A stretch of DNA of 64,000 nucleotides from the IMG/VR virus record IMGVR_UViG_3300013136_000003, positions 1 to 64,000 of that record. One strand, given 5' to 3'. Shown here in pieces: positions 1 through 64,000 of the stretch. Each line of letters opens with the position of its first letter. Position 1 is the first letter of the stretch. The notes under the pieces are model-generated. The model searched no databases. It was not told the DNA's origin and was given only the letters and a program-made list of their open reading frames with translations. Position numbers and translations under genes: made by a program. This DNA comes from a virus.

Positions 1-610
1 CAAGCGGGTCTTCAGGTTCTTCAGGTTCATCTGGAACAAGCGGGTCTTCAGGTTCTTCAGGTTCATCTGGAACAAGCGGGTCTTCAGGTTCATCTGGTAA
101 ATCTGGTTCTTCAGGTTCATCTGGAACAAGCGGGTCTTCAGGTTCTTCAGGTTCATCTGGTAAATCTGGTTCCTCAGGTTCATCTGGAACAAGCGGGTCT
201 TCAGGTTCATCAGGTTCATCTGGTAAATCTGGTTCCTCAGGTTCATCTGGAACAAGCGGGTCTTCAGGTAGTTCAGGATCATCAGGCAAATCAGGGTCCA
301 GCGGATCTTCCGGCACTTCTGGAAGCTCAGGTTCATCCGGTTCGTCAGGAAAAGCTGGTAGCTCTGGATCTTCCGGCACTTCTGGAAGCTCAGGTTCATC
401 CGGTTCGTCAGGAAAAGCTGGTAGCTCTGGATCTTCTGGCACTAGCGGTTCATCAGGTTCATCCGGTACTTCCGGTTCCAGCGGCTCAAGCGGTACTTCT
501 GGATCATCTGGCTCGTCTGGTTCGTCAGGCAAAGCTGGTAGCTCAGGATCTTCTGGTACTAGTGGCGCAGCGGGCTCAAGCGGTTCATCCGGTACGTCAG
601 GAACCGACGG
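1..610 (+). repeat. Coding tandem repeat with 9-nt periodicity (e.g. tcaggttcatctggaacaagcgggtct); second block at about 785-905
   Basis: Directly visible; encodes G-S-S/G-T-S/G-K-S triplets. Confidence 0.95.
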
Positions 611-1229
611 AAATGCAAATTTCACTACTGATACTGACCTTTATTACGACACTGCGACTGACACAATATACACTCCGAACCTTACGTTAACAAGCACCAG
701 TTTCTCTGCAACGAGCCTTCCTTCCGGCGGAACGTCAAACGAAGTTCTGGTCAAAGAATCTGACGGTACTATAAAAACAAAAACCGGAGCAGCAGGTTCC
801 TCAGGTTCCTCAGGAACGTCAGGTTCGTCTGGAACTTCTGGAGCAGCAGGATCTTCGGGCTCATCGGGTACATCAGGAACTTCTGGTGCAGATGGGGCAA
901 GCGGCGGACCAGTAGAAAGAACCTTTACTTGGGCTATAGTTAACCCAGCTGTTGCCACTGTGTTAGGACCAAGGCTCAACGGTAAATTCACTCCAACAAG
1001 GTGCGATACTTTCGTAGGTTCAAATACAAGTGTATCATTCAAGGTTCTGTACGGAACTGCACCAGGGTCATTCACAAACACGTCAGTCCAACCTACTACC
1101 GCTACCACTTCTGCTGGTACAGGTACCGTTAATGCAGTCGATATAGCTGCTGGCAACTGGTTGGTCGTTGAAATAACCGCTACGTCCGGAACTGCTGGAC
1201 AGCTTGTGGTAACCCTAGCCGGAACCTAA
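3..1229 (+). CDS. Gly-Ser-Ser (collagen-like Gly-X-Y) repeat fibre protein, 5'-truncated by the window edge
   Basis: Frame open from base 3 (AGC GGG TCT TCA GGT...) to TAA at 1227-1229; reads SGSSGSSGSSGTSGSSG...; the 960..1229 ORF is its C-terminal beta-rich domain. Confidence 0.85.
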   Translation, partial: SGSSGSSGSSGTSGSSGSSGSSGTSGSSGSSGKSGSSGSSGTSGSSGSSGSSGKSGSSGSSGTSGSSGSSGSSGKSGSSGSSGTSGSSGSSGSSGKSGSSGSSGTSGSSGSSGSSGKAGSSGSSGTSGSSGSSGSSGKAGSSGSSGTSGSSGSSGTSGSSGSSGTSGSSGSSGSSGKAGSSGSSGTSGAAGSSGSSGTSGTDGNANFTTDTDLYYDTATDTIYTPNLTLTSTSFSATSLPSGGTSNEVLVKESDGTIKTKTGAAGSSGSSGTSGSSGTSGAAGSSGSSGTSGTSGADGASGGPVERTFTWAIVNPAVATVLGPRLNGKFTPTRCDTFVGSNTSVSFKVLYGTAPGSFTNTSVQPTTATTSAGTGTVNAVDIAAGNWLVVEITATSGTAGQLVVTLAGT

Positions 1230-1243
1230 AAATACGAAAATCG

Positions 1244-1978
1244 ATGGGAGCATTCGAAGGAACTCTAAAAACCCCAGGAACATCACAATACACCTTACCA
1301 TTTGGCTGCGTGCTTAAAGCTGTGCGTTGCTGGGCAGCTGGAGGTCGTGGAGCTGACATAACCTACCCTACCGGAACAAGAGGCGGAGGTGGAGGAGGTG
1401 GCGCTTACGCTGAACCCAACAGTTTAACTACGTATGACAATAAAATGTGGAACGCTAGGTTAACTGTCATAGTTGGAGCAGGAGGAAGCGACTTAGCTGT
1501 TAACGGCGGAGATTCGCTAGTAACTTTGGAATTAGCAGAAGACGGAGGATTTGGTACTCCCATAACGTTAGCTAGAGCTCAGGGAGGAAGAGGTGTTGCC
1601 AATAACTCAGCAACAGGTGGAGCTGGCGGAACCGTTACTACTGGCACTGGGTACACTGGAGGTAACGGTGCTAGCACTATTTCTACTTACGGTGGTGGTG
1701 GTGGCGGTGGAGCTGGCAGTATTGCAAACGGAGGAAATGCTTCTGCTAGAACAGGAGGAACTGCTGGAGCTGGAAGCGGCGGCCGTGGAGGTTACGGTAG
1801 CAACGTTTCTGGAGTTGCTGGTACAGCTGGAACAGCGTTTGGAGGCGGAGGCGGAGGAGGTTACCGTACAACGACAGGAAGTGTTTCAGGCGGAAACGGA
1901 ACAAACGGAGGCGTAACCATTTCCATTCAATGGCCGGACAACCTTGTCATGCACGTCATCAAGGACGAGGGAGTATAA
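1244..1978 (+). CDS. Glycine-rich virion/tail fibre-associated protein
   Basis: GGGGGGAY and GGGGGGAGS motifs typical of phage glycine-rich domains; follows the fibre gene. Confidence 0.7.
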   Translation: MGAFEGTLKTPGTSQYTLPFGCVLKAVRCWAAGGRGADITYPTGTRGGGGGGGAYAEPNSLTTYDNKMWNARLTVIVGAGGSDLAVNGGDSLVTLELAEDGGFGTPITLARAQGGRGVANNSATGGAGGTVTTGTGYTGGNGASTISTYGGGGGGGAGSIANGGNASARTGGTAGAGSGGRGGYGSNVSGVAGTAGTAFGGGGGGGYRTTTGSVSGGNGTNGGVTISIQWPDNLVMHVIKDEGV

Positions 1979-2087
1979 ATCGGAAAAGAAAAATGATAGA
2001 AAATTAGGCGATGATAAAATCGATCCAATTTCTAACAAAACTCAGGTCAACATTTACAGTATAAAAGGCAAAAGGCCTTTTCACTAA

Positions 2088-4433
2088 ATGTTCGATTACA
2101 AAGTAAGAGTAGCTACGTCCCTCGTAGGAACTACCGGTTACAATAATCACGCGCAATCTTTTTTCAGATCACTTTCAAAGTTCGTCCCGTTAGAGATACG
2201 CAACTTCACGATAGGCAGTTCGTGGAACGGGTATTCTGACGAACCTCACAACGGCGAACCGTACATGGACGATCAGATGAAGACTCTTCTGACCGAACAG
2301 ACTCTCTGGAACGATAAAAAGATGCTGGTTGATTACCCGATCTACACCAAGTACCCAAATCCAGGAAAGCCAGTCATCAACATCGTTCTTAACGAGACCA
2401 ACCATCATTACTTTTACCGCGATTACTTCGGTTACAACATAGCTTACAACGTTTGGGAATCAACTCTTCAACCGGATAATTTCTTTAAGAGATTGTTGGA
2501 ATTCGACGAAATGTGGGTTCCGTCAAAGTGGCAGAAAGAGTGCACAGTTAAACAAGGTTACCCAGAAGACAAGATATTCGTTATTCCTGAAGGGGTTGAT
2601 GTCGCTACCTTTTTTCCTGAAAAAGTCTATCACGGTCTAACAGCAAACCCAAAACGGTTCACGTTTGGAATTTTCGGTAGGTGGGATTACCGAAAATCGA
2701 CGAAGGAGATGATAGAAACCTTCCTAAAAACGTTCGATAAGAACGAGCCGGTCGACCTTATCGTGTCCATAGACAATCCTTTTTCTTCAGACGGAATGAC
2801 TTCAACCGAAGAAAGATTGACTAAGTACGGGCTTCTTGATAGTCGGATAAAGATCTTGCACTTTCCTTCTAGGGAAGATTACGTTCGACTGATGAAATCG
2901 GTCAACGTTTTTCTGTCGTGTTCTCGGTCAGAAGGTTGGAACCTTCCTCTCATAGAAGCGATGTCCTGCGGAACTCCGGCTATCTACTCAAACTGTTGCG
3001 CTCAGCTAGAATTTGCGGAAGGTAGAGGTTTACCTGTCGAAGTATTAGGAGAAAAACCCTCCAGAGAAAGCAGTTACAATCACTTTAACGAGACAGTCGG
3101 CAATTACTACGAGCCAGATTTTGATGATCTCGGAAAGGTCATGTGCGATGCATACGAGAATTACGAGTCTCACAAGAACCGAGCGATCGAAGAATCGAAA
3201 GAAATTCACCAACTCTTTAATTGGACAAAGGTTGCTAGGTTAGCCGCAGAACACTTAGAGAGCAGGAAAGAACACATAGAACAGGTTCTAAAGACCGAGA
3301 AGAATTTTCTCAAGATCAACTACCACTTCGTTGAAGGAGCAAACGTTGACATAGTTGGCGGCGAACCCAGCGAGTACTTAGTGGAGTTCACTGATCAGAA
3401 AACTGGAAACGTTCTCCACAAAGCTACGATAAACAATAACATGTGGACCAAGGCCTACCGACAGTATTTCGTCGATTGGCACGTAAAGATAACTGACACG
3501 AAAACTCAGGACGTTTTGTTAGACAGGTCAATCGACTTGGAAGGAAAGCGAGTTTACGTTGCTATCGAATCTGCTTCTCTCGGAGATACCTTGGCTTGGT
3601 TTCCGCCGGTAGAAGAATTTCGAAAGAAACACAAGTGCGAGATGCTGTGCTCGACTCATCACAACGAGTGGTTCGTAAAAAATTACCCGGAAATAAAGTT
3701 CATCACACCAGGAACAGCTGTTAACGATTTGCACGCGATGTACAAGATCGGTTGGTTCTACAAGGAAAATACTGAGACTAAACAAACCGTCATAAACTTG
3801 GACATGAACCCAAGCGATCCAAAACCTCAGCCTATGCAAAAAGCAGCTTTCGACATACTTGGATTACCTTACAAGGAAACTTTACCCATCTTAACTCTTC
3901 CAAAAAATGTCAAAAAGAAAAAGAAGATCGCGATAGCTTTGCATGCAACGTGTCAATCAAAGTACTGGAATAAAGCAAACGGTTGGCAGACTGTCGTAGA
4001 TTGGTGCAGAAAGAATGGGTACGATGTAGTTCTCCTGTCGAAGGAAGAGGATGGGTACATGGGAAACTCTCACCCAACCGGAATTAGACAGCTACCAGCT
4101 GGGCCCATAGAAAAAGTCATCAAGGAACTGATGGAAGCAAAAGCTTTCGTTGGAATAGGAAGCGGGTTGAGTTGGCTTTCTTGGGCAGTTGGAACTCCCA
4201 CCGTAATCGTGTCAGGTTTTTCTTATCCGTACACCGAAACTACTTTGAACACGTTTAGAGTTTTTACGCCTGAAGGAAAGTGTTCAGGCTGCTTTAATCG
4301 ACACCGGTTATCGCCAGATGATTGGTACTGGTGCCCGGAGCACAAAGCAACTGAGAGACAGTTCGAATGCACAAGATCTATAACGCCGGAAATGGTCATT
4401 GAAGAATTGAAGAAAGCTCTGAAGATCGTATAG
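2088..4433 (+). CDS. Two-domain glycosyltransferase: GT4-like N-terminus fused to a TibC/Aah-like autotransporter O-heptosyltransferase
   Basis: GT4 motifs GRWDYRK and SRSEGWNLPLIEAMSCG; C-terminal SLGDTLAWFP, FVGIGSGLSWLSW and four-Cys CSGC...WCP...FEC motif. Confidence 0.85.
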   Translation: MFDYKVRVATSLVGTTGYNNHAQSFFRSLSKFVPLEIRNFTIGSSWNGYSDEPHNGEPYMDDQMKTLLTEQTLWNDKKMLVDYPIYTKYPNPGKPVINIVLNETNHHYFYRDYFGYNIAYNVWESTLQPDNFFKRLLEFDEMWVPSKWQKECTVKQGYPEDKIFVIPEGVDVATFFPEKVYHGLTANPKRFTFGIFGRWDYRKSTKEMIETFLKTFDKNEPVDLIVSIDNPFSSDGMTSTEERLTKYGLLDSRIKILHFPSREDYVRLMKSVNVFLSCSRSEGWNLPLIEAMSCGTPAIYSNCCAQLEFAEGRGLPVEVLGEKPSRESSYNHFNETVGNYYEPDFDDLGKVMCDAYENYESHKNRAIEESKEIHQLFNWTKVARLAAEHLESRKEHIEQVLKTEKNFLKINYHFVEGANVDIVGGEPSEYLVEFTDQKTGNVLHKATINNNMWTKAYRQYFVDWHVKITDTKTQDVLLDRSIDLEGKRVYVAIESASLGDTLAWFPPVEEFRKKHKCEMLCSTHHNEWFVKNYPEIKFITPGTAVNDLHAMYKIGWFYKENTETKQTVINLDMNPSDPKPQPMQKAAFDILGLPYKETLPILTLPKNVKKKKKIAIALHATCQSKYWNKANGWQTVVDWCRKNGYDVVLLSKEEDGYMGNSHPTGIRQLPAGPIEKVIKELMEAKAFVGIGSGLSWLSWAVGTPTVIVSGFSYPYTETTLNTFRVFTPEGKCSGCFNRHRLSPDDWYWCPEHKATERQFECTRSITPEMVIEELKKALKIV

Positions 4434-4443
4434 ATAATTCAGT

Positions 4444-5058
4444 ATGATACTCAATGCTAGACAAAACGGTTTTCTCGTAAATCTCCCACAGGATTTTTTC
4501 AACAAGGAGATAGATCAGAAGTACGAAAAGTACTACAAAAACCTACTGGTTCCGTACAGATCTCTGTCTGACTTCATGGCATCCACCATACAGACGATAG
4601 ACATTCCTGGGTTCAACAGCACCTTACCGTTTCAGATGGAAACGTTAGGAAAGAAAAGAGAAGCTCAGAGCGCAGTTCCGATCGCTGAGCAGTTCAACCG
4701 CGACATAAAGATCTCGTTCAAGCTAACTGACGGTTGGCTTAGTTACTGGATATTTTTGGACAACATGCTGAACTACTTGGATTTTTCCAACATTGCTGAA
4801 AGTAACACTCAAAATTCGTTAGGCCGAGCATTTTCAGCGCAACCTGTTCCAAATGCTAACCACCCATTCTTTCACCCAATTAGGCTGACCATACTGAACA
4901 ACGAAGGTTATGCTTTAGTGTCAATTGTTTTCAACCGACCGATGATCACCGGTCTCACGAACTTTCAGCTATCTTACGCTTCGGTAAAGAGCGAGTTCAA
5001 AACTTTCACAGTTACGTTTAGGTATTACAACTTCGATCTCGAACCGGAATTCGATTAA
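4444..5058 (+). CDS. Putative tail tube/baseplate-type protein (gp19/gp54-like fold)
   Basis: IQTIDIPG...ISFKL...LSY...TFTVTFRY pattern resembles tube-family proteins; structural gene context. Confidence 0.45.
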   Translation: MILNARQNGFLVNLPQDFFNKEIDQKYEKYYKNLLVPYRSLSDFMASTIQTIDIPGFNSTLPFQMETLGKKREAQSAVPIAEQFNRDIKISFKLTDGWLSYWIFLDNMLNYLDFSNIAESNTQNSLGRAFSAQPVPNANHPFFHPIRLTILNNEGYALVSIVFNRPMITGLTNFQLSYASVKSEFKTFTVTFRYYNFDLEPEFD

Positions 5059-5819
5059 GATTCAGGTTGAGTAGGCAGATCGTTCTGATCTATCCAAGTG
5101 TTGTCCATCAAGTTTTCGTCCTGATCTAGAAACCTGAGGTTAATTCTTTCCCTGGTGTTGGAACTTCTTCTCTTAGACGAGGATTCGAAGCTCGGGAAGT
5201 ACGTTTCAACTTCCACCGACGTAGTCATGTGCAACTTATTGTTGTCTGCATACGTGAAGGAGTACTTCTTATCGATCTTTTCATTCTCCGAAAAATGAAA
5301 CTGCGCTGGAATTCTTATGCCTTTGTACCTGAAATAAACTACTCGGTTAGAATAAGTTAGATCTAGAATAGTTTCAGCTATCTTGAACGCTTGGTTTATG
5401 CTGGCAGTTATCACTTTTATGTCAAACGTGACGGTCATCGGCAAGGAATAGAGCTGAGCTGAGTACCCGGTTAGAATATTTTCTCCATTACTGTTCTTTT
5501 CGGTCTCTGTGTATTGCCCACGAATAAACCGGTTAGTGATGTCTCCGCTTTTTATCTGAAATGTGTTTAACGTGACTATCCCTCTCGGGATCATGTCATA
5601 CGTTCCTTCCGATACCGGAATTCGGCAGTTGTCAGGTAAGCCGATGTAGAAATCCTTTAGAAAGCCTTCGTCCGTTCCGTAATTGTACATAAAAGGAACT
5701 GTGTACGTTTCATCAGCGTCGTTTCTGGAGACGGTTATGGTCATAACGCTGTTGAGAAGGTCTAGCAAAGAAATCGTTAGGTTTCGAAGAAAGATGTTAT
5801 CTGTGTTCAGTGTCTTCAT
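5055..5819 (-). CDS. Tail sheath stabilizer/completion protein (T4 gp15-like)
   Basis: VPFMY...IPRGIVTL...LPMTVTFDIKV...FKIAETIL pattern; late promoter directly upstream. Confidence 0.6.
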   Translation of the reverse strand: MKTLNTDNIFLRNLTISLLDLLNSVMTITVSRNDADETYTVPFMYNYGTDEGFLKDFYIGLPDNCRIPVSEGTYDMIPRGIVTLNTFQIKSGDITNRFIRGQYTETEKNSNGENILTGYSAQLYSLPMTVTFDIKVITASINQAFKIAETILDLTYSNRVVYFRYKGIRIPAQFHFSENEKIDKKYSFTYADNNKLHMTTSVEVETYFPSFESSSKRRSSNTRERINLRFLDQDENLMDNTWIDQNDLPTQPES

Positions 5820-5823
5820 ACCT

Positions 5824-6444
5824 TTATTTATTCATAGTGCGCCCAGTTATCCAACCGTCAGGGATAGTTGAATTTGCAGCTAATTTTTTATTAGCCTGGC
5901 CGTTTGTTATCCACTTTGTGCCGAACTGAGAATTTTCAGAACCGAATCCCTTTCCTTTACGAGAATCGCTCATCTTCTTCTTTGTTTCTTCTCGGTGCTT
6001 TCGACCTATCCAATTTAATGAATGCCATTTACCTGAAGCTAACATTTTTCGGTTGGTTTCTTTCATTTTTTCGCTAGCCTTCCTTGATTTCTCAGGATTA
6101 GTAGTTCGACCGCCAGCCGACGAACACTTGAGCTGATGTTCTTTAGAACAAAATCCGCCTTCTCCTCCTAATTGCAAATTCATGCACCTTGGATCCAGTA
6201 AAACTGTTTCATTTATCAATTCGCGTTCTCTATTTCTTAGTTCTTCGCGAGTTTCGAAAAACTCTAACACTTCCTTTGTGTGATTTTGTTTTCCGTGCTT
6301 TTTAATAGAGTATCGAATGCGCTTGCCGCTTCCAAAATATCCATCTTCCATATTATCGGTTGCGTGCATCCCAATATAGTAACGGCCAGTTACATTGCAG
6401 GAGATTGTATAAATGTAATGGAATTTGTGTTCTCTTCTAGGCAT
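5824..6444 (-). CDS. GIY-YIG homing endonuclease (Seg-like) with NUMOD3-like motif
   Basis: YIYTI...YYIGMH...YFGSG; KHREETKKKMS motif; free-standing just downstream of the tmRNA. Confidence 0.85.
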   Translation of the reverse strand: MPRREHKFHYIYTISCNVTGRYYIGMHATDNMEDGYFGSGKRIRYSIKKHGKQNHTKEVLEFFETREELRNRERELINETVLLDPRCMNLQLGGEGGFCSKEHQLKCSSAGGRTTNPEKSRKASEKMKETNRKMLASGKWHSLNWIGRKHREETKKKMSDSRKGKGFGSENSQFGTKWITNGQANKKLAANSTIPDGWITGRTMNK

Positions 6445-6490
6445 AAAAAAGTACCTCAGTTTTAGAGTTATTTATCTATCACTGAGGTAC
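6445..6490 (-). terminator. Hairpin + U-tract (tmRNA terminator) with a late promoter inside its loop
   Basis: Perfect 10-bp inverted repeat GTACCTCAGT/ACTGAGGTAC followed on the minus strand by TTTTTT then ATG; loop contains GATAAATA. Confidence 0.75.
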
Positions 6491-6502
6491 AATTTGTGCC
6501 GG

Positions 6503-6948
6503 GGTGGAGGTGGTGGGATTCGAACCCGCGTCCGCCAAATAATGCGAGAAGCTCTCATTCACATGCTTAGTTCATTTTTCTAAACGAACAAAATTTGTGT
6601 CTTTCTTTTTTGGACTGACTTAAGACTCAGTCAGCGAACCTACCGCTAGAGACGATCTCAATGGGTATTGGATTTCTCCTCAAGGTTCCTCGCGGTTTCG
6701 TGAGCGGTACTACGAACCTTTTTTCCCGCATGCGCACATTTGGTCGTATGGAATTGGGCAAGTGCGGCCCAATGATTAAGCAACCAGTGCTAGGTCCTCA
6801 ACCTGCTCAGCAACGCCGATTGTCTCGTCATTGATGAGGCTCCAGATAGAAGTGTTGCCACTTACCGTTTGATACGAGTTAACGAGTTAGGATCTTCCTC
6901 GGCATGCAAGCTTAACCCATGTATTCACGTCAATAGCCTGTCACCCCC
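6503..6948 (-). ncRNA. ssrA: Phage-encoded tmRNA
   Basis: 5' GGGGGTGACAGGCTATTGAC; 3' GGACGCGGGTTCGAATCCCACCACCTCCA; acceptor stem GGGGGTG/CACCTCC with G3-U wobble and A discriminator; internal tag frame 6859-6776 ending LALVA*. Confidence 0.93.
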
Positions 6949-7016
6949 ATGAGTTAGTTTATTATTGTACTAACGTTATCTATAAAAGGTCCACGTGTGA
7001 GCCTCGTTAACTCACG

Positions 7017-7024
7017 GATAAATA
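7017..7024 (+). promoter_or_regulatory. T4-type late promoter motif (G/A/T)ATAAATA; representative copy
   Basis: Recurs just upstream of structural genes: + strand 7017, 13886, 16502, 17734, 22435, 25833, 31088, 34343, 39620, 41161, 41790, 49659, 51280; - strand about 5824, 6469, 31044, 46943, 49627, 51263, 54442; T4 gp55 consensus is TATAAATA. Confidence 0.8.
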
Positions 7025-7046
7025 AAGAAAAAGAAGTACCTCATAG

Positions 7047-8732
7047 ATGGCCACGATTACAAGTCAAAATACCTCTCTACGGCTTTTTACCAGCTTAAAG
7101 ATCAGGATCTCTGACATACTCGGAGAAACGATAACCTACTTGCAGGAAACATTTAAGCAGAGTAGAGCCATTTTTACGGCAGCTTCTCCGTTCGGCCAGC
7201 TCCTGATAGTTTTTGAAAACTTGAGCCAGCTGATATTCTACTACATTGAGGATTCCATCACCGAACTAAACATCTACGAAGCGTCCCGGCCATCATCGAT
7301 ATACAGTTTAGCCTCGTTAGCGGGCCACAATCCTAGTCGAGCAATCGGAGCAACCGCGCAAGTTAGGTTACTGAGAAAACCGGGAATAATTCCAACGTCA
7401 AACAAAGCGATACTTAACAATCTCTTTAGGCTGACTTGCTCGAACAATGGGTTGACTTACGTGATGGAACTTCCGCAGGACGAAGTTCGTTTGAACTTAA
7501 CCGGCGCAGAAACAATGGCAGTTTTCAGCTTACGGCAAGGTCAGATCGAGAGTCAGACCGTTACAGCAAAAGGAAAACCGCTAGACAGTTTCAGCATAGG
7601 TTACCCTAACAACTATTACATCGATCAGTTCATGGTAAACGTTTACGTTAACGGAGAGCAGTGGACCAAGTACGATTCTCTTCTCGATATACCAAGGAAC
7701 GCTAAGGGCTTTTTCACAAAGACTGGCATAACTAATGGACTCGACATTTACTTCGGAAACGGTTCTTTCGGAAAGATTCCGGACGTTGGTAGCGAGATCG
7801 TTGTCGAGTACTTAGTTTCAGAAGGATCCAACGGAAACATAAGAGTCGACGATGCTCGGCAGGTTCAGTTTACTTTCTCAGAAAACGCTTTTTCTCCGAT
7901 AGGAGAGGAACTCAACCTTAACGAGTACTTTGACATTGCTACAATAAGCCCACCGAGCTTCGGAGTTGACCCAGAAGACATCGAACTCACCAGGTTGATA
8001 GCTCCTAAACAATCGAAAAATTTTGCGCTGGTGAATCCAGACAATTACGAGGTCCTGCTTCACAAGATGCAGATGTTTTCGACGGTTAGAGTATTTCTAA
8101 ACGAAGCGAATCCTCGAATGATAAACCTGTTTCTCATACCTGACGTAACTCAACTGTTCAAAACCAGCGCAGATTACTTCAAGTTAGGTTTGGACAGGTT
8201 CATCCTGACTCCTTTTCAGAAAAACGAACTAGTAAAGTACATAGAGAAGTCCGGAACCAAGTTGGTGTCTACCGACATTGCCCTTCTCGACCCAATTCTA
8301 ACAAAATACGTTCTGAACATCAGCGTCATTGGTTTCGACGATGTTGAGAATGACGTGATAAAGACCGACATAACGGACGCGATAGGAAATTACTTCATAA
8401 AACTATCCCGAAACGATAGGGTGCCTAAAAGCGACCTAATCACCGTGGTAGAATCAGTTAATGGCGTTGACTCAGTAAGCATTTCCATCGTGTCAGAACT
8501 AAACGAATTAGCGTTCATTTCCGACCCTAACCGTGATCCTTCCAGCTTGGTAGGACTCGACGAGTTCAACGACATAGTCATGAAGATCGACGAGTTCCCA
8601 GTCATAAGAGGTGGGTGGATCGATAGGTATGGAAACAATTACGCTGAGGGGATTTCTGACACTGCTTTGGGTGCTGTGAACATTGAGATAAAAGCTCAAA
8701 AAGCTACTCGCAAAAAATTGACTCTACTATGA
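7047..8732 (+). CDS. Baseplate wedge protein (T4 gp6-like)
   Basis: ASRPSSIYSLASLAGHNP, IYFGNGSFGKIP, IVVEYLVSEGSNGN, ALVNPDNYE match gp6/baseplate J patterns. Confidence 0.75.
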   Translation: MATITSQNTSLRLFTSLKIRISDILGETITYLQETFKQSRAIFTAASPFGQLLIVFENLSQLIFYYIEDSITELNIYEASRPSSIYSLASLAGHNPSRAIGATAQVRLLRKPGIIPTSNKAILNNLFRLTCSNNGLTYVMELPQDEVRLNLTGAETMAVFSLRQGQIESQTVTAKGKPLDSFSIGYPNNYYIDQFMVNVYVNGEQWTKYDSLLDIPRNAKGFFTKTGITNGLDIYFGNGSFGKIPDVGSEIVVEYLVSEGSNGNIRVDDARQVQFTFSENAFSPIGEELNLNEYFDIATISPPSFGVDPEDIELTRLIAPKQSKNFALVNPDNYEVLLHKMQMFSTVRVFLNEANPRMINLFLIPDVTQLFKTSADYFKLGLDRFILTPFQKNELVKYIEKSGTKLVSTDIALLDPILTKYVLNISVIGFDDVENDVIKTDITDAIGNYFIKLSRNDRVPKSDLITVVESVNGVDSVSISIVSELNELAFISDPNRDPSSLVGLDEFNDIVMKIDEFPVIRGGWIDRYGNNYAEGISDTALGAVNIEIKAQKATRKKLTLL

Positions 8733-8974
8733 TAAGAAATTCAATCTACTGGACAGTTTACAACAGAAAGGACCGTAGGTTGCATCTCGGTTTCATGTAC
8801 AAGGGAAACGTTTTGAGAAAAACTCTTTCCAACCAGATGTTTGGTGCGAATCCAACTCTGACCAACTTTTTGTCGTACATGGAAACCTACATATACGAGC
8901 ACATTGAAGCGGTGAAGCAGATAAAGATCTTTGCCAACCCAGCGTTGGACAAGAACGAAAATAGGATAAACTAA
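8729..8974 (+). CDS. Small protein, possibly baseplate-associated
   Basis: ATGA overlap with upstream gene and coupled to downstream gene. Confidence 0.5.
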   Translation: MIRNSIYWTVYNRKDRRLHLGFMYKGNVLRKTLSNQMFGANPTLTNFLSYMETYIYEHIEAVKQIKIFANPALDKNENRIN

Positions 8975-9717
8975 TGAGCTCTCAACCGGTTTTCAACAAA
9001 GAAAAGAAGGCACAGATTCGAGGAGAACTCGAAGACCTGCTCAGAGGGTACTCGCCCAATCCATCTAACTCGGAAGATGACGTGATAGACGAGCAATTGA
9101 GCGAGATCGCTGTTGCTCCGCCCATCGACTTCGAGGAAATGAATCGAAAGTTCGAAAAGCAGGCAAAGGACATAACCAACTCAATGTTAAAGTTTTACGT
9201 TGATTTGGGAATCATGGACCAGAACGATTACCTTAAGCAAAAGCAGGTACTCGACAATTCAAACATTCAGAACATCTTCTTTCAGCTAAAGACTCTTAGA
9301 ATGGCCATCGAAAAGATAGCTGAAGAGATAAACCAAGGAAACACTCACCCAAGATTGTTCGAAGTTTTCGGACAGCTTCAGGATAAATTGACAACCGTGA
9401 TCAAGACTCAGGCAAATTACGTCCTATTCTTAGAAGACACGTACAAGAAAATAAACCAAGACATCACCCAGAAAGGCACTCAATCTGCATCGGTCACACC
9501 GTTGTTGGGTCAGCCTAACGAATTTTACATAACTGCTGGGACAAAAAACATCATGAAAGAGATAACGGCAGAGGAAGTGAACGAAGAAGACAAACCTGAT
9601 CGCTACCTCACGCATCCTGGAAAGAAGGCCCAAGTTATGGAAGAGGCCGGCGTTTCCCAATCTTTCGTCGAGGACGAGGTTGAAGACCTATCGGATGACG
9701 TTAACTCGCTAGTATGA
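8974..9717 (+). CDS. terS: Terminase small subunit (T4 gp16-like)
   Basis: HPRLFEVFGQLQDKL resembles the gp16 PRxxEVF helix; directly upstream of the large terminase. Confidence 0.65.
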   Translation: MSSQPVFNKEKKAQIRGELEDLLRGYSPNPSNSEDDVIDEQLSEIAVAPPIDFEEMNRKFEKQAKDITNSMLKFYVDLGIMDQNDYLKQKQVLDNSNIQNIFFQLKTLRMAIEKIAEEINQGNTHPRLFEVFGQLQDKLTTVIKTQANYVLFLEDTYKKINQDITQKGTQSASVTPLLGQPNEFYITAGTKNIMKEITAEEVNEEDKPDRYLTHPGKKAQVMEEAGVSQSFVEDEVEDLSDDVNSLV

Positions 9718-11726
9718 AAGACTTTTTAACCGAAACTGGAGGCTCATCCAGAATAAAGCTGTCAGGCTTAGACCAGGAAAATCTCGCTATATGGACTACC
9801 GAGCGAGTGAACCAACTCTTCAAGGACGTTGAGGACGGCGCCATCGACATAAAGACGATAAAAAATTCGCCTTTCAAGGACAATGACCCTGTTTGGAAGA
9901 AAGCAAACTTGATATTCGAATACACCCCATACGAGGTGGAAGAAATCAAAAGGTGCAAGAATGGCATCATTTACTTCGCGAATCACTACGCGCAGACAAT
10001 GACGGACGATGGAATCCAACAGATAACGTTAAGAGATTACCAGGAAGAGATTCTAATTTCCTTCAAGGAAAATCGAATGAACATTTTGAATGCATCTCGT
10101 CAGATCGGAAAATCGGTCATGGCCGCTATTTTTATAGCATGGTTCCTCATATTCAACACGGAAAAGAACGTTCTCACAGTTGCTAACATCGCTACTACGA
10201 CCAAGGAAGTCATGGACAAGATAAAATCCATCTTGGAACACTTGCCGTTCTTCATGAAACCTGGTTGCGTTTCTAACAATGTTATGTCCATGAAATTCGA
10301 TAACGGCTGTAGGCTGATCGGCCGTACTACCACAAAGAACACCGGTATCGGTTTCACGGTTCACCTTCTGTACATCGACGAGTTTGCTCACATCAACCCG
10401 TCGTACCTGAACTTCTTCTACCGTGCAATCTACCCGACCATTTCAGCTTCAACTTCAAAATCGAAGATCATCATAACTTCCACGCCAAACGGCATGAACA
10501 AGTTTTACGAAATTTACATGGATGCCCTCAACGGCCGAAACCAGTACACGCCGCTTAGGGTGGACTGGTGGCAGGTTCCAGGAAGGGATGAAGCGTGGAA
10601 AAAATTCACTATTGCAGACTTAGGTTCGGAAGAGGATTTCAACCAGGAATACGGGTTGCAGTTCTTCTCTTCCGACGTTCTGTTGCTTCCATCAAAGACT
10701 CTAAAAAAGATCTTTAACCTCAGAATCGAATACCGTGTCCCAGAATGGGCACAAAAACCTGACGTTATTGATCTATTAGACGGATTGCAATTTCACCCAA
10801 ACATGGCGAAAATGACGGTGGATGACATCAGGAACGATCCTAACTACTACATCTTCTCTGTCGACACGGCTGACGGTCTGAATCGTGACTATTCGATAGT
10901 AAACATCTTCAAGTTCGTAGCTCTTCCGGTAAAGATGCTAGAAAACGTTAAGGAATTCGTCAAGATAGAGACTGACGTGTTCGCAGTTGTTCAGGTTGGA
11001 ACCTTTAGGACCAACACCAAGGACATAAACCAGTACTGTAACTCATTGGAACACTTACTGTTCAACGTTTTTAATCCAGAAAAGGTTCGCCTTTTGGTAG
11101 AATTGAACCATAAGGGTGAGTACATCATGGATAAGATCACCAAGAACGAGAACTATTGGAACGGAATGTTAGTATTTTCAAAGCACTCAGAATTAGCTCA
11201 GAACTGGAAACCGGGTCTTAGGTTGACCGTTCCGAACAAGATAAAGTACTGTGAACGGTTCAAGTACCTCACAGCAGTTCACAAGATCCTGCCGAACGAA
11301 TTCAGAACGGTTCACGAGCTTGGTTCGTTTGGCCGAACTAAGAACGGAACGTACAGAAGTCAGAGCGGAAACGACGACCTTGCTATGACGTGCGTGAACT
11401 TAGCAGTTTTCTTCGAATCACCAAACTTCTGGGAAATCGCAAATGCGGAGATAGATAGACTTAACAAGGATTACGTTGCGGAAGTTCACGAGAAGTACCT
11501 GAAGGACATTTATTTTGACAAGAGAACCAAGTACGATTACTCAACTCTGAACGAACTAAACACGTCAGGCTTAGCTAGAAGTTCGGGAGCAAGTCAGCGC
11601 GTAGCCGAAGATTACTTGAACTCGTACAAGGACACGTTGAAACATTTTTATGGCGGAGACCAAAACGAACTTCAAGAGTACAAGGATTTAGTTGAAAAAT
11701 ACAGAAATCAAAATGAAGGGCTCTGA
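9714..11726 (+). CDS. terL: Terminase large subunit (T4 gp17-like)
   Basis: LRDYQ adenine motif, ASRQIGKS Walker A, LLYIDEFAH Walker B, ITSTPNG, FNQEY, nuclease VDTADG and GNDDLAM. Confidence 0.95.
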   Translation: MKDFLTETGGSSRIKLSGLDQENLAIWTTERVNQLFKDVEDGAIDIKTIKNSPFKDNDPVWKKANLIFEYTPYEVEEIKRCKNGIIYFANHYAQTMTDDGIQQITLRDYQEEILISFKENRMNILNASRQIGKSVMAAIFIAWFLIFNTEKNVLTVANIATTTKEVMDKIKSILEHLPFFMKPGCVSNNVMSMKFDNGCRLIGRTTTKNTGIGFTVHLLYIDEFAHINPSYLNFFYRAIYPTISASTSKSKIIITSTPNGMNKFYEIYMDALNGRNQYTPLRVDWWQVPGRDEAWKKFTIADLGSEEDFNQEYGLQFFSSDVLLLPSKTLKKIFNLRIEYRVPEWAQKPDVIDLLDGLQFHPNMAKMTVDDIRNDPNYYIFSVDTADGLNRDYSIVNIFKFVALPVKMLENVKEFVKIETDVFAVVQVGTFRTNTKDINQYCNSLEHLLFNVFNPEKVRLLVELNHKGEYIMDKITKNENYWNGMLVFSKHSELAQNWKPGLRLTVPNKIKYCERFKYLTAVHKILPNEFRTVHELGSFGRTKNGTYRSQSGNDDLAMTCVNLAVFFESPNFWEIANAEIDRLNKDYVAEVHEKYLKDIYFDKRTKYDYSTLNELNTSGLARSSGASQRVAEDYLNSYKDTLKHFYGGDQNELQEYKDLVEKYRNQNEGL

Positions 11727-12033
11727 TGAATCAGCAAACTACGTTAACAACAAACGCCAGATATTCGTTAGGCTCTTGACAGAAATAGAACAAGCAAACA
11801 AAGTTAACAGATCAAAGATTTACGTTAAAAAAATAAAGGTACTTGAAGAAGAAATCGATGTAATAGCAAAGAGAGAAGAATGGCCAACTGTCCTACAAAA
11901 AGCTAGGACGTTTTTTGAAAACTTAGAAGATTATGAAATGTGTCAAAGGTGCATGAACATTCAGAATTCATTGAAACCGGCGAAGAAAAAGGAAAAAGCG
12001 AATGGCAAAAAGAGAACCGAAGAAACAACCTAG
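11713..12033 (+). CDS. Hypothetical protein with UVR-like C-terminal motif
   Basis: ORF overlapping both neighbours; FENLEDYEMCQRC. Confidence 0.55.
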   Translation: MKGSDESANYVNNKRQIFVRLLTEIEQANKVNRSKIYVKKIKVLEEEIDVIAKREEWPTVLQKARTFFENLEDYEMCQRCMNIQNSLKPAKKKEKANGKKRTEETT

Positions 12034-12727
12034 AAAAAAAGAAGAACTTGAGTTTACCGAGAACGACTTGCAATCGGTAAAACTAAAATCCTCCCAAAGC
12101 AAGTATTTACGAGCTATCTTCGATAACGACATAACTTTCTGTTATGGACCGGCTGGGACGAGCAAAACGTTCACCGCGTGTTTAGCGGCACTACGACTTT
12201 ACCTTGATGGTAAGATCAAAAAGATCATACTGTCAAAACCTATACAGGAGTCAGGTGAAAGGCTAGGTTTCCTTCCAGGTGATGTGAGCGAAAAAATCGA
12301 TCCTCACATGGAAAGTTATCGAACCAATTTGGTAAAATTGCTGAAAGACCCTCACCTTGTGAGTTGGCTTGAGACTACCGGAATTATCGAGTTCCGACCG
12401 CTTGCCTACATGCGTGGAGCAACGTTCGATGACAGCTTGATGATCCTTGATGAGTCCCAAAACGCTAATTTCAAGCAGCTTATGCTGTTTGTGACGAGAT
12501 TGGGTAAAGGTTCGAAGGCTTTGATCTGCGGCGATGTAAGTCAATCTGATATCACTAAAGATCAGATTGCGCTTCCAGATTTTATCAAAATGATGCAAGG
12601 CGTACCTGGGTTAGCAGTGCACAAATTTGGTGAGGATGATGTTGTACGAAAAGATATTCTTATTCAGATTATTAAACGCTACGAACAATGGAAAGATGAG
12701 AACCCGAACCACCAGTTCCTTAAGTAA
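12002..12727 (+). CDS. phoH: PhoH-like ATPase
   Basis: GPAGTSKT, LGFLPG, PLAYMRGATF, ILDESQN, TRLG, GDVSQSD. Confidence 0.95.
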   Translation: MAKREPKKQPRKKEELEFTENDLQSVKLKSSQSKYLRAIFDNDITFCYGPAGTSKTFTACLAALRLYLDGKIKKIILSKPIQESGERLGFLPGDVSEKIDPHMESYRTNLVKLLKDPHLVSWLETTGIIEFRPLAYMRGATFDDSLMILDESQNANFKQLMLFVTRLGKGSKALICGDVSQSDITKDQIALPDFIKMMQGVPGLAVHKFGEDDVVRKDILIQIIKRYEQWKDENPNHQFLK

Positions 12728-12754
12728 AAACAAAGAAAAAAATAATGAAACCCT

Positions 12755-13381
12755 ATGAACTCTTACGACGCAATCAACAAGCAGCTCAACGATGAGATGC
12801 AAGAACTCGCAGAAAAAATTAACCGTGGAAGTTACACGGAGAAGGATAGAAATCGGCTAGCCACAATAATGTACCCGAAACTCAAGTACTTCATCTGGAA
12901 GTTTTTTAACGACCCGATCGAAACTGAGGAAGTCCTTCACAACACGCTTTTCAAAATATTCAAGGGCTTAGAATCCTACCGAGACGATTTTCGGTTCACC
13001 ACCTGGATCTACACTATTGCCAAAAACGAAGCCCTACTTCACAAGCACAAAATCACAAGTCAAATTACCGTTCGTTTGGAAAACCTAGCGAAGCAGCCAG
13101 TGATAGAAGATACTGCTGGTTCTACGCTCGACCGCGAAGAGTACCTTCATGCTCTGTTCACAATGACCCAGGAAGAGATGTTTTCTCTACCTGAATGCAT
13201 AGAAAAAGACATCCTTATAGATAAGGAAGTCAATCAGATGAAGGGAAACGACATCGCGGAAAAGTACAAGATGAACCTGAACACGGTCAAGACTAAGATC
13301 AGAAAAGCTAAAAAGATGCTAAGGGATCGAGTGCTTGAGAATAATCCTCACATGAGGGAACACATAAACGAATACATTTAA
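12755..13381 (+). CDS. ECF-type sigma-70 factor
   Basis: Region 2 FRFTTWIYTIAKN; region 4 DIAEKYKMNLNTVKTKIRKAK. Confidence 0.85.
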   Translation: MNSYDAINKQLNDEMQELAEKINRGSYTEKDRNRLATIMYPKLKYFIWKFFNDPIETEEVLHNTLFKIFKGLESYRDDFRFTTWIYTIAKNEALLHKHKITSQITVRLENLAKQPVIEDTAGSTLDREEYLHALFTMTQEEMFSLPECIEKDILIDKEVNQMKGNDIAEKYKMNLNTVKTKIRKAKKMLRDRVLENNPHMREHINEYI

Positions 13382-13383
13382 CC

Positions 13384-13890
13384 ATGAAACTGATTGACGC
13401 ATTTCATCCAAAAATGTTCCGAGACACCATAATCATGGCGGTTAGGAATTTCGTTAATTGGCGCTTCTACAAGAAACAGATGAAGCGTTTGAACGAAGAC
13501 GGTTCGTTAAAACAGAACGGAATGAGACTCGACAAGCGAAACCGAGCGTATTACGTTCTAAACCTAGAACCGGAAATTCTAATGATGGGAGAGGAAACCA
13601 TCGACCTAGAAAGGAGCCGTGTGTACGAATCTCTCGGAAAGAAGAAACCTCTCTTTGAAAAAGCTGGGTTGGGCGAGATAATCGAAGCGAAGACTGACCG
13701 AATAAAGGATGAAACTTACTACGCTTACCTCGTTCAGGTTAAGTACCGACCCATTGCTACTATCTGGAACGTCATCTACTGTTGCATTTGGTTGACAACT
13801 TTGGCTGTCGCTGCTTATTTTGTAGTAAAAGGCATCATGCAGTACGAGACTATCGTTACCTGGTTTAGCAACGTGATGACTGCGAAATAA
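13384..13890 (+). CDS. Hypothetical membrane-anchored protein
   Basis: ORF with C-terminal hydrophobic helix. Confidence 0.6.
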   Translation: MKLIDAFHPKMFRDTIIMAVRNFVNWRFYKKQMKRLNEDGSLKQNGMRLDKRNRAYYVLNLEPEILMMGEETIDLERSRVYESLGKKKPLFEKAGLGEIIEAKTDRIKDETYYAYLVQVKYRPIATIWNVIYCCIWLTTLAVAAYFVVKGIMQYETIVTWFSNVMTAK

Positions 13891-13911
13891 ATAACAAAAA
13901 GTTAAAGTAAC

Positions 13912-14220
13912 ATGACAGAATTCGAATTCGTCAAGAAACACAGTCTGAAACTAGTAGGAGTAGGATTCTTTTTTCTGATCCTCATATTTTTGTCAACTTG
14001 CGGAACCGGAAGAAAAGTTAAAGTGATTTCGAAAGACGTTAAGAACGTTATCGAAGTTCAAAAAACTCAACCGACGGTTGGAGAAATACAAAAGATGATC
14101 CAACTGGAAGGTCTCAAGTCGGAAAAGAGAATGATTCAAGCTACTGACAGAAAGATACTTGACGTTAACCGGGAAAACGCGATAGAAGAAGAGCTAAAAA
14201 AACTCGAATCTTCTAAATGA
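13912..14220 (+). CDS. Membrane-anchored coiled-coil protein
   Basis: N-terminal transmembrane segment ending LSTCG; late promoter upstream. Confidence 0.6.
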   Translation: MTEFEFVKKHSLKLVGVGFFFLILIFLSTCGTGRKVKVISKDVKNVIEVQKTQPTVGEIQKMIQLEGLKSEKRMIQATDRKILDVNRENAIEEELKKLESSK

Positions 14221-14957
14221 AAAAACGGACAGTGCACTATTTCGTAATTAGTGCATTTACGATACTCTACGCGATAACTTCGCTTATTTCCACAGTACAC
14301 GTGGTAGATTTTTTCAAGCTGACTAACCCCGAGTGGCTAGCTATCAGCTTGGCAATTGCGTTCGAAATAGGAGCAGCGGCTTCTCTAGCTTCGATCATTG
14401 CGTTAGAAAAGATGAACAAATTCATAGTTTGGATGCTGTTCATAATCCTAACGTTGATGCAGGCCATGGGAAACACGTACTATGCTTACGTGCACGCTGA
14501 AAATTTTCAAAGTTGGATAGAACTATTCGGCTTGGTAGACGAGGACCTTATTTACCAGAAGAGAATATTGGGCTTGCTCAGCGGTGGTATCTTACCTATA
14601 GTTGCACTAGGTTACATAAAAGCGCTAATTGACTACATCAAACCGACTGAATCAAGCGAAAATCCAGCCGCAAGTTCTTACGATGAACCGAAACAGGAAG
14701 AGGTCGTGGTTGAAGAAATTTTCGGTACGCCGACTACCGCTGAACAAACTACTCAGCTGACAACTACTGTATTGCCCGAAATACCTAAACCTAAACCAGC
14801 TGTTGAATTTACAACTGAACCTCCAACTACTACAGAGAGCCCGCGATTAAATAATACTGAGCCAGCTCAGCACGATGACATGTCGATAGACGATAGAATC
14901 GCTAGAGGGAAAAATGTCGAGTACGCTAGCAATTTAAAGAAGCCTCACGACCCGTAA
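14217..14957 (+). CDS. Multi-pass membrane protein (about 4 TM) with Pro/Thr-rich tail
   Basis: Four hydrophobic segments in the N-terminal 140 aa; ATGA overlap. Confidence 0.65.
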   Translation: MKKRTVHYFVISAFTILYAITSLISTVHVVDFFKLTNPEWLAISLAIAFEIGAAASLASIIALEKMNKFIVWMLFIILTLMQAMGNTYYAYVHAENFQSWIELFGLVDEDLIYQKRILGLLSGGILPIVALGYIKALIDYIKPTESSENPAASSYDEPKQEEVVVEEIFGTPTTAEQTTQLTTTVLPEIPKPKPAVEFTTEPPTTTESPRLNNTEPAQHDDMSIDDRIARGKNVEYASNLKKPHDP

Positions 14958-14971
14958 AATAGTCAAAAACG

Positions 14972-15691
14972 ATGCCATACACTCAGTACAATGACGATCC
15001 TGTCCAAAAAAGAGTCAGCGCAGCTTTTGCAAATCTCTGTGCATCGACCACTTCTGGAAAGAAAACTCTTAGAGCTTTCGATAAAACTTTGAGCGTGTTC
15101 AATGGATCGGCAGTCGATGCTGCTTTTTCATTAGCTAGCTTAGTTTACCCAGTTGACAATCAAAATTCCATAAATTTTGAAGTGTGTGCCGGCGAAACTC
15201 TAGTTATTTTCGACAACGGTTTGGAAACTATTACACCGACTCCTCAACCAGTTAACACTACTTTGAATTACCCGTTGGGCCAAGACACAGAATACATTCC
15301 ACCTATCGGAACAACCGGCCCATCTAGCTTACCAGCGTATTACCTGCTAAACGGAGAGAAGAATTACGCTCGTGGCATTCTTCTATACTTAGAGTATTCG
15401 ACAGTCACAAAGGGCGGAGCAGACCTTCTTCCAGAGGATGCTAAGTGCGAAATTCACATGTGGACAGGAATAAGTGACCCAGAAACAGATCCGCCTCTGA
15501 TTCTTCCGCTTCATTCGTTTTACGCTCATTTTGCAAATCCGTTGACCAGCGATCCTGCTTCTCTAATAAATAGAATAGAAATAGTCAATCCTAGCCCAGC
15601 TGACGAAGGAGGAAGAGGTTATAGCTTCATTGTCAATGGTTTAGTTTTGTACACTAAGAGCAACACAGCGGTTAGCGACTGCGCTTGCTAA
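14972..15691 (+). CDS. Hypothetical (probably virion) protein
   Basis: ORF in late cluster. Confidence 0.6.
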   Translation: MPYTQYNDDPVQKRVSAAFANLCASTTSGKKTLRAFDKTLSVFNGSAVDAAFSLASLVYPVDNQNSINFEVCAGETLVIFDNGLETITPTPQPVNTTLNYPLGQDTEYIPPIGTTGPSSLPAYYLLNGEKNYARGILLYLEYSTVTKGGADLLPEDAKCEIHMWTGISDPETDPPLILPLHSFYAHFANPLTSDPASLINRIEIVNPSPADEGGRGYSFIVNGLVLYTKSNTAVSDCAC

Positions 15692-15705
15692 AAATACTTG
15701 AAACA

Positions 15706-16041
15706 ATGGTACCAGTAGCTAAATTCATACAAAAGCACACGAGCGACAGCACGATCTATACGCCAGTGTTTACCGACACTAACCCAAGCGGAGCTGTTCT
15801 AAACGGTGGACTTCCCGGATCAGTTGGAACTTATTCTCCGTCGTGGTTTGGTGTTCACAATGCAGCAGCTGCAGCACAAGACGTTACGATTTGGACAATA
15901 GCTCAGGGAACTAGCGGAACTGGTGTTACTGTGAAGATCTTAGCAGGTGAGACATTCTATGCTCAGATCGCTAAGCTAACTGCCGCAACAGACGGAACGA
16001 TAGTTCTTCTCGGAACTACAAACTTACCATCGATGGTGTAA
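15706..16041 (+). CDS. Hypothetical (probably virion) protein
   Basis: ATG at 15706; beta-rich; coupled to the next gene. Confidence 0.55.
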   Translation: MVPVAKFIQKHTSDSTIYTPVFTDTNPSGAVLNGGLPGSVGTYSPSWFGVHNAAAAAQDVTIWTIAQGTSGTGVTVKILAGETFYAQIAKLTAATDGTIVLLGTTNLPSMV

Positions 16042-16496
16042 TGATACCAATAATGTCATTCGGACAAAGGCAGCAAGCAATGCAAGGCTTACCATTTTTC
16101 GGTAGGTCGGACTTTAACTTTGCCGCGGCGAAATCACCTTACTCGCCAGGCATCACGATAAAGATCCTGCCTCTTTCTGACCTATCCAGGGTGGGCGCAG
16201 TTGATGTCGATTCGTTCGCAGATGGTATCAGTCAACTAAACCAAAAATTCAAGAGAGGGTCACGGATAAGCGGAATTCAAGTGAACTCTCATATTGCCGA
16301 TAAGAAAAGAAACCCAAAGGTTGTCATCGGCAAGTTCGAAGCTTTGAAGATAGACAGAGAAACTAAAAGCATTCGAGCTTTCATCAGAGATCCAAAGTCT
16401 CTAAAGCTGGTAGAAGTCTACCCAGAAACACTGACCCGTCTCACGGAATCCAAGAGCGAGGGTCGAGCAAAAACTTTCCTGGAGTACCTGATATAA
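16041..16496 (+). CDS. Hypothetical protein
   Basis: TAATG coupling; C-terminal KTFLEYL motif. Confidence 0.6.
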   Translation: MIPIMSFGQRQQAMQGLPFFGRSDFNFAAAKSPYSPGITIKILPLSDLSRVGAVDVDSFADGISQLNQKFKRGSRISGIQVNSHIADKKRNPKVVIGKFEALKIDRETKSIRAFIRDPKSLKLVEVYPETLTRLTESKSEGRAKTFLEYLI

Positions 16497-16533
16497 AATT
16501 CGATAAATAAATTCGTAAAAAAATCGAATTTTT

Positions 16534-17553
16534 ATGGGTGAACAAACCGACTTGCTACAGGAAGGCAGTGAATTTCTGGATCAGCAAGACGCTATTTATG
16601 GGAAAAATCAGGACACTAGCAAAGTTGTCAAGAATTCCCCGGTCGAAAACCTCCCACCAAATTTAGGCAGATCAATATCACCAGAGTTTGAATCAACGAT
16701 CGGCGGGGCAAACGATTCGCACTGGAAAATTATTTCGTTGGAAAATCTTCCGTCTAAGGGTTGGTTTTACCCAGACGGCACCGAGATAACAATAAAAGCA
16801 GCATCCGTTCTTGAGGTACGTCAGTGGTCTACTATGGATGAGAATGACCGGCTGAACGTTGACGATACTCTAAACTTCATCATCGAACGTTGCGCTAGAA
16901 TCAAAGTGAAAGGCGGCAAATCTTGGATGACTTGGCGCGACATTTCGGAACTTGACAGGTTAGCTCTAGTCTTCATGATTCATGAAATAACATTCCCAGG
17001 CAATCAAAATTCTCTTTTCGTTAGGTTTACTTGCCCGGGTCCGTGTGCAGAAGAAAAGAAATGGAGCGATGAGGTCAAGATTTCCAGTCCAATGCTCAGC
17101 TTCATAGAATTGCCGAACGATGTGATGCAATTCTACAATCCTCAGTACAAGTGTTTCGTTATGGAGTCAGCAAAGCTCAACGAAACGTTTTACCTTTACA
17201 TGCCGACTATCGGAGCAGTAGAAAAACTCAGAGCCAGAATTTCTCAAGCAAAAGTCGACGGCCGTTCAGTCGATAAAGCTTTCATAAAGATTGCTCCGTA
17301 CATCATCCAAGACTGGCAATCGTTTACTCAGGAAACTTACTACAAGATGTCTAGGGAAAATTTCGCGTGGCACGTTAACAAATTCACGTTCGTTACTAGG
17401 TTCGTCGAAGAGATCGAAAAATCTCGAAGATCAATGGTTGCGACAACGTGTCCAAAGTGCGGAAAATTAGCATCAACTCCTCTTTTTTCAAGGTCCGGCT
17501 TCACGATCAAAGATCTTTTCTTTATTTCAGGCGGACTTAACGAACTTATTTGA
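16534..17553 (+). CDS. Baseplate hub/assembly protein (T4 gp26-like)
   Basis: LPSKGWFYP, DISELDRLAL, CPGPC and CPKCG zinc-type motifs. Confidence 0.65.
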   Translation: MGEQTDLLQEGSEFLDQQDAIYGKNQDTSKVVKNSPVENLPPNLGRSISPEFESTIGGANDSHWKIISLENLPSKGWFYPDGTEITIKAASVLEVRQWSTMDENDRLNVDDTLNFIIERCARIKVKGGKSWMTWRDISELDRLALVFMIHEITFPGNQNSLFVRFTCPGPCAEEKKWSDEVKISSPMLSFIELPNDVMQFYNPQYKCFVMESAKLNETFYLYMPTIGAVEKLRARISQAKVDGRSVDKAFIKIAPYIIQDWQSFTQETYYKMSRENFAWHVNKFTFVTRFVEEIEKSRRSMVATTCPKCGKLASTPLFSRSGFTIKDLFFISGGLNELI

Positions 17554-17713
17554 GATTAACCGGATTCTAGCAGTGAAGCTTAATCAACAGTTTGATAACC
17601 TATACAAGCTGCCCTATTACGAGTACATGTACTACCTAAACTTACTAATAAAGGAATCTGGTACTGAGGTCAGCGAAAAATTAGAACTTGAAAGAGATGG
17701 TTCGGCCGAATAA
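17471..17713 (+). CDS. gp51-like baseplate assembly chaperone frame overlapping the gp26-like gene; no obvious start codon
   Basis: +1 frame reads ...LTNLFEINRILAVKLNQQFDNLYKLPYYEYMYYLNLLIKE...*; absent from the ORF track. Confidence 0.55.
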   Translation, partial: HQLLFFQGPASRSKIFSLFQADLTNLFEINRILAVKLNQQFDNLYKLPYYEYMYYLNLLIKESGTEVSEKLELERDGSAE

Positions 17714-17731
17714 GCCGAACCTTTTTCTTTT
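17699..17731 (+). terminator. Rho-independent terminator
   Basis: GGTTCGGC/GCCGAACC stem followed by TTTTTCTTTT. Confidence 0.75.
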
Positions 17732-17759
17732 GAAATAAATAACTAAAAGGAAAATTCAC

Positions 17760-19394
17760 GTGGACGAAGATAACCTTCTGCAAGAACCAGTTGACGAAAC
17801 GCCGGTCGATAATGACATAATGACGCCGAGTGAAATCGCAGACGCAGCGACTGAAAACAAGAGCGCCGAACCGGCTGATCTTCTGCCATCTGACGTGGCC
17901 AAGATTGCCGAAACCGCAGAAGTAAGCGAAGATGATCAAGTAAAAGTTGAATCAGCAGACTCGTCCACAAAGAGCGGAATCGATCAGGTAAAAACTACCT
18001 TAGAAAAGGAAGATGAACCTGCTCCTGTGATAAACGTTAACGTTGATGCTCCAGTAACGGTTTCGAAAGATGAATCAGCTGAACCTAGCACCGTAACAAA
18101 CGTAAACGTAACCAACATCTACCAAGCAGATAACCAAGAAAATAAATCTGCCGATCCAGAAAAGGACGCTGGCCTTACTCCTAGCGCTATTGCCGCAAGT
18201 CAGTCAAAACACGAAGAGGTTGACAAACAAATCGATCCGATAAGAGTTGAAGTGGATCCTACTGTCTCACAAACCGTAGTTGACCAAGTGTTGACCACCA
18301 AACAAAGGGTCGAAGAAACTGAATTGTCTACTGTTCTTAAAGAAAAAGAAGCCGAGATCAGAGCGAATGACGTGATCTTAGCTCAACTAGAAAAGGTTGA
18401 AAAAACGGTGGAGACAGTTTTAGAAAAGGACTCAGCTAATTTAACGCCAACTAACGTAGTCGAAAATCAGTCCAGTGTAACAGACCAGCCCAATCAATCA
18501 AGTACCGTTAGGATAGAGACGGTCGAACCGTCTAGCCAAACTCTGCAGGATTTACTAGTGTCAGTTGAACCTACTGTAGATTACGGGCAAATGAGTTCGT
18601 TGGAGGGACTTGACCAGTCCAATTTTGCTTACAAGGAACCAGCACTTCCTTCTACCGCGACGGAAGACCTGTTAAAGAGTTATCAAACGGAAACGGAGAT
18701 AATTAACCGGCTCTTTCAAGAAGATTTTTCAAAAACCCTAGAAGCAATAGAAAAAAATCAGGAGTCGATAGATTACTTTTCTCAGATCATTCCGCCTGAT
18801 ATTTCTGTTCCTATAAATCCAACAGCCATTAACCAGGAAACAAAGGTCGACCAATTGTACGATCTGTTATCGAAGGAAGCTGTTGGAACGGAAGAAAAAG
18901 AGGAAGAGCCTATTCTCAGAACCGACATGCAAAAGATTAGCTTGGCCGAATCTGCTCCTGAAAAAATAGAAGAGGAAGAGGACCTTAGCTGGCCAATTTC
19001 CAAGATGCAGATGGTGCCATTGACTGATGTTCGTGTGGAAAACAACGAGAAAAAAGTTAATCCTGGGTTAGCAAAGGAAATACTAACAACGCCGGAAATG
19101 AAGCAACTTAGAGATTTATCGGCCGTCCTGAATCAGGTTAGCTCTCAGCTAGAAGCGTTAAATGAAACGCAAGTTACCAACAACCAAAGTATTAGCACCA
19201 TTGCTAACTCAGTAAACACAGTAAATTCAGTAGAAGCACAAAAAATGATTCCAGGTGAATCCGAAAAGACAAGCTCAGTAAAAAAGGAAGAAGGTAAAAA
19301 GGCCGAACTCATCTCGGGATCGCTGAGCGAGTACTATTTACACGCAATATACGATGCCCTAGTTAGTTACGGTATAAAATTAAGAACGTACTAA
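17760..19394 (+). CDS. Acidic, low-complexity hypothetical protein
   Basis: 544-aa ORF after a late promoter; E/D/T/S-rich. Confidence 0.65.
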   Translation: MDEDNLLQEPVDETPVDNDIMTPSEIADAATENKSAEPADLLPSDVAKIAETAEVSEDDQVKVESADSSTKSGIDQVKTTLEKEDEPAPVINVNVDAPVTVSKDESAEPSTVTNVNVTNIYQADNQENKSADPEKDAGLTPSAIAASQSKHEEVDKQIDPIRVEVDPTVSQTVVDQVLTTKQRVEETELSTVLKEKEAEIRANDVILAQLEKVEKTVETVLEKDSANLTPTNVVENQSSVTDQPNQSSTVRIETVEPSSQTLQDLLVSVEPTVDYGQMSSLEGLDQSNFAYKEPALPSTATEDLLKSYQTETEIINRLFQEDFSKTLEAIEKNQESIDYFSQIIPPDISVPINPTAINQETKVDQLYDLLSKEAVGTEEKEEEPILRTDMQKISLAESAPEKIEEEEDLSWPISKMQMVPLTDVRVENNEKKVNPGLAKEILTTPEMKQLRDLSAVLNQVSSQLEALNETQVTNNQSISTIANSVNTVNSVEAQKMIPGESEKTSSVKKEEGKKAELISGSLSEYYLHAIYDALVSYGIKLRTY

Positions 19395-19648
19395 TGAGTG
19401 CAACCGATCCTTACATTGAAGAAATCCGCAGTATCGTGAACCTGTATAAAGCGATAGAAGAACTAATGAACTCTCTGCTCGAAGAAGTCAACCTGCTCAA
19501 CTTAAAAAAGCAGGACATCGAGCTCAAACTAGCTCAGAATAAGGAAGATGAGCGAAACTTAATAGATAAAATAAAAAGAGAGACAGGCAAGGACCCTAAC
19601 CTTTACGAAATCTTACAGAGTATTAACAGTCAAACAACAAACGCATGA
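19394..19648 (+). CDS. Small coiled-coil protein
   Basis: Translationally coupled ORF. Confidence 0.6.
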   Translation: MSATDPYIEEIRSIVNLYKAIEELMNSLLEEVNLLNLKKQDIELKLAQNKEDERNLIDKIKRETGKDPNLYEILQSINSQTTNA

Positions 19649-20463
19649 AAACTCTACCGTGGTTTAACAAGTACTTCAAACTTATCGCGATAGGAGCGAT
19701 AATTGTCCTCGGCCTTCTTTTTGGATGGTCGATCAGCCGGAATAATGATCTGACTCGCGAGAACGCGAAACTAAAACAATCAGAATCAATCCTTTCGCAG
19801 AACCTAATAGCGGCAAATGACACCATGCAGTTCTGGAAGGATAAGTACGGAAATAGTCAGTCAGAAATAAAGATTCTAACTGGAACTCAGGAAATGCTAA
19901 AAAAGCAATACTCAGATCTTTACGGCAAGTACAGATCCATCCTTGGAAAAGACGCTAAGAACCAGGAAATGATAGCTTACCTGCAAACGCAGATTGTGTT
20001 GAAGGATTCTATCATCGCTGAGCTAAAAGCTAACGGCGGATCAGGTAGTTATATCATCAACGATTCAACGATAGCGATAGACGAGGGAAAGGTTTACGAC
20101 AATAACAATTACTACAGCGTAAAGGGGACAGTTGTTACCAGGATAGAAGAAAATAAGATCAAAGCCGGAACGATAAATTTGGCAACGACTGTTGGACTTG
20201 GAGTGGACTTTGCAATAAGCCGAGATAAGAAAACTGGTATTGCTAGCGTAACTTCAAAAACTGCTTTTCCGGCAAAAGTAACAATGTCTGGGATAACCCA
20301 GATGGAAAAAGAGTTGAACAAGAAACCTGCAGCCTACCTTGGCTTGGGCTTTGTCGTTGGATACGGGGCGACATTAGAACAGCAACCTCAGCTCAAACCG
20401 TACATCGGCGTAGCCGCATACATTTCGCCAAGGTGGCTAACCATTAAAATACGAAACAGATGA
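19645..20463 (+). CDS. N-anchored coiled-coil protein, possible spanin-like lysis protein
   Basis: N-terminal TM, coiled coil, C-terminal GLGFVVGYG...PYIGV beta motif. Confidence 0.45.
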   Translation: MKTLPWFNKYFKLIAIGAIIVLGLLFGWSISRNNDLTRENAKLKQSESILSQNLIAANDTMQFWKDKYGNSQSEIKILTGTQEMLKKQYSDLYGKYRSILGKDAKNQEMIAYLQTQIVLKDSIIAELKANGGSGSYIINDSTIAIDEGKVYDNNNYYSVKGTVVTRIEENKIKAGTINLATTVGLGVDFAISRDKKTGIASVTSKTAFPAKVTMSGITQMEKELNKKPAAYLGLGFVVGYGATLEQQPQLKPYIGVAAYISPRWLTIKIRNR

Positions 20464-20464
20464 A

Positions 20465-22432
20465 ATGAATTCAAGCTTTGTAAGTCTTTCTAGCTATTGC
20501 CTCTTAGAGTTCAGAGCTACACCGCTCAACGACCTAACACCTCCGATGCTAAGCACGGAGTACTATTTTGTTGACAATAAAAACGTTGACACTTACCAGA
20601 TCTACAATAGTGATGGAGACTCTAGCTTAACTCACAATTCACGAAATCTCAGCGTAGTTTCGGTCGGAGGGTCAAAAGTGATTTACGTTGACACGACCCT
20701 CGTTCCGATTTACACCCAGTACGATCCGAACATTACAGAAACGGCATTGAGCGCATCCCTCAGCCAAAATTTGGTGATGGACACTCTACGATTTCATTTC
20801 GCTTCAGGTTTTAACTTTACTGAAGTTGAGAATTTGGTGGTCGGAGCAAGGTACAAGATGAATAATTTGAAACAGGTGCAGATAGCAACGATACTGTTGG
20901 ATGCTGCTACTGCTTTGGAAATATTCACTTACAACAATCACCCGCTATTCATAGCTAACACCATATACGATAAGTACATTGACGTTAAGGTGCCAGCTGC
21001 TCCGTGGATCGATAAGGACTTCGATGAATTCGGTAGTGCTTCGTTTGAGTACGCGATAACAGGAGGAGTTGGATTCATAAAGAATGCGCCGATCACCGTT
21101 TTTCTAGCAGAAGCAAACTGGGAAGAATACAATGCGCCTAACGACATAACTTACGACAGGTACAAGCTGATAAATTACTTCGAGGGTGCGGTCGCTCAAG
21201 TAAACGAATTCGATGCACTAGGTTGCATTATTGAGGAAGCTACTGACGGTGACTACATAAAATTTCACGCCACTTGGGGTGGAGGATTTCCGGATTCTCT
21301 TATCGCTACGTTGAACGATCGTGGACCGAATAACAACTGGATTTTTTCTCACCAACTTCAAGTTTACGAACAGATAGGTTCTGACCTTTATCCAACCGGT
21401 AACGCGATAATTTACCAAGAAGACCGGTTTGACGAGGTTCTAACCTACCGCCCCATCCTAAAAGAAGCAGGATACGCTGTTTCTATGTCAATAGATTACA
21501 CTCTTCGCTTGATAAACACCCTTACTGGTGACCAGGTCATCAAAACAGCAGCAGTAAGCGTCATAAACCCTAACAAGTACGGAAAGACTTTGGCCAAGAT
21601 CAACTTGCCGGAAGGTCCACAGTCCATGAAGGTCTACAACAAGGTAGTTCAGAAAAACTTCGAACTATCCAATTTATTTGCTCCTAAGTCAACCAGAGAA
21701 ATCGTAATTCCAGTTCCGCCAATTCCAATAATCGAAACAAAAACGGAACGAGTGACGGTTAAGGAATACGTTCCTATCAAGCAGATGGACATAATGATGG
21801 GCCAAGCTAACGCGTTGAACAGCATAAAGGACGAAGTAGATCAAGTAGTTTACGGTCAGGGTCGTTTAGTCCTGCCTATTGACCCAGTTGATAATTTCAT
21901 CAAATTTACGGCTTACCAAGCTAACCCAACAGATACGACTAACCAAAAACGAATCGACTTAAACAACAATTCGATGTTTAAGTTGAACTTCGGTCAAACT
22001 GGTAAATTCGTTTACGAGAATGTCGCTGATAACACTCTGGCTAGTCCAAGCAGAGGAGAATTTGTTTTTCGGATCCCTAAAGATCAAGCATTGCAGATAT
22101 TGGGCATGCAAGACAATCAATTCTTCATCACATTAGTTTCAAAAACGGATGGAACAGAAACTCTGTTCTACACTGGAACCTGGGTTTCTTCTGTTAATTA
22201 CGCAAGTCTCCTAGCTCAGAAAAAGGACGAGGCTTCTGCTCTTACTAAGGACAAAAAGATAGCTGAACTTCGTCAGCAAGTGACAAAAATCACAGAGGAA
22301 AAGGAAAAGATTCAGCAAAAAGTCGAAATCGAAGGACCAGCTAAGAAAACAATTCAACCCCAGATCCCAAAGAACGTGAACGTCGCGGCGGCTAAGCCAA
22401 TACCCGAATCGCAACAAACAATGAAAGACTAA
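20465..22432 (+). CDS. Large virion structural protein (unassigned)
   Basis: 655-aa beta-rich ORF in late cluster. Confidence 0.6.
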   Translation: MNSSFVSLSSYCLLEFRATPLNDLTPPMLSTEYYFVDNKNVDTYQIYNSDGDSSLTHNSRNLSVVSVGGSKVIYVDTTLVPIYTQYDPNITETALSASLSQNLVMDTLRFHFASGFNFTEVENLVVGARYKMNNLKQVQIATILLDAATALEIFTYNNHPLFIANTIYDKYIDVKVPAAPWIDKDFDEFGSASFEYAITGGVGFIKNAPITVFLAEANWEEYNAPNDITYDRYKLINYFEGAVAQVNEFDALGCIIEEATDGDYIKFHATWGGGFPDSLIATLNDRGPNNNWIFSHQLQVYEQIGSDLYPTGNAIIYQEDRFDEVLTYRPILKEAGYAVSMSIDYTLRLINTLTGDQVIKTAAVSVINPNKYGKTLAKINLPEGPQSMKVYNKVVQKNFELSNLFAPKSTREIVIPVPPIPIIETKTERVTVKEYVPIKQMDIMMGQANALNSIKDEVDQVVYGQGRLVLPIDPVDNFIKFTAYQANPTDTTNQKRIDLNNNSMFKLNFGQTGKFVYENVADNTLASPSRGEFVFRIPKDQALQILGMQDNQFFITLVSKTDGTETLFYTGTWVSSVNYASLLAQKKDEASALTKDKKIAELRQQVTKITEEKEKIQQKVEIEGPAKKTIQPQIPKNVNVAAAKPIPESQQTMKD

Positions 22433-22493
22433 GGGATAAATAAATCCAGCGCGACCAAGCAGGTTGATAAATAAAAAAAAGATAGCTAATTGC

Positions 22494-24032
22494 ATGAACG
22501 GCCTAATACACGAACTAACAACAGAACTGAGAAACGATCCAAAATTTAAGGATAGTGCAGTCGTTCGAGTTGTTTTGGAATCGATAAACAATTCAACTCT
22601 CTTAGGAGTACCGACCGACCAGATCCTGGAAACTGCTCTTACCAACTTGGAAGAGCTGGCAACGGCAACTGTGAATGAAGATCTGAAAGAAGTTGTTGCA
22701 AAGTTCAGGAAGATGGCCGAAAAGCCAACTCAACGCTTAAAAAACATGGCTAAAGAAGCTGGCATATCTATGAAGCTCACAGCTTTAAAGGAATCTGCCA
22801 TCGCTAAGGACCCTGTTTTTGCAAACACACTAGCTCACATCGAAAAAATAGTGGAAGTAGTTCCTGAATTTAGGACGCTTGGCATGGTTTATGAATCGTT
22901 GAACAAATTTTCGTACGATCCAGAAGTTGCCAAAGTTCTGGAAAGCTTGACAGAGTATGTCAATGCAAACAGGTCGAAGCTTGAAATCATGAACGCTATC
23001 TTTGAAATGAGGCAGACCAGCTCGATAATCTACGGCGAAGCTATCACGATCCTAGAAGACTGCTTGCTTGCTGAAACTCTAAGTTCCGATTCGATAAAGA
23101 TGAAGATGCACGGAAAGGTCGAAATGCCTATTGTTAACCGCTTGGTGAACACTTTGAGCATGGTAGAAGCTAAGACTGAAGGAAAATTCAACATCGGGTT
23201 GGGCAACGGCGATGCTAAAGTATTTTCAGTCATCGCGCCGTTCCATAAGATCTCAGAATCGGCTGCTGTAGTATTGCTTGATAACGGTTTCGTGAAACTA
23301 TCCGAAGACGAAGATCCTGTCGCTATGACAGTTGAAGAAGCTCAGACTTACCCAGAATTCTTTGAAGTCTGCGAAGCTTACGCAACTTTAAACTTCGCTC
23401 CACGTGAAAACGAAGTTTTCACCAGGGGCCGTCACCTCGAAATATCCTTTGCCATCAACGAATCCGGAAACCTCCAACTGAAACTCAACGGAAAAGTGGT
23501 TGATGATCTAACGAAGGTTGACCTTACTCAAACTTTCATGATGGAACAGGTCGAGGCTAGAGCAAAACTAGTGAAACTGTTCAATCACCTGGACGCTATC
23601 GTAAACTTGGAATTCGCAAAACGCCTCATAAACGAAAGGCTCGGTGCAGATTCGTACGTTTTCACTATCGGTGAAACTCAGTACGTTTTCGAACGTCTGG
23701 GAAACACTAGAGTCATAAAGAAAATGCAAGGTTTAGCTTTCCACAATTACGTGATGGAAAATTTCCACTACGACGTTAGCGAACTCTATTCGATCCAACT
23801 AACAGAAAGAGAAGACCGGGTAAAGAGAATCGACGAGGAAAAGAGCAAAATCGACAGAGACCTTGAAAAGTTGGAAAAATCGGTCGACCAACTCACAGAA
23901 GCTCTCGGAGACAATTCTCTCACGAACGAGTACAGAACTCAGCTCGCAGATCTTAAAGAGTCCATTCAGAAAAACATTGTGGCTCTAAAGAACCATTACA
24001 TCGAGCTTGACCAGAGCAAAAAAAAAGCCTAA
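22494..24032 (+). CDS. Putative head core/scaffold-type helical protein, ending on an A9 slippery run
   Basis: Late promoters at 22435 and 22466; many xxE-S/NE motifs; C-terminal coiled coil. Confidence 0.6.
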   Translation: MNGLIHELTTELRNDPKFKDSAVVRVVLESINNSTLLGVPTDQILETALTNLEELATATVNEDLKEVVAKFRKMAEKPTQRLKNMAKEAGISMKLTALKESAIAKDPVFANTLAHIEKIVEVVPEFRTLGMVYESLNKFSYDPEVAKVLESLTEYVNANRSKLEIMNAIFEMRQTSSIIYGEAITILEDCLLAETLSSDSIKMKMHGKVEMPIVNRLVNTLSMVEAKTEGKFNIGLGNGDAKVFSVIAPFHKISESAAVVLLDNGFVKLSEDEDPVAMTVEEAQTYPEFFEVCEAYATLNFAPRENEVFTRGRHLEISFAINESGNLQLKLNGKVVDDLTKVDLTQTFMMEQVEARAKLVKLFNHLDAIVNLEFAKRLINERLGADSYVFTIGETQYVFERLGNTRVIKKMQGLAFHNYVMENFHYDVSELYSIQLTEREDRVKRIDEEKSKIDRDLEKLEKSVDQLTEALGDNSLTNEYRTQLADLKESIQKNIVALKNHYIELDQSKKKA

Positions 24033-24322
24033 ATGAAGCAGAGGACATAACTCTGGTTAATCCTCGAACTTCAAAGTACGGCGCCGGTCAAAAGGTCGTC
24101 CTAAAAGACGACAAATCTGCTACCATTCTCGGAGTTGATCCAATCAACAACATTTACCAGCTAATGACTTTAGACAATAAGTCGATTAGCGTGAAGGGCA
24201 CCGAGATAAAGAAGTTGGAAAAGCCAAAGAACCAAGATTACCAACCATCTGGAATAGATCCGGAAGATCAAACTCAACTTAACATCAAGGATACGCCGTT
24301 CGACTTAGACCCAGAAAAGTAA
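24026..24322 (+). CDS. -1 frame C-terminal extension (98 codons) of the preceding gene
   Basis: Frame opens at 24011 with no start codon near its 5' end; reads SLNEAEDITLVNPRTSKYGAGQKVVLKDDKSATILGVD...*; fills the gap to the next gene. Confidence 0.65.
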   Translation, partial: SLNEAEDITLVNPRTSKYGAGQKVVLKDDKSATILGVDPINNIYQLMTLDNKSISVKGTEIKKLEKPKNQDYQPSGIDPEDQTQLNIKDTPFDLDPEK

Positions 24323-24352
24323 ACGTTGGTAAGTTAGTTCAAAAATAGGCTA

Positions 24353-24757
24353 ATGAGCCCATACCAACTCTTACAAGAAATCTACTATCACAATCCTTGG
24401 AAATCAATGGTCTGCTGCATTCTCCTTAACCGGACGAAGCGCGCGCAGGTAGATAGAGTGCGTGAAGAGCTTTTTAGAACGTACGGTGATGCTCTTGATA
24501 TGGCTGACGCTGACGCTGACCCTTTGGCCAAAATACTTCAGCCGCTTGGTTTTCAAAACAGACGAGCAAACACGCTCATCAAGTTCAGCGAGGACTGGGT
24601 TAGTAAGGATTGGACAGATCCCAAGGAACTTCACGGAATCGGTCAGTACGCGGCAGACTCGTACTATATTTTTTACAATAGCAAGCTTGACATAAATCCA
24701 AACGACGGGGTTTTAGTAAAATATCTAGAGTGGAAAAAAACCAACCTAAACGAATAA
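24353..24757 (+). CDS. MBD4-like HhH DNA glycosylase
   Basis: LLQEIYYHNPWKSMVCCILLNRT, ILQPLGF..RRA, ELHGIGQYAADSYYIF, PNDGVL closely follow the MBD4 glycosylase domain. Confidence 0.8.
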   Translation: MSPYQLLQEIYYHNPWKSMVCCILLNRTKRAQVDRVREELFRTYGDALDMADADADPLAKILQPLGFQNRRANTLIKFSEDWVSKDWTDPKELHGIGQYAADSYYIFYNSKLDINPNDGVLVKYLEWKKTNLNE

Positions 24758-24762
24758 AGAAC

Positions 24763-25818
24763 ATGAAAACATTGTACGCATACTTCGGCGAATTTGGAAT
24801 CTTCGATCAGAACATTCCAGGTCATTCCTTTTACCAGATCGGCTTGTTATCTTCAATCGCCGAAACGTACGACATCAAAAAGTTCGATGTTTACAATTAT
24901 TTGGACGGAGATACAGTTGAACCTAACCTTGGGCCAAAATACCCAGACGGAAAAATAGGAGAACTAATGCAGTCCGTAACCGACCAGCTTGTCGATTCGT
25001 ACAGAATACCATTGAACCACGTTATGAAGAACATAGCAAACGGAAAAGTGTACGATTACATCATCCTAAAAGCAAGGTTTAGAAACTTATCAACTCTTGC
25101 AAAAAAGATGGAAGATGCGAAACGGTTTGAGCTGATAATACAGTATGCGTTATCGACTGGGCATAAGCCTGAAAACATAATAGTTCTCGATACAGACCTG
25201 TCAATGAGTCCAGGCGTGTCAAAACGACTAACTGATCTTAAGATTCAGGTGCTAGTTCCGTCAATTAATTTTCCAGGAATAGGCAGAGCTTTTTTGAAAG
25301 AGTGTTTGCAGATTCACAGAGAACGTTCGGTAAAAAAAGAACAATCTATCGTTTATCACGGAAACATTGATTTTTCCAACTACAAGGAAGGCCATTCAAA
25401 GAATCCTATCGTTCATGAGATAATCGGAGCGGTGAATCACGAGTTCATGTTCGATCAGTCAGTGTTTCACATGTTCCTGTGTGCAAAAGATACCCAAGAA
25501 CTCGTGGCTACCTTGACTGATATGCCAAGAGTTACGCTGGTTCCACGAAACGATAGAGCCTCCATCTGGAAGCACCTCAGTGAATCAATAGTTTCATTGA
25601 CCGTTAGCAAGGATCTCTACTTGGAGCGCGGGTTCATTCCTGCAAGAGTTTATGAAGCGATCATTGCTGGTACAATCCCAGTTTCTTACAAAGCGGGTCA
25701 ACACCCAGCTATGACATTTGAAACCAGTTCACAGTTTTACGAAATTTGCAAGTTCTTAGCTGAGTGTTCACCGGTTGATTACTACAAGATCCTGGAAACT
25801 ATCGCGAAAAAACTTTAA
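24763..25818 (+). CDS. Putative GT-B glycosyltransferase (distantly DNA beta-glucosyltransferase-like)
   Basis: C-terminal FIPARVYEAIIAGTIPV motif and IVYHGN strand; weak otherwise. Confidence 0.45.
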   Translation: MKTLYAYFGEFGIFDQNIPGHSFYQIGLLSSIAETYDIKKFDVYNYLDGDTVEPNLGPKYPDGKIGELMQSVTDQLVDSYRIPLNHVMKNIANGKVYDYIILKARFRNLSTLAKKMEDAKRFELIIQYALSTGHKPENIIVLDTDLSMSPGVSKRLTDLKIQVLVPSINFPGIGRAFLKECLQIHRERSVKKEQSIVYHGNIDFSNYKEGHSKNPIVHEIIGAVNHEFMFDQSVFHMFLCAKDTQELVATLTDMPRVTLVPRNDRASIWKHLSESIVSLTVSKDLYLERGFIPARVYEAIIAGTIPVSYKAGQHPAMTFETSSQFYEICKFLAECSPVDYYKILETIAKKL

Positions 25819-25861
25819 ACCCAGGCTGCGCCTATAAATAATACAAATGACCCATTAGTAA

Positions 25862-28192
25862 ATGAATCACGTATTATCAGTAGGCGAATACCTCATACAC
25901 GAAGATCCAAAGTTAAAGGTTCTAAGAGAAGCTCTCTTGAGCTTACCAGTTTACGAGAACATTGCTCCGCTTTCGATGCAGCCGTTTAGCTTGGCTCCAA
26001 CCAGCGAGGATCGACTCATCTCTCACCAAATTTACCTGCTAGATCACTTTGACACTCTCGAACAGATAAACGTGAACGAAAATCTACTTCTCGTTCATAA
26101 TTACTCTCCGATTCTTTTAACCGAACTTGGAACGTACGAAAAATCTCTAACTTACTTAGAGTCTCTAAACGAAAGTTTTCTGTCCAAGTTGAAATCTGTT
26201 CTAAGCCTGATGACCGAGGGCGGTTCTGCTATCGGCATTTTCCAATTTGTGTTGGACCTTATCGGCATGATTCCCGCATCGTGGTTCGGCTTTCCGATCG
26301 ACATAGCTGCTAACAGTCTAAACGGCATAATATACTTGATTCGTGAACAGTACTTGATGGCCATCATCAACTTCATTGCGATGGTCGACATGACCAAAAT
26401 ATTTGCACCGTTAAAGTTTGGAATAAAGACCGTTGCAAAACCGGCAACTAAACTATTTTCAAAATTATTCTCAAAGGGATTAGGTAAAACAGAAGCTGCG
26501 GCATTCAAAGCATCCAGCGAAGCTGCCGCAAACCCAGGAATAGTTAAAATGCTAGGTCAAGCTCTAGGAAAAGTAGTAAAGTGGTTATCTGAAACAGGCA
26601 TAAAATTATTAAAGAGCATAGTTCCAACAATCGTTAAGGCCGTAGATAAACTAACGTTCGGAGCATTCAAATTGGATAGGTACATTCCAAAGATGACAGC
26701 TGCGTTCGACACGCAGATCGCAAAGCTTAACACTTTCGCTAAGGAAGCAGATGATGCTAGCAAGATTTTACTATCAGACGCGACTGCCAAAAAAGCAGCG
26801 TCAACGCTTGGAGATGCATCAGTCGCCGCAAAGAAAGCAGAAAAGCCTCTAAACATAGGAGCGGAAAGAGCTGTAAGAACTGGAGCAGAACAGTCGATGT
26901 ACAAAACAGCAAAAGGCGGAAAGATCGGCGGGTTCAGCTCGGACATATTAGCAAAGTCCGAAGCTAAATTCACCAAACTTTTCCCTGGCGTAACCAATCC
27001 AGCCGTGAAGAAGAATTTCATGTACAACGATGCAACTAAACAGTTGGTAGAAAACATTTTGAGCAAGCAGAGCGGATTGATTTCGATGACAAAAAACAAG
27101 AAGATCATGGCAGCTCTGTCCACTGGAAAGACCTGGAAAGGTGCTGATAGAATGCTAGCTAGCGCTATACGAAAGGGCGATCCTACTGAGCTTGGAAACG
27201 TGATGCAGAAGATGTTAGACGATCCAGAATTCTTCGCTTTGATCAAGAAAACATCGCCCGACGTTGTCAAAACCATGTCACTGTTCAGAAACGCGCCAGA
27301 AGCTCTGATAAACGGTTCGAAAAAATTCTCGGATTTTGGAAAGGTCGCTGTAAAAAGCGCGTTTAACTATCGAAAATTCACTCTTCAGCTATTACCTATC
27401 TTCTTATTAAAGGTTGCTCTTAAAGGAACTGAGTGCGGACGATACATAACTCGAGCAAAGTCAGCAGAAGAAGTAGCAGACTTGGCTAAGGGTGCAGCGA
27501 TCCAGACCATTACTCCTGACATGGCAGCTGTGGACGAAATTCTTTCCAGAGTTTACGAACAAACGGAAGAAGAACTGCTTCAACTGTCTCAGCAGGAATT
27601 GGACAACCTTCGTTCTGAAAATCCGCAGGCTTACACGGAATTCGTAAAAACGCAGACCGAAACAGACCAAAAGATAGAAGAACTCAAGCAGAAAACCGAT
27701 TCAGCCAATCCGTGCTACGAAAAAACGGCAATAGCTCAAGCTGAGGTAGGAGCAATTCTCGATACTAACAACAAAGCTTGGAAGCAAGGTCAAGTAGCAG
27801 TTGACCTAACCAGCCCAGAAGAATTCGATGCTTCGAACTTGAACAATTATTCTAAGGGTGTACTAAGCATGCTAAAGCAGGACACCAACATAGACGTTCA
27901 GCACCCGTTGGCAGATCAGAACCCAGTAGTTCAAGCTTACTTTTCCGACGTGGTCAAATCCAACGGAGAGATCTCGTACAACGAGAGCGATGAATCTAGG
28001 CTAGAAGAGATGCTTAACACGTTAGTCAAGCAAGGAAAAATGACGTTAGCCGAAAAAGAAGACAACAGAAAACGAATCATGGACTCTTGGAAAACTAACA
28101 CTGTACCGCCTGAGGTGATAAACGCGGCTGAAGAGACCCCAAATCCGAACGAATCGGTATTTAAGGTAGGAAAATTTATCACAGTACGATGA
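25862..28192 (+). CDS. Large putative internal/ejection protein with pre-toxin-TG-like hydrophobic hairpin
   Basis: TATAAATA upstream; LNESFLS then QFVLDLIGMIP...DIAANSLNGIIYL motif. Confidence 0.55.
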   Translation: MNHVLSVGEYLIHEDPKLKVLREALLSLPVYENIAPLSMQPFSLAPTSEDRLISHQIYLLDHFDTLEQINVNENLLLVHNYSPILLTELGTYEKSLTYLESLNESFLSKLKSVLSLMTEGGSAIGIFQFVLDLIGMIPASWFGFPIDIAANSLNGIIYLIREQYLMAIINFIAMVDMTKIFAPLKFGIKTVAKPATKLFSKLFSKGLGKTEAAAFKASSEAAANPGIVKMLGQALGKVVKWLSETGIKLLKSIVPTIVKAVDKLTFGAFKLDRYIPKMTAAFDTQIAKLNTFAKEADDASKILLSDATAKKAASTLGDASVAAKKAEKPLNIGAERAVRTGAEQSMYKTAKGGKIGGFSSDILAKSEAKFTKLFPGVTNPAVKKNFMYNDATKQLVENILSKQSGLISMTKNKKIMAALSTGKTWKGADRMLASAIRKGDPTELGNVMQKMLDDPEFFALIKKTSPDVVKTMSLFRNAPEALINGSKKFSDFGKVAVKSAFNYRKFTLQLLPIFLLKVALKGTECGRYITRAKSAEEVADLAKGAAIQTITPDMAAVDEILSRVYEQTEEELLQLSQQELDNLRSENPQAYTEFVKTQTETDQKIEELKQKTDSANPCYEKTAIAQAEVGAILDTNNKAWKQGQVAVDLTSPEEFDASNLNNYSKGVLSMLKQDTNIDVQHPLADQNPVVQAYFSDVVKSNGEISYNESDESRLEEMLNTLVKQGKMTLAEKEDNRKRIMDSWKTNTVPPEVINAAEETPNPNESVFKVGKFITVR

Positions 28193-28923
28193 AATTAAAA
28201 ACGTTCGACACGTTTCAACCGAGCGTTGAAACATACGCAAAGAAAGTAGGTTTGGTCGGAGAAAACGAGATGAGAGATCTCTTCGGAGATAGAACATCTG
28301 ACGTTGTGATAAAGATCTCACCTAACGCTTTTTCAACGTACCAGGTGTTTAGTAGACTACCTGGTGCAAATTTTATCCCTAAGTACGTTTCTAATCGGTT
28401 GCACGCAACTAGGTTAAAAACGCCGGTAACAGTCATCTCTCCGCTTTCAGAAATAAGAACTTACACGACCTATCGAAAACTCAGGTCAGACGAACTCTTA
28501 AAGAACTCTATCTACTTCCACACTCCCAAGGTACTGGAACAATTCCAGATCACAGCACACGAAGGAAAGATAGTAGGACTTCGCCAGATAATCGATCGTC
28601 AGCCAGTTCACATAAACTCTAATCGCTTTCCGACGACAGCTAGACTTCAGGAAATATCTGAATCTTTATACGAAGCTCTAAAAACTGATCTAATGAGGTT
28701 CAGAGTCGGAATGACTAAAAACGGACCGGTCCTTTTGGCTATGGAAGATTTCAAACTCCAAGCTCCTGAGATGGCAAAAATCTACGTGAACGTTTACGAA
28801 AATTTTGTTGGTCACATGCCTGAGTGGTTCAAACACCACATTGAGAGTAGCACGGTCATGCCTTTCCTGAGCGAGTACATAAACCGGGAAGAAATGAGCA
28901 AAAAATGTCCCTACTTGCTCTAA
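28189..28923 (+). CDS. Degenerate ATP-grasp-like protein with capsid-targeting-like leader
   Basis: MKLKTFDTF leader; C-half EQFQITAHEGKIVG...LKTDLMRFRVGMTKNGPVLLAME resembles a RimK-type fold. Confidence 0.4.
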   Translation: MKLKTFDTFQPSVETYAKKVGLVGENEMRDLFGDRTSDVVIKISPNAFSTYQVFSRLPGANFIPKYVSNRLHATRLKTPVTVISPLSEIRTYTTYRKLRSDELLKNSIYFHTPKVLEQFQITAHEGKIVGLRQIIDRQPVHINSNRFPTTARLQEISESLYEALKTDLMRFRVGMTKNGPVLLAMEDFKLQAPEMAKIYVNVYENFVGHMPEWFKHHIESSTVMPFLSEYINREEMSKKCPYLL

Positions 28924-28980
28924 TTCTAAAACTTTTTGCTTGGTTTTAAGTACAATTTCATAAATTACAAAACCAAGACA

Positions 28981-29631
28981 ATGGACGAAAAGCTTGTTAC
29001 AGATCAGCTGCCTACTGAAAACAGCGAGGCAATCGAAACTCAACTTCCTGTAGTTGATTCAAACGAAGAAACCATTTCACCAGAAGTTACCGAAGAAACG
29101 GCGACTGACGAAGTTACCTGTGATCTGGAAATATCTGACCCAACCGCAGAAGGTCAGCCCGACCAGGAGGAACAACCGGAACCTCAAGAAGAACTCACAG
29201 AACTCGAAAAACTAACGCAGAGGAGAACTGGCTTTTGGCAAGTAAATCTCCAGGAGCCGGACGTTAAGTGGATCAAAAATTCATGCAACGGAAAGTTCGA
29301 ATTTACCGGTCCAAACGAAGCTTTCATGCTCATGAACTGCTTCCTTGGTTTTTCCAGCGCTCACACTAGAATGGCTCCAGCAAACGGTGAAGAAAGCCAG
29401 CCTTGCGTGGTCCAAGCGTCCGCTATCGAAGCATGCGGTTATTTCATGAACCGCGTTTCTGGAAATAACATGGAAGCAGCACAACGCGCTTTCAGAATCG
29501 CAATGGCGCTCAACCCAATCATCATGGAAATGAGAAACCTTGACACAAAGATCCAGGAGCTTCACGCTATCGAAGAAGAACAGAAGAAAGCAGAACCTGC
29601 ACCGACCGAACTTCAGGAACCAGCAGAGTAA
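28981..29631 (+). CDS. Hypothetical protein with acidic N-terminus
   Basis: ATG at 28981 downstream of an AAAC-N17-GTACAAT promoter. Confidence 0.65.
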   Translation: MDEKLVTDQLPTENSEAIETQLPVVDSNEETISPEVTEETATDEVTCDLEISDPTAEGQPDQEEQPEPQEELTELEKLTQRRTGFWQVNLQEPDVKWIKNSCNGKFEFTGPNEAFMLMNCFLGFSSAHTRMAPANGEESQPCVVQASAIEACGYFMNRVSGNNMEAAQRAFRIAMALNPIIMEMRNLDTKIQELHAIEEEQKKAEPAPTELQEPAE

Positions 29632-29641
29632 GGAGGGTATC

Positions 29642-29866
29642 ATGGGATTGAACAAGCGGTACTACTGCATGAAACACGTGTCCGACCACGCAAAACAGTC
29701 GGACTTTCAATCCTTTAACCTCTACATGACTTTCAGCGATGTTCACCTTTACCTGGACGAAGATTGCAAAAAAGTTCACGAAGAATACTCAAAGGCTGAC
29801 ATGGTTGAAAGGGAACGAATCTACGAACGAATTAAAAAATTCCAGCAGGTTGACCAGACCAGCTGA
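29642..29866 (+). CDS. Small hypothetical protein
   Basis: ATG at 29642 preceded by AAGGAGG. Confidence 0.6.
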   Translation: MGLNKRYYCMKHVSDHAKQSDFQSFNLYMTFSDVHLYLDEDCKKVHEEYSKADMVERERIYERIKKFQQVDQTS

Positions 29867-29891
29867 AATAATCACGAATGACGTATTCCAT

Positions 29892-29921
29892 AAAAAAGAG
29901 AGCCGATAAGCTCTCTTTTTT
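29892..29921. terminator. Bidirectional terminator
   Basis: A6-GAGAGC-loop-GCTCTC-T6 between convergent genes. Confidence 0.85.
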
Positions 29922-31038
29922 ATTTGTGAGTTTCTAATAAGTACTTAGCGTACTCGACCGGCCGTTTTATAGCAGCTTCTCTAATGTCTGGCAGTATCTT
30001 AAACAAATTTCTTCCAGGAACGGAATTCACTTCTATCAGGTGAATCTTACCAGTCTGATCGATCAAAAAGTCCATTCCTACTTCGCCTATTGGTCCGACT
30101 TTATTTTCAAGTATCGTAAACAATCTCTTAGCATAGGACCGTATCGATTCAGCAATAGGTCCTTTCATATCTTGGTTGAACAGGGTTTCAAGTATCGAAC
30201 TTAGTGGGGCTTTTCCTCCTCCCTGGTGCAAGTTTGCAGTTATCCGGTTCGGTGCAGCGGTTCTGGCAGCCATGCCAGTTCTAATAGGTTTTCCATCAGA
30301 TCCTTTTTGGTAAATGACCCTAACGTCGAAGACAGAGTTCTGGTACTTCGGAAGAGCTATCTTTTCCTGAACGATGTATCGTCTTGAAAAGGTTCTCATT
30401 CTTTCGCGTATTGATTTTATTCGGTCTAACAGCTGATCTTCTGAACACACGATTGATTTATCCTCGTAAACCAATTCGTAAGATTTTCCGTTCTTGGTCA
30501 CGCTTATTATTCCTTTTCCACCGGAACCGAACCGTGGTTTCAAGATTGCTTTAGGTCTCTGTTGAAGAAATGGGATCAAACCCTCATCTGTGTATTTTTC
30601 TGTGTACGGAAGACCTAATTCTCCAAGGTCCTCGTTTACCAAGCTCTCGTAAGTTAGTTGTTTGTCCAAAGCTAACTTTCTAAAGTTCGCTGAGTTTAAC
30701 GGAATGCAGCCTAATTCAGCCAAGTACTTTGTGCTGGATTTTCCTTCCATGTACTTTCTAACTCTAAAGCTGCGGTTGTAAAAAACCTTAGGAAGTCCGC
30801 GTTTTTCTGAGATCCACCGGCCGTCTCTAAACTTCCAACCTATCGTTCCGTTTTTTGAAAAATCCGTGAAAACAAAAGCATCTAGACCGATCTTTTCGGC
30901 TTTTTCCAGCAATCTCTTGAAATAACCAGTCTGCTCTCCAAATTTTGAGCTTCTGCCCTTGTCCCCTAATATCCCAAAGGATCGTTCGATTTGGGGTTGG
31001 TTAATGTACTGGTTGAATTCGAATACGTACTGGTTCAT
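29920..31038 (-). CDS. YheC/YheD-family ATP-grasp ligase
   Basis: LPKVFYNR, ILKPRFGSGGKGI, YIVQEKI, FDVRVIYQK, ITANLHQGG, EVGMDFLID, LIEVNSVPG. Confidence 0.85.
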   Translation of the reverse strand: MNQYVFEFNQYINQPQIERSFGILGDKGRSSKFGEQTGYFKRLLEKAEKIGLDAFVFTDFSKNGTIGWKFRDGRWISEKRGLPKVFYNRSFRVRKYMEGKSSTKYLAELGCIPLNSANFRKLALDKQLTYESLVNEDLGELGLPYTEKYTDEGLIPFLQQRPKAILKPRFGSGGKGIISVTKNGKSYELVYEDKSIVCSEDQLLDRIKSIRERMRTFSRRYIVQEKIALPKYQNSVFDVRVIYQKGSDGKPIRTGMAARTAAPNRITANLHQGGGKAPLSSILETLFNQDMKGPIAESIRSYAKRLFTILENKVGPIGEVGMDFLIDQTGKIHLIEVNSVPGRNLFKILPDIREAAIKRPVEYAKYLLETHK

Positions 31039-31116
31039 CTGATTTATTTATTCGAAAATACTGAGGTGAAACGCGTATGGCTAGGTGAATAAATAAATAA
31101 CAAAGTCCAAAAATAC

Positions 31117-32949
31117 ATGACACACATGAACGATCTAAACATCAAGAGCTTTGACGAATTCGTAAAAACCGTGAACGAATCGGCAAACGAAACCGAAAAA
31201 GTAACGGAAAAGGAAGTTTGGAGACTTTCTGGAAAAAGAACGGATGCTGCTGGCGGTGAGGACGAGTACAGTAAGCTGACGATAAAGGACGAAGGCAAAA
31301 AGATAAAAGTTGTCGTTTCCAAACCAGTCGCGCCTGATGAAAAGATACGATACGATTTTAAAGTGGTAACTTCCTCCCCTGACGATCAAGTAGCAGAACA
31401 GGAAGCAATGAACCACATCGCTAACCTAATAGCTGACCAGGTAAATCAGAAAAAGATAACAGCTGACATGGTCGGTTTCATAAACACCGAAAAGGCTCAA
31501 AGACGCGCTCTTGGCGATTACATAGTCGCTGGAGTTCTATCCTTTTACCCAGTCACCAAGTTTACCAATTTGGACAAAGTTACGCCAGTCAATAAATTTC
31601 CGGTTCCGACTACTGAAGAAAAAACAGAAACTAACGTTCCTGTAACTAGCCGAGTGGTAGAAGCGGATAAATCGATTAATGAGGCGGCTGACGTTAAGAT
31701 TTACAAATACGATCAAATGAAAGACCTTTTATCTTCTAGCGCTCAGCCAGGAATGAACATCGCTTCTGCCTCAGCTGTGTCAGGCGAAAAAGTAGAAGAC
31801 CCAGGAACAGATAAATCTCAACCTGACGCTAGTACTACTCAAACTACTACAGTTGCCCCTACTCAAACGGCTGCCGAAGCTGAACCAACTGAAAGAGCTA
31901 TATCTTTCGAGTATATTAGGAGTAGTATGACTGTCGATCCAAGAGTAAAAGAGCTCCAGTCACGGATTCTATCAAAGGGTGAAACTGATCCGAAGATTAA
32001 AGTAGCAGCAGATTTCATACGAGCAAAAGGCGGAGCCGACGGAAAATTCGGAGATGCAACAGGCCGAGCTATTTCACAGATATTGAAAGGAAACCCAGAA
32101 CCACCAACTCTATACATTGATAATGTTACTTCAGATAGGTTGGTAACTGCTTTGCGCGGAACTATTTACAATAGAGAGCAGCAAACTCCGCAAACTACAC
32201 AAGCGCCAGTCACGCAACCGAATACGCAGTCAGAGCAACCTGTTCAAACTGAACAGCCTCTAGCTACAACTCCGCCAGGCGGTGCAGTTCAAGTAAAGAC
32301 TCCTGCCGGAAGCACATTTAACGTTCTTCTAGAGGCTAAAAAGTTCAACTATTTTAACTACGCTCGAACTGTCGAACTTCTAAAGTTTCGGCCAGTGAAC
32401 GAAGGAAAGCTCGAACTTTTGAAATCCGGAGCACGCGGAGGTCAGTACAAATGGGCATGGGACACTTTGATGAATGGAATAGGTACTCAGATCGATAGTG
32501 GAGTAACTTACGGAGCGATAAACACCCAGCTCGTTCAGAACGATCCAAAATCGGTGGTCCAAGTACGATGGTCGATGGACGCTAGCAGAAACGTTTCGCT
32601 TTACGTAGTAGGAGAATTTACCAGAACGCAAGCCGACGATACAAAAGCTACTGAAATATGCGAACTTATAAAAGCGCAGTTTTCAAACGAAGTCTTTTGG
32701 AAACCGGCTAAAGGCTGGCCGAACGATAACGAACGTACCGCTCAGGAGCTGTACAACAATTGGTACACCAAAAACATTCTCCCAAGACTCAGGTCAATGA
32801 ACCAAGCTGATCCGAACGTTGCAGCTATTAAAAACGCAGACGTCGACATCAGAAGAAGATTGTGGGGTAACACAGGAAACGATACAGCTAGGTGGCAGAT
32901 CGAAACTCTGGACGGGCCTATGAGTTATTCAGTTAACACAGACTTCTAA
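31117..32949 (+). CDS. Putative internal head protein with peptidoglycan-binding-like domain
   Basis: IKSFDEFVKTVNES leader; RVKELQSRIL...GADGKFGDATGRAI motif; late promoter. Confidence 0.55.
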   Translation: MTHMNDLNIKSFDEFVKTVNESANETEKVTEKEVWRLSGKRTDAAGGEDEYSKLTIKDEGKKIKVVVSKPVAPDEKIRYDFKVVTSSPDDQVAEQEAMNHIANLIADQVNQKKITADMVGFINTEKAQRRALGDYIVAGVLSFYPVTKFTNLDKVTPVNKFPVPTTEEKTETNVPVTSRVVEADKSINEAADVKIYKYDQMKDLLSSSAQPGMNIASASAVSGEKVEDPGTDKSQPDASTTQTTTVAPTQTAAEAEPTERAISFEYIRSSMTVDPRVKELQSRILSKGETDPKIKVAADFIRAKGGADGKFGDATGRAISQILKGNPEPPTLYIDNVTSDRLVTALRGTIYNREQQTPQTTQAPVTQPNTQSEQPVQTEQPLATTPPGGAVQVKTPAGSTFNVLLEAKKFNYFNYARTVELLKFRPVNEGKLELLKSGARGGQYKWAWDTLMNGIGTQIDSGVTYGAINTQLVQNDPKSVVQVRWSMDASRNVSLYVVGEFTRTQADDTKATEICELIKAQFSNEVFWKPAKGWPNDNERTAQELYNNWYTKNILPRLRSMNQADPNVAAIKNADVDIRRRLWGNTGNDTARWQIETLDGPMSYSVNTDF

Positions 32950-32966
32950 TAGTTGCTAAATATTAC

Positions 32967-32995
32967 AAAAACCGCATCTTTGGTGCGGTTTTTTT
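32967..32995 (+). terminator. Rho-independent terminator
   Basis: AAAAACCGCA/TGCGGTTTTTTT. Confidence 0.85.
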
Positions 32996-33030
32996 ATGCC
33001 CAAAGAGTTGCTGGTTAGTATAATAACCGC

Positions 33031-34323
33031 ATGAAAAACGAACTTACACACGTGGCCAATTTCGTCGAGGAAATGAAAGCCACTTCTTCAACCAACGCAA
33101 AGAAAGAAATCATTGCAAAGTACGATTCTCCGTTTCTTAGGAAACTGTTCGAGTACGTCTACAATCCGTTCAAACAGTACTATGTCACTTCTTCGAGTTT
33201 GATAAAGCACCCAGAGCTTTCAACAAACGGCCACGATGATCTGTTCGCTCTACTTGATGATCTGAGCTCACGGCGCATCACTGGTCATGCTGCAATCTCA
33301 GCGGTGAATGGTTTTATTGAAAAGAACAGCGAGTTCGCAAGCATCCTCTACGATGTCATCGATCGCAACATCAAAACACGAGCAACTACTTCCCTGATCA
33401 ACAAAGTTCTTCCTGGAACGATACCTACCTTCGAGGTTGCTCTAGCACAAAAGTTCAGGGACCACGTAAAGAAAGTAAAGTTCGAATCAAAGCTCTGGTG
33501 GGCTAGCCGAAAACTCGACGGGCTCCGTTGCATTGTCATATTTGACGCAGACGGAGAAGTACGGTTCTTCTCTCGTAAAGGAAAGGAATTTTTCACGCTT
33601 TCTGTCCTAGCAGAGGATCTGAAGAAGCTCAACCTTCGTAACAAGGTTCTCGACGGAGAAATATGCATCATGAAGGAAGACGGTCTGGAAGATTTCCAGG
33701 GAATTTTGAAAGAAGCCAGAACAGACGATCACACAATAGAAAACCCAATGTACCAGGTGTTCGATTTCCTGGAACTCGAAGAGTTTGTTAACGAAGAAGG
33801 CCAGGTGACTTTCACCGCTAGACAGATCATGCTCAATGCTCTTTTCGGAATGCACCAACTAAAAAACGCAAAAGTTCTCGAACAGATCCAAGTCGAAAGT
33901 CAAGAACACTTTGACCAACTAGTAAAGGACGCAGAAACCGCAGGTTACGAGGGCATCATGCTACGTAAGGACGTTGGGTACGAGGGAAAGAGGACTGCTA
34001 ACTTATTGAAAGTAAAACAAATGGAAGATGCTGAGTATGTGGTTATCGATTACGAAGTAGGACCTATGAGAATCATCGAAAACGGAGTTGAGATCGAAGA
34101 AGTGATGCTGCGTAACGTTAGAATTCTTCACAAAGGCGATCCGGTTGACGTCGGCTCAGGTTTTTCTCTTGAACAAAGACGTCGCTTTTTTCAAAACCCT
34201 GAGGAAATTATGAATAAGACAATAACAGTCAACTACTTCGAAGAAACAAAAGACCAGCACGGAAAAAATTCACTTAGGTTTCCAGTATTTAAGGGAATAT
34301 ACGGAGACGATCGTGACATGTAG
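33031..34323 (+). CDS. ATP-dependent DNA ligase
   Basis: RKLDGLR (motif I), VLDGEI, VFD, YEGIMLR, LLKVK, VGSGF, SLRFP. Confidence 0.93.
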   Translation: MKNELTHVANFVEEMKATSSTNAKKEIIAKYDSPFLRKLFEYVYNPFKQYYVTSSSLIKHPELSTNGHDDLFALLDDLSSRRITGHAAISAVNGFIEKNSEFASILYDVIDRNIKTRATTSLINKVLPGTIPTFEVALAQKFRDHVKKVKFESKLWWASRKLDGLRCIVIFDADGEVRFFSRKGKEFFTLSVLAEDLKKLNLRNKVLDGEICIMKEDGLEDFQGILKEARTDDHTIENPMYQVFDFLELEEFVNEEGQVTFTARQIMLNALFGMHQLKNAKVLEQIQVESQEHFDQLVKDAETAGYEGIMLRKDVGYEGKRTANLLKVKQMEDAEYVVIDYEVGPMRIIENGVEIEEVMLRNVRILHKGDPVDVGSGFSLEQRRRFFQNPEEIMNKTITVNYFEETKDQHGKNSLRFPVFKGIYGDDRDM

Positions 34324-34362
34324 ATATTTCGAAGAGGCCTAGGATAAATAAACATAAATTGT

Positions 34363-35133
34363 ATGATTATGAAATATTATGTTTATGTCTATTACGATCC
34401 TATTGTAGATATTCCGAGATATGTTGGGAAAGGTACAAAAAATAGAGATACGTCACATTGGCTACGACGAAAAAATCATAATAATAGATTGTTTAGAGAA
34501 TTTTTAATATCTCTAGAAACTCAAAATCTTCAACCAAAAATAAAAAGAATTAAAGAAGGTCTTTCTAATTTTGAAGCTTTTTTATTAGAAAATCAACTGA
34601 TTAAAAAGTACGGTAGATTAGAGTTTGATAAAAACGGAACATTATTTAATCGATCATTGAGCTTCGAATTTGCCGAACAATCTTATCTTAATTCACAGAC
34701 ATCCACCGACCGATACTTTAATAGTAAACATTTTAATTGCATAGATTTAACAGATGATGAAATTAAAGAAATCATTCACTTATATGTCGATAAAAAATTT
34801 GGAATAGTTAGTATCGCTAAAATGTTTTGTCATGGACCTGACAAAATAAAAAAAATTTTGACAGATAACAATATTTTGATACGAAATAGAGGTGGACAAA
34901 TCGGTACTGACAACGGAATGTATGGAAAAACTCGTGTAAAAAACGATTTTTTTAAAGGAAAATTTCACACAAGTGCCTCCAAATTAAAAATTTCTAATTC
35001 TCTTAAAAAACCGGTGACTATAAACGATGTAAAATATTCAAGTATGAAGGACGCCGCTGATTTTTTAGGTTTCGCTTACTCCACGTTTAAGAGATTAGTA
35101 AAAATAGGAAAAATTAAAATCCAAAAAGAATAA
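34363..35133 (+). CDS. GIY-YIG homing endonuclease
   Basis: YYVYVYYDP...RYVGKGT..R; markedly AT-rich; NUMOD-like FFKGKFHTSASKLKIS. Confidence 0.8.
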   Translation: MIMKYYVYVYYDPIVDIPRYVGKGTKNRDTSHWLRRKNHNNRLFREFLISLETQNLQPKIKRIKEGLSNFEAFLLENQLIKKYGRLEFDKNGTLFNRSLSFEFAEQSYLNSQTSTDRYFNSKHFNCIDLTDDEIKEIIHLYVDKKFGIVSIAKMFCHGPDKIKKILTDNNILIRNRGGQIGTDNGMYGKTRVKNDFFKGKFHTSASKLKISNSLKKPVTINDVKYSSMKDAADFLGFAYSTFKRLVKIGKIKIQKE

Positions 35134-35564
35134 TGGAACACAGATTAATGATCGATAACGATCTCCTAGCGCCGCACAATCTAGTTGCGGACCTTGATAA
35201 GATACTTTCTCCACTGGGAGTACACCTCGAAATAGAGAACAAAGAGCACGACGGTTACGATGTGTGCATAGTCACAGTCCCGGAAAAAACGCAGACAGGC
35301 GTAGACCTGATCGCAGCTGAAAGAAAAAGGCAGATTGAGGAAGAAGGTTGGCCTGCCGAACACGATGACAAGCACACTAACGAATCTATTTCTATCGCTG
35401 CCGCTTGTTACGCATTACCTGCTAATTTGCGTTTTACCATCATGCATCTCTGGCCCTGGGACAGAAAATGGTTCAAACCGTCAATCGACCGCATAAGAGA
35501 CCTGGTAAAAGCTGGGGCTCTTATCGCTGCTGAAATAGACAGAGGAAAACGATTAAACCAGTAA
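35133..35564 (+). CDS. Conserved phage protein (IAAERKRQ...EGW...HDD family)
   Basis: IAAERKRQIEEEGW, AAACYA, WPW...WFKP, RDLVKAGALIAAEIDR. Confidence 0.7.
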   Translation: MEHRLMIDNDLLAPHNLVADLDKILSPLGVHLEIENKEHDGYDVCIVTVPEKTQTGVDLIAAERKRQIEEEGWPAEHDDKHTNESISIAAACYALPANLRFTIMHLWPWDRKWFKPSIDRIRDLVKAGALIAAEIDRGKRLNQ

Positions 35565-35566
35565 CT

Positions 35567-36694
35567 ATGAACACTAACGTGTACAACATTGACGCGATTG
35601 CTGTTGAAAACGGCATAGAACGATACTGGGACTACGTCAAGAAGAATAATCCAGCGAACGATAAACCGTATCATAACTTTTGGCACACAAGCTGTGTTGT
35701 GAATTACTGTAACGAGATAGCTGAGGACGAAGAGCTTGACGGTCTTTCAAAAAAGAAGCTTCTCCTAGCTGCTATGTTTCACGATTTTGCGCACCACTCA
35801 AAGGACGATGCTCGAAACGTAACCGTGGCTAAGGAAATGTTCAAAATCGCTACGTACATTCTTGAACCGAACCTCTACAATACGCCGGACTTCGGCCGAT
35901 TGATCATGGACGTTTGCAACATAATTGATGCTACAAAGTACCCGTACGCAGTTCCAGAAGATCGACTGACTCTAAGCCAAAAAGTTATACGAGATGCTGA
36001 CCTGCTACAGTGGACGGAAGCAACTATCACCGAACACACTTTTGCTGGGCTAGCAAAGGAAATGGAGATTCCTCTGACCATGTTCCTGCCAAAGAACAAA
36101 CAGTTCATTCTTAACATCAAGTACCACACCGAGTGGGCAAATCACAGAGCAAGCATCATGCTTCCTCACCAACTTGAAAAGCTTGAAGTGTTCGAAAAGA
36201 TGATAGCTGAACTCGGTCACAAGCGCATCGTTCTAGTTGCTAGGGCTGCTTCTAGAAAAGATTTTTTACGAAACAAATTCGAAGCTCGAGGTTTCAAACC
36301 ATCCATCAGCATCACAAACCGGCCTCCAAGACCAGGAGAAATAGAAGGTAAGGATTACTTCTTCATCACGGAATCGAAAGCCGAGCAGATGATAGAGAAC
36401 GACGAGTTCTACGAGTACGTTAGGTTCAACACCTGGCTTTACGGAACGACAAAGAAACAATTCATGGAAGATGACGTTTTCATCATGACGCCTGCCGGAG
36501 TTTCAAAGATTCAACCTGAAGACAGAAAGAGTTGTTTCATCATTTACTTGGACATACCAGAAGACACACGAAAGCTCAGACTTCTTCAGAGACAGATGCC
36601 AGGAGATACGGTTGACCGACGAATAGAGGCCGACGAGGAAGATTTTCGAAATTTCAAGGATTACGACATGCGGGTAACTAATCCAGATTTCTAA
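35567..36694 (+). CDS. HD-domain hydrolase fused to a guanylate-kinase-like domain
   Basis: PYHNFWH, MFHDFAH, IRDADL; C-terminal SITNRPPRPGEIEGKDYFF, WLYGT. Confidence 0.8.
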   Translation: MNTNVYNIDAIAVENGIERYWDYVKKNNPANDKPYHNFWHTSCVVNYCNEIAEDEELDGLSKKKLLLAAMFHDFAHHSKDDARNVTVAKEMFKIATYILEPNLYNTPDFGRLIMDVCNIIDATKYPYAVPEDRLTLSQKVIRDADLLQWTEATITEHTFAGLAKEMEIPLTMFLPKNKQFILNIKYHTEWANHRASIMLPHQLEKLEVFEKMIAELGHKRIVLVARAASRKDFLRNKFEARGFKPSISITNRPPRPGEIEGKDYFFITESKAEQMIENDEFYEYVRFNTWLYGTTKKQFMEDDVFIMTPAGVSKIQPEDRKSCFIIYLDIPEDTRKLRLLQRQMPGDTVDRRIEADEEDFRNFKDYDMRVTNPDF

Positions 36695-36705
36695 AATAAT
36701 TAAAA

Positions 36706-37062
36706 ATGAAGAAATGCATCATCATCACGGCTGACACAAACGATGCCGATTACATTACTAAGAAAACAGAAATCACAGATGAACAGATCGAACAGATCAA
36801 ACCTGTGATAGCTGCTATCCAAGCTAGACGTGATAAACTAAATGAGGATCGCCATACTAATTGGAATAAGTGGGGACACAATTGGGAGACGTCTGAATAC
36901 GGAAAACTTGGAACGCCAAGTAAGATGTACGTTGACACTGGGATATTGACGGAAGAACAAGTTCAACTATTTAATGAATTCGTGCCGTATGGCGAATACG
37001 GGGTTCACACAATAAAAACCGTTGACATCCTGGTAGTATCAGAAGAAATACAATTATTTTAA
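36706..37062 (+). CDS. Hypothetical phage protein
   Basis: ORF; ADTNDADY motif. Confidence 0.65.
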   Translation: MKKCIIITADTNDADYITKKTEITDEQIEQIKPVIAAIQARRDKLNEDRHTNWNKWGHNWETSEYGKLGTPSKMYVDTGILTEEQVQLFNEFVPYGEYGVHTIKTVDILVVSEEIQLF

Positions 37063-37071
37063 CATACGAAA

Positions 37072-37485
37072 ATGAACACATTTGAATTAACTGGAAACAT
37101 TGTCGAGATCATGTCGACACAGACCTTTAACAAAGGCTTCAAAAAAAGAGAATTTGTCATCGAGACAGAAGACGGCAGGTTCACGCAAAAAATTCTGTTC
37201 CAAGCGGTTCAGGACAAGTGTGACATGCTGGATTCGTTCGGCATAGGCGACACAGTGAAGATCGCTTTTAACGTGAAGGGCAGAGAGTTCAACGGAAAGT
37301 ACTACAACGCTTTGGAAGCGTTCAGAGTTTTTGGAGAAAAGAGAGCTGACCCTATTTCCGACGAGCAGGACATCGACATTCTCGACGACCCTGAGCTCTT
37401 TCCTGAAAAAGGAAAACACTCTCCCAGAAAGAGCGAACTCGAAAAGGTTCCTATGCTCGACCAGGAGGATGAGTTACCATTTTGA
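37072..37485 (+). CDS. DUF3127-family single-stranded DNA-binding protein
   Basis: GFKKREFVIET, FNVKGREFNGKYYNAL, acidic tail ending DELPF. Confidence 0.85.
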   Translation: MNTFELTGNIVEIMSTQTFNKGFKKREFVIETEDGRFTQKILFQAVQDKCDMLDSFGIGDTVKIAFNVKGREFNGKYYNALEAFRVFGEKRADPISDEQDIDILDDPELFPEKGKHSPRKSELEKVPMLDQEDELPF

Positions 37486-37497
37486 ACAGAACGTAAA

Positions 37498-37944
37498 ATG
37501 GACATAGGATCCGGGAACGCATACCCAGCCAACGCGCTTAGCAACTTTGCTCCGCACCCTTTCGAGTTCGATGGGGTGCAGTGCAATTCTATGGAAGGCC
37601 TTCTACAGAGCTTCAAATTTTCTAGCGTTGACATGCAAAGAGAGGTTTGCAAGTTAGTCGGAAAGGCTGCTAAGTTTAAAGGAAAACGAAAAAATTGGCA
37701 ATCAACTCAGAAACTCTACTGGAACGGTACAGAATACGACAGATCGTCTGACGAGTACCAAGAATTGTTGGACAGAGCGTACGACGCACTGTTCGCCAAC
37801 GATTCCTTTAGAAAAGCTCTGGCTGCTTCCGGTTCCGCAACGTTAACCCACGAGATAGGACGCTCCAACGAGAAAGAAACTGTTCTCACTAAGCGAGAAT
37901 TCGTCTCGAGGCTAAAAAAATTAAGAGAAAGGTTATCACAATGA
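37498..37944 (+). CDS. NADAR-family protein (T4 gp30.3-like)
   Basis: ALSNFAPHPFEFDG..CNSMEGLLQSFK, LYWNG, FRKALAAS...LTHEIG. Confidence 0.8.
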   Translation: MDIGSGNAYPANALSNFAPHPFEFDGVQCNSMEGLLQSFKFSSVDMQREVCKLVGKAAKFKGKRKNWQSTQKLYWNGTEYDRSSDEYQELLDRAYDALFANDSFRKALAASGSATLTHEIGRSNEKETVLTKREFVSRLKKLRERLSQ

Positions 37945-38798
37945 TTTGCATTTATCACGGAATAGACCTGGACGGTTGGTGCAGCGCAGCGATTGTCAAG
38001 AACAAGTACCCTGATTGTAAGATGGTCCCGTACGACTACGGCCAGCCCGTTCCGGAGTTGGAAGAAGGAGAGGATCTAATCCTCGTTGACGTTTCCTTCT
38101 CGATGGACACTTTTAGAAAGTTTCTAGCGGAAGGACGCACCATTACCTGGCTAGATCATCACATCTCGGCAATACGAGAATTCGACAGAGATCTCAGGTA
38201 CGAAGTTCAAGGAAATAAAAAATTCCTCTTTTCACTAGACCCAAAGAAAGCAGCTTGCGAAATTACTTGGGAATTCATAAATCCTGACCTCGACATTCCG
38301 CGAGGTGTTCACCTTCTTGGAAGGTATGACTGCTTCGGCCACAAGGGAACGAGCGAGGAGTTTGCAGTCCTAGTGTTTCAGTACGCAGCACGAGCTCGTT
38401 GGAACGGGTGGAAAGAGACTAGCGAAGTTCTTCGTCTAACCAGAGAAGATCTCGTTCAGATGCACAATGCTGGACTCTACATCTACCAGAGCTTGTGCAC
38501 AGAAGCAAAGCAATCCTACGCTAAGGGTTTTGTCATCGAGTTCGACGGTTACCGATTCCTTGCAGTTAACAAGGAAAGGTTCAACCCGATCAATTTCGAG
38601 ATCAATTATCACAAAGATGGGTACGACGGGTTCGCTAGCTTTTATTTTGCGGATGGCCATTGGAAATTTTCACTGTACAATGACAACGGCAAAGTTGACT
38701 GCTCAGAGATCTGCACGCGCAGAGGTGGAGGAGGTCACGCTGGAGCAGCAGGATTCGTAACCAAAAACATAAACGATTATGTCCAAGCAGGAGTTTAA
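37941..38798 (+). CDS. DHH/DHHA1 phosphoesterase (NrnB-like)
   Basis: YHGIDLDG, LVDVS, WLDHH, GGGGHAGAAGF. Confidence 0.88.
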   Translation: MICIYHGIDLDGWCSAAIVKNKYPDCKMVPYDYGQPVPELEEGEDLILVDVSFSMDTFRKFLAEGRTITWLDHHISAIREFDRDLRYEVQGNKKFLFSLDPKKAACEITWEFINPDLDIPRGVHLLGRYDCFGHKGTSEEFAVLVFQYAARARWNGWKETSEVLRLTREDLVQMHNAGLYIYQSLCTEAKQSYAKGFVIEFDGYRFLAVNKERFNPINFEINYHKDGYDGFASFYFADGHWKFSLYNDNGKVDCSEICTRRGGGGHAGAAGFVTKNINDYVQAGV

Positions 38799-39069
38799 CA
38801 AAGTCAGCGAGTACAAACGTTATCGGTTCAACACAAAGGTTCAGCTTAATCACTCAGCAGTTCGTACCCCAGGAGGAGTAGTAACACACTTGATCACCAT
38901 AAACGACATGGGTGTAACGACCTACTACCGAACGTACGAATGCGTTTCGGGTGACCTGGAAAAGACGATCAACCTTGCTTACGCTAACGCGTGCGCTTGG
39001 GTTGATGACAGAGAGCACAAAGGAAAATCTGTCGAACAGATAACTCTAGAAAAATTGGGATTCGAATAA
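38779..39069 (+). CDS. Hypothetical protein
   Basis: ORF in operon. Confidence 0.6.
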   Translation: MSKQEFNKVSEYKRYRFNTKVQLNHSAVRTPGGVVTHLITINDMGVTTYYRTYECVSGDLEKTINLAYANACAWVDDREHKGKSVEQITLEKLGFE

Positions 39070-39070
39070 G

Positions 39071-39367
39071 ATGGAAACAAAAGTAGTTCACTGTAAGAAA
39101 GAACCGTACGATGTTTACATCGGCCGGCCCAGCAAGTGGGGAAACCCGTTCACTCACTTGAACGATACGACTCGGGCTCAGTTCAAAGTGGCAACACGAG
39201 AAGAAGCGATCGAAAAGTACGAAGAATGGATACGTCAGCAGCCTCAGCTGTTAGCAGACCTTCACGAACTTGACGGAAAAGTTCTTGGTTGTTGGTGCAA
39301 GCCGCAGGCCTGCCACGGAGACGTATTAGTTAAACTGATAAACGAACAAAAAAATCAACAAGCATGA
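39071..39367 (+). CDS. DUF4326-family protein
   Basis: YDVYIGRPSKWGNPF, LGCWCKPQACHGDVL. Confidence 0.88.
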   Translation: METKVVHCKKEPYDVYIGRPSKWGNPFTHLNDTTRAQFKVATREEAIEKYEEWIRQQPQLLADLHELDGKVLGCWCKPQACHGDVLVKLINEQKNQQA

Positions 39368-39582
39368 CAGTAAGAGCAAAATTCAAGTGCACGGAAGTGA
39401 CGATTACCGAGAGCGGTAAGAAGGTCACGTTAGTTCCAGTAACAGGCGGAAGCGCAGAAAACGAAACCTTTTTCAAATGGACGCCGTACGGCAAGCTTGA
39501 AATGGGAACTGTAAACGAAGAAGCAGCCGCGCAGTTTGAACCAGGGAAAGAGTATTACATCGATTTCACAAAAGCCGAGTAG
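39364..39582 (+). CDS. Small conserved phage protein
   Basis: VRAKFKC...ENETFFKWTPYG...FEPGKEYYIDF. Confidence 0.7.
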   Translation: MTVRAKFKCTEVTITESGKKVTLVPVTGGSAENETFFKWTPYGKLEMGTVNEEAAAQFEPGKEYYIDFTKAE

Positions 39583-39611
39583 TGAAATACGTCTCAATTG
39601 AATCGGTGAAC

Positions 39612-39642
39612 ACTTCACTAATAAATAAAGATAAAGTGAAGT
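39612..39642 (+). promoter_or_regulatory. Hairpin over the translation start region with a late promoter in its loop
   Basis: ACTTCACT-(AATAAATAAAGATAA)-AGTGAAGT abutting ATG 39643. Confidence 0.7.
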
Positions 39643-40263
39643 ATGAAATTAGTAAAAATATACGTTCTTAAAGATCCAAAAACAGACGAAGTTCAATATG
39701 TCGGTAGGTCAACTCAACCCGATACTAGGTATCGTCAACACATTTATTTAGCAAGAAAGCCAGGTAAAAAAGACATAAAGACCGCATGGATTCGAAGTTT
39801 GCTTGATGAAAATCAAAAACCGGTACTTGAAATAATTGACGAATGCGATCAATTTGACGCTCAAATTAGAGAAACTTATTGGATCGGCGAATATAAAAAA
39901 CTGGGAAATCTTAAAAATCAACGAGATTTTGTAGAAAATGGGTATTTATTTTCTGAAGAAAGTCGAAAGAAAATGTCAGAGTCAGCTAAAGGAAATACTA
40001 ATACTAGAGGTAAAAAAAGATCAGCTGAACAGGCATATCGGTGTGGTAATGCAAATAGAGGAAAACATAAATCAATAGAATCTATATTAAAAGTAAGTAA
40101 ACCAATTTTTCAATTAACTATTGAAAATGTATTAATCTGTGAATGGTCATCTCAGAAGGAAGCAGCAAAGACCTTGTCAATAAATCAAAGAAATATTTCA
40201 TCGGTTTGTAATGGGATTAGACAAACCGCCGGTGGATATAAATGGAAATTCAAAAATACCTAA
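39643..40263 (+). CDS. GIY-YIG homing endonuclease with NUMOD3/NUMOD1-like motifs
   Basis: KIYVLKDP...YVGRS; FSEESRKKMSES; WSSQKEAAKTL...TAGGYKWKF; AT-rich. Confidence 0.85.
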   Translation: MKLVKIYVLKDPKTDEVQYVGRSTQPDTRYRQHIYLARKPGKKDIKTAWIRSLLDENQKPVLEIIDECDQFDAQIRETYWIGEYKKLGNLKNQRDFVENGYLFSEESRKKMSESAKGNTNTRGKKRSAEQAYRCGNANRGKHKSIESILKVSKPIFQLTIENVLICEWSSQKEAAKTLSINQRNISSVCNGIRQTAGGYKWKFKNT

Positions 40264-40267
40264 AATT

Positions 40268-40915
40268 ATGCGTTTTGTTTCTATAGACATCGAAACTACT
40301 GGGTTAGACCCAGAAACCTGCCAGATCCTTCAGATCGGAGCAGTTATCGAAGACACTCTAAACGTGAAGCCCACCTCGGAACTTCCGTCCTTTTCGTGCA
40401 TCATCGATCACCAAACAATAACAGGCCGGCCATTTGCTCTCAACATGAACAACTGGATCATGAAGATCCTTGCTTCTTTGGAAACAGCGTCTAAGGAAGA
40501 ACGTGCTGAGATAAGAAAATCGAATCACATCATGGGAGAAGGCTTAGTGGCCAGAGCACTTTACGAGTGGTTAAGAGGTCAAGGAATTCACCCAAGAGCC
40601 GATTCGAAGACTGAACAAGTGAACATAAACGTTGCTGGCAAAAACTTTGCCACGTTCGATAAACTTTTCCTAGAAAAGCTTCCTAGCTGGTCAAGCTTCA
40701 TCCAAGTCAACCAGAGGATAATCGATCCAGGCATTATCTTCACAGATTGGCAAACCGACGAAAAACTTCCGAGTTTGGGAGTTTGCATGAAGAGAATTGG
40801 AGTAGACGGAGAAGTCACTCACGATGCTGTGCAAGATGCAATCGACGTGATTCGCGTGATTCGTAAGGTGACATCGGACTATCAGAACGTTCTGTATCTG
40901 AGTCCGAATAGATAA
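40268..40915 (+). CDS. DEDDh 3'-5' exonuclease
   Basis: SIDIETTGLDP, AGKNFATFD, THDAVQDA. Confidence 0.85.
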   Translation: MRFVSIDIETTGLDPETCQILQIGAVIEDTLNVKPTSELPSFSCIIDHQTITGRPFALNMNNWIMKILASLETASKEERAEIRKSNHIMGEGLVARALYEWLRGQGIHPRADSKTEQVNINVAGKNFATFDKLFLEKLPSWSSFIQVNQRIIDPGIIFTDWQTDEKLPSLGVCMKRIGVDGEVTHDAVQDAIDVIRVIRKVTSDYQNVLYLSPNR

Positions 40916-40922
40916 CCTTACT

Positions 40923-41162
40923 ATGACATGCTGTAACGGCGAAAAACCTAAACCTAACCCAACTTTCCTCAGCCGAATCCTAGATAAGGTGTTCGTTTCT
41001 GAAGCTGAGAAGAATCGTCGCATGTCCATCTGTAGGGCATGCGATCATTTTAACCCGACATTCGTTCAGTGCAAGCTGTGCGGGTGTTTTCTTGAAGCAA
41101 AAACCCGTCTTCAGGGGTTTCACTGCGCGTTAGACCTCATCGGCGAGCAACCGGCTTGGTGA
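40923..41162 (+). CDS. Small Cys-rich protein
   Basis: RRMSICRAC...QCKLCGCFLEAK...HC. Confidence 0.7.
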   Translation: MTCCNGEKPKPNPTFLSRILDKVFVSEAEKNRRMSICRACDHFNPTFVQCKLCGCFLEAKTRLQGFHCALDLIGEQPAW

Positions 41163-41242
41163 TAAATAACACTGAAGCAGACTTGTGCTTCCTTAACTGG
41201 TGAGGAAAATCCCAGCTATGAAAACCGGTACTCCGGTGGACA

Positions 41243-41503
41243 GTGACGTTAATAAACAGGAAAATAAAACGATTGAGCAACCTAGCGAACTGGGCGATGA
41301 TGATCGGGCTGTTTTTCAACCCGTTTGGCTTCGACGCTGTGCAGTATTCTTTGATCCGCCTAACTGGGGATCTCTGGTACGCCAATTTTATTATGTACTG
41401 TGCGGCGGCATCGTTTTTTGGACTTGCCTTCTTCTTTCGCTTTAGGTACAAACGGATCGAAAGAAACCTAAAAATTCAGGAAGAGTTAAATGGAAATAGT
41501 TAA
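41243..41503 (+). CDS. Small two-TM membrane protein
   Basis: GLFFNPFGFDAV motif; two hydrophobic helices. Confidence 0.6.
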   Translation: MTLINRKIKRLSNLANWAMMIGLFFNPFGFDAVQYSLIRLTGDLWYANFIMYCAAASFFGLAFFFRFRYKRIERNLKIQEELNGNS

Positions 41504-41720
41504 AACGTTCGACGGTTTTGTAAACGAAAACAATTCAAGGTTTCCACACGAGATAAAATCCGAAAAGTACTGGAGGCAGATGGCATACGGTGATAAATTT
41601 CTAAACGACGTGCTGGATACGATAATGAAAAAGCAAAAAGGCTTTGCTTCGGACAGACAGATGGCACTGCTAAAAAGAAAAGCCAGCGGCGATACTACTC
41701 CGTATTCCACCAAAAATTAG
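41490..41720 (+). CDS. Small putative internal head protein
   Basis: MEIVKTFDGFVNE leader. Confidence 0.65.
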   Translation: MEIVKTFDGFVNENNSRFPHEIKSEKYWRQMAYGDKFLNDVLDTIMKKQKGFASDRQMALLKRKASGDTTPYSTKN

Positions 41721-41812
41721 AGCCAGCTCTTAGGTACGTCTATCATATTCACTGAGTGTTAATTGCAAGAAGTTTTCTGGTTGTTTTTGAATAAATAAAA
41801 ACAAAAATCACC

Positions 41813-42370
41813 ATGAAGAAATTATTGTTTTTGGTAGCTTTTGTTCTGCTAGCTATTAGCTGCGAAAAAGAACAAACGCCAGAACAGATCCTACCGAAAC
41901 CTACACAGGTTTCGCAAATCGAATTAGATGCGGGTTATACACAGTACGTTCTTCCGAACATTACGCTAACTCAGCTAAAAGCTGGCAACGGCAATGGAAA
42001 TGGAAACAACCCAAGAGTAGATAACGGTATTAGAATCGTTTGGGATTCAAATCTCAACAACGGAACCTCGCCAGATGGTCCAATTTACTTGGAAGAAGGA
42101 GAGAACATGCAGTTGAGCATCGAATGGTTGGCTGATGAAATTCCAGGAGCAACTGTAAATTGGTACACAAACGATCAGCAAGTAGCTAGTGTAAATTGGT
42201 TGGGCGTGCTATCTGAATCCTGGATAGGTTCTTGGTACCCAGGTTATTCGACAGTAACGGTTATTACAGCAGTCATTTACCGCCCGAAACCTAATTACAA
42301 CGGACCACACCCATGGAACGGTTGGCTTCAGCCTTACCAAGATAACGTCGTCGTACACATCGTTCCATAA
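41813..42370 (+). CDS. Lipoprotein with Ig-like segment
   Basis: Signal peptide MKKLLFLVAFVLLAIS-C followed by EKEQ; VNWYTNDQQVASVN..G Big_2-like motif. Confidence 0.7.
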   Translation: MKKLLFLVAFVLLAISCEKEQTPEQILPKPTQVSQIELDAGYTQYVLPNITLTQLKAGNGNGNGNNPRVDNGIRIVWDSNLNNGTSPDGPIYLEEGENMQLSIEWLADEIPGATVNWYTNDQQVASVNWLGVLSESWIGSWYPGYSTVTVITAVIYRPKPNYNGPHPWNGWLQPYQDNVVVHIVP

Positions 42371-42439
42371 TTTTTTACTGAAGAAAAACCGATTGATAAG
42401 ATCATAGTATATTATCAACCTAAGTTCTTAAACATTTTG

Positions 42440-42855
42440 CGTTCGGTAGAGGAATCAGGAAGTCATGAGCCTGGTTCTAGTGCGTGCCAGAACAACCTGT
42501 ATTGCAAAAGCAGGTAATGGCTCGAGCTAGGGGGATGCCCCACATGCAATGAAAAAGGCGGCCAAGCGGTCGGCATGAACTGTCTAACCAGCAGAGCTTG
42601 AGGTTTCGATCAGATACTTAAATGGTATCTTGCAAACGACGTACGGGTATACAAGATCCCCGTCTTGTGGCCGAATAATTTTCGTTGCGTGAAATAAGGC
42701 ACGCAGTTTGTTGTGGTGACACAGCAGCGGTTCATGGAGCAGCTAACCTGCTTTGAGCTGCCCTCGACAGAGGGAACTGATGGTCGTCGTACACACTTGC
42801 AGCGCAACATCGAACTGGAGGTAAAACCTAACCCTTCCGTACGTTCTACTGAGCG
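42440..42855 (+). ncRNA. Large structured non-coding RNA of unknown class (about 415 nt)
   Basis: 12-bp terminal helix 42440-42451/42844-42855, many internal hairpins, long-range complementarities, upstream promoter motif at 42386-42414 and its own terminator; no credible ORF. Confidence 0.75.
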
Positions 42856-42860
42856 ATATT

Positions 42861-42886
42861 AAACCGGCCACAGTGCCGGTTTTTTT
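42861..42886 (+). terminator. Rho-independent terminator of the ncRNA
   Basis: AAACCGGC/GCCGGTTT plus T run. Confidence 0.85.
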
Positions 42887-42904
42887 ATGCGACTCGCGCT
42901 GCAC

Positions 42905-42931
42905 AAAAAAAAGCCGGACTGGCCGGCTTTT
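42905..42931 (-). terminator. Terminator for the DUF4494-like gene
   Basis: A-run AAAAGCCGG/CCGGCTTTT. Confidence 0.75.
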
Positions 42932-42949
42932 AAGTTCGGTTGGTAGAAG

Positions 42950-43150
42950 TTACTCCTCCAAAACGCTCATGATCTTTGATTCCTGAACGCTCTCGATAAA
43001 GCACGGAGAGATTCCATGAGAGAAACGCTTTAACGCTTTGTCTTCTGCATCTCCGACCGAGTCGGCATCCACCAAGTGTTGTTCTTTCACTTTCTTGACC
43101 TTTCCGTTTTCCTGGTCAACTTCAAATCTGATTTTTACTAAGTAGTACAT
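42950..43150 (-). CDS. DUF4494-like protein
   Basis: YLVKIRFE...ENGKVKKVKEQHLVDADSVGDAE; Bacteroidota-associated family. Confidence 0.75.
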   Translation of the reverse strand: MYYLVKIRFEVDQENGKVKKVKEQHLVDADSVGDAEDKALKRFSHGISPCFIESVQESKIMSVLEE

Positions 43151-43328
43151 TGTTCTTCGATTTTGTTTGCTTATTTTACTAGAGCTGTGCCCTAGGTTTC
43201 ATTTATTTATCCAGACAGCCAGACTAACCTAGGATCCCACAGGAGACCCCCAGACCTCATCCTACTGAGAAGTCACTGTGTAACACATCTTCAGTATGCG
43301 CACACGCCTGAGCCCTCTAACGAATCGT

Positions 43329-43356
43329 AAACTTCAATCGACTTTTTAGTACAATT
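43329..43356 (+). promoter_or_regulatory. ECF-like (middle) promoter AAAC-N16/17-GTAnAAT; representative copy
   Basis: Copies with AAAC at 2038, 28929, 42386, 43329, 57480, 59396, 60195 (+) and 43199 (-), each 20-21 nt before GTA. Confidence 0.55.
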
Positions 43357-43364
43357 TAAAGATT

Positions 43365-44021
43365 ATGAAAGTTAGAGAAGAATTGATTTACGAACCAGAC
43401 AAGACCTGGTTCATCAGCGATACCCACTTCGGACACGATAACGTGCTGAAGTTTGAAGCAGGGTACCACAATTTTGCAAACATCGAGGATCACGACAAAA
43501 CGATCGTCGCAAATTGGTTTGCAACAGTTTACGATGACGATACTGTATTTTTCTTGGGCGATGCTTCTATGCCAAGAGTTAAATTGGACTACGTTAGAAG
43601 CATCTTTGCTCAGCTTCCAGGGAAGATAGTGTGGGTGACAGGAAATCACGATTATCACATCGATGATTTTTGGAAGAAAGAACTGATCAGAGTAGCAAAC
43701 ATAGTGGAATTCACGAGCTACAAAGAAATTTTTATCAAGTGCAAGGAACGGACAAACTATCCGCACGGTTACGATTTTCTTCGGCACATCGTTCTGTTTC
43801 ACTACCCTATCGCAGAATTTAACGGCTCCTTTAGGGACACGTTTCACGTGTACGGTCACACGCACGAAAATTTGTACCCGATAAAGAACGCCTACACAGC
43901 TACTGCATGTTTAACTGGTTACAAACCGGTGAATTATGCATGGCTTGCTGAAAAAATAGCCGAACACAATGAAGGACTTGATAGACCTGGGAAACCAAGT
44001 ATTCAACGTTTTAAAGGATAA
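43365..44021 (+). CDS. Calcineurin-like metallophosphoesterase
   Basis: SDTHFGH, LGD, GNHD, LFHYP, YGHTH. Confidence 0.9.
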   Translation: MKVREELIYEPDKTWFISDTHFGHDNVLKFEAGYHNFANIEDHDKTIVANWFATVYDDDTVFFLGDASMPRVKLDYVRSIFAQLPGKIVWVTGNHDYHIDDFWKKELIRVANIVEFTSYKEIFIKCKERTNYPHGYDFLRHIVLFHYPIAEFNGSFRDTFHVYGHTHENLYPIKNAYTATACLTGYKPVNYAWLAEKIAEHNEGLDRPGKPSIQRFKG

Positions 44022-44328
44022 ACACGGAGAGATCGAAGAATCTCGAATGCTTTTTCTGTACTTCATCACTCAAAAAAATAAGTGGGACATATTGGGTTCT
44101 AACCATTGGATCATCTTAGAAGTAAATGGAATAATCAAGAATTTCGCGGATCCGGCGATCGATCAGTTGAACCAAGAATGGTTAGCCCTAAAAGAACGAG
44201 TGGATTACGAATTTCTCATCAACAAGCTTAACCACCTCAGAAAAGAGTACGACCGTCCTGCGCCAAAGGATGGAGACATTTGGGAATTTGGCTCAAATTC
44301 TGGAACATTTAGAAACATTTCTATATGA
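43969..44328 (+). CDS. Hypothetical protein
   Basis: ORF in operon. Confidence 0.55.
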   Translation: MKDLIDLGNQVFNVLKDKHGEIEESRMLFLYFITQKNKWDILGSNHWIILEVNGIIKNFADPAIDQLNQEWLALKERVDYEFLINKLNHLRKEYDRPAPKDGDIWEFGSNSGTFRNISI

Positions 44329-44510
44329 GCAAATCCATCTTCAATAAGGATTGGGAAGAATTCGTAAAGACGTTAACCCCAGAACAGCAAGAAGCTCTAA
44401 AACAATACGACGAAGCTGTTTTTAAAGCTCAGCAAAGAAAACCATTTATCGTTTGCTCAGCTAAGCTGGCTGAAGAATTGCAAAAATTACAAGAACAACC
44501 GAATGAATAA
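44325..44510 (+). CDS. Small hypothetical protein
   Basis: Overlaps both neighbours. Confidence 0.55.
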   Translation: MSKSIFNKDWEEFVKTLTPEQQEALKQYDEAVFKAQQRKPFIVCSAKLAEELQKLQEQPNE

Positions 44511-45572
44511 CTTAGATAAGCAATACTTTGAACTGTTGGAAGACATTCTAAGTAACGGAACACAAAAAGGAGACCGGACCGGCACTGGAAACATCTCAGT
44601 GTTCGGTAGAATGATTCGCCACAAGATGAGCGAAGGTTTTCCGCTCATCACAACCAAGAAAGTTTATTTCAAGGGGGTTCTCGTCGAACTTCTCTGGTTC
44701 CTCAAAGGTGGGACCAACATCAAGTACATGGTGGAAAATGACTGCACCATCTGGGTAGGAGATGCTTACAAAAAATTTCAAAGCGTTCAGAACGCCATCA
44801 TTGGGTTAAAGCCGCCTGCGTCTGATGAAGCACTCGCTAAGTACATCGATTGGTACGAAAACATTAAGACTAAAGACGATTTTATCGAAAAAATAAAAAC
44901 AGACGACCAGTTTGCACAAAGGCATGGTGATCTTGGCCCAGTTTATGGAAAGCAATGGAGAGAATGGCAAGGATCAATTCCATCAATCGATCAGATAAAA
45001 GATCTCATAGACAAATTAAAAAATAATCCAGAAGATCGTCGAATGATCGTAAGCGCATGGAACGTTCAGGAAATTCCATTAATGACTCTACCTCCGTGCC
45101 ACTATTCATTTCAGTGTTACGCTAGGCCATTAAGTTCAAAAGAGCGAGTTAATTTATGGAAGGTAAAACACGGAATGACAGAATCAGAAGAATTACTTTA
45201 CCTTTACTAAATTCAACATTAGAGGAACAAAATATTCCAAAATATGAGTTATCTCTAATGTTTAACATTCGCAGCAATGACGTTCCGTTGGGCTTGCCTT
45301 TCAACTTGGCTTCCTACGGCCTCCTTCTTGAGATCTTAGCGAAACACGTGAACATGGTTCCTGGAGAGCTGATAGCATCTATCGGAGACACTCACATCTA
45401 CTTGAACCAAGTGCCGATGATCAAGGAACAGTTGGAAAGAGAATCTTTTCCATTACCAACTATAAAGATAGATGACCGCCAAGTCGACGACATTTCTGAG
45501 TACAAGATAGAGGATTTCGAGATCTTTGGTTACCAATCTCAGTCGGCGATAAAAATACCTCTTTCTAATTAG
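44503..45572 (+). CDS. thyA: Thymidylate synthase split across two frames (44503..45210 and -1 frame 45156..45572)
   Basis: DRTGTG, FPLITTKK, ELLWFL, LGPVYGKQWR, RRMIVSAWN, LPPCH in part 1; RSNDVPLGLPFN, GDTHIYLNQ in part 2. Confidence 0.9.
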
Positions 45573-46897
45573 GCAGTAGGAATTGCTGGTGGGTTGATAG
45601 TTCCGCCAGCTAAGACGCGTTTTACGCCGTCACCTGTTCCCCAGGTTCTAAGATCTGGGCAATCTGCCAATTGTTGAGCAGTCACTGAATCATTCCTAAG
45701 AAGAGCTAACAGTCTAGCGTAGTACGGGAGTTTTAGAGTAGCAACCGTTGCTGCTAACCCGGCCGCTGGATTTGGATATTCCTTAACCCCAGCCGAACTG
45801 TAATTTCTAATTCCTTTAATTTTCAACTTTTTGGTAGTGTTGAACGGATTGTAGTCTGCTTGACCTCCTTCGGCTTGACGCCATGCTTTTAAGAACTTCA
45901 TCTTTTCTGGAGTTTCGTTAGTACCAAGCATTCTAAGAATTGCTCTGTAGAAATTATCATCATTAACAGATCCGCCTACCACCACGTCTGCTCCACCGAT
46001 AGTAGCGTACTTCGAAAGTTCTTCCTTTCCGAAACCTTTGTTTTGTAAGTTAGCAATCAGTCGCTTGACCAAACCGCCATCGATCAGCGATATTCCAGGA
46101 GAACCAGCGGGTTCTCCAGCTGACTGTTTTGCTGCTGACAGACTTGATTTGTGTTCCCAATGCCAGGGTTCTCTCGGTATGCTGGTAAACCCGTAATTCT
46201 TAGCGTTAGTGTTCATCCAAGCTTGAGCTTTAGCGTCCAACTTTAAGTCCAAGGCTGCACCCCAACCATGGTTGGAAGTTCCAGGAACGGCAGCGTACCC
46301 GCCTTGGTTGTATAGGCCCTTTTCCTTTGCCACTTGAACTTGCTGATCGTAATTTCTGTAAGAGTCTGTGATCTGCCAAGTTACACCATCTTCGGCGGCA
46401 GCCTTGACCATTTTTTCATAGTCTTCTTTCGCTTCTTTGTTAAGTCTGTGGTGAGTTTCTCCGTGACCAGGAGTAGAAATAGTTTCAAGATCGTTTGTAC
46501 CAAGCCGGCCGTTTTGCGCTTCACCTACTAGTTCTGAAAAACTCTTGAAATTTACAAGAGATTCGTCCGCCGGTTGGTTAGATTTAGTAGCAGAGTTAAA
46601 ATTAGCAATGGCATTTGCTGTTTCTGGGCCAAAGTAACCGTCCACACCGTGTTTTGGCATCTTAAAACCTAGGAAATCCAAGCCTGCTTGAATTTTCTTG
46701 ACGAGATCCGAGTACTGCATGTTACCTTTTGACTGAACGGTGATAGTTTTTCCAGAGTTGGCAAAATCCTCGAGCTCAGAATAGAATTCCTTATCGTTGG
46801 CGGAAAGACCTTTAGTTTCGTCCTTTTTTCCTCTTAACCAATCCCAAAAACCGCCCTCGTTCATCTGCTTTTCAAAATCGTCGAAGTTCTTTACCAT
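45569..46897 (-). CDS. Multi-domain peptidoglycan hydrolase: PG-binding + M15B (VanY-like) peptidase + C-terminal lysozyme-like domain
   Basis: HGVDGYFGPETANAI; SYRNYDQQ, AAVPGTSNHGWGAALD, EPWHW; AWRQAEGG..YNPFNTT. Confidence 0.85.
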   Translation of the reverse strand: MVKNFDDFEKQMNEGGFWDWLRGKKDETKGLSANDKEFYSELEDFANSGKTITVQSKGNMQYSDLVKKIQAGLDFLGFKMPKHGVDGYFGPETANAIANFNSATKSNQPADESLVNFKSFSELVGEAQNGRLGTNDLETISTPGHGETHHRLNKEAKEDYEKMVKAAAEDGVTWQITDSYRNYDQQVQVAKEKGLYNQGGYAAVPGTSNHGWGAALDLKLDAKAQAWMNTNAKNYGFTSIPREPWHWEHKSSLSAAKQSAGEPAGSPGISLIDGGLVKRLIANLQNKGFGKEELSKYATIGGADVVVGGSVNDDNFYRAILRMLGTNETPEKMKFLKAWRQAEGGQADYNPFNTTKKLKIKGIRNYSSAGVKEYPNPAAGLAATVATLKLPYYARLLALLRNDSVTAQQLADCPDLRTWGTGDGVKRVLAGGTINPPAIPTA

Positions 46898-46953
46898 GTA
46901 AACTATTTCCTTATTTTTTGTACTAGAGTACGGCTGATAAATTATTTATTTGA

Positions 46954-47724
46954 ATGAGCGAGAAAATAAAAAGAGTCACGATAGAGGGTTTCAGGTATTA
47001 CAAAGTAACTGACGGTTTGGATTTAATAGGGGTGTTCCCCAGCGTGACTACTGTGTTGGGAGAAACTGGAGACAAGGAATGGCTTGCTCAGTGGAAGGAC
47101 CGCATCGGACACAGCAAAGCGAACGAGATAAGTTCAGACGCTACAAAGAGAGGAACGGTCATGCACAGACTGTGCGAGATTTATCTGAACCTTCCTCAGT
47201 CGCTGTCGAGTCACGATAAGCTGAATGAAACCTTAGCTCTTTCACGATTGGACGATGAGATCGATAAGTTTGACAATAGAGCAAAAATCGTTGGCGGAGC
47301 TCTTTTTTACAATTACATCAGAGCTGGCGTGTTCAATGACATTCAAAAAGTGATCGCTCAGGAAAAATTTTTGTGGACAGCTAGGGACGGCGGTTTTGCT
47401 GGAACGCTGGACAATTTGTCCCTTTTAACGACCAACGAACACGCTGTAATAGATTTCAAAACAGCAAAAAAGCCGAAAGATGAAGCTTGGATCAAAGATT
47501 ACAAACTGCAAGTTGCAGCGTACGTGATAGCTGCATGGGATCGGCTTCGGATAAAATCAACGTCCTGCAGAATTCTCATATCGAATGAAACATCTCACGT
47601 TCCTCAGACGTTCACTCTAAACGAACGCGACATACGGGATAATTACCTTCTGTTTAGAACAAGGTTAGCTAAGTTCTATGAGATGCACCCGCCTAAATCA
47701 CTTGAGGAGCTCCGAGCTTTCTAA
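46954..47724 (+). CDS. PD-(D/E)XK exonuclease of T4-like phages
   Basis: FPSVTTVL, RGTVMHRLCE, FAGTLD, IDFKT, YKLQVAAY. Confidence 0.85.
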   Translation: MSEKIKRVTIEGFRYYKVTDGLDLIGVFPSVTTVLGETGDKEWLAQWKDRIGHSKANEISSDATKRGTVMHRLCEIYLNLPQSLSSHDKLNETLALSRLDDEIDKFDNRAKIVGGALFYNYIRAGVFNDIQKVIAQEKFLWTARDGGFAGTLDNLSLLTTNEHAVIDFKTAKKPKDEAWIKDYKLQVAAYVIAAWDRLRIKSTSCRILISNETSHVPQTFTLNERDIRDNYLLFRTRLAKFYEMHPPKSLEELRAF

Positions 47725-49606
47725 GAAGGTCCAACCTAACCGAAACGCTTCTTCCTACGTAACCGTAAACATTCAAATAGATGAACTGCTGCCTTGACGA
47801 ATTTACAGCTCCGTACTGACTCTTAGCTATAACTCCGTAAACGTTCTGGTGACCAGCAATGTAAAAATGATCTTGCGCGCGTGCTCCTATCTTGTCAGCT
47901 GTCGTAACTGCAGATAACGGGTAAGCCGTCAAATTTAACCCTGTGTACGGCGGTTGGATCGTTTCTCCGGACACAGCATTTGTTAACCTAGCTGTTCCGT
48001 TTTGTAGATCTTCAATAGATGCATTTCTGGGTCTTCTCATAGGCCCTATAGACCCTGTCCATGCAATGTAAACCGGAATAGCCCAGCTCTGTCTCATCAA
48101 TTCTCTCTGTGGCGGACCCAACACGATGAATGGCATTGAGTAATAGAAAACTCTCTCTCTAAACGATTTTAGCAGAGTCCGGTAATTTTCAACGTTCGGC
48201 CGGTTCAACAGAGCGTCCTTTATGCTATTAGCAGAGGACGGAGCAAAACCAAACGTTCTAGGTTCAGTTGCCCTTTCGACGTTCTGAGTTGTCTGATCCT
48301 GCGCTCTTTTTTGACTAGCTGCACGAATTTCTTCCTGCCGCCTAGCTGCTGTTTCCGGAGACAGTTTATCCTCAATGTACTCTTTTTCTTCTCGGCTGAG
48401 ATTAACGTTATCTAGGTCAGGAATTTCGTTCAGGTTTACTTTTACCCAAGCAGATTTATCTCTAGTGGTTCGGTTGTCCCTACCCTGAAGAGGATCTATC
48501 TCGTTACTTTGAACTCTGATCATTTCCTTGATGTTGAGAGCGTAATATTGACCATCCTGGTAAGTTGCAACTTCGCGAATAGGAAGAGGCTCGTAATCTG
48601 GCCGGTATAGGTAATCCTTAACGACTATGAAATCGCCAATGTCCCAATCCGCATCTGGGTCTGCGCCGAACCGTGAAATTCTGGCGATCAATCTCTTTCT
48701 AATCAATCGTTCTTCCCTAGCTGCTCTTTCTCTAGCTTGTTCGGCCTCTCTAGCAGCTCTTTCTCTAGCAGCGATCTCTGCTCTAGCCCTGGATTCTCTA
48801 ATCGACCTGTATTTTTCTTCGGTTAATCTGCTGTCTCTCACCAACGACCTAAGGTACTGATCGCTGAGTGTTGACAAAAATTCTTCGGGTAGCTGTTGAA
48901 ACAGTTCATCGTCCATATCAAACTGATCTGGATCAGTTCTTCTGGTACCGATAGCATCATTTATGAATCTCATAGCTGCGCTGAGCTTGGTGTTCTGGTC
49001 CAAATTTTTGTCCAATGCCATCCAGTTACTGGAACCAACGATTGCGTGAACGTCTTCTTCCGTTAAATTTCCGTTAGCGTCCTTTTTTACTTCAAGCATT
49101 GATGCCCACACGTTGTCCTTTTCTCTAGTTCCACTAGGATTGGAAGATATGTAACCGACTGTTCTCACAAGAGCACGGTACAGCTTTGCTCCAAGCTTTG
49201 TTCCGCGTAAACCCAAAGGAATACCGTCATTTGGAAAGTGGCTCCTTTGGTAAGAATCAGGAGCGTCAGTTTTCATGTAAATTGCGTCCGAGTCGTTAGG
49301 GTAAACGTCCTTCCATTTTCCAACCACCTTAATCAAACGACTTTCGTTATCACGTTTCATTTCTTGCATGATCTGTGCAATTTCAGGATTATTAAACCTA
49401 GGATAGTACTTTCTCTCGCCGCCTGATCTTTCCATTGTGATGTCTGAACTTCGTGTCGCTTTCAACAAGGCAAGCAACCGTCCTAACTTTTGAGTAAATT
49501 GACGAACATCAGCTAATTTGCTGCCGGTTAACCTAGCAACGCTAGGAACACCCATTTCGGTGACTTCAGCCGATTCATTCACCAAATCTATGAACGATTT
49601 GATCAT
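47693..49606 (-). CDS. Putative internal head protein with GNAT-like motif
   Basis: MIKSFIDLVNES leader; GIPLGLRGTKLGAKLYRAL acetyl-CoA-binding-like motif; central RERAARE coiled coil. Confidence 0.55.
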   Translation of the reverse strand: MIKSFIDLVNESAEVTEMGVPSVARLTGSKLADVRQFTQKLGRLLALLKATRSSDITMERSGGERKYYPRFNNPEIAQIMQEMKRDNESRLIKVVGKWKDVYPNDSDAIYMKTDAPDSYQRSHFPNDGIPLGLRGTKLGAKLYRALVRTVGYISSNPSGTREKDNVWASMLEVKKDANGNLTEEDVHAIVGSSNWMALDKNLDQNTKLSAAMRFINDAIGTRRTDPDQFDMDDELFQQLPEEFLSTLSDQYLRSLVRDSRLTEEKYRSIRESRARAEIAARERAAREAEQARERAAREERLIRKRLIARISRFGADPDADWDIGDFIVVKDYLYRPDYEPLPIREVATYQDGQYYALNIKEMIRVQSNEIDPLQGRDNRTTRDKSAWVKVNLNEIPDLDNVNLSREEKEYIEDKLSPETAARRQEEIRAASQKRAQDQTTQNVERATEPRTFGFAPSSANSIKDALLNRPNVENYRTLLKSFRERVFYYSMPFIVLGPPQRELMRQSWAIPVYIAWTGSIGPMRRPRNASIEDLQNGTARLTNAVSGETIQPPYTGLNLTAYPLSAVTTADKIGARAQDHFYIAGHQNVYGVIAKSQYGAVNSSRQQFIYLNVYGYVGRSVSVRLDLLRKLGAPQVI

Positions 49607-49671
49607 TAAGTTTTACCTTTTTTCTTTATTTATTCGGCAAGTCGGTAGCAACCTGAGCTATAAATATTTAC

Positions 49672-50373
49672 ATGCAGACAGTAACTATAAAAAAGGATGG
49701 AATTTTCTTCTCGTTTTGGGACGAGCAGGTCGCTTCGTGGGTAGATAGAAACATACTGGACTCAGATTTTCCTATCTCTCACTACTTGCCATATAACACC
49801 AGAGTAGAAGGCGAGATAACAATACGAGATTTTCTGAAACACCTTTCTCACTTTAGACCGCAAGTCCAACAGATATTTGCAAACGCTCTATCTGGAATAA
49901 CCTGCGATCAGATTGCTGAGATCATAGAAACGTCAAAGAAACCGAAATCAAACGTTCCGATGAACGCTGTTTACTTATTCAAAATGGGTAAAGTCTTTCC
50001 GGTAAAGGATGAGGAAATTGATTACCTCAGCACGTACTCAGTTCTCATGGGTTTGTTCGTGGAAGAAAACGTCGAAGAGGATAAAGTTTATCACCTGTCA
50101 GCGTTCGACGTTAGAGATTGGGTTGATCTGCCGTTCGCTATCGATAGTTTTATGGAATACACTGACGTGCAGACCGAAGAAATCCTGCTAAACGGATTGA
50201 TCGATTGGAAATTTTTCGAAGTGATTCACGCAGTTCTCAACCAGATAACTCTAACTTTTCAGATCAGGCAGATGACGTCAACCGTCGATTTAAAGAAATT
50301 GGAAAGCGGTCCTATGCTGATAGGCGAATTATTAGTGTGGATCGATGAACTAGATAGAATATTTGCTAACTAA
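49672..50373 (+). CDS. Hypothetical protein
   Basis: TATAAATA at 49659 upstream. Confidence 0.6.
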   Translation: MQTVTIKKDGIFFSFWDEQVASWVDRNILDSDFPISHYLPYNTRVEGEITIRDFLKHLSHFRPQVQQIFANALSGITCDQIAEIIETSKKPKSNVPMNAVYLFKMGKVFPVKDEEIDYLSTYSVLMGLFVEENVEEDKVYHLSAFDVRDWVDLPFAIDSFMEYTDVQTEEILLNGLIDWKFFEVIHAVLNQITLTFQIRQMTSTVDLKKLESGPMLIGELLVWIDELDRIFAN

Positions 50374-50925
50374 TTAAGTAGGGTAAGAAGTTCTTCCAGC
50401 ATCTGGCGGTGGAGGAGTTGGTTCTGGATCCTGACCGGTTTGATCTCCTCTAGACTGTCCGCTTGGGTAAGGTCGTTGATCATAACCGTATCCCTGATCG
50501 TAGCCGCCGTTATCATAGCCTTGATCATAACCATATCCCTGATCGTAACCGTAACCATTTCCGTAACCTCCGCCGTATCTAGGATCGTAATCGCCAAACC
50601 GTTTCTGTCTCTGTATCTGCCACGTGATGTACCCTCCGACCGCAAACTCAAGAGATGCCCACATGATGAAATCGTACATTGTGAGATCCTGGTACTTAAA
50701 GATCAAGAAGAGTATCATCCCCAACTGGCCGACGATAAACGAAAAACCTGACTCCATTCTCTTCTTTGAAAAGTAAGATGGTTGACTTGAATAGAGTTTG
50801 CCTATCTCTTGAATGAACCACTTGGTGTTGTTCCAGCCAAAGAACCAATCGTTCCTTCCTCTAGGAGGTGGAGTTGGCCTAGGTCTAGGTCTTGGTCTGT
50901 GATTTCGGTTACGGTTCGAAGTCAT
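50374..50925 (-). CDS. Two-TM membrane protein (holin candidate) with GYDQ repeat tail
   Basis: Arg/Pro-rich N-terminus, two hydrophobic helices, GYGYDQGYGYDQGYDNGGYDQ tail. Confidence 0.55.
   Translation of the reverse strand: MTSNRNRNHRPRPRPRPTPPPRGRNDWFFGWNNTKWFIQEIGKLYSSQPSYFSKKRMESGFSFIVGQLGMILFLIFKYQDLTMYDFIMWASLEFAVGGYITWQIQRQKRFGDYDPRYGGGYGNGYGYDQGYGYDQGYDNGGYDQGYGYDQRPYPSGQSRGDQTGQDPEPTPPPPDAGRTSYPT
50479..50578 (-). repeat. Coding GY(G/D)Q repeat
   Basis: Repeated gatcataacc(g/a)tatccctgatcgta. Confidence 0.8.
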
Positions 50926-51253
50926 TGCTCTCTGATACGTTGTACTTTTTCATCGGTGCTGACCGCTGGTCAGTTAGATCTCGCCACAGGTCTCTAACAT
51001 CTGGTTGTCCAAGAGCCCCGGTCTGAACCATCGTGTAAAATTCATTGTCAGAATTTTGCATCATGCTAAACCAAGTCTCAAGGCTGGGTTTTTTGTCCAG
51101 CTCTTTCACTCTGACCTTTAGCCGTCTGAACCTTGGAAAAAGTTCAAACTCGTAACGCGTTCCCTTGTACCGACGGTTCATGTCCAAGTCCGAGAGGTTT
51201 CTTAAAGGCCTAGCATTTTCGCTAATCCATTGATCGAATGTTAAAATGTCCAT
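50909..51253 (-). CDS. Small putative internal head protein
   Basis: Start reassigned to ATG 51253 (MDILTFDQWISEN) just after a late promoter. Confidence 0.65.
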   Translation of the reverse strand: MDILTFDQWISENARPLRNLSDLDMNRRYKGTRYEFELFPRFRRLKVRVKELDKKPSLETWFSMMQNSDNEFYTMVQTGALGQPDVRDLWRDLTDQRSAPMKKYNVSESNDFEP

Positions 51254-51307
51254 GCTACTGTTATTTATTCTGAGAAGCGGATAAATAAAGAAAAAGAATC
51301 TAGCCAC

Positions 51308-51757
51308 ATGCCTATTCAAATGTATGAGGAATGGTTGAAAGAGTCGGAAAAAGTCGATCCTCAAGCTGTTCCAACCGCTAGCCCAACTACTCAACCGGCT
51401 CCTAGCACTGATGTTCCGCCAGTCGGAGACATTCCGCTAGAAATCTCTCCAGAGGGTTCGCCTGAACCTACGACTGACTCTGTTGGTGAACCTGCTTCCG
51501 AATTGGAAGAGTTCGAACAGATAGACACTACTAGGAGAGACGCGATAAAAGCATTCAAAGACAAGCAGAAAGAGTACATGGAAATTCCGATCGAAATTAG
51601 GAACAGTCCTACTACCGACGAGGATAAGACGAAAGTTGAGAGCATAAAAGCTGAACTACAGACTCTAAACACAGCAATGAAAGATGCTGTTGCTGCTTAC
51701 GACGCTTTTAACGATAAGATGCTAGGTTCCTCATCTGATGCAAACGAAGAGCCGTAA
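51308..51757 (+). CDS. Putative internal head protein
   Basis: IQMYEEWLKES leader; late promoter at 51280. Confidence 0.65.
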   Translation: MPIQMYEEWLKESEKVDPQAVPTASPTTQPAPSTDVPPVGDIPLEISPEGSPEPTTDSVGEPASELEEFEQIDTTRRDAIKAFKDKQKEYMEIPIEIRNSPTTDEDKTKVESIKAELQTLNTAMKDAVAAYDAFNDKMLGSSSDANEEP

Positions 51758-51774
51758 AATAATCACGCAAGTTC

Positions 51775-51996
51775 ATGAAACAGTTAGTTCTCGGCTTTGG
51801 ACAGTTCGTTAACGAGATGTTCGCCCAAAATGAGAGCCATGAAAAGAAATCTGCCTGCTGCGGAGCAGCCGTGTTGGAAGACGGTTGTTGCTCTGACTGC
51901 GGTGCAGCTGAACCGAAGGAAGTAAATGAAAACCCAGAAGCAGCAGGTGCTGCTCACATACACAAATCCACCGGCACAGAGCCTAAGGACGTGTAA
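51775..51996 (+). CDS. Small putative internal head protein with Cys cluster
   Basis: MKQLVLGFGQFVNE leader; SACCGA...GCCSDCG. Confidence 0.65.
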   Translation: MKQLVLGFGQFVNEMFAQNESHEKKSACCGAAVLEDGCCSDCGAAEPKEVNENPEAAGAAHIHKSTGTEPKDV

Positions 51997-52013
51997 AAAG
52001 AACGCTAAACAGC

Positions 52014-52772
52014 ATGAAACAGTTTATTTTAGATTTTAAGGGATTCGTCAACGAGAATTTCGATCCAGAAAACGAACCTATCGTTTCAGGAGAAGGCGGA
52101 GTTGAAACCGCTGAACTGCCAAAGGAAGTCGGAGACATCGCAGCGTCCATCATCAACGGAAATTTTGAAGGTCACAAGATCATCGGAGTAGACGGGGATA
52201 CGATAAGAGTGAAAACTTCAAAGCAAGATTTCAAGTATGCTCCAGACGTTCTCACGCTAAGGGACATGGGATTTGAAGCATGGAGTGGTAAACCGTACGA
52301 CGTAAAGTTGGAACTCGACGATGCTGATCCAGCAACCGGCGAACTTTCGTACTTCATAGAGTTCACACCAAAAGCAGCCAGGAGAGCAAAGGTTGAAACC
52401 GGAGAGGATGACAACGAGGTAGAGGACGAGTACACAAAACCTAGTGAGTTTGAAGATCTTCCGGAAACTCCCGAAGAAGATACAACTGGTGTGGTTGGTA
52501 AGGGTGATAACTTGTTCAAGGACGAGGATGAACTCCCACCATCAGAAGACGAAGAAGATGAACTTTACGAGGGTCGTAAGAAAGCTCAGACCGGCGGATT
52601 CCCAAAGCTGAAGATCAAGCAAGCTCCTAAGAAGGACAACCCTAATCTCAACATACCTAAGGTTAAAGGAAAGGGATTTAAGCCTGAAACTAAGTTCGAT
52701 CTCATGAAGAAAGACCCGAAAAAGATGGTCGAGGTTGACAAAGAAAAGAAAGAACCTCCTATCAAAAAGTAA
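52014..52772 (+). CDS. Putative internal head protein with acidic and basic blocks
   Basis: MKQFILDFKGFVNEN leader. Confidence 0.65.
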   Translation: MKQFILDFKGFVNENFDPENEPIVSGEGGVETAELPKEVGDIAASIINGNFEGHKIIGVDGDTIRVKTSKQDFKYAPDVLTLRDMGFEAWSGKPYDVKLELDDADPATGELSYFIEFTPKAARRAKVETGEDDNEVEDEYTKPSEFEDLPETPEEDTTGVVGKGDNLFKDEDELPPSEDEEDELYEGRKKAQTGGFPKLKIKQAPKKDNPNLNIPKVKGKGFKPETKFDLMKKDPKKMVEVDKEKKEPPIKK

Positions 52773-52783
52773 ATCAGACACTT

Positions 52784-52810
52784 AAAAAGCCGGCTAGTCC
52801 GGCTTTTTTT
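52784..52810 (+). terminator. Rho-independent terminator
   Basis: AAAAAGCCGG/CCGGCTTTTTTT. Confidence 0.85.
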
Positions 52811-52844
52811 GTTAAAGATTGGTACATTATCTAAAAACGCAGAC

Positions 52845-53393
52845 ATGAAAAAAGCAATCCTAGCAGCGGTTTTTACTATACTATCGATTGCCGCTATTTC
52901 CCAAACCATCGAGCAAGCCTTCGTAGACAAGCTCAACGAAGTAAGAAAGGAAAAGAACCTTCCTGCTTTCGTAAGAGCAAGTGAGTTTGATTCAGCAGCC
53001 AAAGTTCAATCAACGTGGATGGTCAAGACCGTAACATTAAGTCACCAGCAAACCGTTCAGGTTCCAGGAATGAAATTGTTAGCTTACCCATGGGACCGTG
53101 GTCGTGAGTACGGAGTGGATGTTCTTTCAGAAAATTTGATACTGGCCGTGCAGTACAAAAACAACGGAATGACCGATTCTCTGTCTGTTGGAAATTCGAT
53201 ATTCCAAGTGTGGCACGATTCGAAGAACCACTTACAGAACATGATGGTCAATTACGGATCCGCTGTCGTTCCGACGATAGGCATAGCCATCACGGAATTT
53301 CCGGAGAGTAACAGTTGTTCAGTGGTTGCCGTGTTCGGAGTTAGACCTTTCCCGTCTGAGCTAGCAAGTTCGGAACATTCTCCGAACAAATAG
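52845..53393 (+). CDS. Secreted CAP/SCP-domain protein
   Basis: Signal peptide MKKAILAAVF; LNEVRKEKNL, LSH, SENL, WHDSKNHLQNM, IGIAI. Confidence 0.75.
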   Translation: MKKAILAAVFTILSIAAISQTIEQAFVDKLNEVRKEKNLPAFVRASEFDSAAKVQSTWMVKTVTLSHQQTVQVPGMKLLAYPWDRGREYGVDVLSENLILAVQYKNNGMTDSLSVGNSIFQVWHDSKNHLQNMMVNYGSAVVPTIGIAITEFPESNSCSVVAVFGVRPFPSELASSEHSPNK

Positions 53394-54414
53394 TTGATAT
53401 TGAAAATCTTGTAGCTTCCAGAGGTGAAAACACTCTGATCTTAAAGGAATCGTTTTCCCAACCTTTCGTAACAGTAACCGCGTAAACTCCCTCTTCTGCT
53501 CTCTGGTATTGACCTTTGACCACGTTCCAAGTGCCGTCCTGGTTTATTGCATTGGGCTGCAACTCTCTAACTGTCTTAGTGCTACCAAGCGCTCTTAACT
53601 CTGCGTTTATTTTTTCTTCAAGGTCAGGAATGGCTGATAACTTAGAGGCTAAAGTTGCAGATCCTTGAAAAGCACTCAAAAATTCAGTGTCCTTATACTT
53701 CACGTAAAACATATCAGGTATGTGAAGAGAATTAAAGGATAGCGTTATCGTGTTTCCTGCGGCTATCGTGAGTACCAAGTCAGCTGAGTAACCGGCGTAA
53801 TTGTTTTCGGCTGTCCCCATCTTGCCGTTAAAAAGACGATCTCTTAAACCGCAAGGAACTTTGATAGCTTCAGGAATTGGAGTTCCTGTCTGGACTAACT
53901 TCATCGATACGTACTGCCATTGCTTTCTTTCTTCTGGTGTATTTCCTGCACCCTGGTTAGGTTTTAGAACCTTTCTAAATTCTACTTTAGTCAACAGTCC
54001 CTGAGGAGTAGTCTTTAGAGATTCAGATAAGATGTTAGTTATCAACTGTTCCATGGTAGTTAACCTAGCTTCGCACAGCAGAGCGTTTCCGCTCGGATCG
54101 TTCTGTCCATTCCCTGTGTAACCCTCACTTTGCAACTTTTGAACGAGCTGAGGAGTCAACCGTAAAGTTGAGGTGGACGCGGTGAGTTCGATGATTGTCT
54201 TGCCGTTCATGTACTTTGGAATGAGAAGTTCAGCAAAAACAGGTTTAAGATCGGTTTTCAAAATTTCTACCTGGTTAGGTGGGATTTCGGACGCCAGGTA
54301 CCTACCACTTTCGAAGTTAAAGGCAAACTTTACTTCCTGGTTTAAGCCCACCTGAAAGGCCTCAGTCACCTCAGAGAACAATGATTCGAACAGCTGTATG
54401 TACTTGGTTTTCAT
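53341..54414 (-). CDS. Putative internal/virion protein
   Basis: MKTKYIQLFESLFSE leader; late promoter at about 54442. Confidence 0.6.
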   Translation of the reverse strand: MKTKYIQLFESLFSEVTEAFQVGLNQEVKFAFNFESGRYLASEIPPNQVEILKTDLKPVFAELLIPKYMNGKTIIELTASTSTLRLTPQLVQKLQSEGYTGNGQNDPSGNALLCEARLTTMEQLITNILSESLKTTPQGLLTKVEFRKVLKPNQGAGNTPEERKQWQYVSMKLVQTGTPIPEAIKVPCGLRDRLFNGKMGTAENNYAGYSADLVLTIAAGNTITLSFNSLHIPDMFYVKYKDTEFLSAFQGSATLASKLSAIPDLEEKINAELRALGSTKTVRELQPNAINQDGTWNVVKGQYQRAEEGVYAVTVTKGWENDSFKIRVFSPLEATRFSISTICSENVPNLLAQTGKV

Positions 54415-54478
54415 GCTAGACAAAAATGGGGCGATTTTAGTTATTTATCTCCTCACGTATTCTAATTAGCTATCGATC

Positions 54479-54807
54479 CTACAGGCGAAGAAGTATCTTC
54501 AACTGGCCGTCGTAGGTGTACTGCATGGTGATGGCCGATCCCGACAGAGTGTACGTGTTGGTTGAGCTGTCGCCCCAGTCGGTGTCGATTACCGCCCCCG
54601 AATTTCCAGCTATGGAGAACCCCTGAGGGTACGATGTCGGAAAGCTGTAGTTGTCTGACGGAGCATCGACGAAGAAGGCAATGACCGGCCCTCCGCCCGG
54701 AGTCTCCGGTAACAGCAGGACCTGGTTGGCCGGGCTAGGGTCGACCGTGTCCAGTTCCACCGTGCTGTTGGTTTAGTAGCTCTAACTACGACTCTCGCGT
54801 GCGCCAT
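54479..54807 (-). pseudogene. Frameshifted, truncated virion-type gene remnant
   Basis: ATG 54807 frame (MAHARVVVRATK) switches near 54770 to the frame TNSTVELDTVDP...DTDWGDSS; late-promoter-like TAGATAAATG upstream. Confidence 0.45.
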
Positions 54808-54951
54808 GTTCCGGTAAGTTAAGGTTCTTTCATTTATCTATTCGCAGCACCCGCTCGCGCCCAAGTGTGGGGTAACTCGGCGGGTGCACAGCACTGCAAA
54901 CCCAAAACCGGGGCTCGGTAAGGCAGTAAAAGACCCAAAATTCAGAACTAT

Positions 54952-55350
54952 ATGCCGAACCGCAAGGAAAAGTTAAAAGAGCTCGAAAAGTTCGCCGAAG
55001 CTCTGGCCAAGGACGTGATCTCCAAGGACCTTGACAAGCTCAAGAGCGACATCATACTGGTCCTGTACCTGTCGGTAGCGGGCATGTCACCGAGCAAAGT
55101 GCCGATCCTAGCGAGGTCAGCGGCAGAGGGCCTTCACCAAGCCGTCCCGGACGCCAGGCTGGTCGTCATACCGACGAGCAACCAGGATACCCGGCTTGAG
55201 TGCATCAACCCCCGCTTAGCCGAGCCTGAAGAGAGAGCAAAACTCCTCGAAACCATGGAAAAAGTGGACCGAGACTTCCAGGAGTTCCTAAAAGCGGTAA
55301 GTTTGCCAAAAGAAGAAAAAAGTGAAACACACCAAGAGAACCGTGCTTAG
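54952..55350 (+). CDS. Hypothetical protein
   Basis: ILVLYLSV...TRLECINPRL. Confidence 0.65.
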   Translation: MPNRKEKLKELEKFAEALAKDVISKDLDKLKSDIILVLYLSVAGMSPSKVPILARSAAEGLHQAVPDARLVVIPTSNQDTRLECINPRLAEPEERAKLLETMEKVDRDFQEFLKAVSLPKEEKSETHQENRA

Positions 55351-55648
55351 GGTCCTTTACTGGGTTCAAGTGCTCCTTTTCGTACCAGCTCAAATTGCTC
55401 TGGTAATCCACTTAATCTGGATCCCGTACTGGCTCCTGACTGGGCGCAACGTCTTCAGCGATTACACCAACTGGCAGCCCCTATCGTTTTACGGGTTCTT
55501 ACCGAGCAACAAGGAGCTTGACATGGTCGGAAAGAGCAAGCACACCAGAGACAGGAAAGGTCACCGCACGAACACGTGCTTCGGAACAGGATACGACAGC
55601 GCTTTCGGGTTCGGCGACAGGAGCCTGTGGGACCGGCTCGACGATTAA
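55322..55648 (+). CDS. Hypothetical membrane protein
   Basis: GTG start; hydrophobic N-terminus. Confidence 0.5.
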   Translation: MKHTKRTVLRVLYWVQVLLFVPAQIALVIHLIWIPYWLLTGRNVFSDYTNWQPLSFYGFLPSNKELDMVGKSKHTRDRKGHRTNTCFGTGYDSAFGFGDRSLWDRLDD

Positions 55649-56147
55649 AGGAATAAATAGGGTAAACAAGCCCAACCAAATTAAAAAACAGAGATACTTT
55701 CTTCAGCAACCTTTGCCGGATAAATGCCAGGCGGTTCATAAGCGCTTTAGTAGTGCTAGCGATAGCAGCTTACTTGCTGAGAGCTGGACTGAACCCGCTG
55801 GAAGTCTTCGTAGCTGAGTTCGTCCCAGCTTTCCTAGTCTTCCTTGACTGGTACCTAACCGATTGCAAAAAAAAGCGATAGAAACAGACCCCCAGCCCGG
55901 GGAGAATTTCCAACCCAGAGAAACGATACATTCAGAAACGCGAAAACCCAGACCGGCCCCCAATAGGGGCCGGCTTTGCTTTAACCGAGAAAAAAGGTAC
56001 CGGGAGCTCTCCTGGACCTGGGGAACTCAGGAAACCGAAAAAGCTCGGGGATCGGACCCCAGGACTTGGGGATTTGGGAAAAAAACAAAAGTGCACTTGC
56101 CGAGCTCCCGGTACATCTTTTTACCAGTGCATATAAGGCCCCCAGGC

Positions 56148-56262
56148 ACCTCCCGGAGTGACCCTGGCGCACCTCCTGGAGTAGCCTGGGGTGACCTCCA
56201 GGAGTCACCTGGCAGGCCTTCTTGGAGCAGCCCTGGCCGGTGCCAGGCCAACCTCCCGGAGT
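56148..56262. repeat. Iteron-like array of ACCTCCnGGAGT
   Basis: Copies at 56148, 56171, 56194, 56217 (degenerate) with exact 23-nt period and a fifth at 56251. Confidence 0.75.
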
Positions 56263-56289
56263 AGACACCCGCCTGGCGGGCTTGGCCGC

Positions 56290-56400
56290 CTAGGTACCGT
56301 CGGCTACCAGGCCGGCGTACGGGTCCAGGCTCTTGGCAGGCTTGAGGATTCCGAGCTTGCGCATGGCGCGGTACTTGAGGGTTAGGAGCTTGAGCTTCAT
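56290..56400 (-). CDS. Small early peptide (36 aa)
   Basis: ATG 56400 directly after the early promoter copy at 56417-56453. Confidence 0.5.
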   Translation of the reverse strand: MKLKLLTLKYRAMRKLGILKPAKSLDPYAGLVADGT

Positions 56401-56453
56401 GGCTTCTGCAATTTGGTTAAGTAAATATAAGACCTTTTCGCGAAAGGAAAAAA

Positions 56454-56774
56454 TCAGGCCTGACCTTTCTTGACCTCGTTCATCACGCACTCGATCATGC
56501 GGTTGATGTACTCCTCGTACTTCGGCTCCGGCTTCGGCATCCCGCCCAGCATGTACATGTTCTCGAGCGCGGCTCTCAGCTGGTTCCTGATACTCGACTC
56601 GTTCTTCAGCGGCTGGCCGGTCAGCTCAGCGTAAGCGCTGTTGAACTCGTCAAGCGTCAGTTCCCGTTGGTTAGCGTAATTGACCTCGTGAAAGGTCACA
56701 ATCGCTCCGCGTACCTGAAGAACCTTGACCTGAACGGCCGGGTTCGAGTTCTTGGTGTAAGTCTTTCCTACCAT
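56454..56774 (-). CDS. Early hypothetical protein
   Basis: Early promoter at 56790-56826. Confidence 0.65.
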   Translation of the reverse strand: MVGKTYTKNSNPAVQVKVLQVRGAIVTFHEVNYANQRELTLDEFNSAYAELTGQPLKNESSIRNQLRAALENMYMLGGMPKPEPKYEEYINRMIECVMNEVKKGQA

Positions 56775-56826
56775 AAGTTAGTTAGTTTGTAAGGTAAAAG
56801 TAACCAAAGAAACTGACAGGAAAAAA

Positions 56827-57213
56827 TCAGTCGTTGGAACCTTCCCACCTCACGTGGCCGTTGCCGACCACTTCCAAGCGGACGGCGTACTCTATGTCGT
56901 TGTAACCGCAGGTCACGGTGTTGCCCCGCACGTCGAATACTTCCATGGGTACCGAGTGCTGAAGGTCGCGAGCGTAAACGTCTATGAACTGACCGACTCG
57001 CGGAGCTTTAGCTCTCAGCTTTGGGCTGGTGGCCGTGACGACAGGGTCGCGGGGCAAGCTCCTCAGCTCCGACTCTTCCGCGTTGATGGCTGCTTCTATG
57101 TCAGCCACGATGCTGTCCAAGTTGGCGATGTCGAATTCCTGGTGCTGGATCCCCTCGCAACGGTCAAGGATCGCGTCCTTGATCCTCTGCTTGGTCTTTT
57201 CTGAAAAGTTCAA
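56827..57213 (-). CDS. Early hypothetical protein
   Basis: TTG start after early promoter at 57228-57264. Confidence 0.6.
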   Translation of the reverse strand: MNFSEKTKQRIKDAILDRCEGIQHQEFDIANLDSIVADIEAAINAEESELRSLPRDPVVTATSPKLRAKAPRVGQFIDVYARDLQHSVPMEVFDVRGNTVTCGYNDIEYAVRLEVVGNGHVRWEGSND

Positions 57214-57565
57214 GTTGTTCGATTTGATAAGGTAAAAGTAACCAATCCAGCTGAAAGGAAAAAACTCCGCGCGCAGCCGCTTCAACGTGACGCCCGCGCC
57301 GCCTGCCTTAAGCTAAAGCTTAAGGGCAGGCCAAGGTTACTGAAGTAGAACCTTTGGTTGGCGCCCTACCGGCCGCCAACTGATGAGTAGCCGGTTGGAC
57401 GGACTGGTTGGACAGGTTGGACTGGCCGTTCGGTACTCGTGCGAGAGAAGGGTAGTAGTAACGTTGTTGTAGCAATTGAAAACTTGTTGCCCTCATTCGG
57501 TAATAAATAACAGAGACCGACAACTCCGCCATAGAGCGGCCTAACTAATTGAAACCTAACTACCT

Positions 57566-57871
57566 ATGAGAGAACCAGTCGATAGCATGAAGGAACGAGT
57601 ACTGGCGGTCCTATCCAAAGCTGGACGCAACAAGCGCCAGATCAACAGGACGTTGGACAAGCTGGAAAGAGAGATAAGACAGCAGACAGGAGAGAAGGAC
57701 AAGGAATGGACGGAGGAATACTACCTTTACCTTTTAGAAACGTACGCGCGGGCGATAGAGGCTGCAATACCGATCGCCGTGAAGCGTGAGGAGTACGAGT
57801 GGGCTGAGATACTGACCGAGCGCAAAGCCAACGTTGAGTCCACGATCGATCTCATGTCCGTGGAAAAGTAA
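57566..57871 (+). CDS. Hypothetical protein with UVR-like motif
   Basis: AVKREEYEWAEIL. Confidence 0.6.
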   Translation: MREPVDSMKERVLAVLSKAGRNKRQINRTLDKLEREIRQQTGEKDKEWTEEYYLYLLETYARAIEAAIPIAVKREEYEWAEILTERKANVESTIDLMSVEK

Positions 57872-57877
57872 GCAGAA

Positions 57878-57912
57878 TTTTTTCCTTTCGCGGATTCGTG
57901 GTACTTTAGCTT
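57878..57912 (+). promoter_or_regulatory. Early promoter motif TTTTTTCCT(G/T)(T/A)C-N12-TA(C/T/A)(T/A)TT(A/T)(G/A); representative copy
   Basis: Nine copies: + 57878, 58392, 59931, 61644, 62279, 63519; - 56453, 56826, 57264; 24 nt from first T to the TA element in every copy counted. Confidence 0.85.
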
Positions 57913-57925
57913 AAAATCAAACGAC

Positions 57926-58129
57926 ATGCTGAACTTATTAATCACAATCGCGATCATTGCCCTCGGGCTCAACATGCTGAGGTTCCTCTTCGGAGCCGGT
58001 TACATAATCGTCAAGGGTGAAGCCAACGGAAAGAAGGTTGGACGCTGGTTCCAGCTATTAAACCTCCTCGAAGCTACAGCTATCGTAGCTGCGTACGTGA
58101 TCCTAATCGTAACCTACTATTCCAAGTAA
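57926..58129 (+). CDS. Small early membrane protein
   Basis: Two hydrophobic helices; early promoter upstream. Confidence 0.6.
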   Translation: MLNLLITIAIIALGLNMLRFLFGAGYIIVKGEANGKKVGRWFQLLNLLEATAIVAAYVILIVTYYSK

Positions 58130-58130
58130 C

Positions 58131-58388
58131 GTGAGAAAGAAGAAACTGTACGCAGTCCTTTCCTTCGCAAGGATAGGCTGCTTTCGTGGGTTCGCGAGTG
58201 GGTTCACGAAAACTCAGGCCGGAAGGATCGCTTTCGACGAAAGTTTCAACGGCCACAGACTCGTGCTCGTGATACCGGACGAGGACATGCGAAAAGTACC
58301 GAGCAAGATGATCGAATCAAGTTACTGGCAGCTGTCCACCGACACGACCGACCTGCAGCAGGTTATAGACGGGTTGAACCAGTTTTAA
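58131..58388 (+). CDS. Early hypothetical protein
   Basis: GTG start right after the upstream stop. Confidence 0.55.
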   Translation: MRKKKLYAVLSFARIGCFRGFASGFTKTQAGRIAFDESFNGHRLVLVIPDEDMRKVPSKMIESSYWQLSTDTTDLQQVIDGLNQF

Positions 58389-58444
58389 CCGTTTTTTCCT
58401 GTCAGAAATTCTGGTTACTTTAGCTTAAACATAAAAACAACAAC

Positions 58445-58678
58445 ATGAAAAAGATTCTCTTTGCAATCCTTGCCCTTGCTCTGGTCGCTACCGTAGCGAC
58501 GAGCTGCTGCCCGAATTCCTGCGAAGCCAACACGGTTCCTGAGCCAGGACCCGCGCCGACCACGATGTACCTCGTCGCTGAGGGTCCGGACTTTAAGGTC
58601 TATTTCTCGCAAGTAAGCGGCCGTAATGTTTACGTGATTACTCGGACCGGCGGAGGAGTCGGTATCTCAGCGAACTAA
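58445..58678 (+). CDS. Small early lipoprotein
   Basis: MKKILFAILALALVATVATS-C. Confidence 0.65.
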   Translation: MKKILFAILALALVATVATSCCPNSCEANTVPEPGPAPTTMYLVAEGPDFKVYFSQVSGRNVYVITRTGGGVGISAN

Positions 58679-58679
58679 C

Positions 58680-58853
58680 ATGAGAGCGAAAAGAAACAAG
58701 CGCTACTGCAAGAAAAGGCCGGCCGTCTCGTCCAAGCTGGCCAAAGTACCGGCCGGCCTGGACTGGGGCGTGCAGGACAGGAACGTCAGTACTCTTCGCA
58801 ACTTGGAAAAATCCATAGCGAGTGAGGCCGAATTCAAGCAAACTGAAGTATAA
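58680..58853 (+). CDS. Small basic protein (57 aa, below ORF-track cutoff)
   Basis: MRAKRNKRYCKKRP...FKQTEV*; fills gap. Confidence 0.5.
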   Translation: MRAKRNKRYCKKRPAVSSKLAKVPAGLDWGVQDRNVSTLRNLEKSIASEAEFKQTEV

Positions 58854-58876
58854 TACCGACCTAACACATTCGAACC

Positions 58877-59131
58877 ATGAAATACCCAGCCAGACTCCTT
58901 TACTTCTTCGGCTTGTTAGTCTCGACTTACGTCGTTCTTCCGGCCGTTTTCTTCGTCTTCCAGTTGATTTACCTTATGTGGAACCTGCATTGGATCCCCA
59001 AGGGCAAGATGAAGTGCGTGACGAAGGGCTGGCAAGAGGTTCAGATCGGCGGCTTGCCCGGCTTTCCGGACAAGGTCTACGCCAACCCGTACCATTACCT
59101 AATCAGAAAAGAAAAAGTAAATGAAGAGTAA
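58877..59131 (+). CDS. Small membrane protein
   Basis: N-terminal TM. Confidence 0.6.
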   Translation: MKYPARLLYFFGLLVSTYVVLPAVFFVFQLIYLMWNLHWIPKGKMKCVTKGWQEVQIGGLPGFPDKVYANPYHYLIRKEKVNEE

Positions 59132-59396
59132 AGTGCTAGCGGCTCTAGCCGCGTTCATCATCGTGATCCTAGTTGGGCTCGTGATAGGTCGGTTAATAAT
59201 CCAATCGGACCTGAAGGAAGCTTCCGACCAGATGCTCGGAAAGACCGTCGTTCTTGACGGTCAGTGCTACACGATTACTGACCATTCGCGCGATTCGAAA
59301 ACTTGGACCCTGTCGAACGGGGCGACCATCAGCTGGGAACTGCTCAAGAACTTGAAAAGGTACGATGCGTGCTCTGAAGAAAACTCGAAAAAGTAA
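59121..59396 (+). CDS. Small membrane-anchored protein
   Basis: N-terminal TM; overlap with upstream gene. Confidence 0.6.
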   Translation: MKSKVLAALAAFIIVILVGLVIGRLIIQSDLKEASDQMLGKTVVLDGQCYTITDHSRDSKTWTLSNGATISWELLKNLKRYDACSEENSKK

Positions 59397-59428
59397 AACT
59401 TATTACTGACCGATTGTAAGATAGAACC

Positions 59429-59647
59429 ATGGAAGAAAAAACTAAAAACTTAAGGCGCAACGATCCGGAATACATCGAGATCAAGGCACACAAGCTGAGC
59501 TACAACGACGGTATTCGTCGGTTATTTCTCAACCTGCCGAACTGAAAACAGCTCTCGCGAGCTACCGGAATTCTGAACGTGCCGACCGACCTGGACGACA
59601 GGCTCAGGGTTCAAGCCGACCTGAAGAGAAAATACGGCAAGAAGTAA
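59429..59647 (+). pseudogene. 72-codon ORF interrupted by an in-frame TGA at 59543
   Basis: MEEKTKNL...FLNLPN*KQLSRATG...RKYGKK*; promoter motif upstream. Confidence 0.5.
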
Positions 59648-59666
59648 TTAAAACCAATACTGACAA

Positions 59667-59924
59667 ATGAAGAAACTGCAGACTGCAACGGTCCTGCCGC
59701 AAGCGCCGGCACCCGTGAACGAACGGCCGGAAGGCATGAGCTTTGAGGACTACAAGAAGCTGAGGAAAGAGACCAACAAAACCATACGGGACAGAGTGAA
59801 GAAGGGGTTCCTTGTGTTCCTCTCGAATGAGATCCTGCTTGACGACATGAAGAGACCGACCGGCATGAAGTACCGCCACGGAAAGACCTTCGTCGGTAAT
59901 ACCAAGTTCCTGCAACTGGTTTAA
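59667..59924 (+). CDS. Hypothetical protein
   Basis: ERPEGMSFEDYKKLRKE motif. Confidence 0.65.
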   Translation: MKKLQTATVLPQAPAPVNERPEGMSFEDYKKLRKETNKTIRDRVKKGFLVFLSNEILLDDMKRPTGMKYRHGKTFVGNTKFLQLV

Positions 59925-59969
59925 ACCCCATTTTTTCCTTTCGCGAATTTGTGGTACATTAGCTTTAAC

Positions 59970-60186
59970 AAATTCAGTTAACCAACTCAGCACGACCATG
60001 AAAAGAATCTAAAGAAATTCAAGAAGCGAAAACCAACCGTAAAGTCCTATAGAGGGGCCGAGACCGGAGACCGCGGTAAGTCTGTCGGCTGACTCTCGGA
60101 TCGCGAGGCGGCAATGGTTGCTAGCTGGGCATTCCGGCCCAACGGAAAGCTGGTAAAAAAGCCGGGTCCAAAAGGTCCGGCTTTTT
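59970..60186 (+). ncRNA. Candidate early small RNA
   Basis: Early promoter at 59931, only a 4-codon ORF (MKRI), GC-rich stems, terminator at 60155-60186. Confidence 0.45.
60155..60186 (+). terminator. Rho-independent terminator
   Basis: AAAAAAGCCGG...CCGGCTTTTT. Confidence 0.75.
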
Positions 60187-60243
60187 CGTTTTCAAAACTT
60201 TTCGAGAACCTGTCGTAGAATATACAAAACAACAAAACTTCAA

Positions 60244-60510
60244 ATGGAAAAACCGTTGCTAGATCCAAAGACCGTGGCTAAGAACCAGGTCAAGATCGCT
60301 TTACTGTCGGTATTCGGCGGAATCCTAATCTCCTTTCTGCTCGCGTTTCCTATCAAGTGGCTTTGGAACTGGCTGGTTCCTGGCCTGTTTGCCGGCCCAG
60401 AAATATCTGCTATCCAGGCATGGGGATTGACCTTCCTGACTCGCATGATAATACCGACCAACGTGACGTTGACGGAACCAAAGAAGGACGATAAAAATAA
60501 TCCAAGGTAA
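60244..60510 (+). CDS. Small membrane protein
   Basis: PIKWLWNWLVPGLF...ISAIQAWGL. Confidence 0.7.
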   Translation: MEKPLLDPKTVAKNQVKIALLSVFGGILISFLLAFPIKWLWNWLVPGLFAGPEISAIQAWGLTFLTRMIIPTNVTLTEPKKDDKNNPR

Positions 60511-60792
60511 ATGCCAACGTACGACAACCAACCAGCAGCAAGCACCCAAACTTTTTTGAGTTCGATAGAATCTCGAATCAGAGAAGCTAGCATTCACATG
60601 CAGGAAAATAACGCTGACCTTTGCAACAAGATCAACGAGATCTTCGGAGCCGAGCCGGCCAACAAGCTGAGCGAAACCGAAAAAGCTCCGCAGCCGAACT
60701 GTGCAGCTGACGCGATAAACGCGAGAATGACCGAACTGTTCGACCAGATCGACAGAGTTAGGTACGAAATCAACAGACTTTCACGAGTATAA
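60511..60792 (+). CDS. Hypothetical coiled-coil protein
   Basis: ORF directly after upstream stop. Confidence 0.6.
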   Translation: MPTYDNQPAASTQTFLSSIESRIREASIHMQENNADLCNKINEIFGAEPANKLSETEKAPQPNCAADAINARMTELFDQIDRVRYEINRLSRV

Positions 60793-60813
60793 ACCATTCA
60801 ATATCAATCAAGT

Positions 60814-61050
60814 ATGAGCACAGACAACCAAGCAAAAGTCGGTATGAAGTACCGCAAGCTGAACGTTGCCGCTAAACGGGCGGTAATCAAATCGAGACAG
60901 AGACGCTACGATCGCGCGAAGATCGCCAGCGCTCTGGGTTACAATGAAGTCTACGTCGGTAACGTGATCAACGGCCACTACCCGAACGAGAGGATCGTCA
61001 ACTACGCGTACAACATGGTCCGCAGCAGGAAGAAGAACTCTGACCGTTAA
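60814..61050 (+). CDS. Small basic HTH DNA-binding protein
   Basis: RAKIASALGYNEVYVGNVING helix-turn-helix pattern. Confidence 0.6.
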   Translation: MSTDNQAKVGMKYRKLNVAAKRAVIKSRQRRYDRAKIASALGYNEVYVGNVINGHYPNERIVNYAYNMVRSRKKNSDR

Positions 61051-61180
61051 TTCGGAATACTGATCGCTCGAAAGAGCGGTCTTTTAAGGCCGGCACCTTT
61101 GCCTGCCAGTGACAGGGGCCAACCGCTTGGGCCCCTTGCCTCGTTTAATTGGTAAGATAGTACCGAAGAAATAGATAACT

Positions 61181-61429
61181 ATGTACTCAATTGCCGTATA
61201 CCATAATGGGCGCGAGGTCGTCTACCAGGAACTAGAGAACGCTGACTCTCACAACGACGTGAAGTACGTTCTTAGCAACCTGCTAGAAATTGATAAACCG
61301 GAAGACGGTTTCGAATACGCGGTATTCAGGGGCGGAAAGGAATACTGGAACCCTACCCAGGTACTGAAGGAGATGAAGGGGTTCAGCCCAACAAAATATC
61401 TCATGAATCCCTATGCCGAACAAAGGTGA
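61181..61429 (+). CDS. Hypothetical protein
   Basis: ORF. Confidence 0.6.
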   Translation: MYSIAVYHNGREVVYQELENADSHNDVKYVLSNLLEIDKPEDGFEYAVFRGGKEYWNPTQVLKEMKGFSPTKYLMNPYAEQR

Positions 61430-61664
61430 TAGACAGAGAATGACCACCTTAAAGTTCTTCAAGCGGCTGAAGAAATACTGCTTGCTCGAGGATTTTAGGA
61501 AGGGTAAAGGTAACTTCTTCGTTTTCAAATCGACCGGATCGCCGTGCAGCTGTGAAGCTTGCGCAGGAAAGAAGTACTCAAGAAAGATCAAGCACAAGGA
61601 CCAAGAATTACCGATCAGCAACCAAGGTAAAATTCCAAAGAAATTTTTTCCTGACAAGAGATAG
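61413..61664 (+). CDS. Small basic Cys-motif protein
   Basis: STGSPCSCEAC. Confidence 0.55.
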   Translation: MPNKGDRQRMTTLKFFKRLKKYCLLEDFRKGKGNFFVFKSTGSPCSCEACAGKKYSRKIKHKDQELPISNQGKIPKKFFPDKR

Positions 61665-61692
61665 TGGTAAATTAGCTTCAAATTCTAACGGT

Positions 61693-61866
61693 ATGTCCGA
61701 CTTAAAACAAGTCCTAATGAACCGGGACGGAATGTCCTCGGAAGAAGCTGATTCAGCCATCAGCGATATGCGGGAAAGAGTTCTCGAAGGAGAGGATCCC
61801 GAAGAGATACTGATGGACGATTACGGTCTCGAACCGGATTACGTGTTCGACATCATAACTTTCTGA
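61693..61866 (+). CDS. Small conserved phage protein
   Basis: LKQVLMNRDGMS..EA...DPEEIL...GLEPDY; start after early promoter at 61644. Confidence 0.65.
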   Translation: MSDLKQVLMNRDGMSSEEADSAISDMRERVLEGEDPEEILMDDYGLEPDYVFDIITF

Positions 61867-61868
61867 CC

Positions 61869-62105
61869 GTGGCTATAGGTTGGTCAGCTGTCAGAGACCG
61901 TCACGCGAGCGGTAACACGGAACTTGGTAAAGTCTGGCTGAGAACCGACCGAGCTGGTCTGGTTACCGGCGTTTACACGCTGTTCGGCCGGACGAGAAAG
62001 TACGTTCCAAAACCGGAAGAGAGCTGGACAGTAGAAGACGGTAAAGTCGTCGCTGAGCTAGCTCTTGAGGACGCGATAGCTTTTAGAGAAAGGTTTCCAA
62101 ATTAA
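61869..62105 (+). CDS. Hypothetical protein
   Basis: GTG start. Confidence 0.5.
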   Translation: MAIGWSAVRDRHASGNTELGKVWLRTDRAGLVTGVYTLFGRTRKYVPKPEESWTVEDGKVVAELALEDAIAFRERFPN

Positions 62106-62117
62106 AAACAGACAACA

Positions 62118-62273
62118 ATGGCACTAGCATTTTTCTTAACATTAGTCCTTGCCTTCGTGGCAGGGTGGGCAGTAGGCGCGATCTTCGGATTCGGAGCAGG
62201 ACCGGCATGGCGTCGGTACAAGAAGAGCATCATCGAGGAGTACGAGAACTCTAAAAATCAACAGCCCAAGTAA
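62118..62273 (+). CDS. Small membrane peptide (51 aa)
   Basis: MALAFFLTLVLAFVAGWAVG...; below ORF-track cutoff. Confidence 0.5.
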   Translation: MALAFFLTLVLAFVAGWAVGAIFGFGAGPAWRRYKKSIIEEYENSKNQQPK

Positions 62274-62334
62274 TTCGATTTTTTCCTGTCGTCAGTTTTG
62301 GGTACTTTAGCTTTACATCAATGAAGCTACTCGT

Positions 62335-62640
62335 ATGCAAACCACCCAGTCGACTGCCAACTGCGCTTACAGTTTACCTAAGCCCGATGCTTGGAAAAGG
62401 CGCGACAACTCGATCCTACTCGATGTAAACACCGGAAATTACAGGGTTCACAACCGAACTCGTGGAAGACTTCGTCTCTACCTTGGATCTTTCCAAGATG
62501 GAGACTTTTTTATCACTGTGCCGACGATCAAGGCGGTCCCTTTTGAAACCGATCAGATGATTCGCGAGATAGTGAGAGAAGCAATTGTTGATCTTAACTA
62601 CGTGAGAGTGGAACTAGCAAGAAGGAAATTAGCAAGATGA
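62335..62640 (+). CDS. Early hypothetical protein
   Basis: Early promoter at 62279. Confidence 0.6.
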   Translation: MQTTQSTANCAYSLPKPDAWKRRDNSILLDVNTGNYRVHNRTRGRLRLYLGSFQDGDFFITVPTIKAVPFETDQMIREIVREAIVDLNYVRVELARRKLAR

Positions 62641-63518
62641 AACAACTGAAGATCTCAAGGTTACTGACGGATTCTGAGAAGACCGAAACTTTGAACCGTT
62701 ACTTGAAGGACGTTAAGGAGCTTAGTTTCGCGCTGACCGCGGAAGAAGAAGCTAGCTTGGCGAGAAGGATAAGAGCAGGAGACAGAACAGCTCTCAACGA
62801 GCTGGTCAACTCCAACCTCCGGTTCGTGATAAGCGTAGCAAACCAGTACAGCGCGTACGCTTCGCTTGAGGACTTGATAAACGAGGGCAACCTCGGCCTG
62901 ATCAAGGCTGCTGAAAGGTTTGACGAATCAAGAGGAGTGAAGTTCATATCCTACGCTGTCTGGTGGGTAAGGGACAGCATCGTTCGTTACGTGGCTCAAG
63001 TCCACCCGATCGTCAGAGTACCGTTCGTAAAGAGCAACGACTCTTTCAAGTACCGAACGGCTGAACGCTTGCTCGAGCAAGCTTTCGAAAGAAAACCGAC
63101 CGTGTCAGAGATAGCAGAATCCCTGAGCTTGATCTCAGGAAAGAAGTACTCTGACTCGTACGTTGAAGTACTGGCGGAGACGGCAAACCAGGCCAGAGTC
63201 TCGATAACCGACGCGTTCGACTTCGAGCTGGAGCTAGATACCGACGTCGAAGGAGCGGTCAGTATTCCAGAACCAGCGGAAGAGACCAGCCCGCAGGTTA
63301 CCGTTCGTCGCGAGCTGCTCAACAGCTTGAAGAAGTTGGACGATCGTGAACGTTACATCGTGACAGAGTTCTTCGGCCTAGCTGGAGAAGCCAAGACCTT
63401 GGAACAGATAGGTCAGTACTTGGGAATATCAAGGGAACGAGTTCGCCAGCTGAGAAACGAGACTCTTCTCAAGCTGAGAGAGACGGTCAGCGAAGAGTTC
63501 AGGTTCTTTGAATCCTAA
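62637..63518 (+). CDS. RpoD/SigA-family sigma-70 factor (short form lacking region 1.1)
   Basis: NLRFVISVANQY, DLINEGNLGLIKAAERFD..RGVKFISYAVWW, TLEQIGQYLGISRERVRQL. Confidence 0.92.
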   Translation: MKQLKISRLLTDSEKTETLNRYLKDVKELSFALTAEEEASLARRIRAGDRTALNELVNSNLRFVISVANQYSAYASLEDLINEGNLGLIKAAERFDESRGVKFISYAVWWVRDSIVRYVAQVHPIVRVPFVKSNDSFKYRTAERLLEQAFERKPTVSEIAESLSLISGKKYSDSYVEVLAETANQARVSITDAFDFELELDTDVEGAVSIPEPAEETSPQVTVRRELLNSLKKLDDRERYIVTEFFGLAGEAKTLEQIGQYLGISRERVRQLRNETLLKLRETVSEEFRFFES

Positions 63519-63573
63519 TTTTTTCCTTTCGAGTAATAGTCTTATATTTGCCCTATCAATCAACTATAAAGCT

Positions 63574-63759
63574 ATGATAGAAAAAGTTCGCGATTTTTTC
63601 AGAGAGCGCTACGCTCACGTAAATTTTCAGGCCATCAGCGATGCCACCATCGAGGAATTCATGAGCCGCTCCTACATCAAGGACCGTGCCTTCGAGAGCC
63701 AGATGGACCTCCTCTACGACATGATCCTGGCCAACGACATGGCGGAGGTGGAAGAATGA
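63574..63759 (+). CDS. Early hypothetical protein
   Basis: ATG after early promoter at 63519. Confidence 0.6.
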   Translation: MIEKVRDFFRERYAHVNFQAISDATIEEFMSRSYIKDRAFESQMDLLYDMILANDMAEVEE

Positions 63760-63962
63760 GCCTCATCGACGAAGCGGGAGCCAAGTCTCTGATGACCTGG
63801 CTCCCGACCCGCGGGATGGACCCGGTGGAAGTGACCATCACGAAGGGCGAGGAAACCCTGACCCTCACGGTCACGAAGGATTCCGACCTGGCAATGCTAA
63901 AGATACTGTGCGCTCAGAACGGCGCGAAACTTGAAACAATGGAATTAGTGTCAGCTAACTAA
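63756..63962 (+). CDS. Early hypothetical protein
   Basis: ATGA overlap. Confidence 0.55.
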   Translation: MSLIDEAGAKSLMTWLPTRGMDPVEVTITKGEETLTLTVTKDSDLAMLKILCAQNGAKLETMELVSAN

Positions 63963-64000
63963 AAATGAAAACATGAAATGGATCCCGTTCGTCGGCATCT

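Follow-up and report, generated by a model that had tools for sequence, protein, structure and literature searches.

A free-standing RNA gene of giant phages, probably a two-core manA relative, that may self-assemble

Introduction

The window analysed here, a stretch of 64,000 nt (positions 1 to 64,000 of IMG/VR record IMGVR_UViG_3300013136_000003), belongs to an uncultured giant phage from lake water with a genome of about 250 kb. At 42386-42886, a first-pass annotation made from the letters of the DNA had placed a stand-alone RNA of about 415 nt and had suggested that it might be a ribozyme, scaffold or decoy. What kind of RNA is encoded at this locus, and does it act by itself or on a neighbouring gene? 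Positions 42440-42855 of the plus strand almost certainly encode a real structured RNA gene. The RNA is very probably a two-core relative of manA (Rfam RF01745) in which one stem is exchanged between the cores, and in all likelihood it is free-standing and not cis-regulatory. As the overall explanation we favour, as probable, a free-standing two-core manA-type RNA gene whose product may self-assemble as manA does in vitro. No published description of the two-core layout was found in a literature search that covered main texts.

Transcription unit and genomic context

The RNA and the signals that frame it are as follows.

42385-42413, plus strand: promoter-like site, AAAACC at 42385-90, 17-nt spacer, TATATT at 42408-13 (identified by motif match only)
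42424-42434, plus strand: boxA-like leader box GTTCTTAAACA, conserved in its place 3' of the -10 box and 5' of the first helix
42440-42855, plus strand: RNA proper, bounded by the outermost bases of terminal helix P0 (profile, covariation and RNA-library contigs)
42861-42887, plus strand: intrinsic terminator, hairpin at 42861-42882 and T run; three pairs compensated (helix 21)
42909-42931, minus strand: terminator of the convergent DUF4494 gene at 42950-43150, minus strand (terminator scan)

A profile built from nine homologues matches the window at 42440-42854 only. The AAAACC/TATATT arrangement, which the first-pass annotation had taken for the RNA's own promoter motif, is indeed present as a motif match, and comparable boxes were read upstream of all nine homologues, with AAAACC exact in eight of them, AAAACT in L066 and spacers of 16-17 nt. 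The site occurs just once in the window, so that it does not represent a promoter motif used generally by this phage. Compared with the boxA consensus GYTCTTTAANA (PMC5725501), the leader box agrees at 10 of 11 positions in the window, at all 11 in L058 and L041, at 8 in L046 and at 10 in the rest; the boxA-like 9-mer is no commoner in the window than expected by chance (37 matches vs 33.8). Both the promoter and the boxA box are putative assignments drawn from sequence. The predicted terminator of the RNA held up as well: its hairpin is followed by a T run and shows compensatory changes among the homologues, one of which is already visible in comparison with a sister phage of 95% identity.

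In the window, the terminator of the DUF4494 gene shows that no same-strand gene lies 3' of the RNA, and the next gene converges on the RNA also in L034 and L046. In six of the nine homologues, a same-strand gene of 73-76 aa starts about 30-45 nt after the terminator, so that a cis effect is possible in those six phages. The flanking genes differ among the homologues; no two lineages share the upstream neighbour, which in L060 and L066 is encoded on the opposite strand. The 5'-UTR location typical of manA was not found in the window, where the RNA is followed by its terminator and then by a convergent gene with a terminator of its own. With conserved promoter-like boxes, leader box and terminator amid varying flanking genes, the description of a stand-alone, ornate and independently transcribed phage RNA is borne out. 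Its characterization as ORF-free applies in a loose sense: ORFs of 34-66 aa can be called mechanically, but the frame of 66 aa, on the minus strand, contains at least one stop in all eight other homologues.

Fold statistics and covariation

The plus strand of 42430-42890 folds far better than its shuffled controls (-170.8 kcal/mol, z -4.68, equalled by 0 of 100 shuffles), as the first-pass annotation had expected of a functional RNA; the minus strand of the same interval has a z of -0.76, and 22 of 100 shuffles fold equally well. The consensus fold from nine distinct homologues, all from uncultured phages of ~250 kb, comprises 123 pairs with 97.6% of cells paired. Changes on both sides compensate each other in 48 of these pairs, compared with 27.3 in shuffled alignments (0 of 500 reach 48) and 3-10 in slid controls, where the compensated-cell counts are inflated by the shared descent of near-identical sequences: the nine homologues represent only about five or six lineages, five are near-identical, and the shuffles ignore relatedness. 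A further contig from a genome scan, L207, was left out of the counted alignment. Helices 11 and 13 carry no covariation evidence because their stems never vary. In the sister phage, the stem substitutions examined by eye keep the pairing and include one double change from U-A to C-G.

The covarying fold is fully nested, which contradicts the multi-pseudoknot picture drawn by the first-pass annotation. Among its four crossing pairings, TTCGAT/ATCGAA holds, being 100% paired with two compensated pairs, but is nested and not crossing. Two fail: TGCGTGCC/GGCACGCA reaches 73.6% pairing, and 6-7 of the nine sequences break it at three positions; ACGTACGG/CCGTACGT, at 83.3%, has two positions broken in 5-6 of nine and clashes with three fully paired helices. 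The remaining one, CATGAACTG/CGGTTCATG, is a candidate: it is 87.7% paired and has three pairs with changes on both sides, but six of nine sequences break one position, and it overlaps two supported helices. The proposed pairing of the RNA's ends was confirmed as a terminal helix (10 pairs counted, four changed on both sides, 92.2% of cells paired). Local stems fared unevenly in the homologue alignment. ACCTG/CAGGT, the AGCAG/CTGCT tip and CCCTC-GACA-GAGGG are supported, as is TGTTGTG-GTGA-CACAGCA, the latter by one-sided changes only; GTTCT/AGAAC (42.2% paired) and ACAAGA/TCTTGT (61.1%) fail. GAGCC/GGCTC is a candidate stem with 93.3% pairing, in which all changes are one-sided and which overlaps both P1 and P2 (see below).

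Relationship to manA

An Rfam search, suggested by the first-pass annotation as a check on novelty, assigned the RNA to a known class. RF01745 matches both halves over the full length of the model, so the RNA is not, as had been stated, of no recognizable class. The two matches in the window have E-values of 2.6e-12 and 1.9e-8 and scores of 52.2 and 37.2 bits, both below the gathering cut-off of 55.2 bits. Two overlapping full-length matches occur in all nine records, always at the same two places and with E-values of about 1e-8 to 1e-15. Scores are 40.2-56.9 bits for core 1 and 34.9-44.9 for core 2, and only one of the 18 half-matches, that of the sister phage with 56.9 bits, passes the cut-off; canonical copies reach 85-196 bits. 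RF01745 had no match in control genomes or in 31 unrelated viral records, and GOLLD, ROOL, OLE, RNase P and group II models found no match in the window even at E up to 10. Among 50 canonical manA records, 48 contain exactly one match (about 160-210 nt) and none a tandem, whereas the two-core RNA has two matches within about 415 nt in nine of nine records.

Both halves present the manA elements in canonical order (model positions 1-192), namely a GUGNCUGAAUAA/UAAGG loop, a three-hairpin junction, an ACCA-type loop and a GGUAUACA...AAUCC hairpin. These elements are conserved in all nine homologues; core 1 is without the GUGGUG loop, and core 2 has AACCU instead of ACCA. The covarying closing helix ends right after the last hairpin but encloses both cores, and local closure of a single core is weak in the window and, by reading, not kept in other lineages. 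A local stem-loop between junction and last hairpin, as in manA, was not found in the alignment (77.8% paired, uncompensated).

A sequence-only profile of the nine homologues gave one weak match among the canonical manA loci (L198, E 0.01), and blastn in distant mode with the RNAs of the window and of L063 gave none in 50,697 phage records. The pattern TAACCAG...GGGTATACA...CCC retrieved 21 viral stretches, with RF01745 in none of the 20 tested, the 21st being the sister phage. A junction-pattern search returned 14 stretches, three of them true (sister phage, L041 and L046); 11 of 13 tested lacked a manA match. The AGTCATGA pattern returned 18 viral stretches, three by chance (L059, L067 and L071). 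The 12 stretches from a metagenome scan all were duplicates of known ones or chance matches, and a genome scan gave three, of which one was true, namely a 2.4-kb contig (L207) that had been binned in a Holophagaceae MAG. The 65.7-kb record of L003, a relative in which a neighbouring protein is 68% identical, yielded neither a manA nor a profile match; as the record is only 24% complete, the RNA may still be encoded elsewhere in that genome.

Two cores and an exchanged stem

The covarying fold shows two manA-like cores inside a shared closing helix, PA, with P0 as an additional terminal helix. All parts lie on the plus strand and are listed here from 5' to 3'.

42440-50 with 42845-55, plus strand: terminal helix P0; covaries (helix 1)
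42451-42478, plus strand: P1 hairpin (42451-59 with 42470-78); seven of nine pairs change on both sides (helix 2)
42480-42484, plus strand: 5' strand of the manA-type closing helix PA, with its partner at 42838-42842 beyond core 2; 100% paired (helix 3)
42485-42601, plus strand: core 1 (RF01745 match 42452-42673, 52.2 bits); helices 4-9 are 95.6-100% paired
42486-89/42518-21 and 42495-501/42511-15, plus strand: stem P2 of core 1, with internal loop GTGCCAGAACAA
42522-28/42595-601, plus strand: junction stem P3 of core 1, six of seven pairs compensated; three hairpins, one with a CTAACCAG loop
42543-46/42574-77, plus strand: base of the middle hairpin of core 1; 100% paired, two compensated pairs
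42605-42610/42809-42814, plus strand: outer exchanged helix, 5' strand of core 1 with 3' strand of core 2; 100% paired, two compensated (helix 10)
42612-42630, plus strand: apical hairpin AGATAC/GTATCT of core 1; seen by eye in every homologue with differing letters (L041: ACTTC/GAAGT)
42637-42641/42785-42789, plus strand: inner exchanged helix PB, 3' strand of core 1 with 5' strand of core 2, enclosing core 2; 100% paired (helix 12)
42643-42663, plus strand: first GGGTATACA-type hairpin, of the manA 3'-hairpin type; matches the last hairpin of the manA model
42667-42782, plus strand: core 2 (RF01745 match 42644-42845, 37.2 bits); helices 14-19 are 96-100% paired
42670-72/42698-700 and 42678-82/42691-95, plus strand: stem P2' of core 2, with internal loop GTGGCCGAATAA
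42702-08/42775-82, plus strand: junction stem P3' of core 2, six of seven pairs compensated; hairpin loops GTGA, CTAACC and GACA
42817-42837, plus strand: second GGTA...CC hairpin, with the PA 3' strand (42838-42) directly after it; 100% paired, one-sided changes only (helix 20); matches the last hairpin of the manA model

A stem that ordinary manA forms as a local hairpin is here exchanged between the cores, and the single chain therefore folds as an interlocked pseudo-dimer. Individual column pairs illustrate how the enclosing helices are maintained: in PA, columns 48/428 are U-A in five sequences and C-G in four, and in PB, columns 225/373 are A-U in five, G-C in three and U-A in one. The local PA partner picked by the Rfam alignment was rejected, being not conserved in the homologues. 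A local version of the exchanged stem was likewise discarded (77.8% paired, uncompensated, one position never pairing).

Several elements are conserved to the letter. The P1 loop is an invariant loop of 10 nt that holds the palindrome TCATGA, its core GUCAUGA being identical in nine of nine sequences. The stem of the first GGGTATACA-type hairpin (helix 13) is invariant in all nine as well. In the apical hairpin of core 1 the AGATAC/GTATCT columns are gapped in the alignment, and its presence in all homologues was read by eye; an invariant TTGCAA follows it on the 3' side at 42630-35. A candidate contact of this core-1 TTGCAA loop with the linker after core 2 is 91.7% paired with three pairs changed on both sides; it is a lead only, because the columns are gap-shifted and the palindromic motif occurs three times. 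By reading, the AACCA-type loop of core 1 is complementary over 4-5 bp to UGGU(U) of the first junction hairpin of core 2 in every homologue; half of these UGGU letters sit in the 7-bp stem of that hairpin.

Occurrence in RNA libraries

Contigs of the RNA body are present in RNA libraries from three runs, X19, X20 and X22, the latter two from other studies; the intervals covered are 42451-42851, 42456-42838 and 42632-42849. In X19, a contig of 425 nt with a depth of 5817.7 covers 42451-42851 and the flank contigs have depths of 16.5 and 4.8; these are assembled contigs, the depth of which cannot rank genes, and finding a sequence in an RNA library is no proof of its transcription. The data suggest that the two-core RNA accumulates as a discrete RNA. 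The variant in X22 carries G42526A together with C42597T, a further compensated P3 pair. The high-depth contigs end short of the leader (42420-42450) and of the terminator (42861-82), and such cover gaps are not readable as evidence. Mature ends are at most weakly hinted at by the adapter letters attached at 42451 in X19 and by the points at which the contigs of the three runs stop (42838-42851). The two-core RNA occurs in giant phages of lakes and in RNA samples from sludge, sediment and digesters.

Possible function and alternative explanations

Judging from its motifs, the RNA would be transcribed from its own promoter through the boxA-like leader and end at its own terminator. The leader probably loads host Nus factors, which would protect the long untranslated transcript. 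The RNA would not switch a neighbouring gene. Instead, by analogy with one-core manA, contacts between the cores together with the free conserved loops would build an RNA-only particle or scaffold, and the word scaffold used in the first-pass annotation may turn out right. According to a preprint (10.64898/2026.07.01.735769), one-core manA forms pentamer-based decamers and a 60-mer cage via loop-loop contacts in vitro. These assemblies were prepared from highly concentrated RNA, with Mg2+ and heating; the term 'in vivo' is absent from the preprint text, which gives no biological role for manA (10.64898/2026.07.01.735769). That self-assembly is the working principle of the two-core RNA is, on this analogy, a serious possibility that falls short of likely. 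A more specific model, which by the same analogy we regard as conceivable but rather unlikely, is a covalent pseudo-dimer in which the intermolecular contacts of the manA cage have become intramolecular, while free loops join the chains into an RNA-only particle in infected cells, with the help of antitermination of the host rRNA type. The proposed free loops would be those of P1 and of the last hairpin, together with the CTAACC loop of core 2; the invariant, palindromic P1 loop, which might provide a new two-fold interface, would be the most notable of them. Five chains, for example, could form a decamer-like pair of rings and thirty chains a 60-core shell. At the position of the canonical GUGGUG loop core 1 carries a loop of 4 nt, and because of this and of the core-2 UGGU being half in a stem, the canonical kissing contacts may not exist here.

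The partial loss or burial of the canonical kissing loops would also suit an RNA that acts in trans as a single molecule, that is, a two-core manA-type RNA whose two sites bind a small ligand or a protein of host or phage, with the RNA serving as sponge, decoy or sensor and without RNA-only assembly. The RNA stands by itself and appears as separate high-depth contigs in RNA libraries, and the internal loops conserved in its two similar cores (GTGNCNGAAYAA ... TAAKG) might serve as pockets for a binding partner; moreover, the original proposal for manA was ligand binding (PMC2864571). No partner is known, however, and the palindromic invariant P1 loop and the loop complementarity between the cores are more easily explained by RNA-RNA contacts. 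The family's only structural work reports homo-oligomers (10.64898/2026.07.01.735769). Such a two-site binder is possible, if somewhat unlikely. Action in cis, with two manA aptamers as a tandem riboswitch that controls the terminator at 42861-42887 and sets read-through into downstream genes, is quite improbable. It would accord with the listing of manA as a riboswitch candidate in 5' UTRs (PMC2864571), with several canonical copies located 10-30 nt before a start codon, and with the terminator directly after the RNA and the small same-strand gene behind it in six of nine homologues. Against this, the window shares with L034 and L046 a convergent next gene, and another terminator hairpin comes after that of the RNA; where a downstream gene exists, a TATAAT box lies between it and the terminator, and the immediate neighbours are not conserved. 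The terminator stems, moreover, differ freely, and no conserved alternative (antiterminator) pairing was seen in the consensus fold.

Two further explanations concern what the locus is, and not how it acts. The first-pass annotation implied a new RNA class unrelated to known families, in which case the manA matches would be due to chance or convergence. The 17 of 18 matches under the Rfam cut-off and the nearly fruitless sequence-only profile search among canonical loci would be compatible with this, but 18 full-length matches at such E-values in nine of nine records, with none in the controls, make it very improbable. The shared order of GTGNCNGAAYAA loop, TAAKG, three-hairpin junction, CTAACC loop, GGGTATACA hairpin and adjoining closing helix also speaks for kinship. 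Finally, no terminator was seen between the upstream stop codon (42370) and the RNA, as would be expected if the locus were a non-functional spacer or belonged to the upstream gene as a processing element or 3' untranslated region. An upstream neighbour that differs per lineage and even changes strand, the conserved promoter-like boxes and the strong covariation render this extremely improbable.

If the particle model applies, the phage would make its own RNA compartment or scaffold. For sixteen years before the 2026 preprint on RNA-only assemblies, manA had been an orphan 'riboswitch candidate'. A simple gene-switch role for the family is disfavoured by the two-core form, which stands alone, seems to be abundant and has been retained among giant phages. 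The two-core RNA also resembles a natural experiment, in which evolution joined two protomers via an exchanged stem. Such a covalent pair predicts which assembly interface matters and offers structural biologists a larger, more rigid target. The boxA-like leader, in turn, suggests how phages produce long untranslated RNAs intact.

Comparison with known systems

GOLLD, ROOL and OLE, some of which are carried by phages, are large, highly structured and free-standing RNAs of unclear function that may form RNA-only assemblies. The two-core RNA is large, ornate and free-standing, too. Unlike them, it is the duplicated form of a small motif. Earlier RNA-only assemblies are dimers or dihedral multimers of long RNAs, according to the preprint (10.64898/2026.07.01.735769). 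The same preprint describes the strand-exchanged dimer of EGFOA, which likewise links two copies of one fold by strand exchange; there, however, the exchange occurs between two molecules at the 3' end, whereas here it takes place within one chain at an internal stem, and the families are unrelated. As in the boxA leaders of rRNA operons (PMC5725501), a GYTCTTTAANA-like box leads a long untranslated structured transcript and a leader-trailer helix, here P0, brackets the mature part, but the box in the window matches that consensus at only 10 of 11 positions.

The closest likeness is to manA itself (RF01745; PMC2864571; 10.64898/2026.07.01.735769). In both, a 5' hairpin and a closing helix are followed by the stem with the GTGNCNGAAYAA/TAAKG internal loop, a junction of three hairpins that includes a CTAACC-type loop, and a GGGTATACA-type hairpin adjoined by the closing strand; both are phage-borne with a putative promoter of their own just upstream. 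Canonical manA is a single domain of ~190 nt and the two-core RNA has two cores per chain, with one stem exchanged between them, a closing helix that spans both, an extra terminal helix and a P1 loop enlarged to an invariant palindrome-bearing loop of 10 nt. Its scores of 35-57 bits stand against 85-196 for canonical copies, and in the window it is not located in a 5' UTR. The carriers differ as well: manA occurs in T4-like cyanophages, whereas the two-core RNA is carried by giant phages whose relationship to Tenacibaculum jumbo phages is distant (about 33% identity in TerL).

Identity and Distribution of the Two-Core RNA

The ~415-nt RNA encoded at 42440-42855 (plus strand; termed two-core RNA) belongs with manA (Rfam RF01745) as a divergent relative and does not form a class of its own, because an overlapping pair of RF01745 matches was found in all nine records that carry it and in none of 31 unrelated viral records or the control genomes. 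At the curated Rfam thresholds, a tmRNA was the sole match in the whole window. When E-value thresholds were applied, RF01745 matched 42452-42673 (52.2 bits, E 2.6e-12) and 42644-42845 (37.2 bits, E 1.9e-8), both below the family cut-off of 55.2 bits; in the 95%-identical sister phage, the score was 56.9 bits and thus above it. Both window matches span model positions 1-192 and overlap by ~30 nt, and each borrows pieces of the two-core fold, the middle hairpin serving as the last hairpin of the first match and the first hairpin of the second. Every match of another Rfam model in the RNA stretch had an E-value of at least ~0.4. The first-pass annotation had recognised no class and suggested a new one, a view superseded by the matches to both halves. 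The plus strand folds far better than its shuffled controls (z -4.68, 0 of 100 shuffles fold as well), unlike the minus strand (z -0.76).

Pattern scans of IMG/VR, JGI metagenomes, and one genome per GTDB species retrieved nine distinct full-length homologues and one further locus, L207. In 1.56 Mb of fetched DNA, a sequence profile of the homologues matched once per locus and nowhere else, and GenBank phage records contained no similar sequence. L207 (CAWULW010000156.1, 2395 b) carries a complete copy with matching promoter boxes and the matching small ORF downstream. Its contig was binned into a Holophagaceae MAG, but most likely is a mis-binned phage fragment and no evidence of a host.

Consensus Fold

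The elements of the consensus fold are:

42440-50 with 42845-55, plus strand, terminal helix P0
42451-78, plus strand, hairpin P1
42480-84 with 42838-42, plus strand, closing helix PA
42485-42601, plus strand, core 1
42605-10 with 42809-14, plus strand, outer exchanged helix
42612-30, plus strand, apical hairpin
42637-41 with 42785-89, plus strand, inner exchanged helix PB
42643-63, plus strand, GGGTATACA-type hairpin
42667-42782, plus strand, core 2
42817-37, plus strand, second GGGTATACA-type hairpin, followed by the terminator

The RNAalifold consensus of the nine homologues comprises 123 pairs, many of which occur as three or four pair types, and 97.6% of the paired cells are consistent with it (87.4% in shuffles). 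Pairs changed on both sides number 48, compared to 27.3 in shuffles (0 of 500 reach 48) and 3-10 after sliding the partners by one to three columns, figures that overstate the independent events because the nine sequences represent about five or six lineages only. Both exchanged helices are 100% paired, with compensations that distinguish them from the local alternative: alignment column 180 covaries with column 398 and not with column 219, and column 225 forms three pair types with column 373, whereas column 174 is invariant. The local register of the stem after the junction, which is 77.8% paired, lacks compensation, and contains one position that never pairs, was rejected for this RNA.

The consensus fold is nested and lacks a pseudoknot, contrary to the multi-pseudoknot architecture initially proposed. 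The proposed pairing of the RNA ends holds among the homologues, as do most of the local stems except GTTCT/AGAAC and ACAAGA/TCTTGT. Among the long-range pairings, TTCGAT/ATCGAA persists, but TGCGTGCC/GGCACGCA and ACGTACGG/CCGTACGT fail; CATGAACTG/CGGTTCATG and GAGCC/GGCTC are possible alternative or tertiary contacts.

Transcription Unit and RNA Libraries

All nine homologues are preceded by AAAACC (AAAACT in the L066 homologue), a spacer of 16-17 nt, and TATAAT, TATATT, or TATAAA; the AAAACC-spacer-TATATT site occurs once in the window. The terminator covaries among the homologues, and the stand-alone unit postulated in the first-pass annotation is corroborated. Its description as ORF-free is correct insofar as the ORFs present are short and unconserved. 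A box between the promoter-like site and P0 (GTTCTTTAA in most homologues, GTTCTTAAA in the window) agrees with the boxA consensus GYTCTTTAANA (PMC5725501) at 10 of 11 positions in the window and at all 11 in two homologues. Because the window shows no enrichment of so short a motif, its weight lies solely in its positional conservation. A putative Nus-factor leader would suit a long untranslated, tightly folded transcript. Two terminator hairpins, one per strand, lie back to back at 42861-42931; with an A run on one side and a T run on the other, the second could act both ways.

Contigs of four metatranscriptome runs, each from a different study, were compared with 42300-43000. In a sludge run, 42451-42851 is covered by a single 425-nt contig (depth 5817.7), and the upstream and downstream flanks form separate contigs (depths 16.5 and 4.8). 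This is a strong hint, though no proof, that the RNA is far more abundant than the genes beside it, because the depths of assembled contigs give no ranking of genes and the libraries may contain DNA. Adapter letters directly precede 42451 in the sludge contig; contig gaps at the leader and terminator carry no weight either way. A 383-nt sediment contig covers 42456-42838, parts of the RNA are represented by digester contigs (depths 14153.6, 3103.2, and 52.2), and the fourth run (X21) yielded low-depth pieces only. One digester contig represents a new variant, in which P3 gains another compensated pair. The two-core RNA is a real, conserved phage RNA gene and probably abundant.

Source Phage and Genomic Surroundings

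The IMG/VR record is 87 kb long (completeness 32%, CheckV), and DNA of the window was found in lake-water metagenomes. Its large terminase shares at most ~35% identity with those of huge uncultured phages and ~31-33% with those of Tenacibaculum jumbo phages and Sphingomonas phage PAU. Near-complete relatives with the two-core RNA measure 252.6 and 253.1 kb. Features of the window include:

6502-6948, minus strand, tmRNA gene (Rfam RF00023, 80 bits; ARAGORN tag peptide GVAEQVEDLALVA)
39643-40263, plus strand, GIY-YIG / NUMOD homing-endonuclease-like ORF in the conserved block, directly before the exonuclease gene
42950-43150, minus strand, DUF4494 gene, convergent on the two-core RNA
44503-45572, plus strand, thymidylate synthase in two overlapping ORFs in different frames
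45569-46897, minus strand, 442-aa protein with VanY (D-Ala-D-Ala carboxypeptidase) and peptidoglycan-binding domains, probably a lysis enzyme

The left neighbour, a 185-aa gene, ends at 42370, and only short, unconserved ORFs lie between it and the DUF4494 gene. The wider block is syntenic (exonuclease, DUF6171 protein, small ORFs, two-core RNA, metallophosphoesterase, thymidylate synthase), but the immediate neighbours vary among lineages. Two of them have the upstream gene on the opposite strand; downstream, three of the nine homologues have a convergent gene and six a same-strand ORF of 73-76 aa. This ORF (start MGFN... or MSFN...) is conserved ~30-45 nt past the RNA terminator, including in L060, L066, L041, L058, and L063, and is missing at the corresponding place in the window; its L060 copy had no Pfam match. 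The two thymidylate synthase ORFs cover Pfam profile positions 1-154 and 159-264, with ~120 nt between the matched parts. The split could reflect a frameshift, a small insertion, or an assembly error, and no intron family matched there at Rfam thresholds.

Possible Function

According to a preprint (10.64898/2026.07.01.735769) that reports manA decamers built from pentamers and a 60-mer cage, and whose experiments were performed entirely in vitro, manA assemblies are held together by the kissing loops L5-L7', L8-L9', and L3-L8' and a GNRA-receptor contact. In canonical manA, GUGGUG can be read as complementary to ACCA and UACUGUA to UACAG; which helix numbers of the preprint these correspond to is a guess. 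In every two-core homologue, UGGU(U) of core 2 could base-pair with an AACCA-type loop of core 1. Three copies of a TTGCAA palindrome are present, one in a core-1 loop, one in the linker between the cores, and one in the linker that follows core 2, and the invariant P1 loop contains the palindrome UCAUGA. Judged by sequence, these features point to RNA-RNA contacts. From them we tentatively derive the reading that appears most likely, namely that one two-core chain would mimic a pair of neighbouring manA protomers, and that its free loops may connect such chains in a defined particle.

The main alternative, only slightly less likely, is that the RNA binds a protein or ligand as a single molecule. 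A classical riboswitch is very improbable here, because three lineages have nothing regulatable downstream and no alternative pairing is conserved. The two-core RNA bears directly on the purpose of manA assemblies and lends itself readily to experiment.

Comparison with Canonical manA

A pattern from the Rfam consensus retrieved at least 120 viral stretches, and 50 of 80 listed records were tested. Exactly one match was present in 48 (47 above the cut-off) and none in two; no tandem manA occurred among the 50, in contrast to the overlapping pair in all nine two-core records. We found no paper describing a two-core or tandem manA in searches of article texts, and the word "tandem" is absent from the text of the manA preprint. 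Canonical manA has a local stem after the junction, whereas the two-core RNA exchanges strands between its cores; ordinary manA also lacks the P1 loop with its palindrome. We regard the two-core RNA as a variant form within the manA family.

Ten canonical copies inspected in detail have a TTGACA-N17-TATAAT promoter directly upstream. What follows on the 3' side varies: a start codon after 10-30 nt (several copies), another structured stretch (some), a terminator (one), or a tRNA-like gene (one, by appearance only). Like the two-core RNA, some one-core copies reside outside 5' UTRs (L133:2795-3080 and L113:5273-5520, both plus strand); a few bases after one of them comes a tRNA-like gene (again by appearance only), and after another a terminator and a fresh promoter. 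Such copies fit a role as free RNA for the whole manA family.
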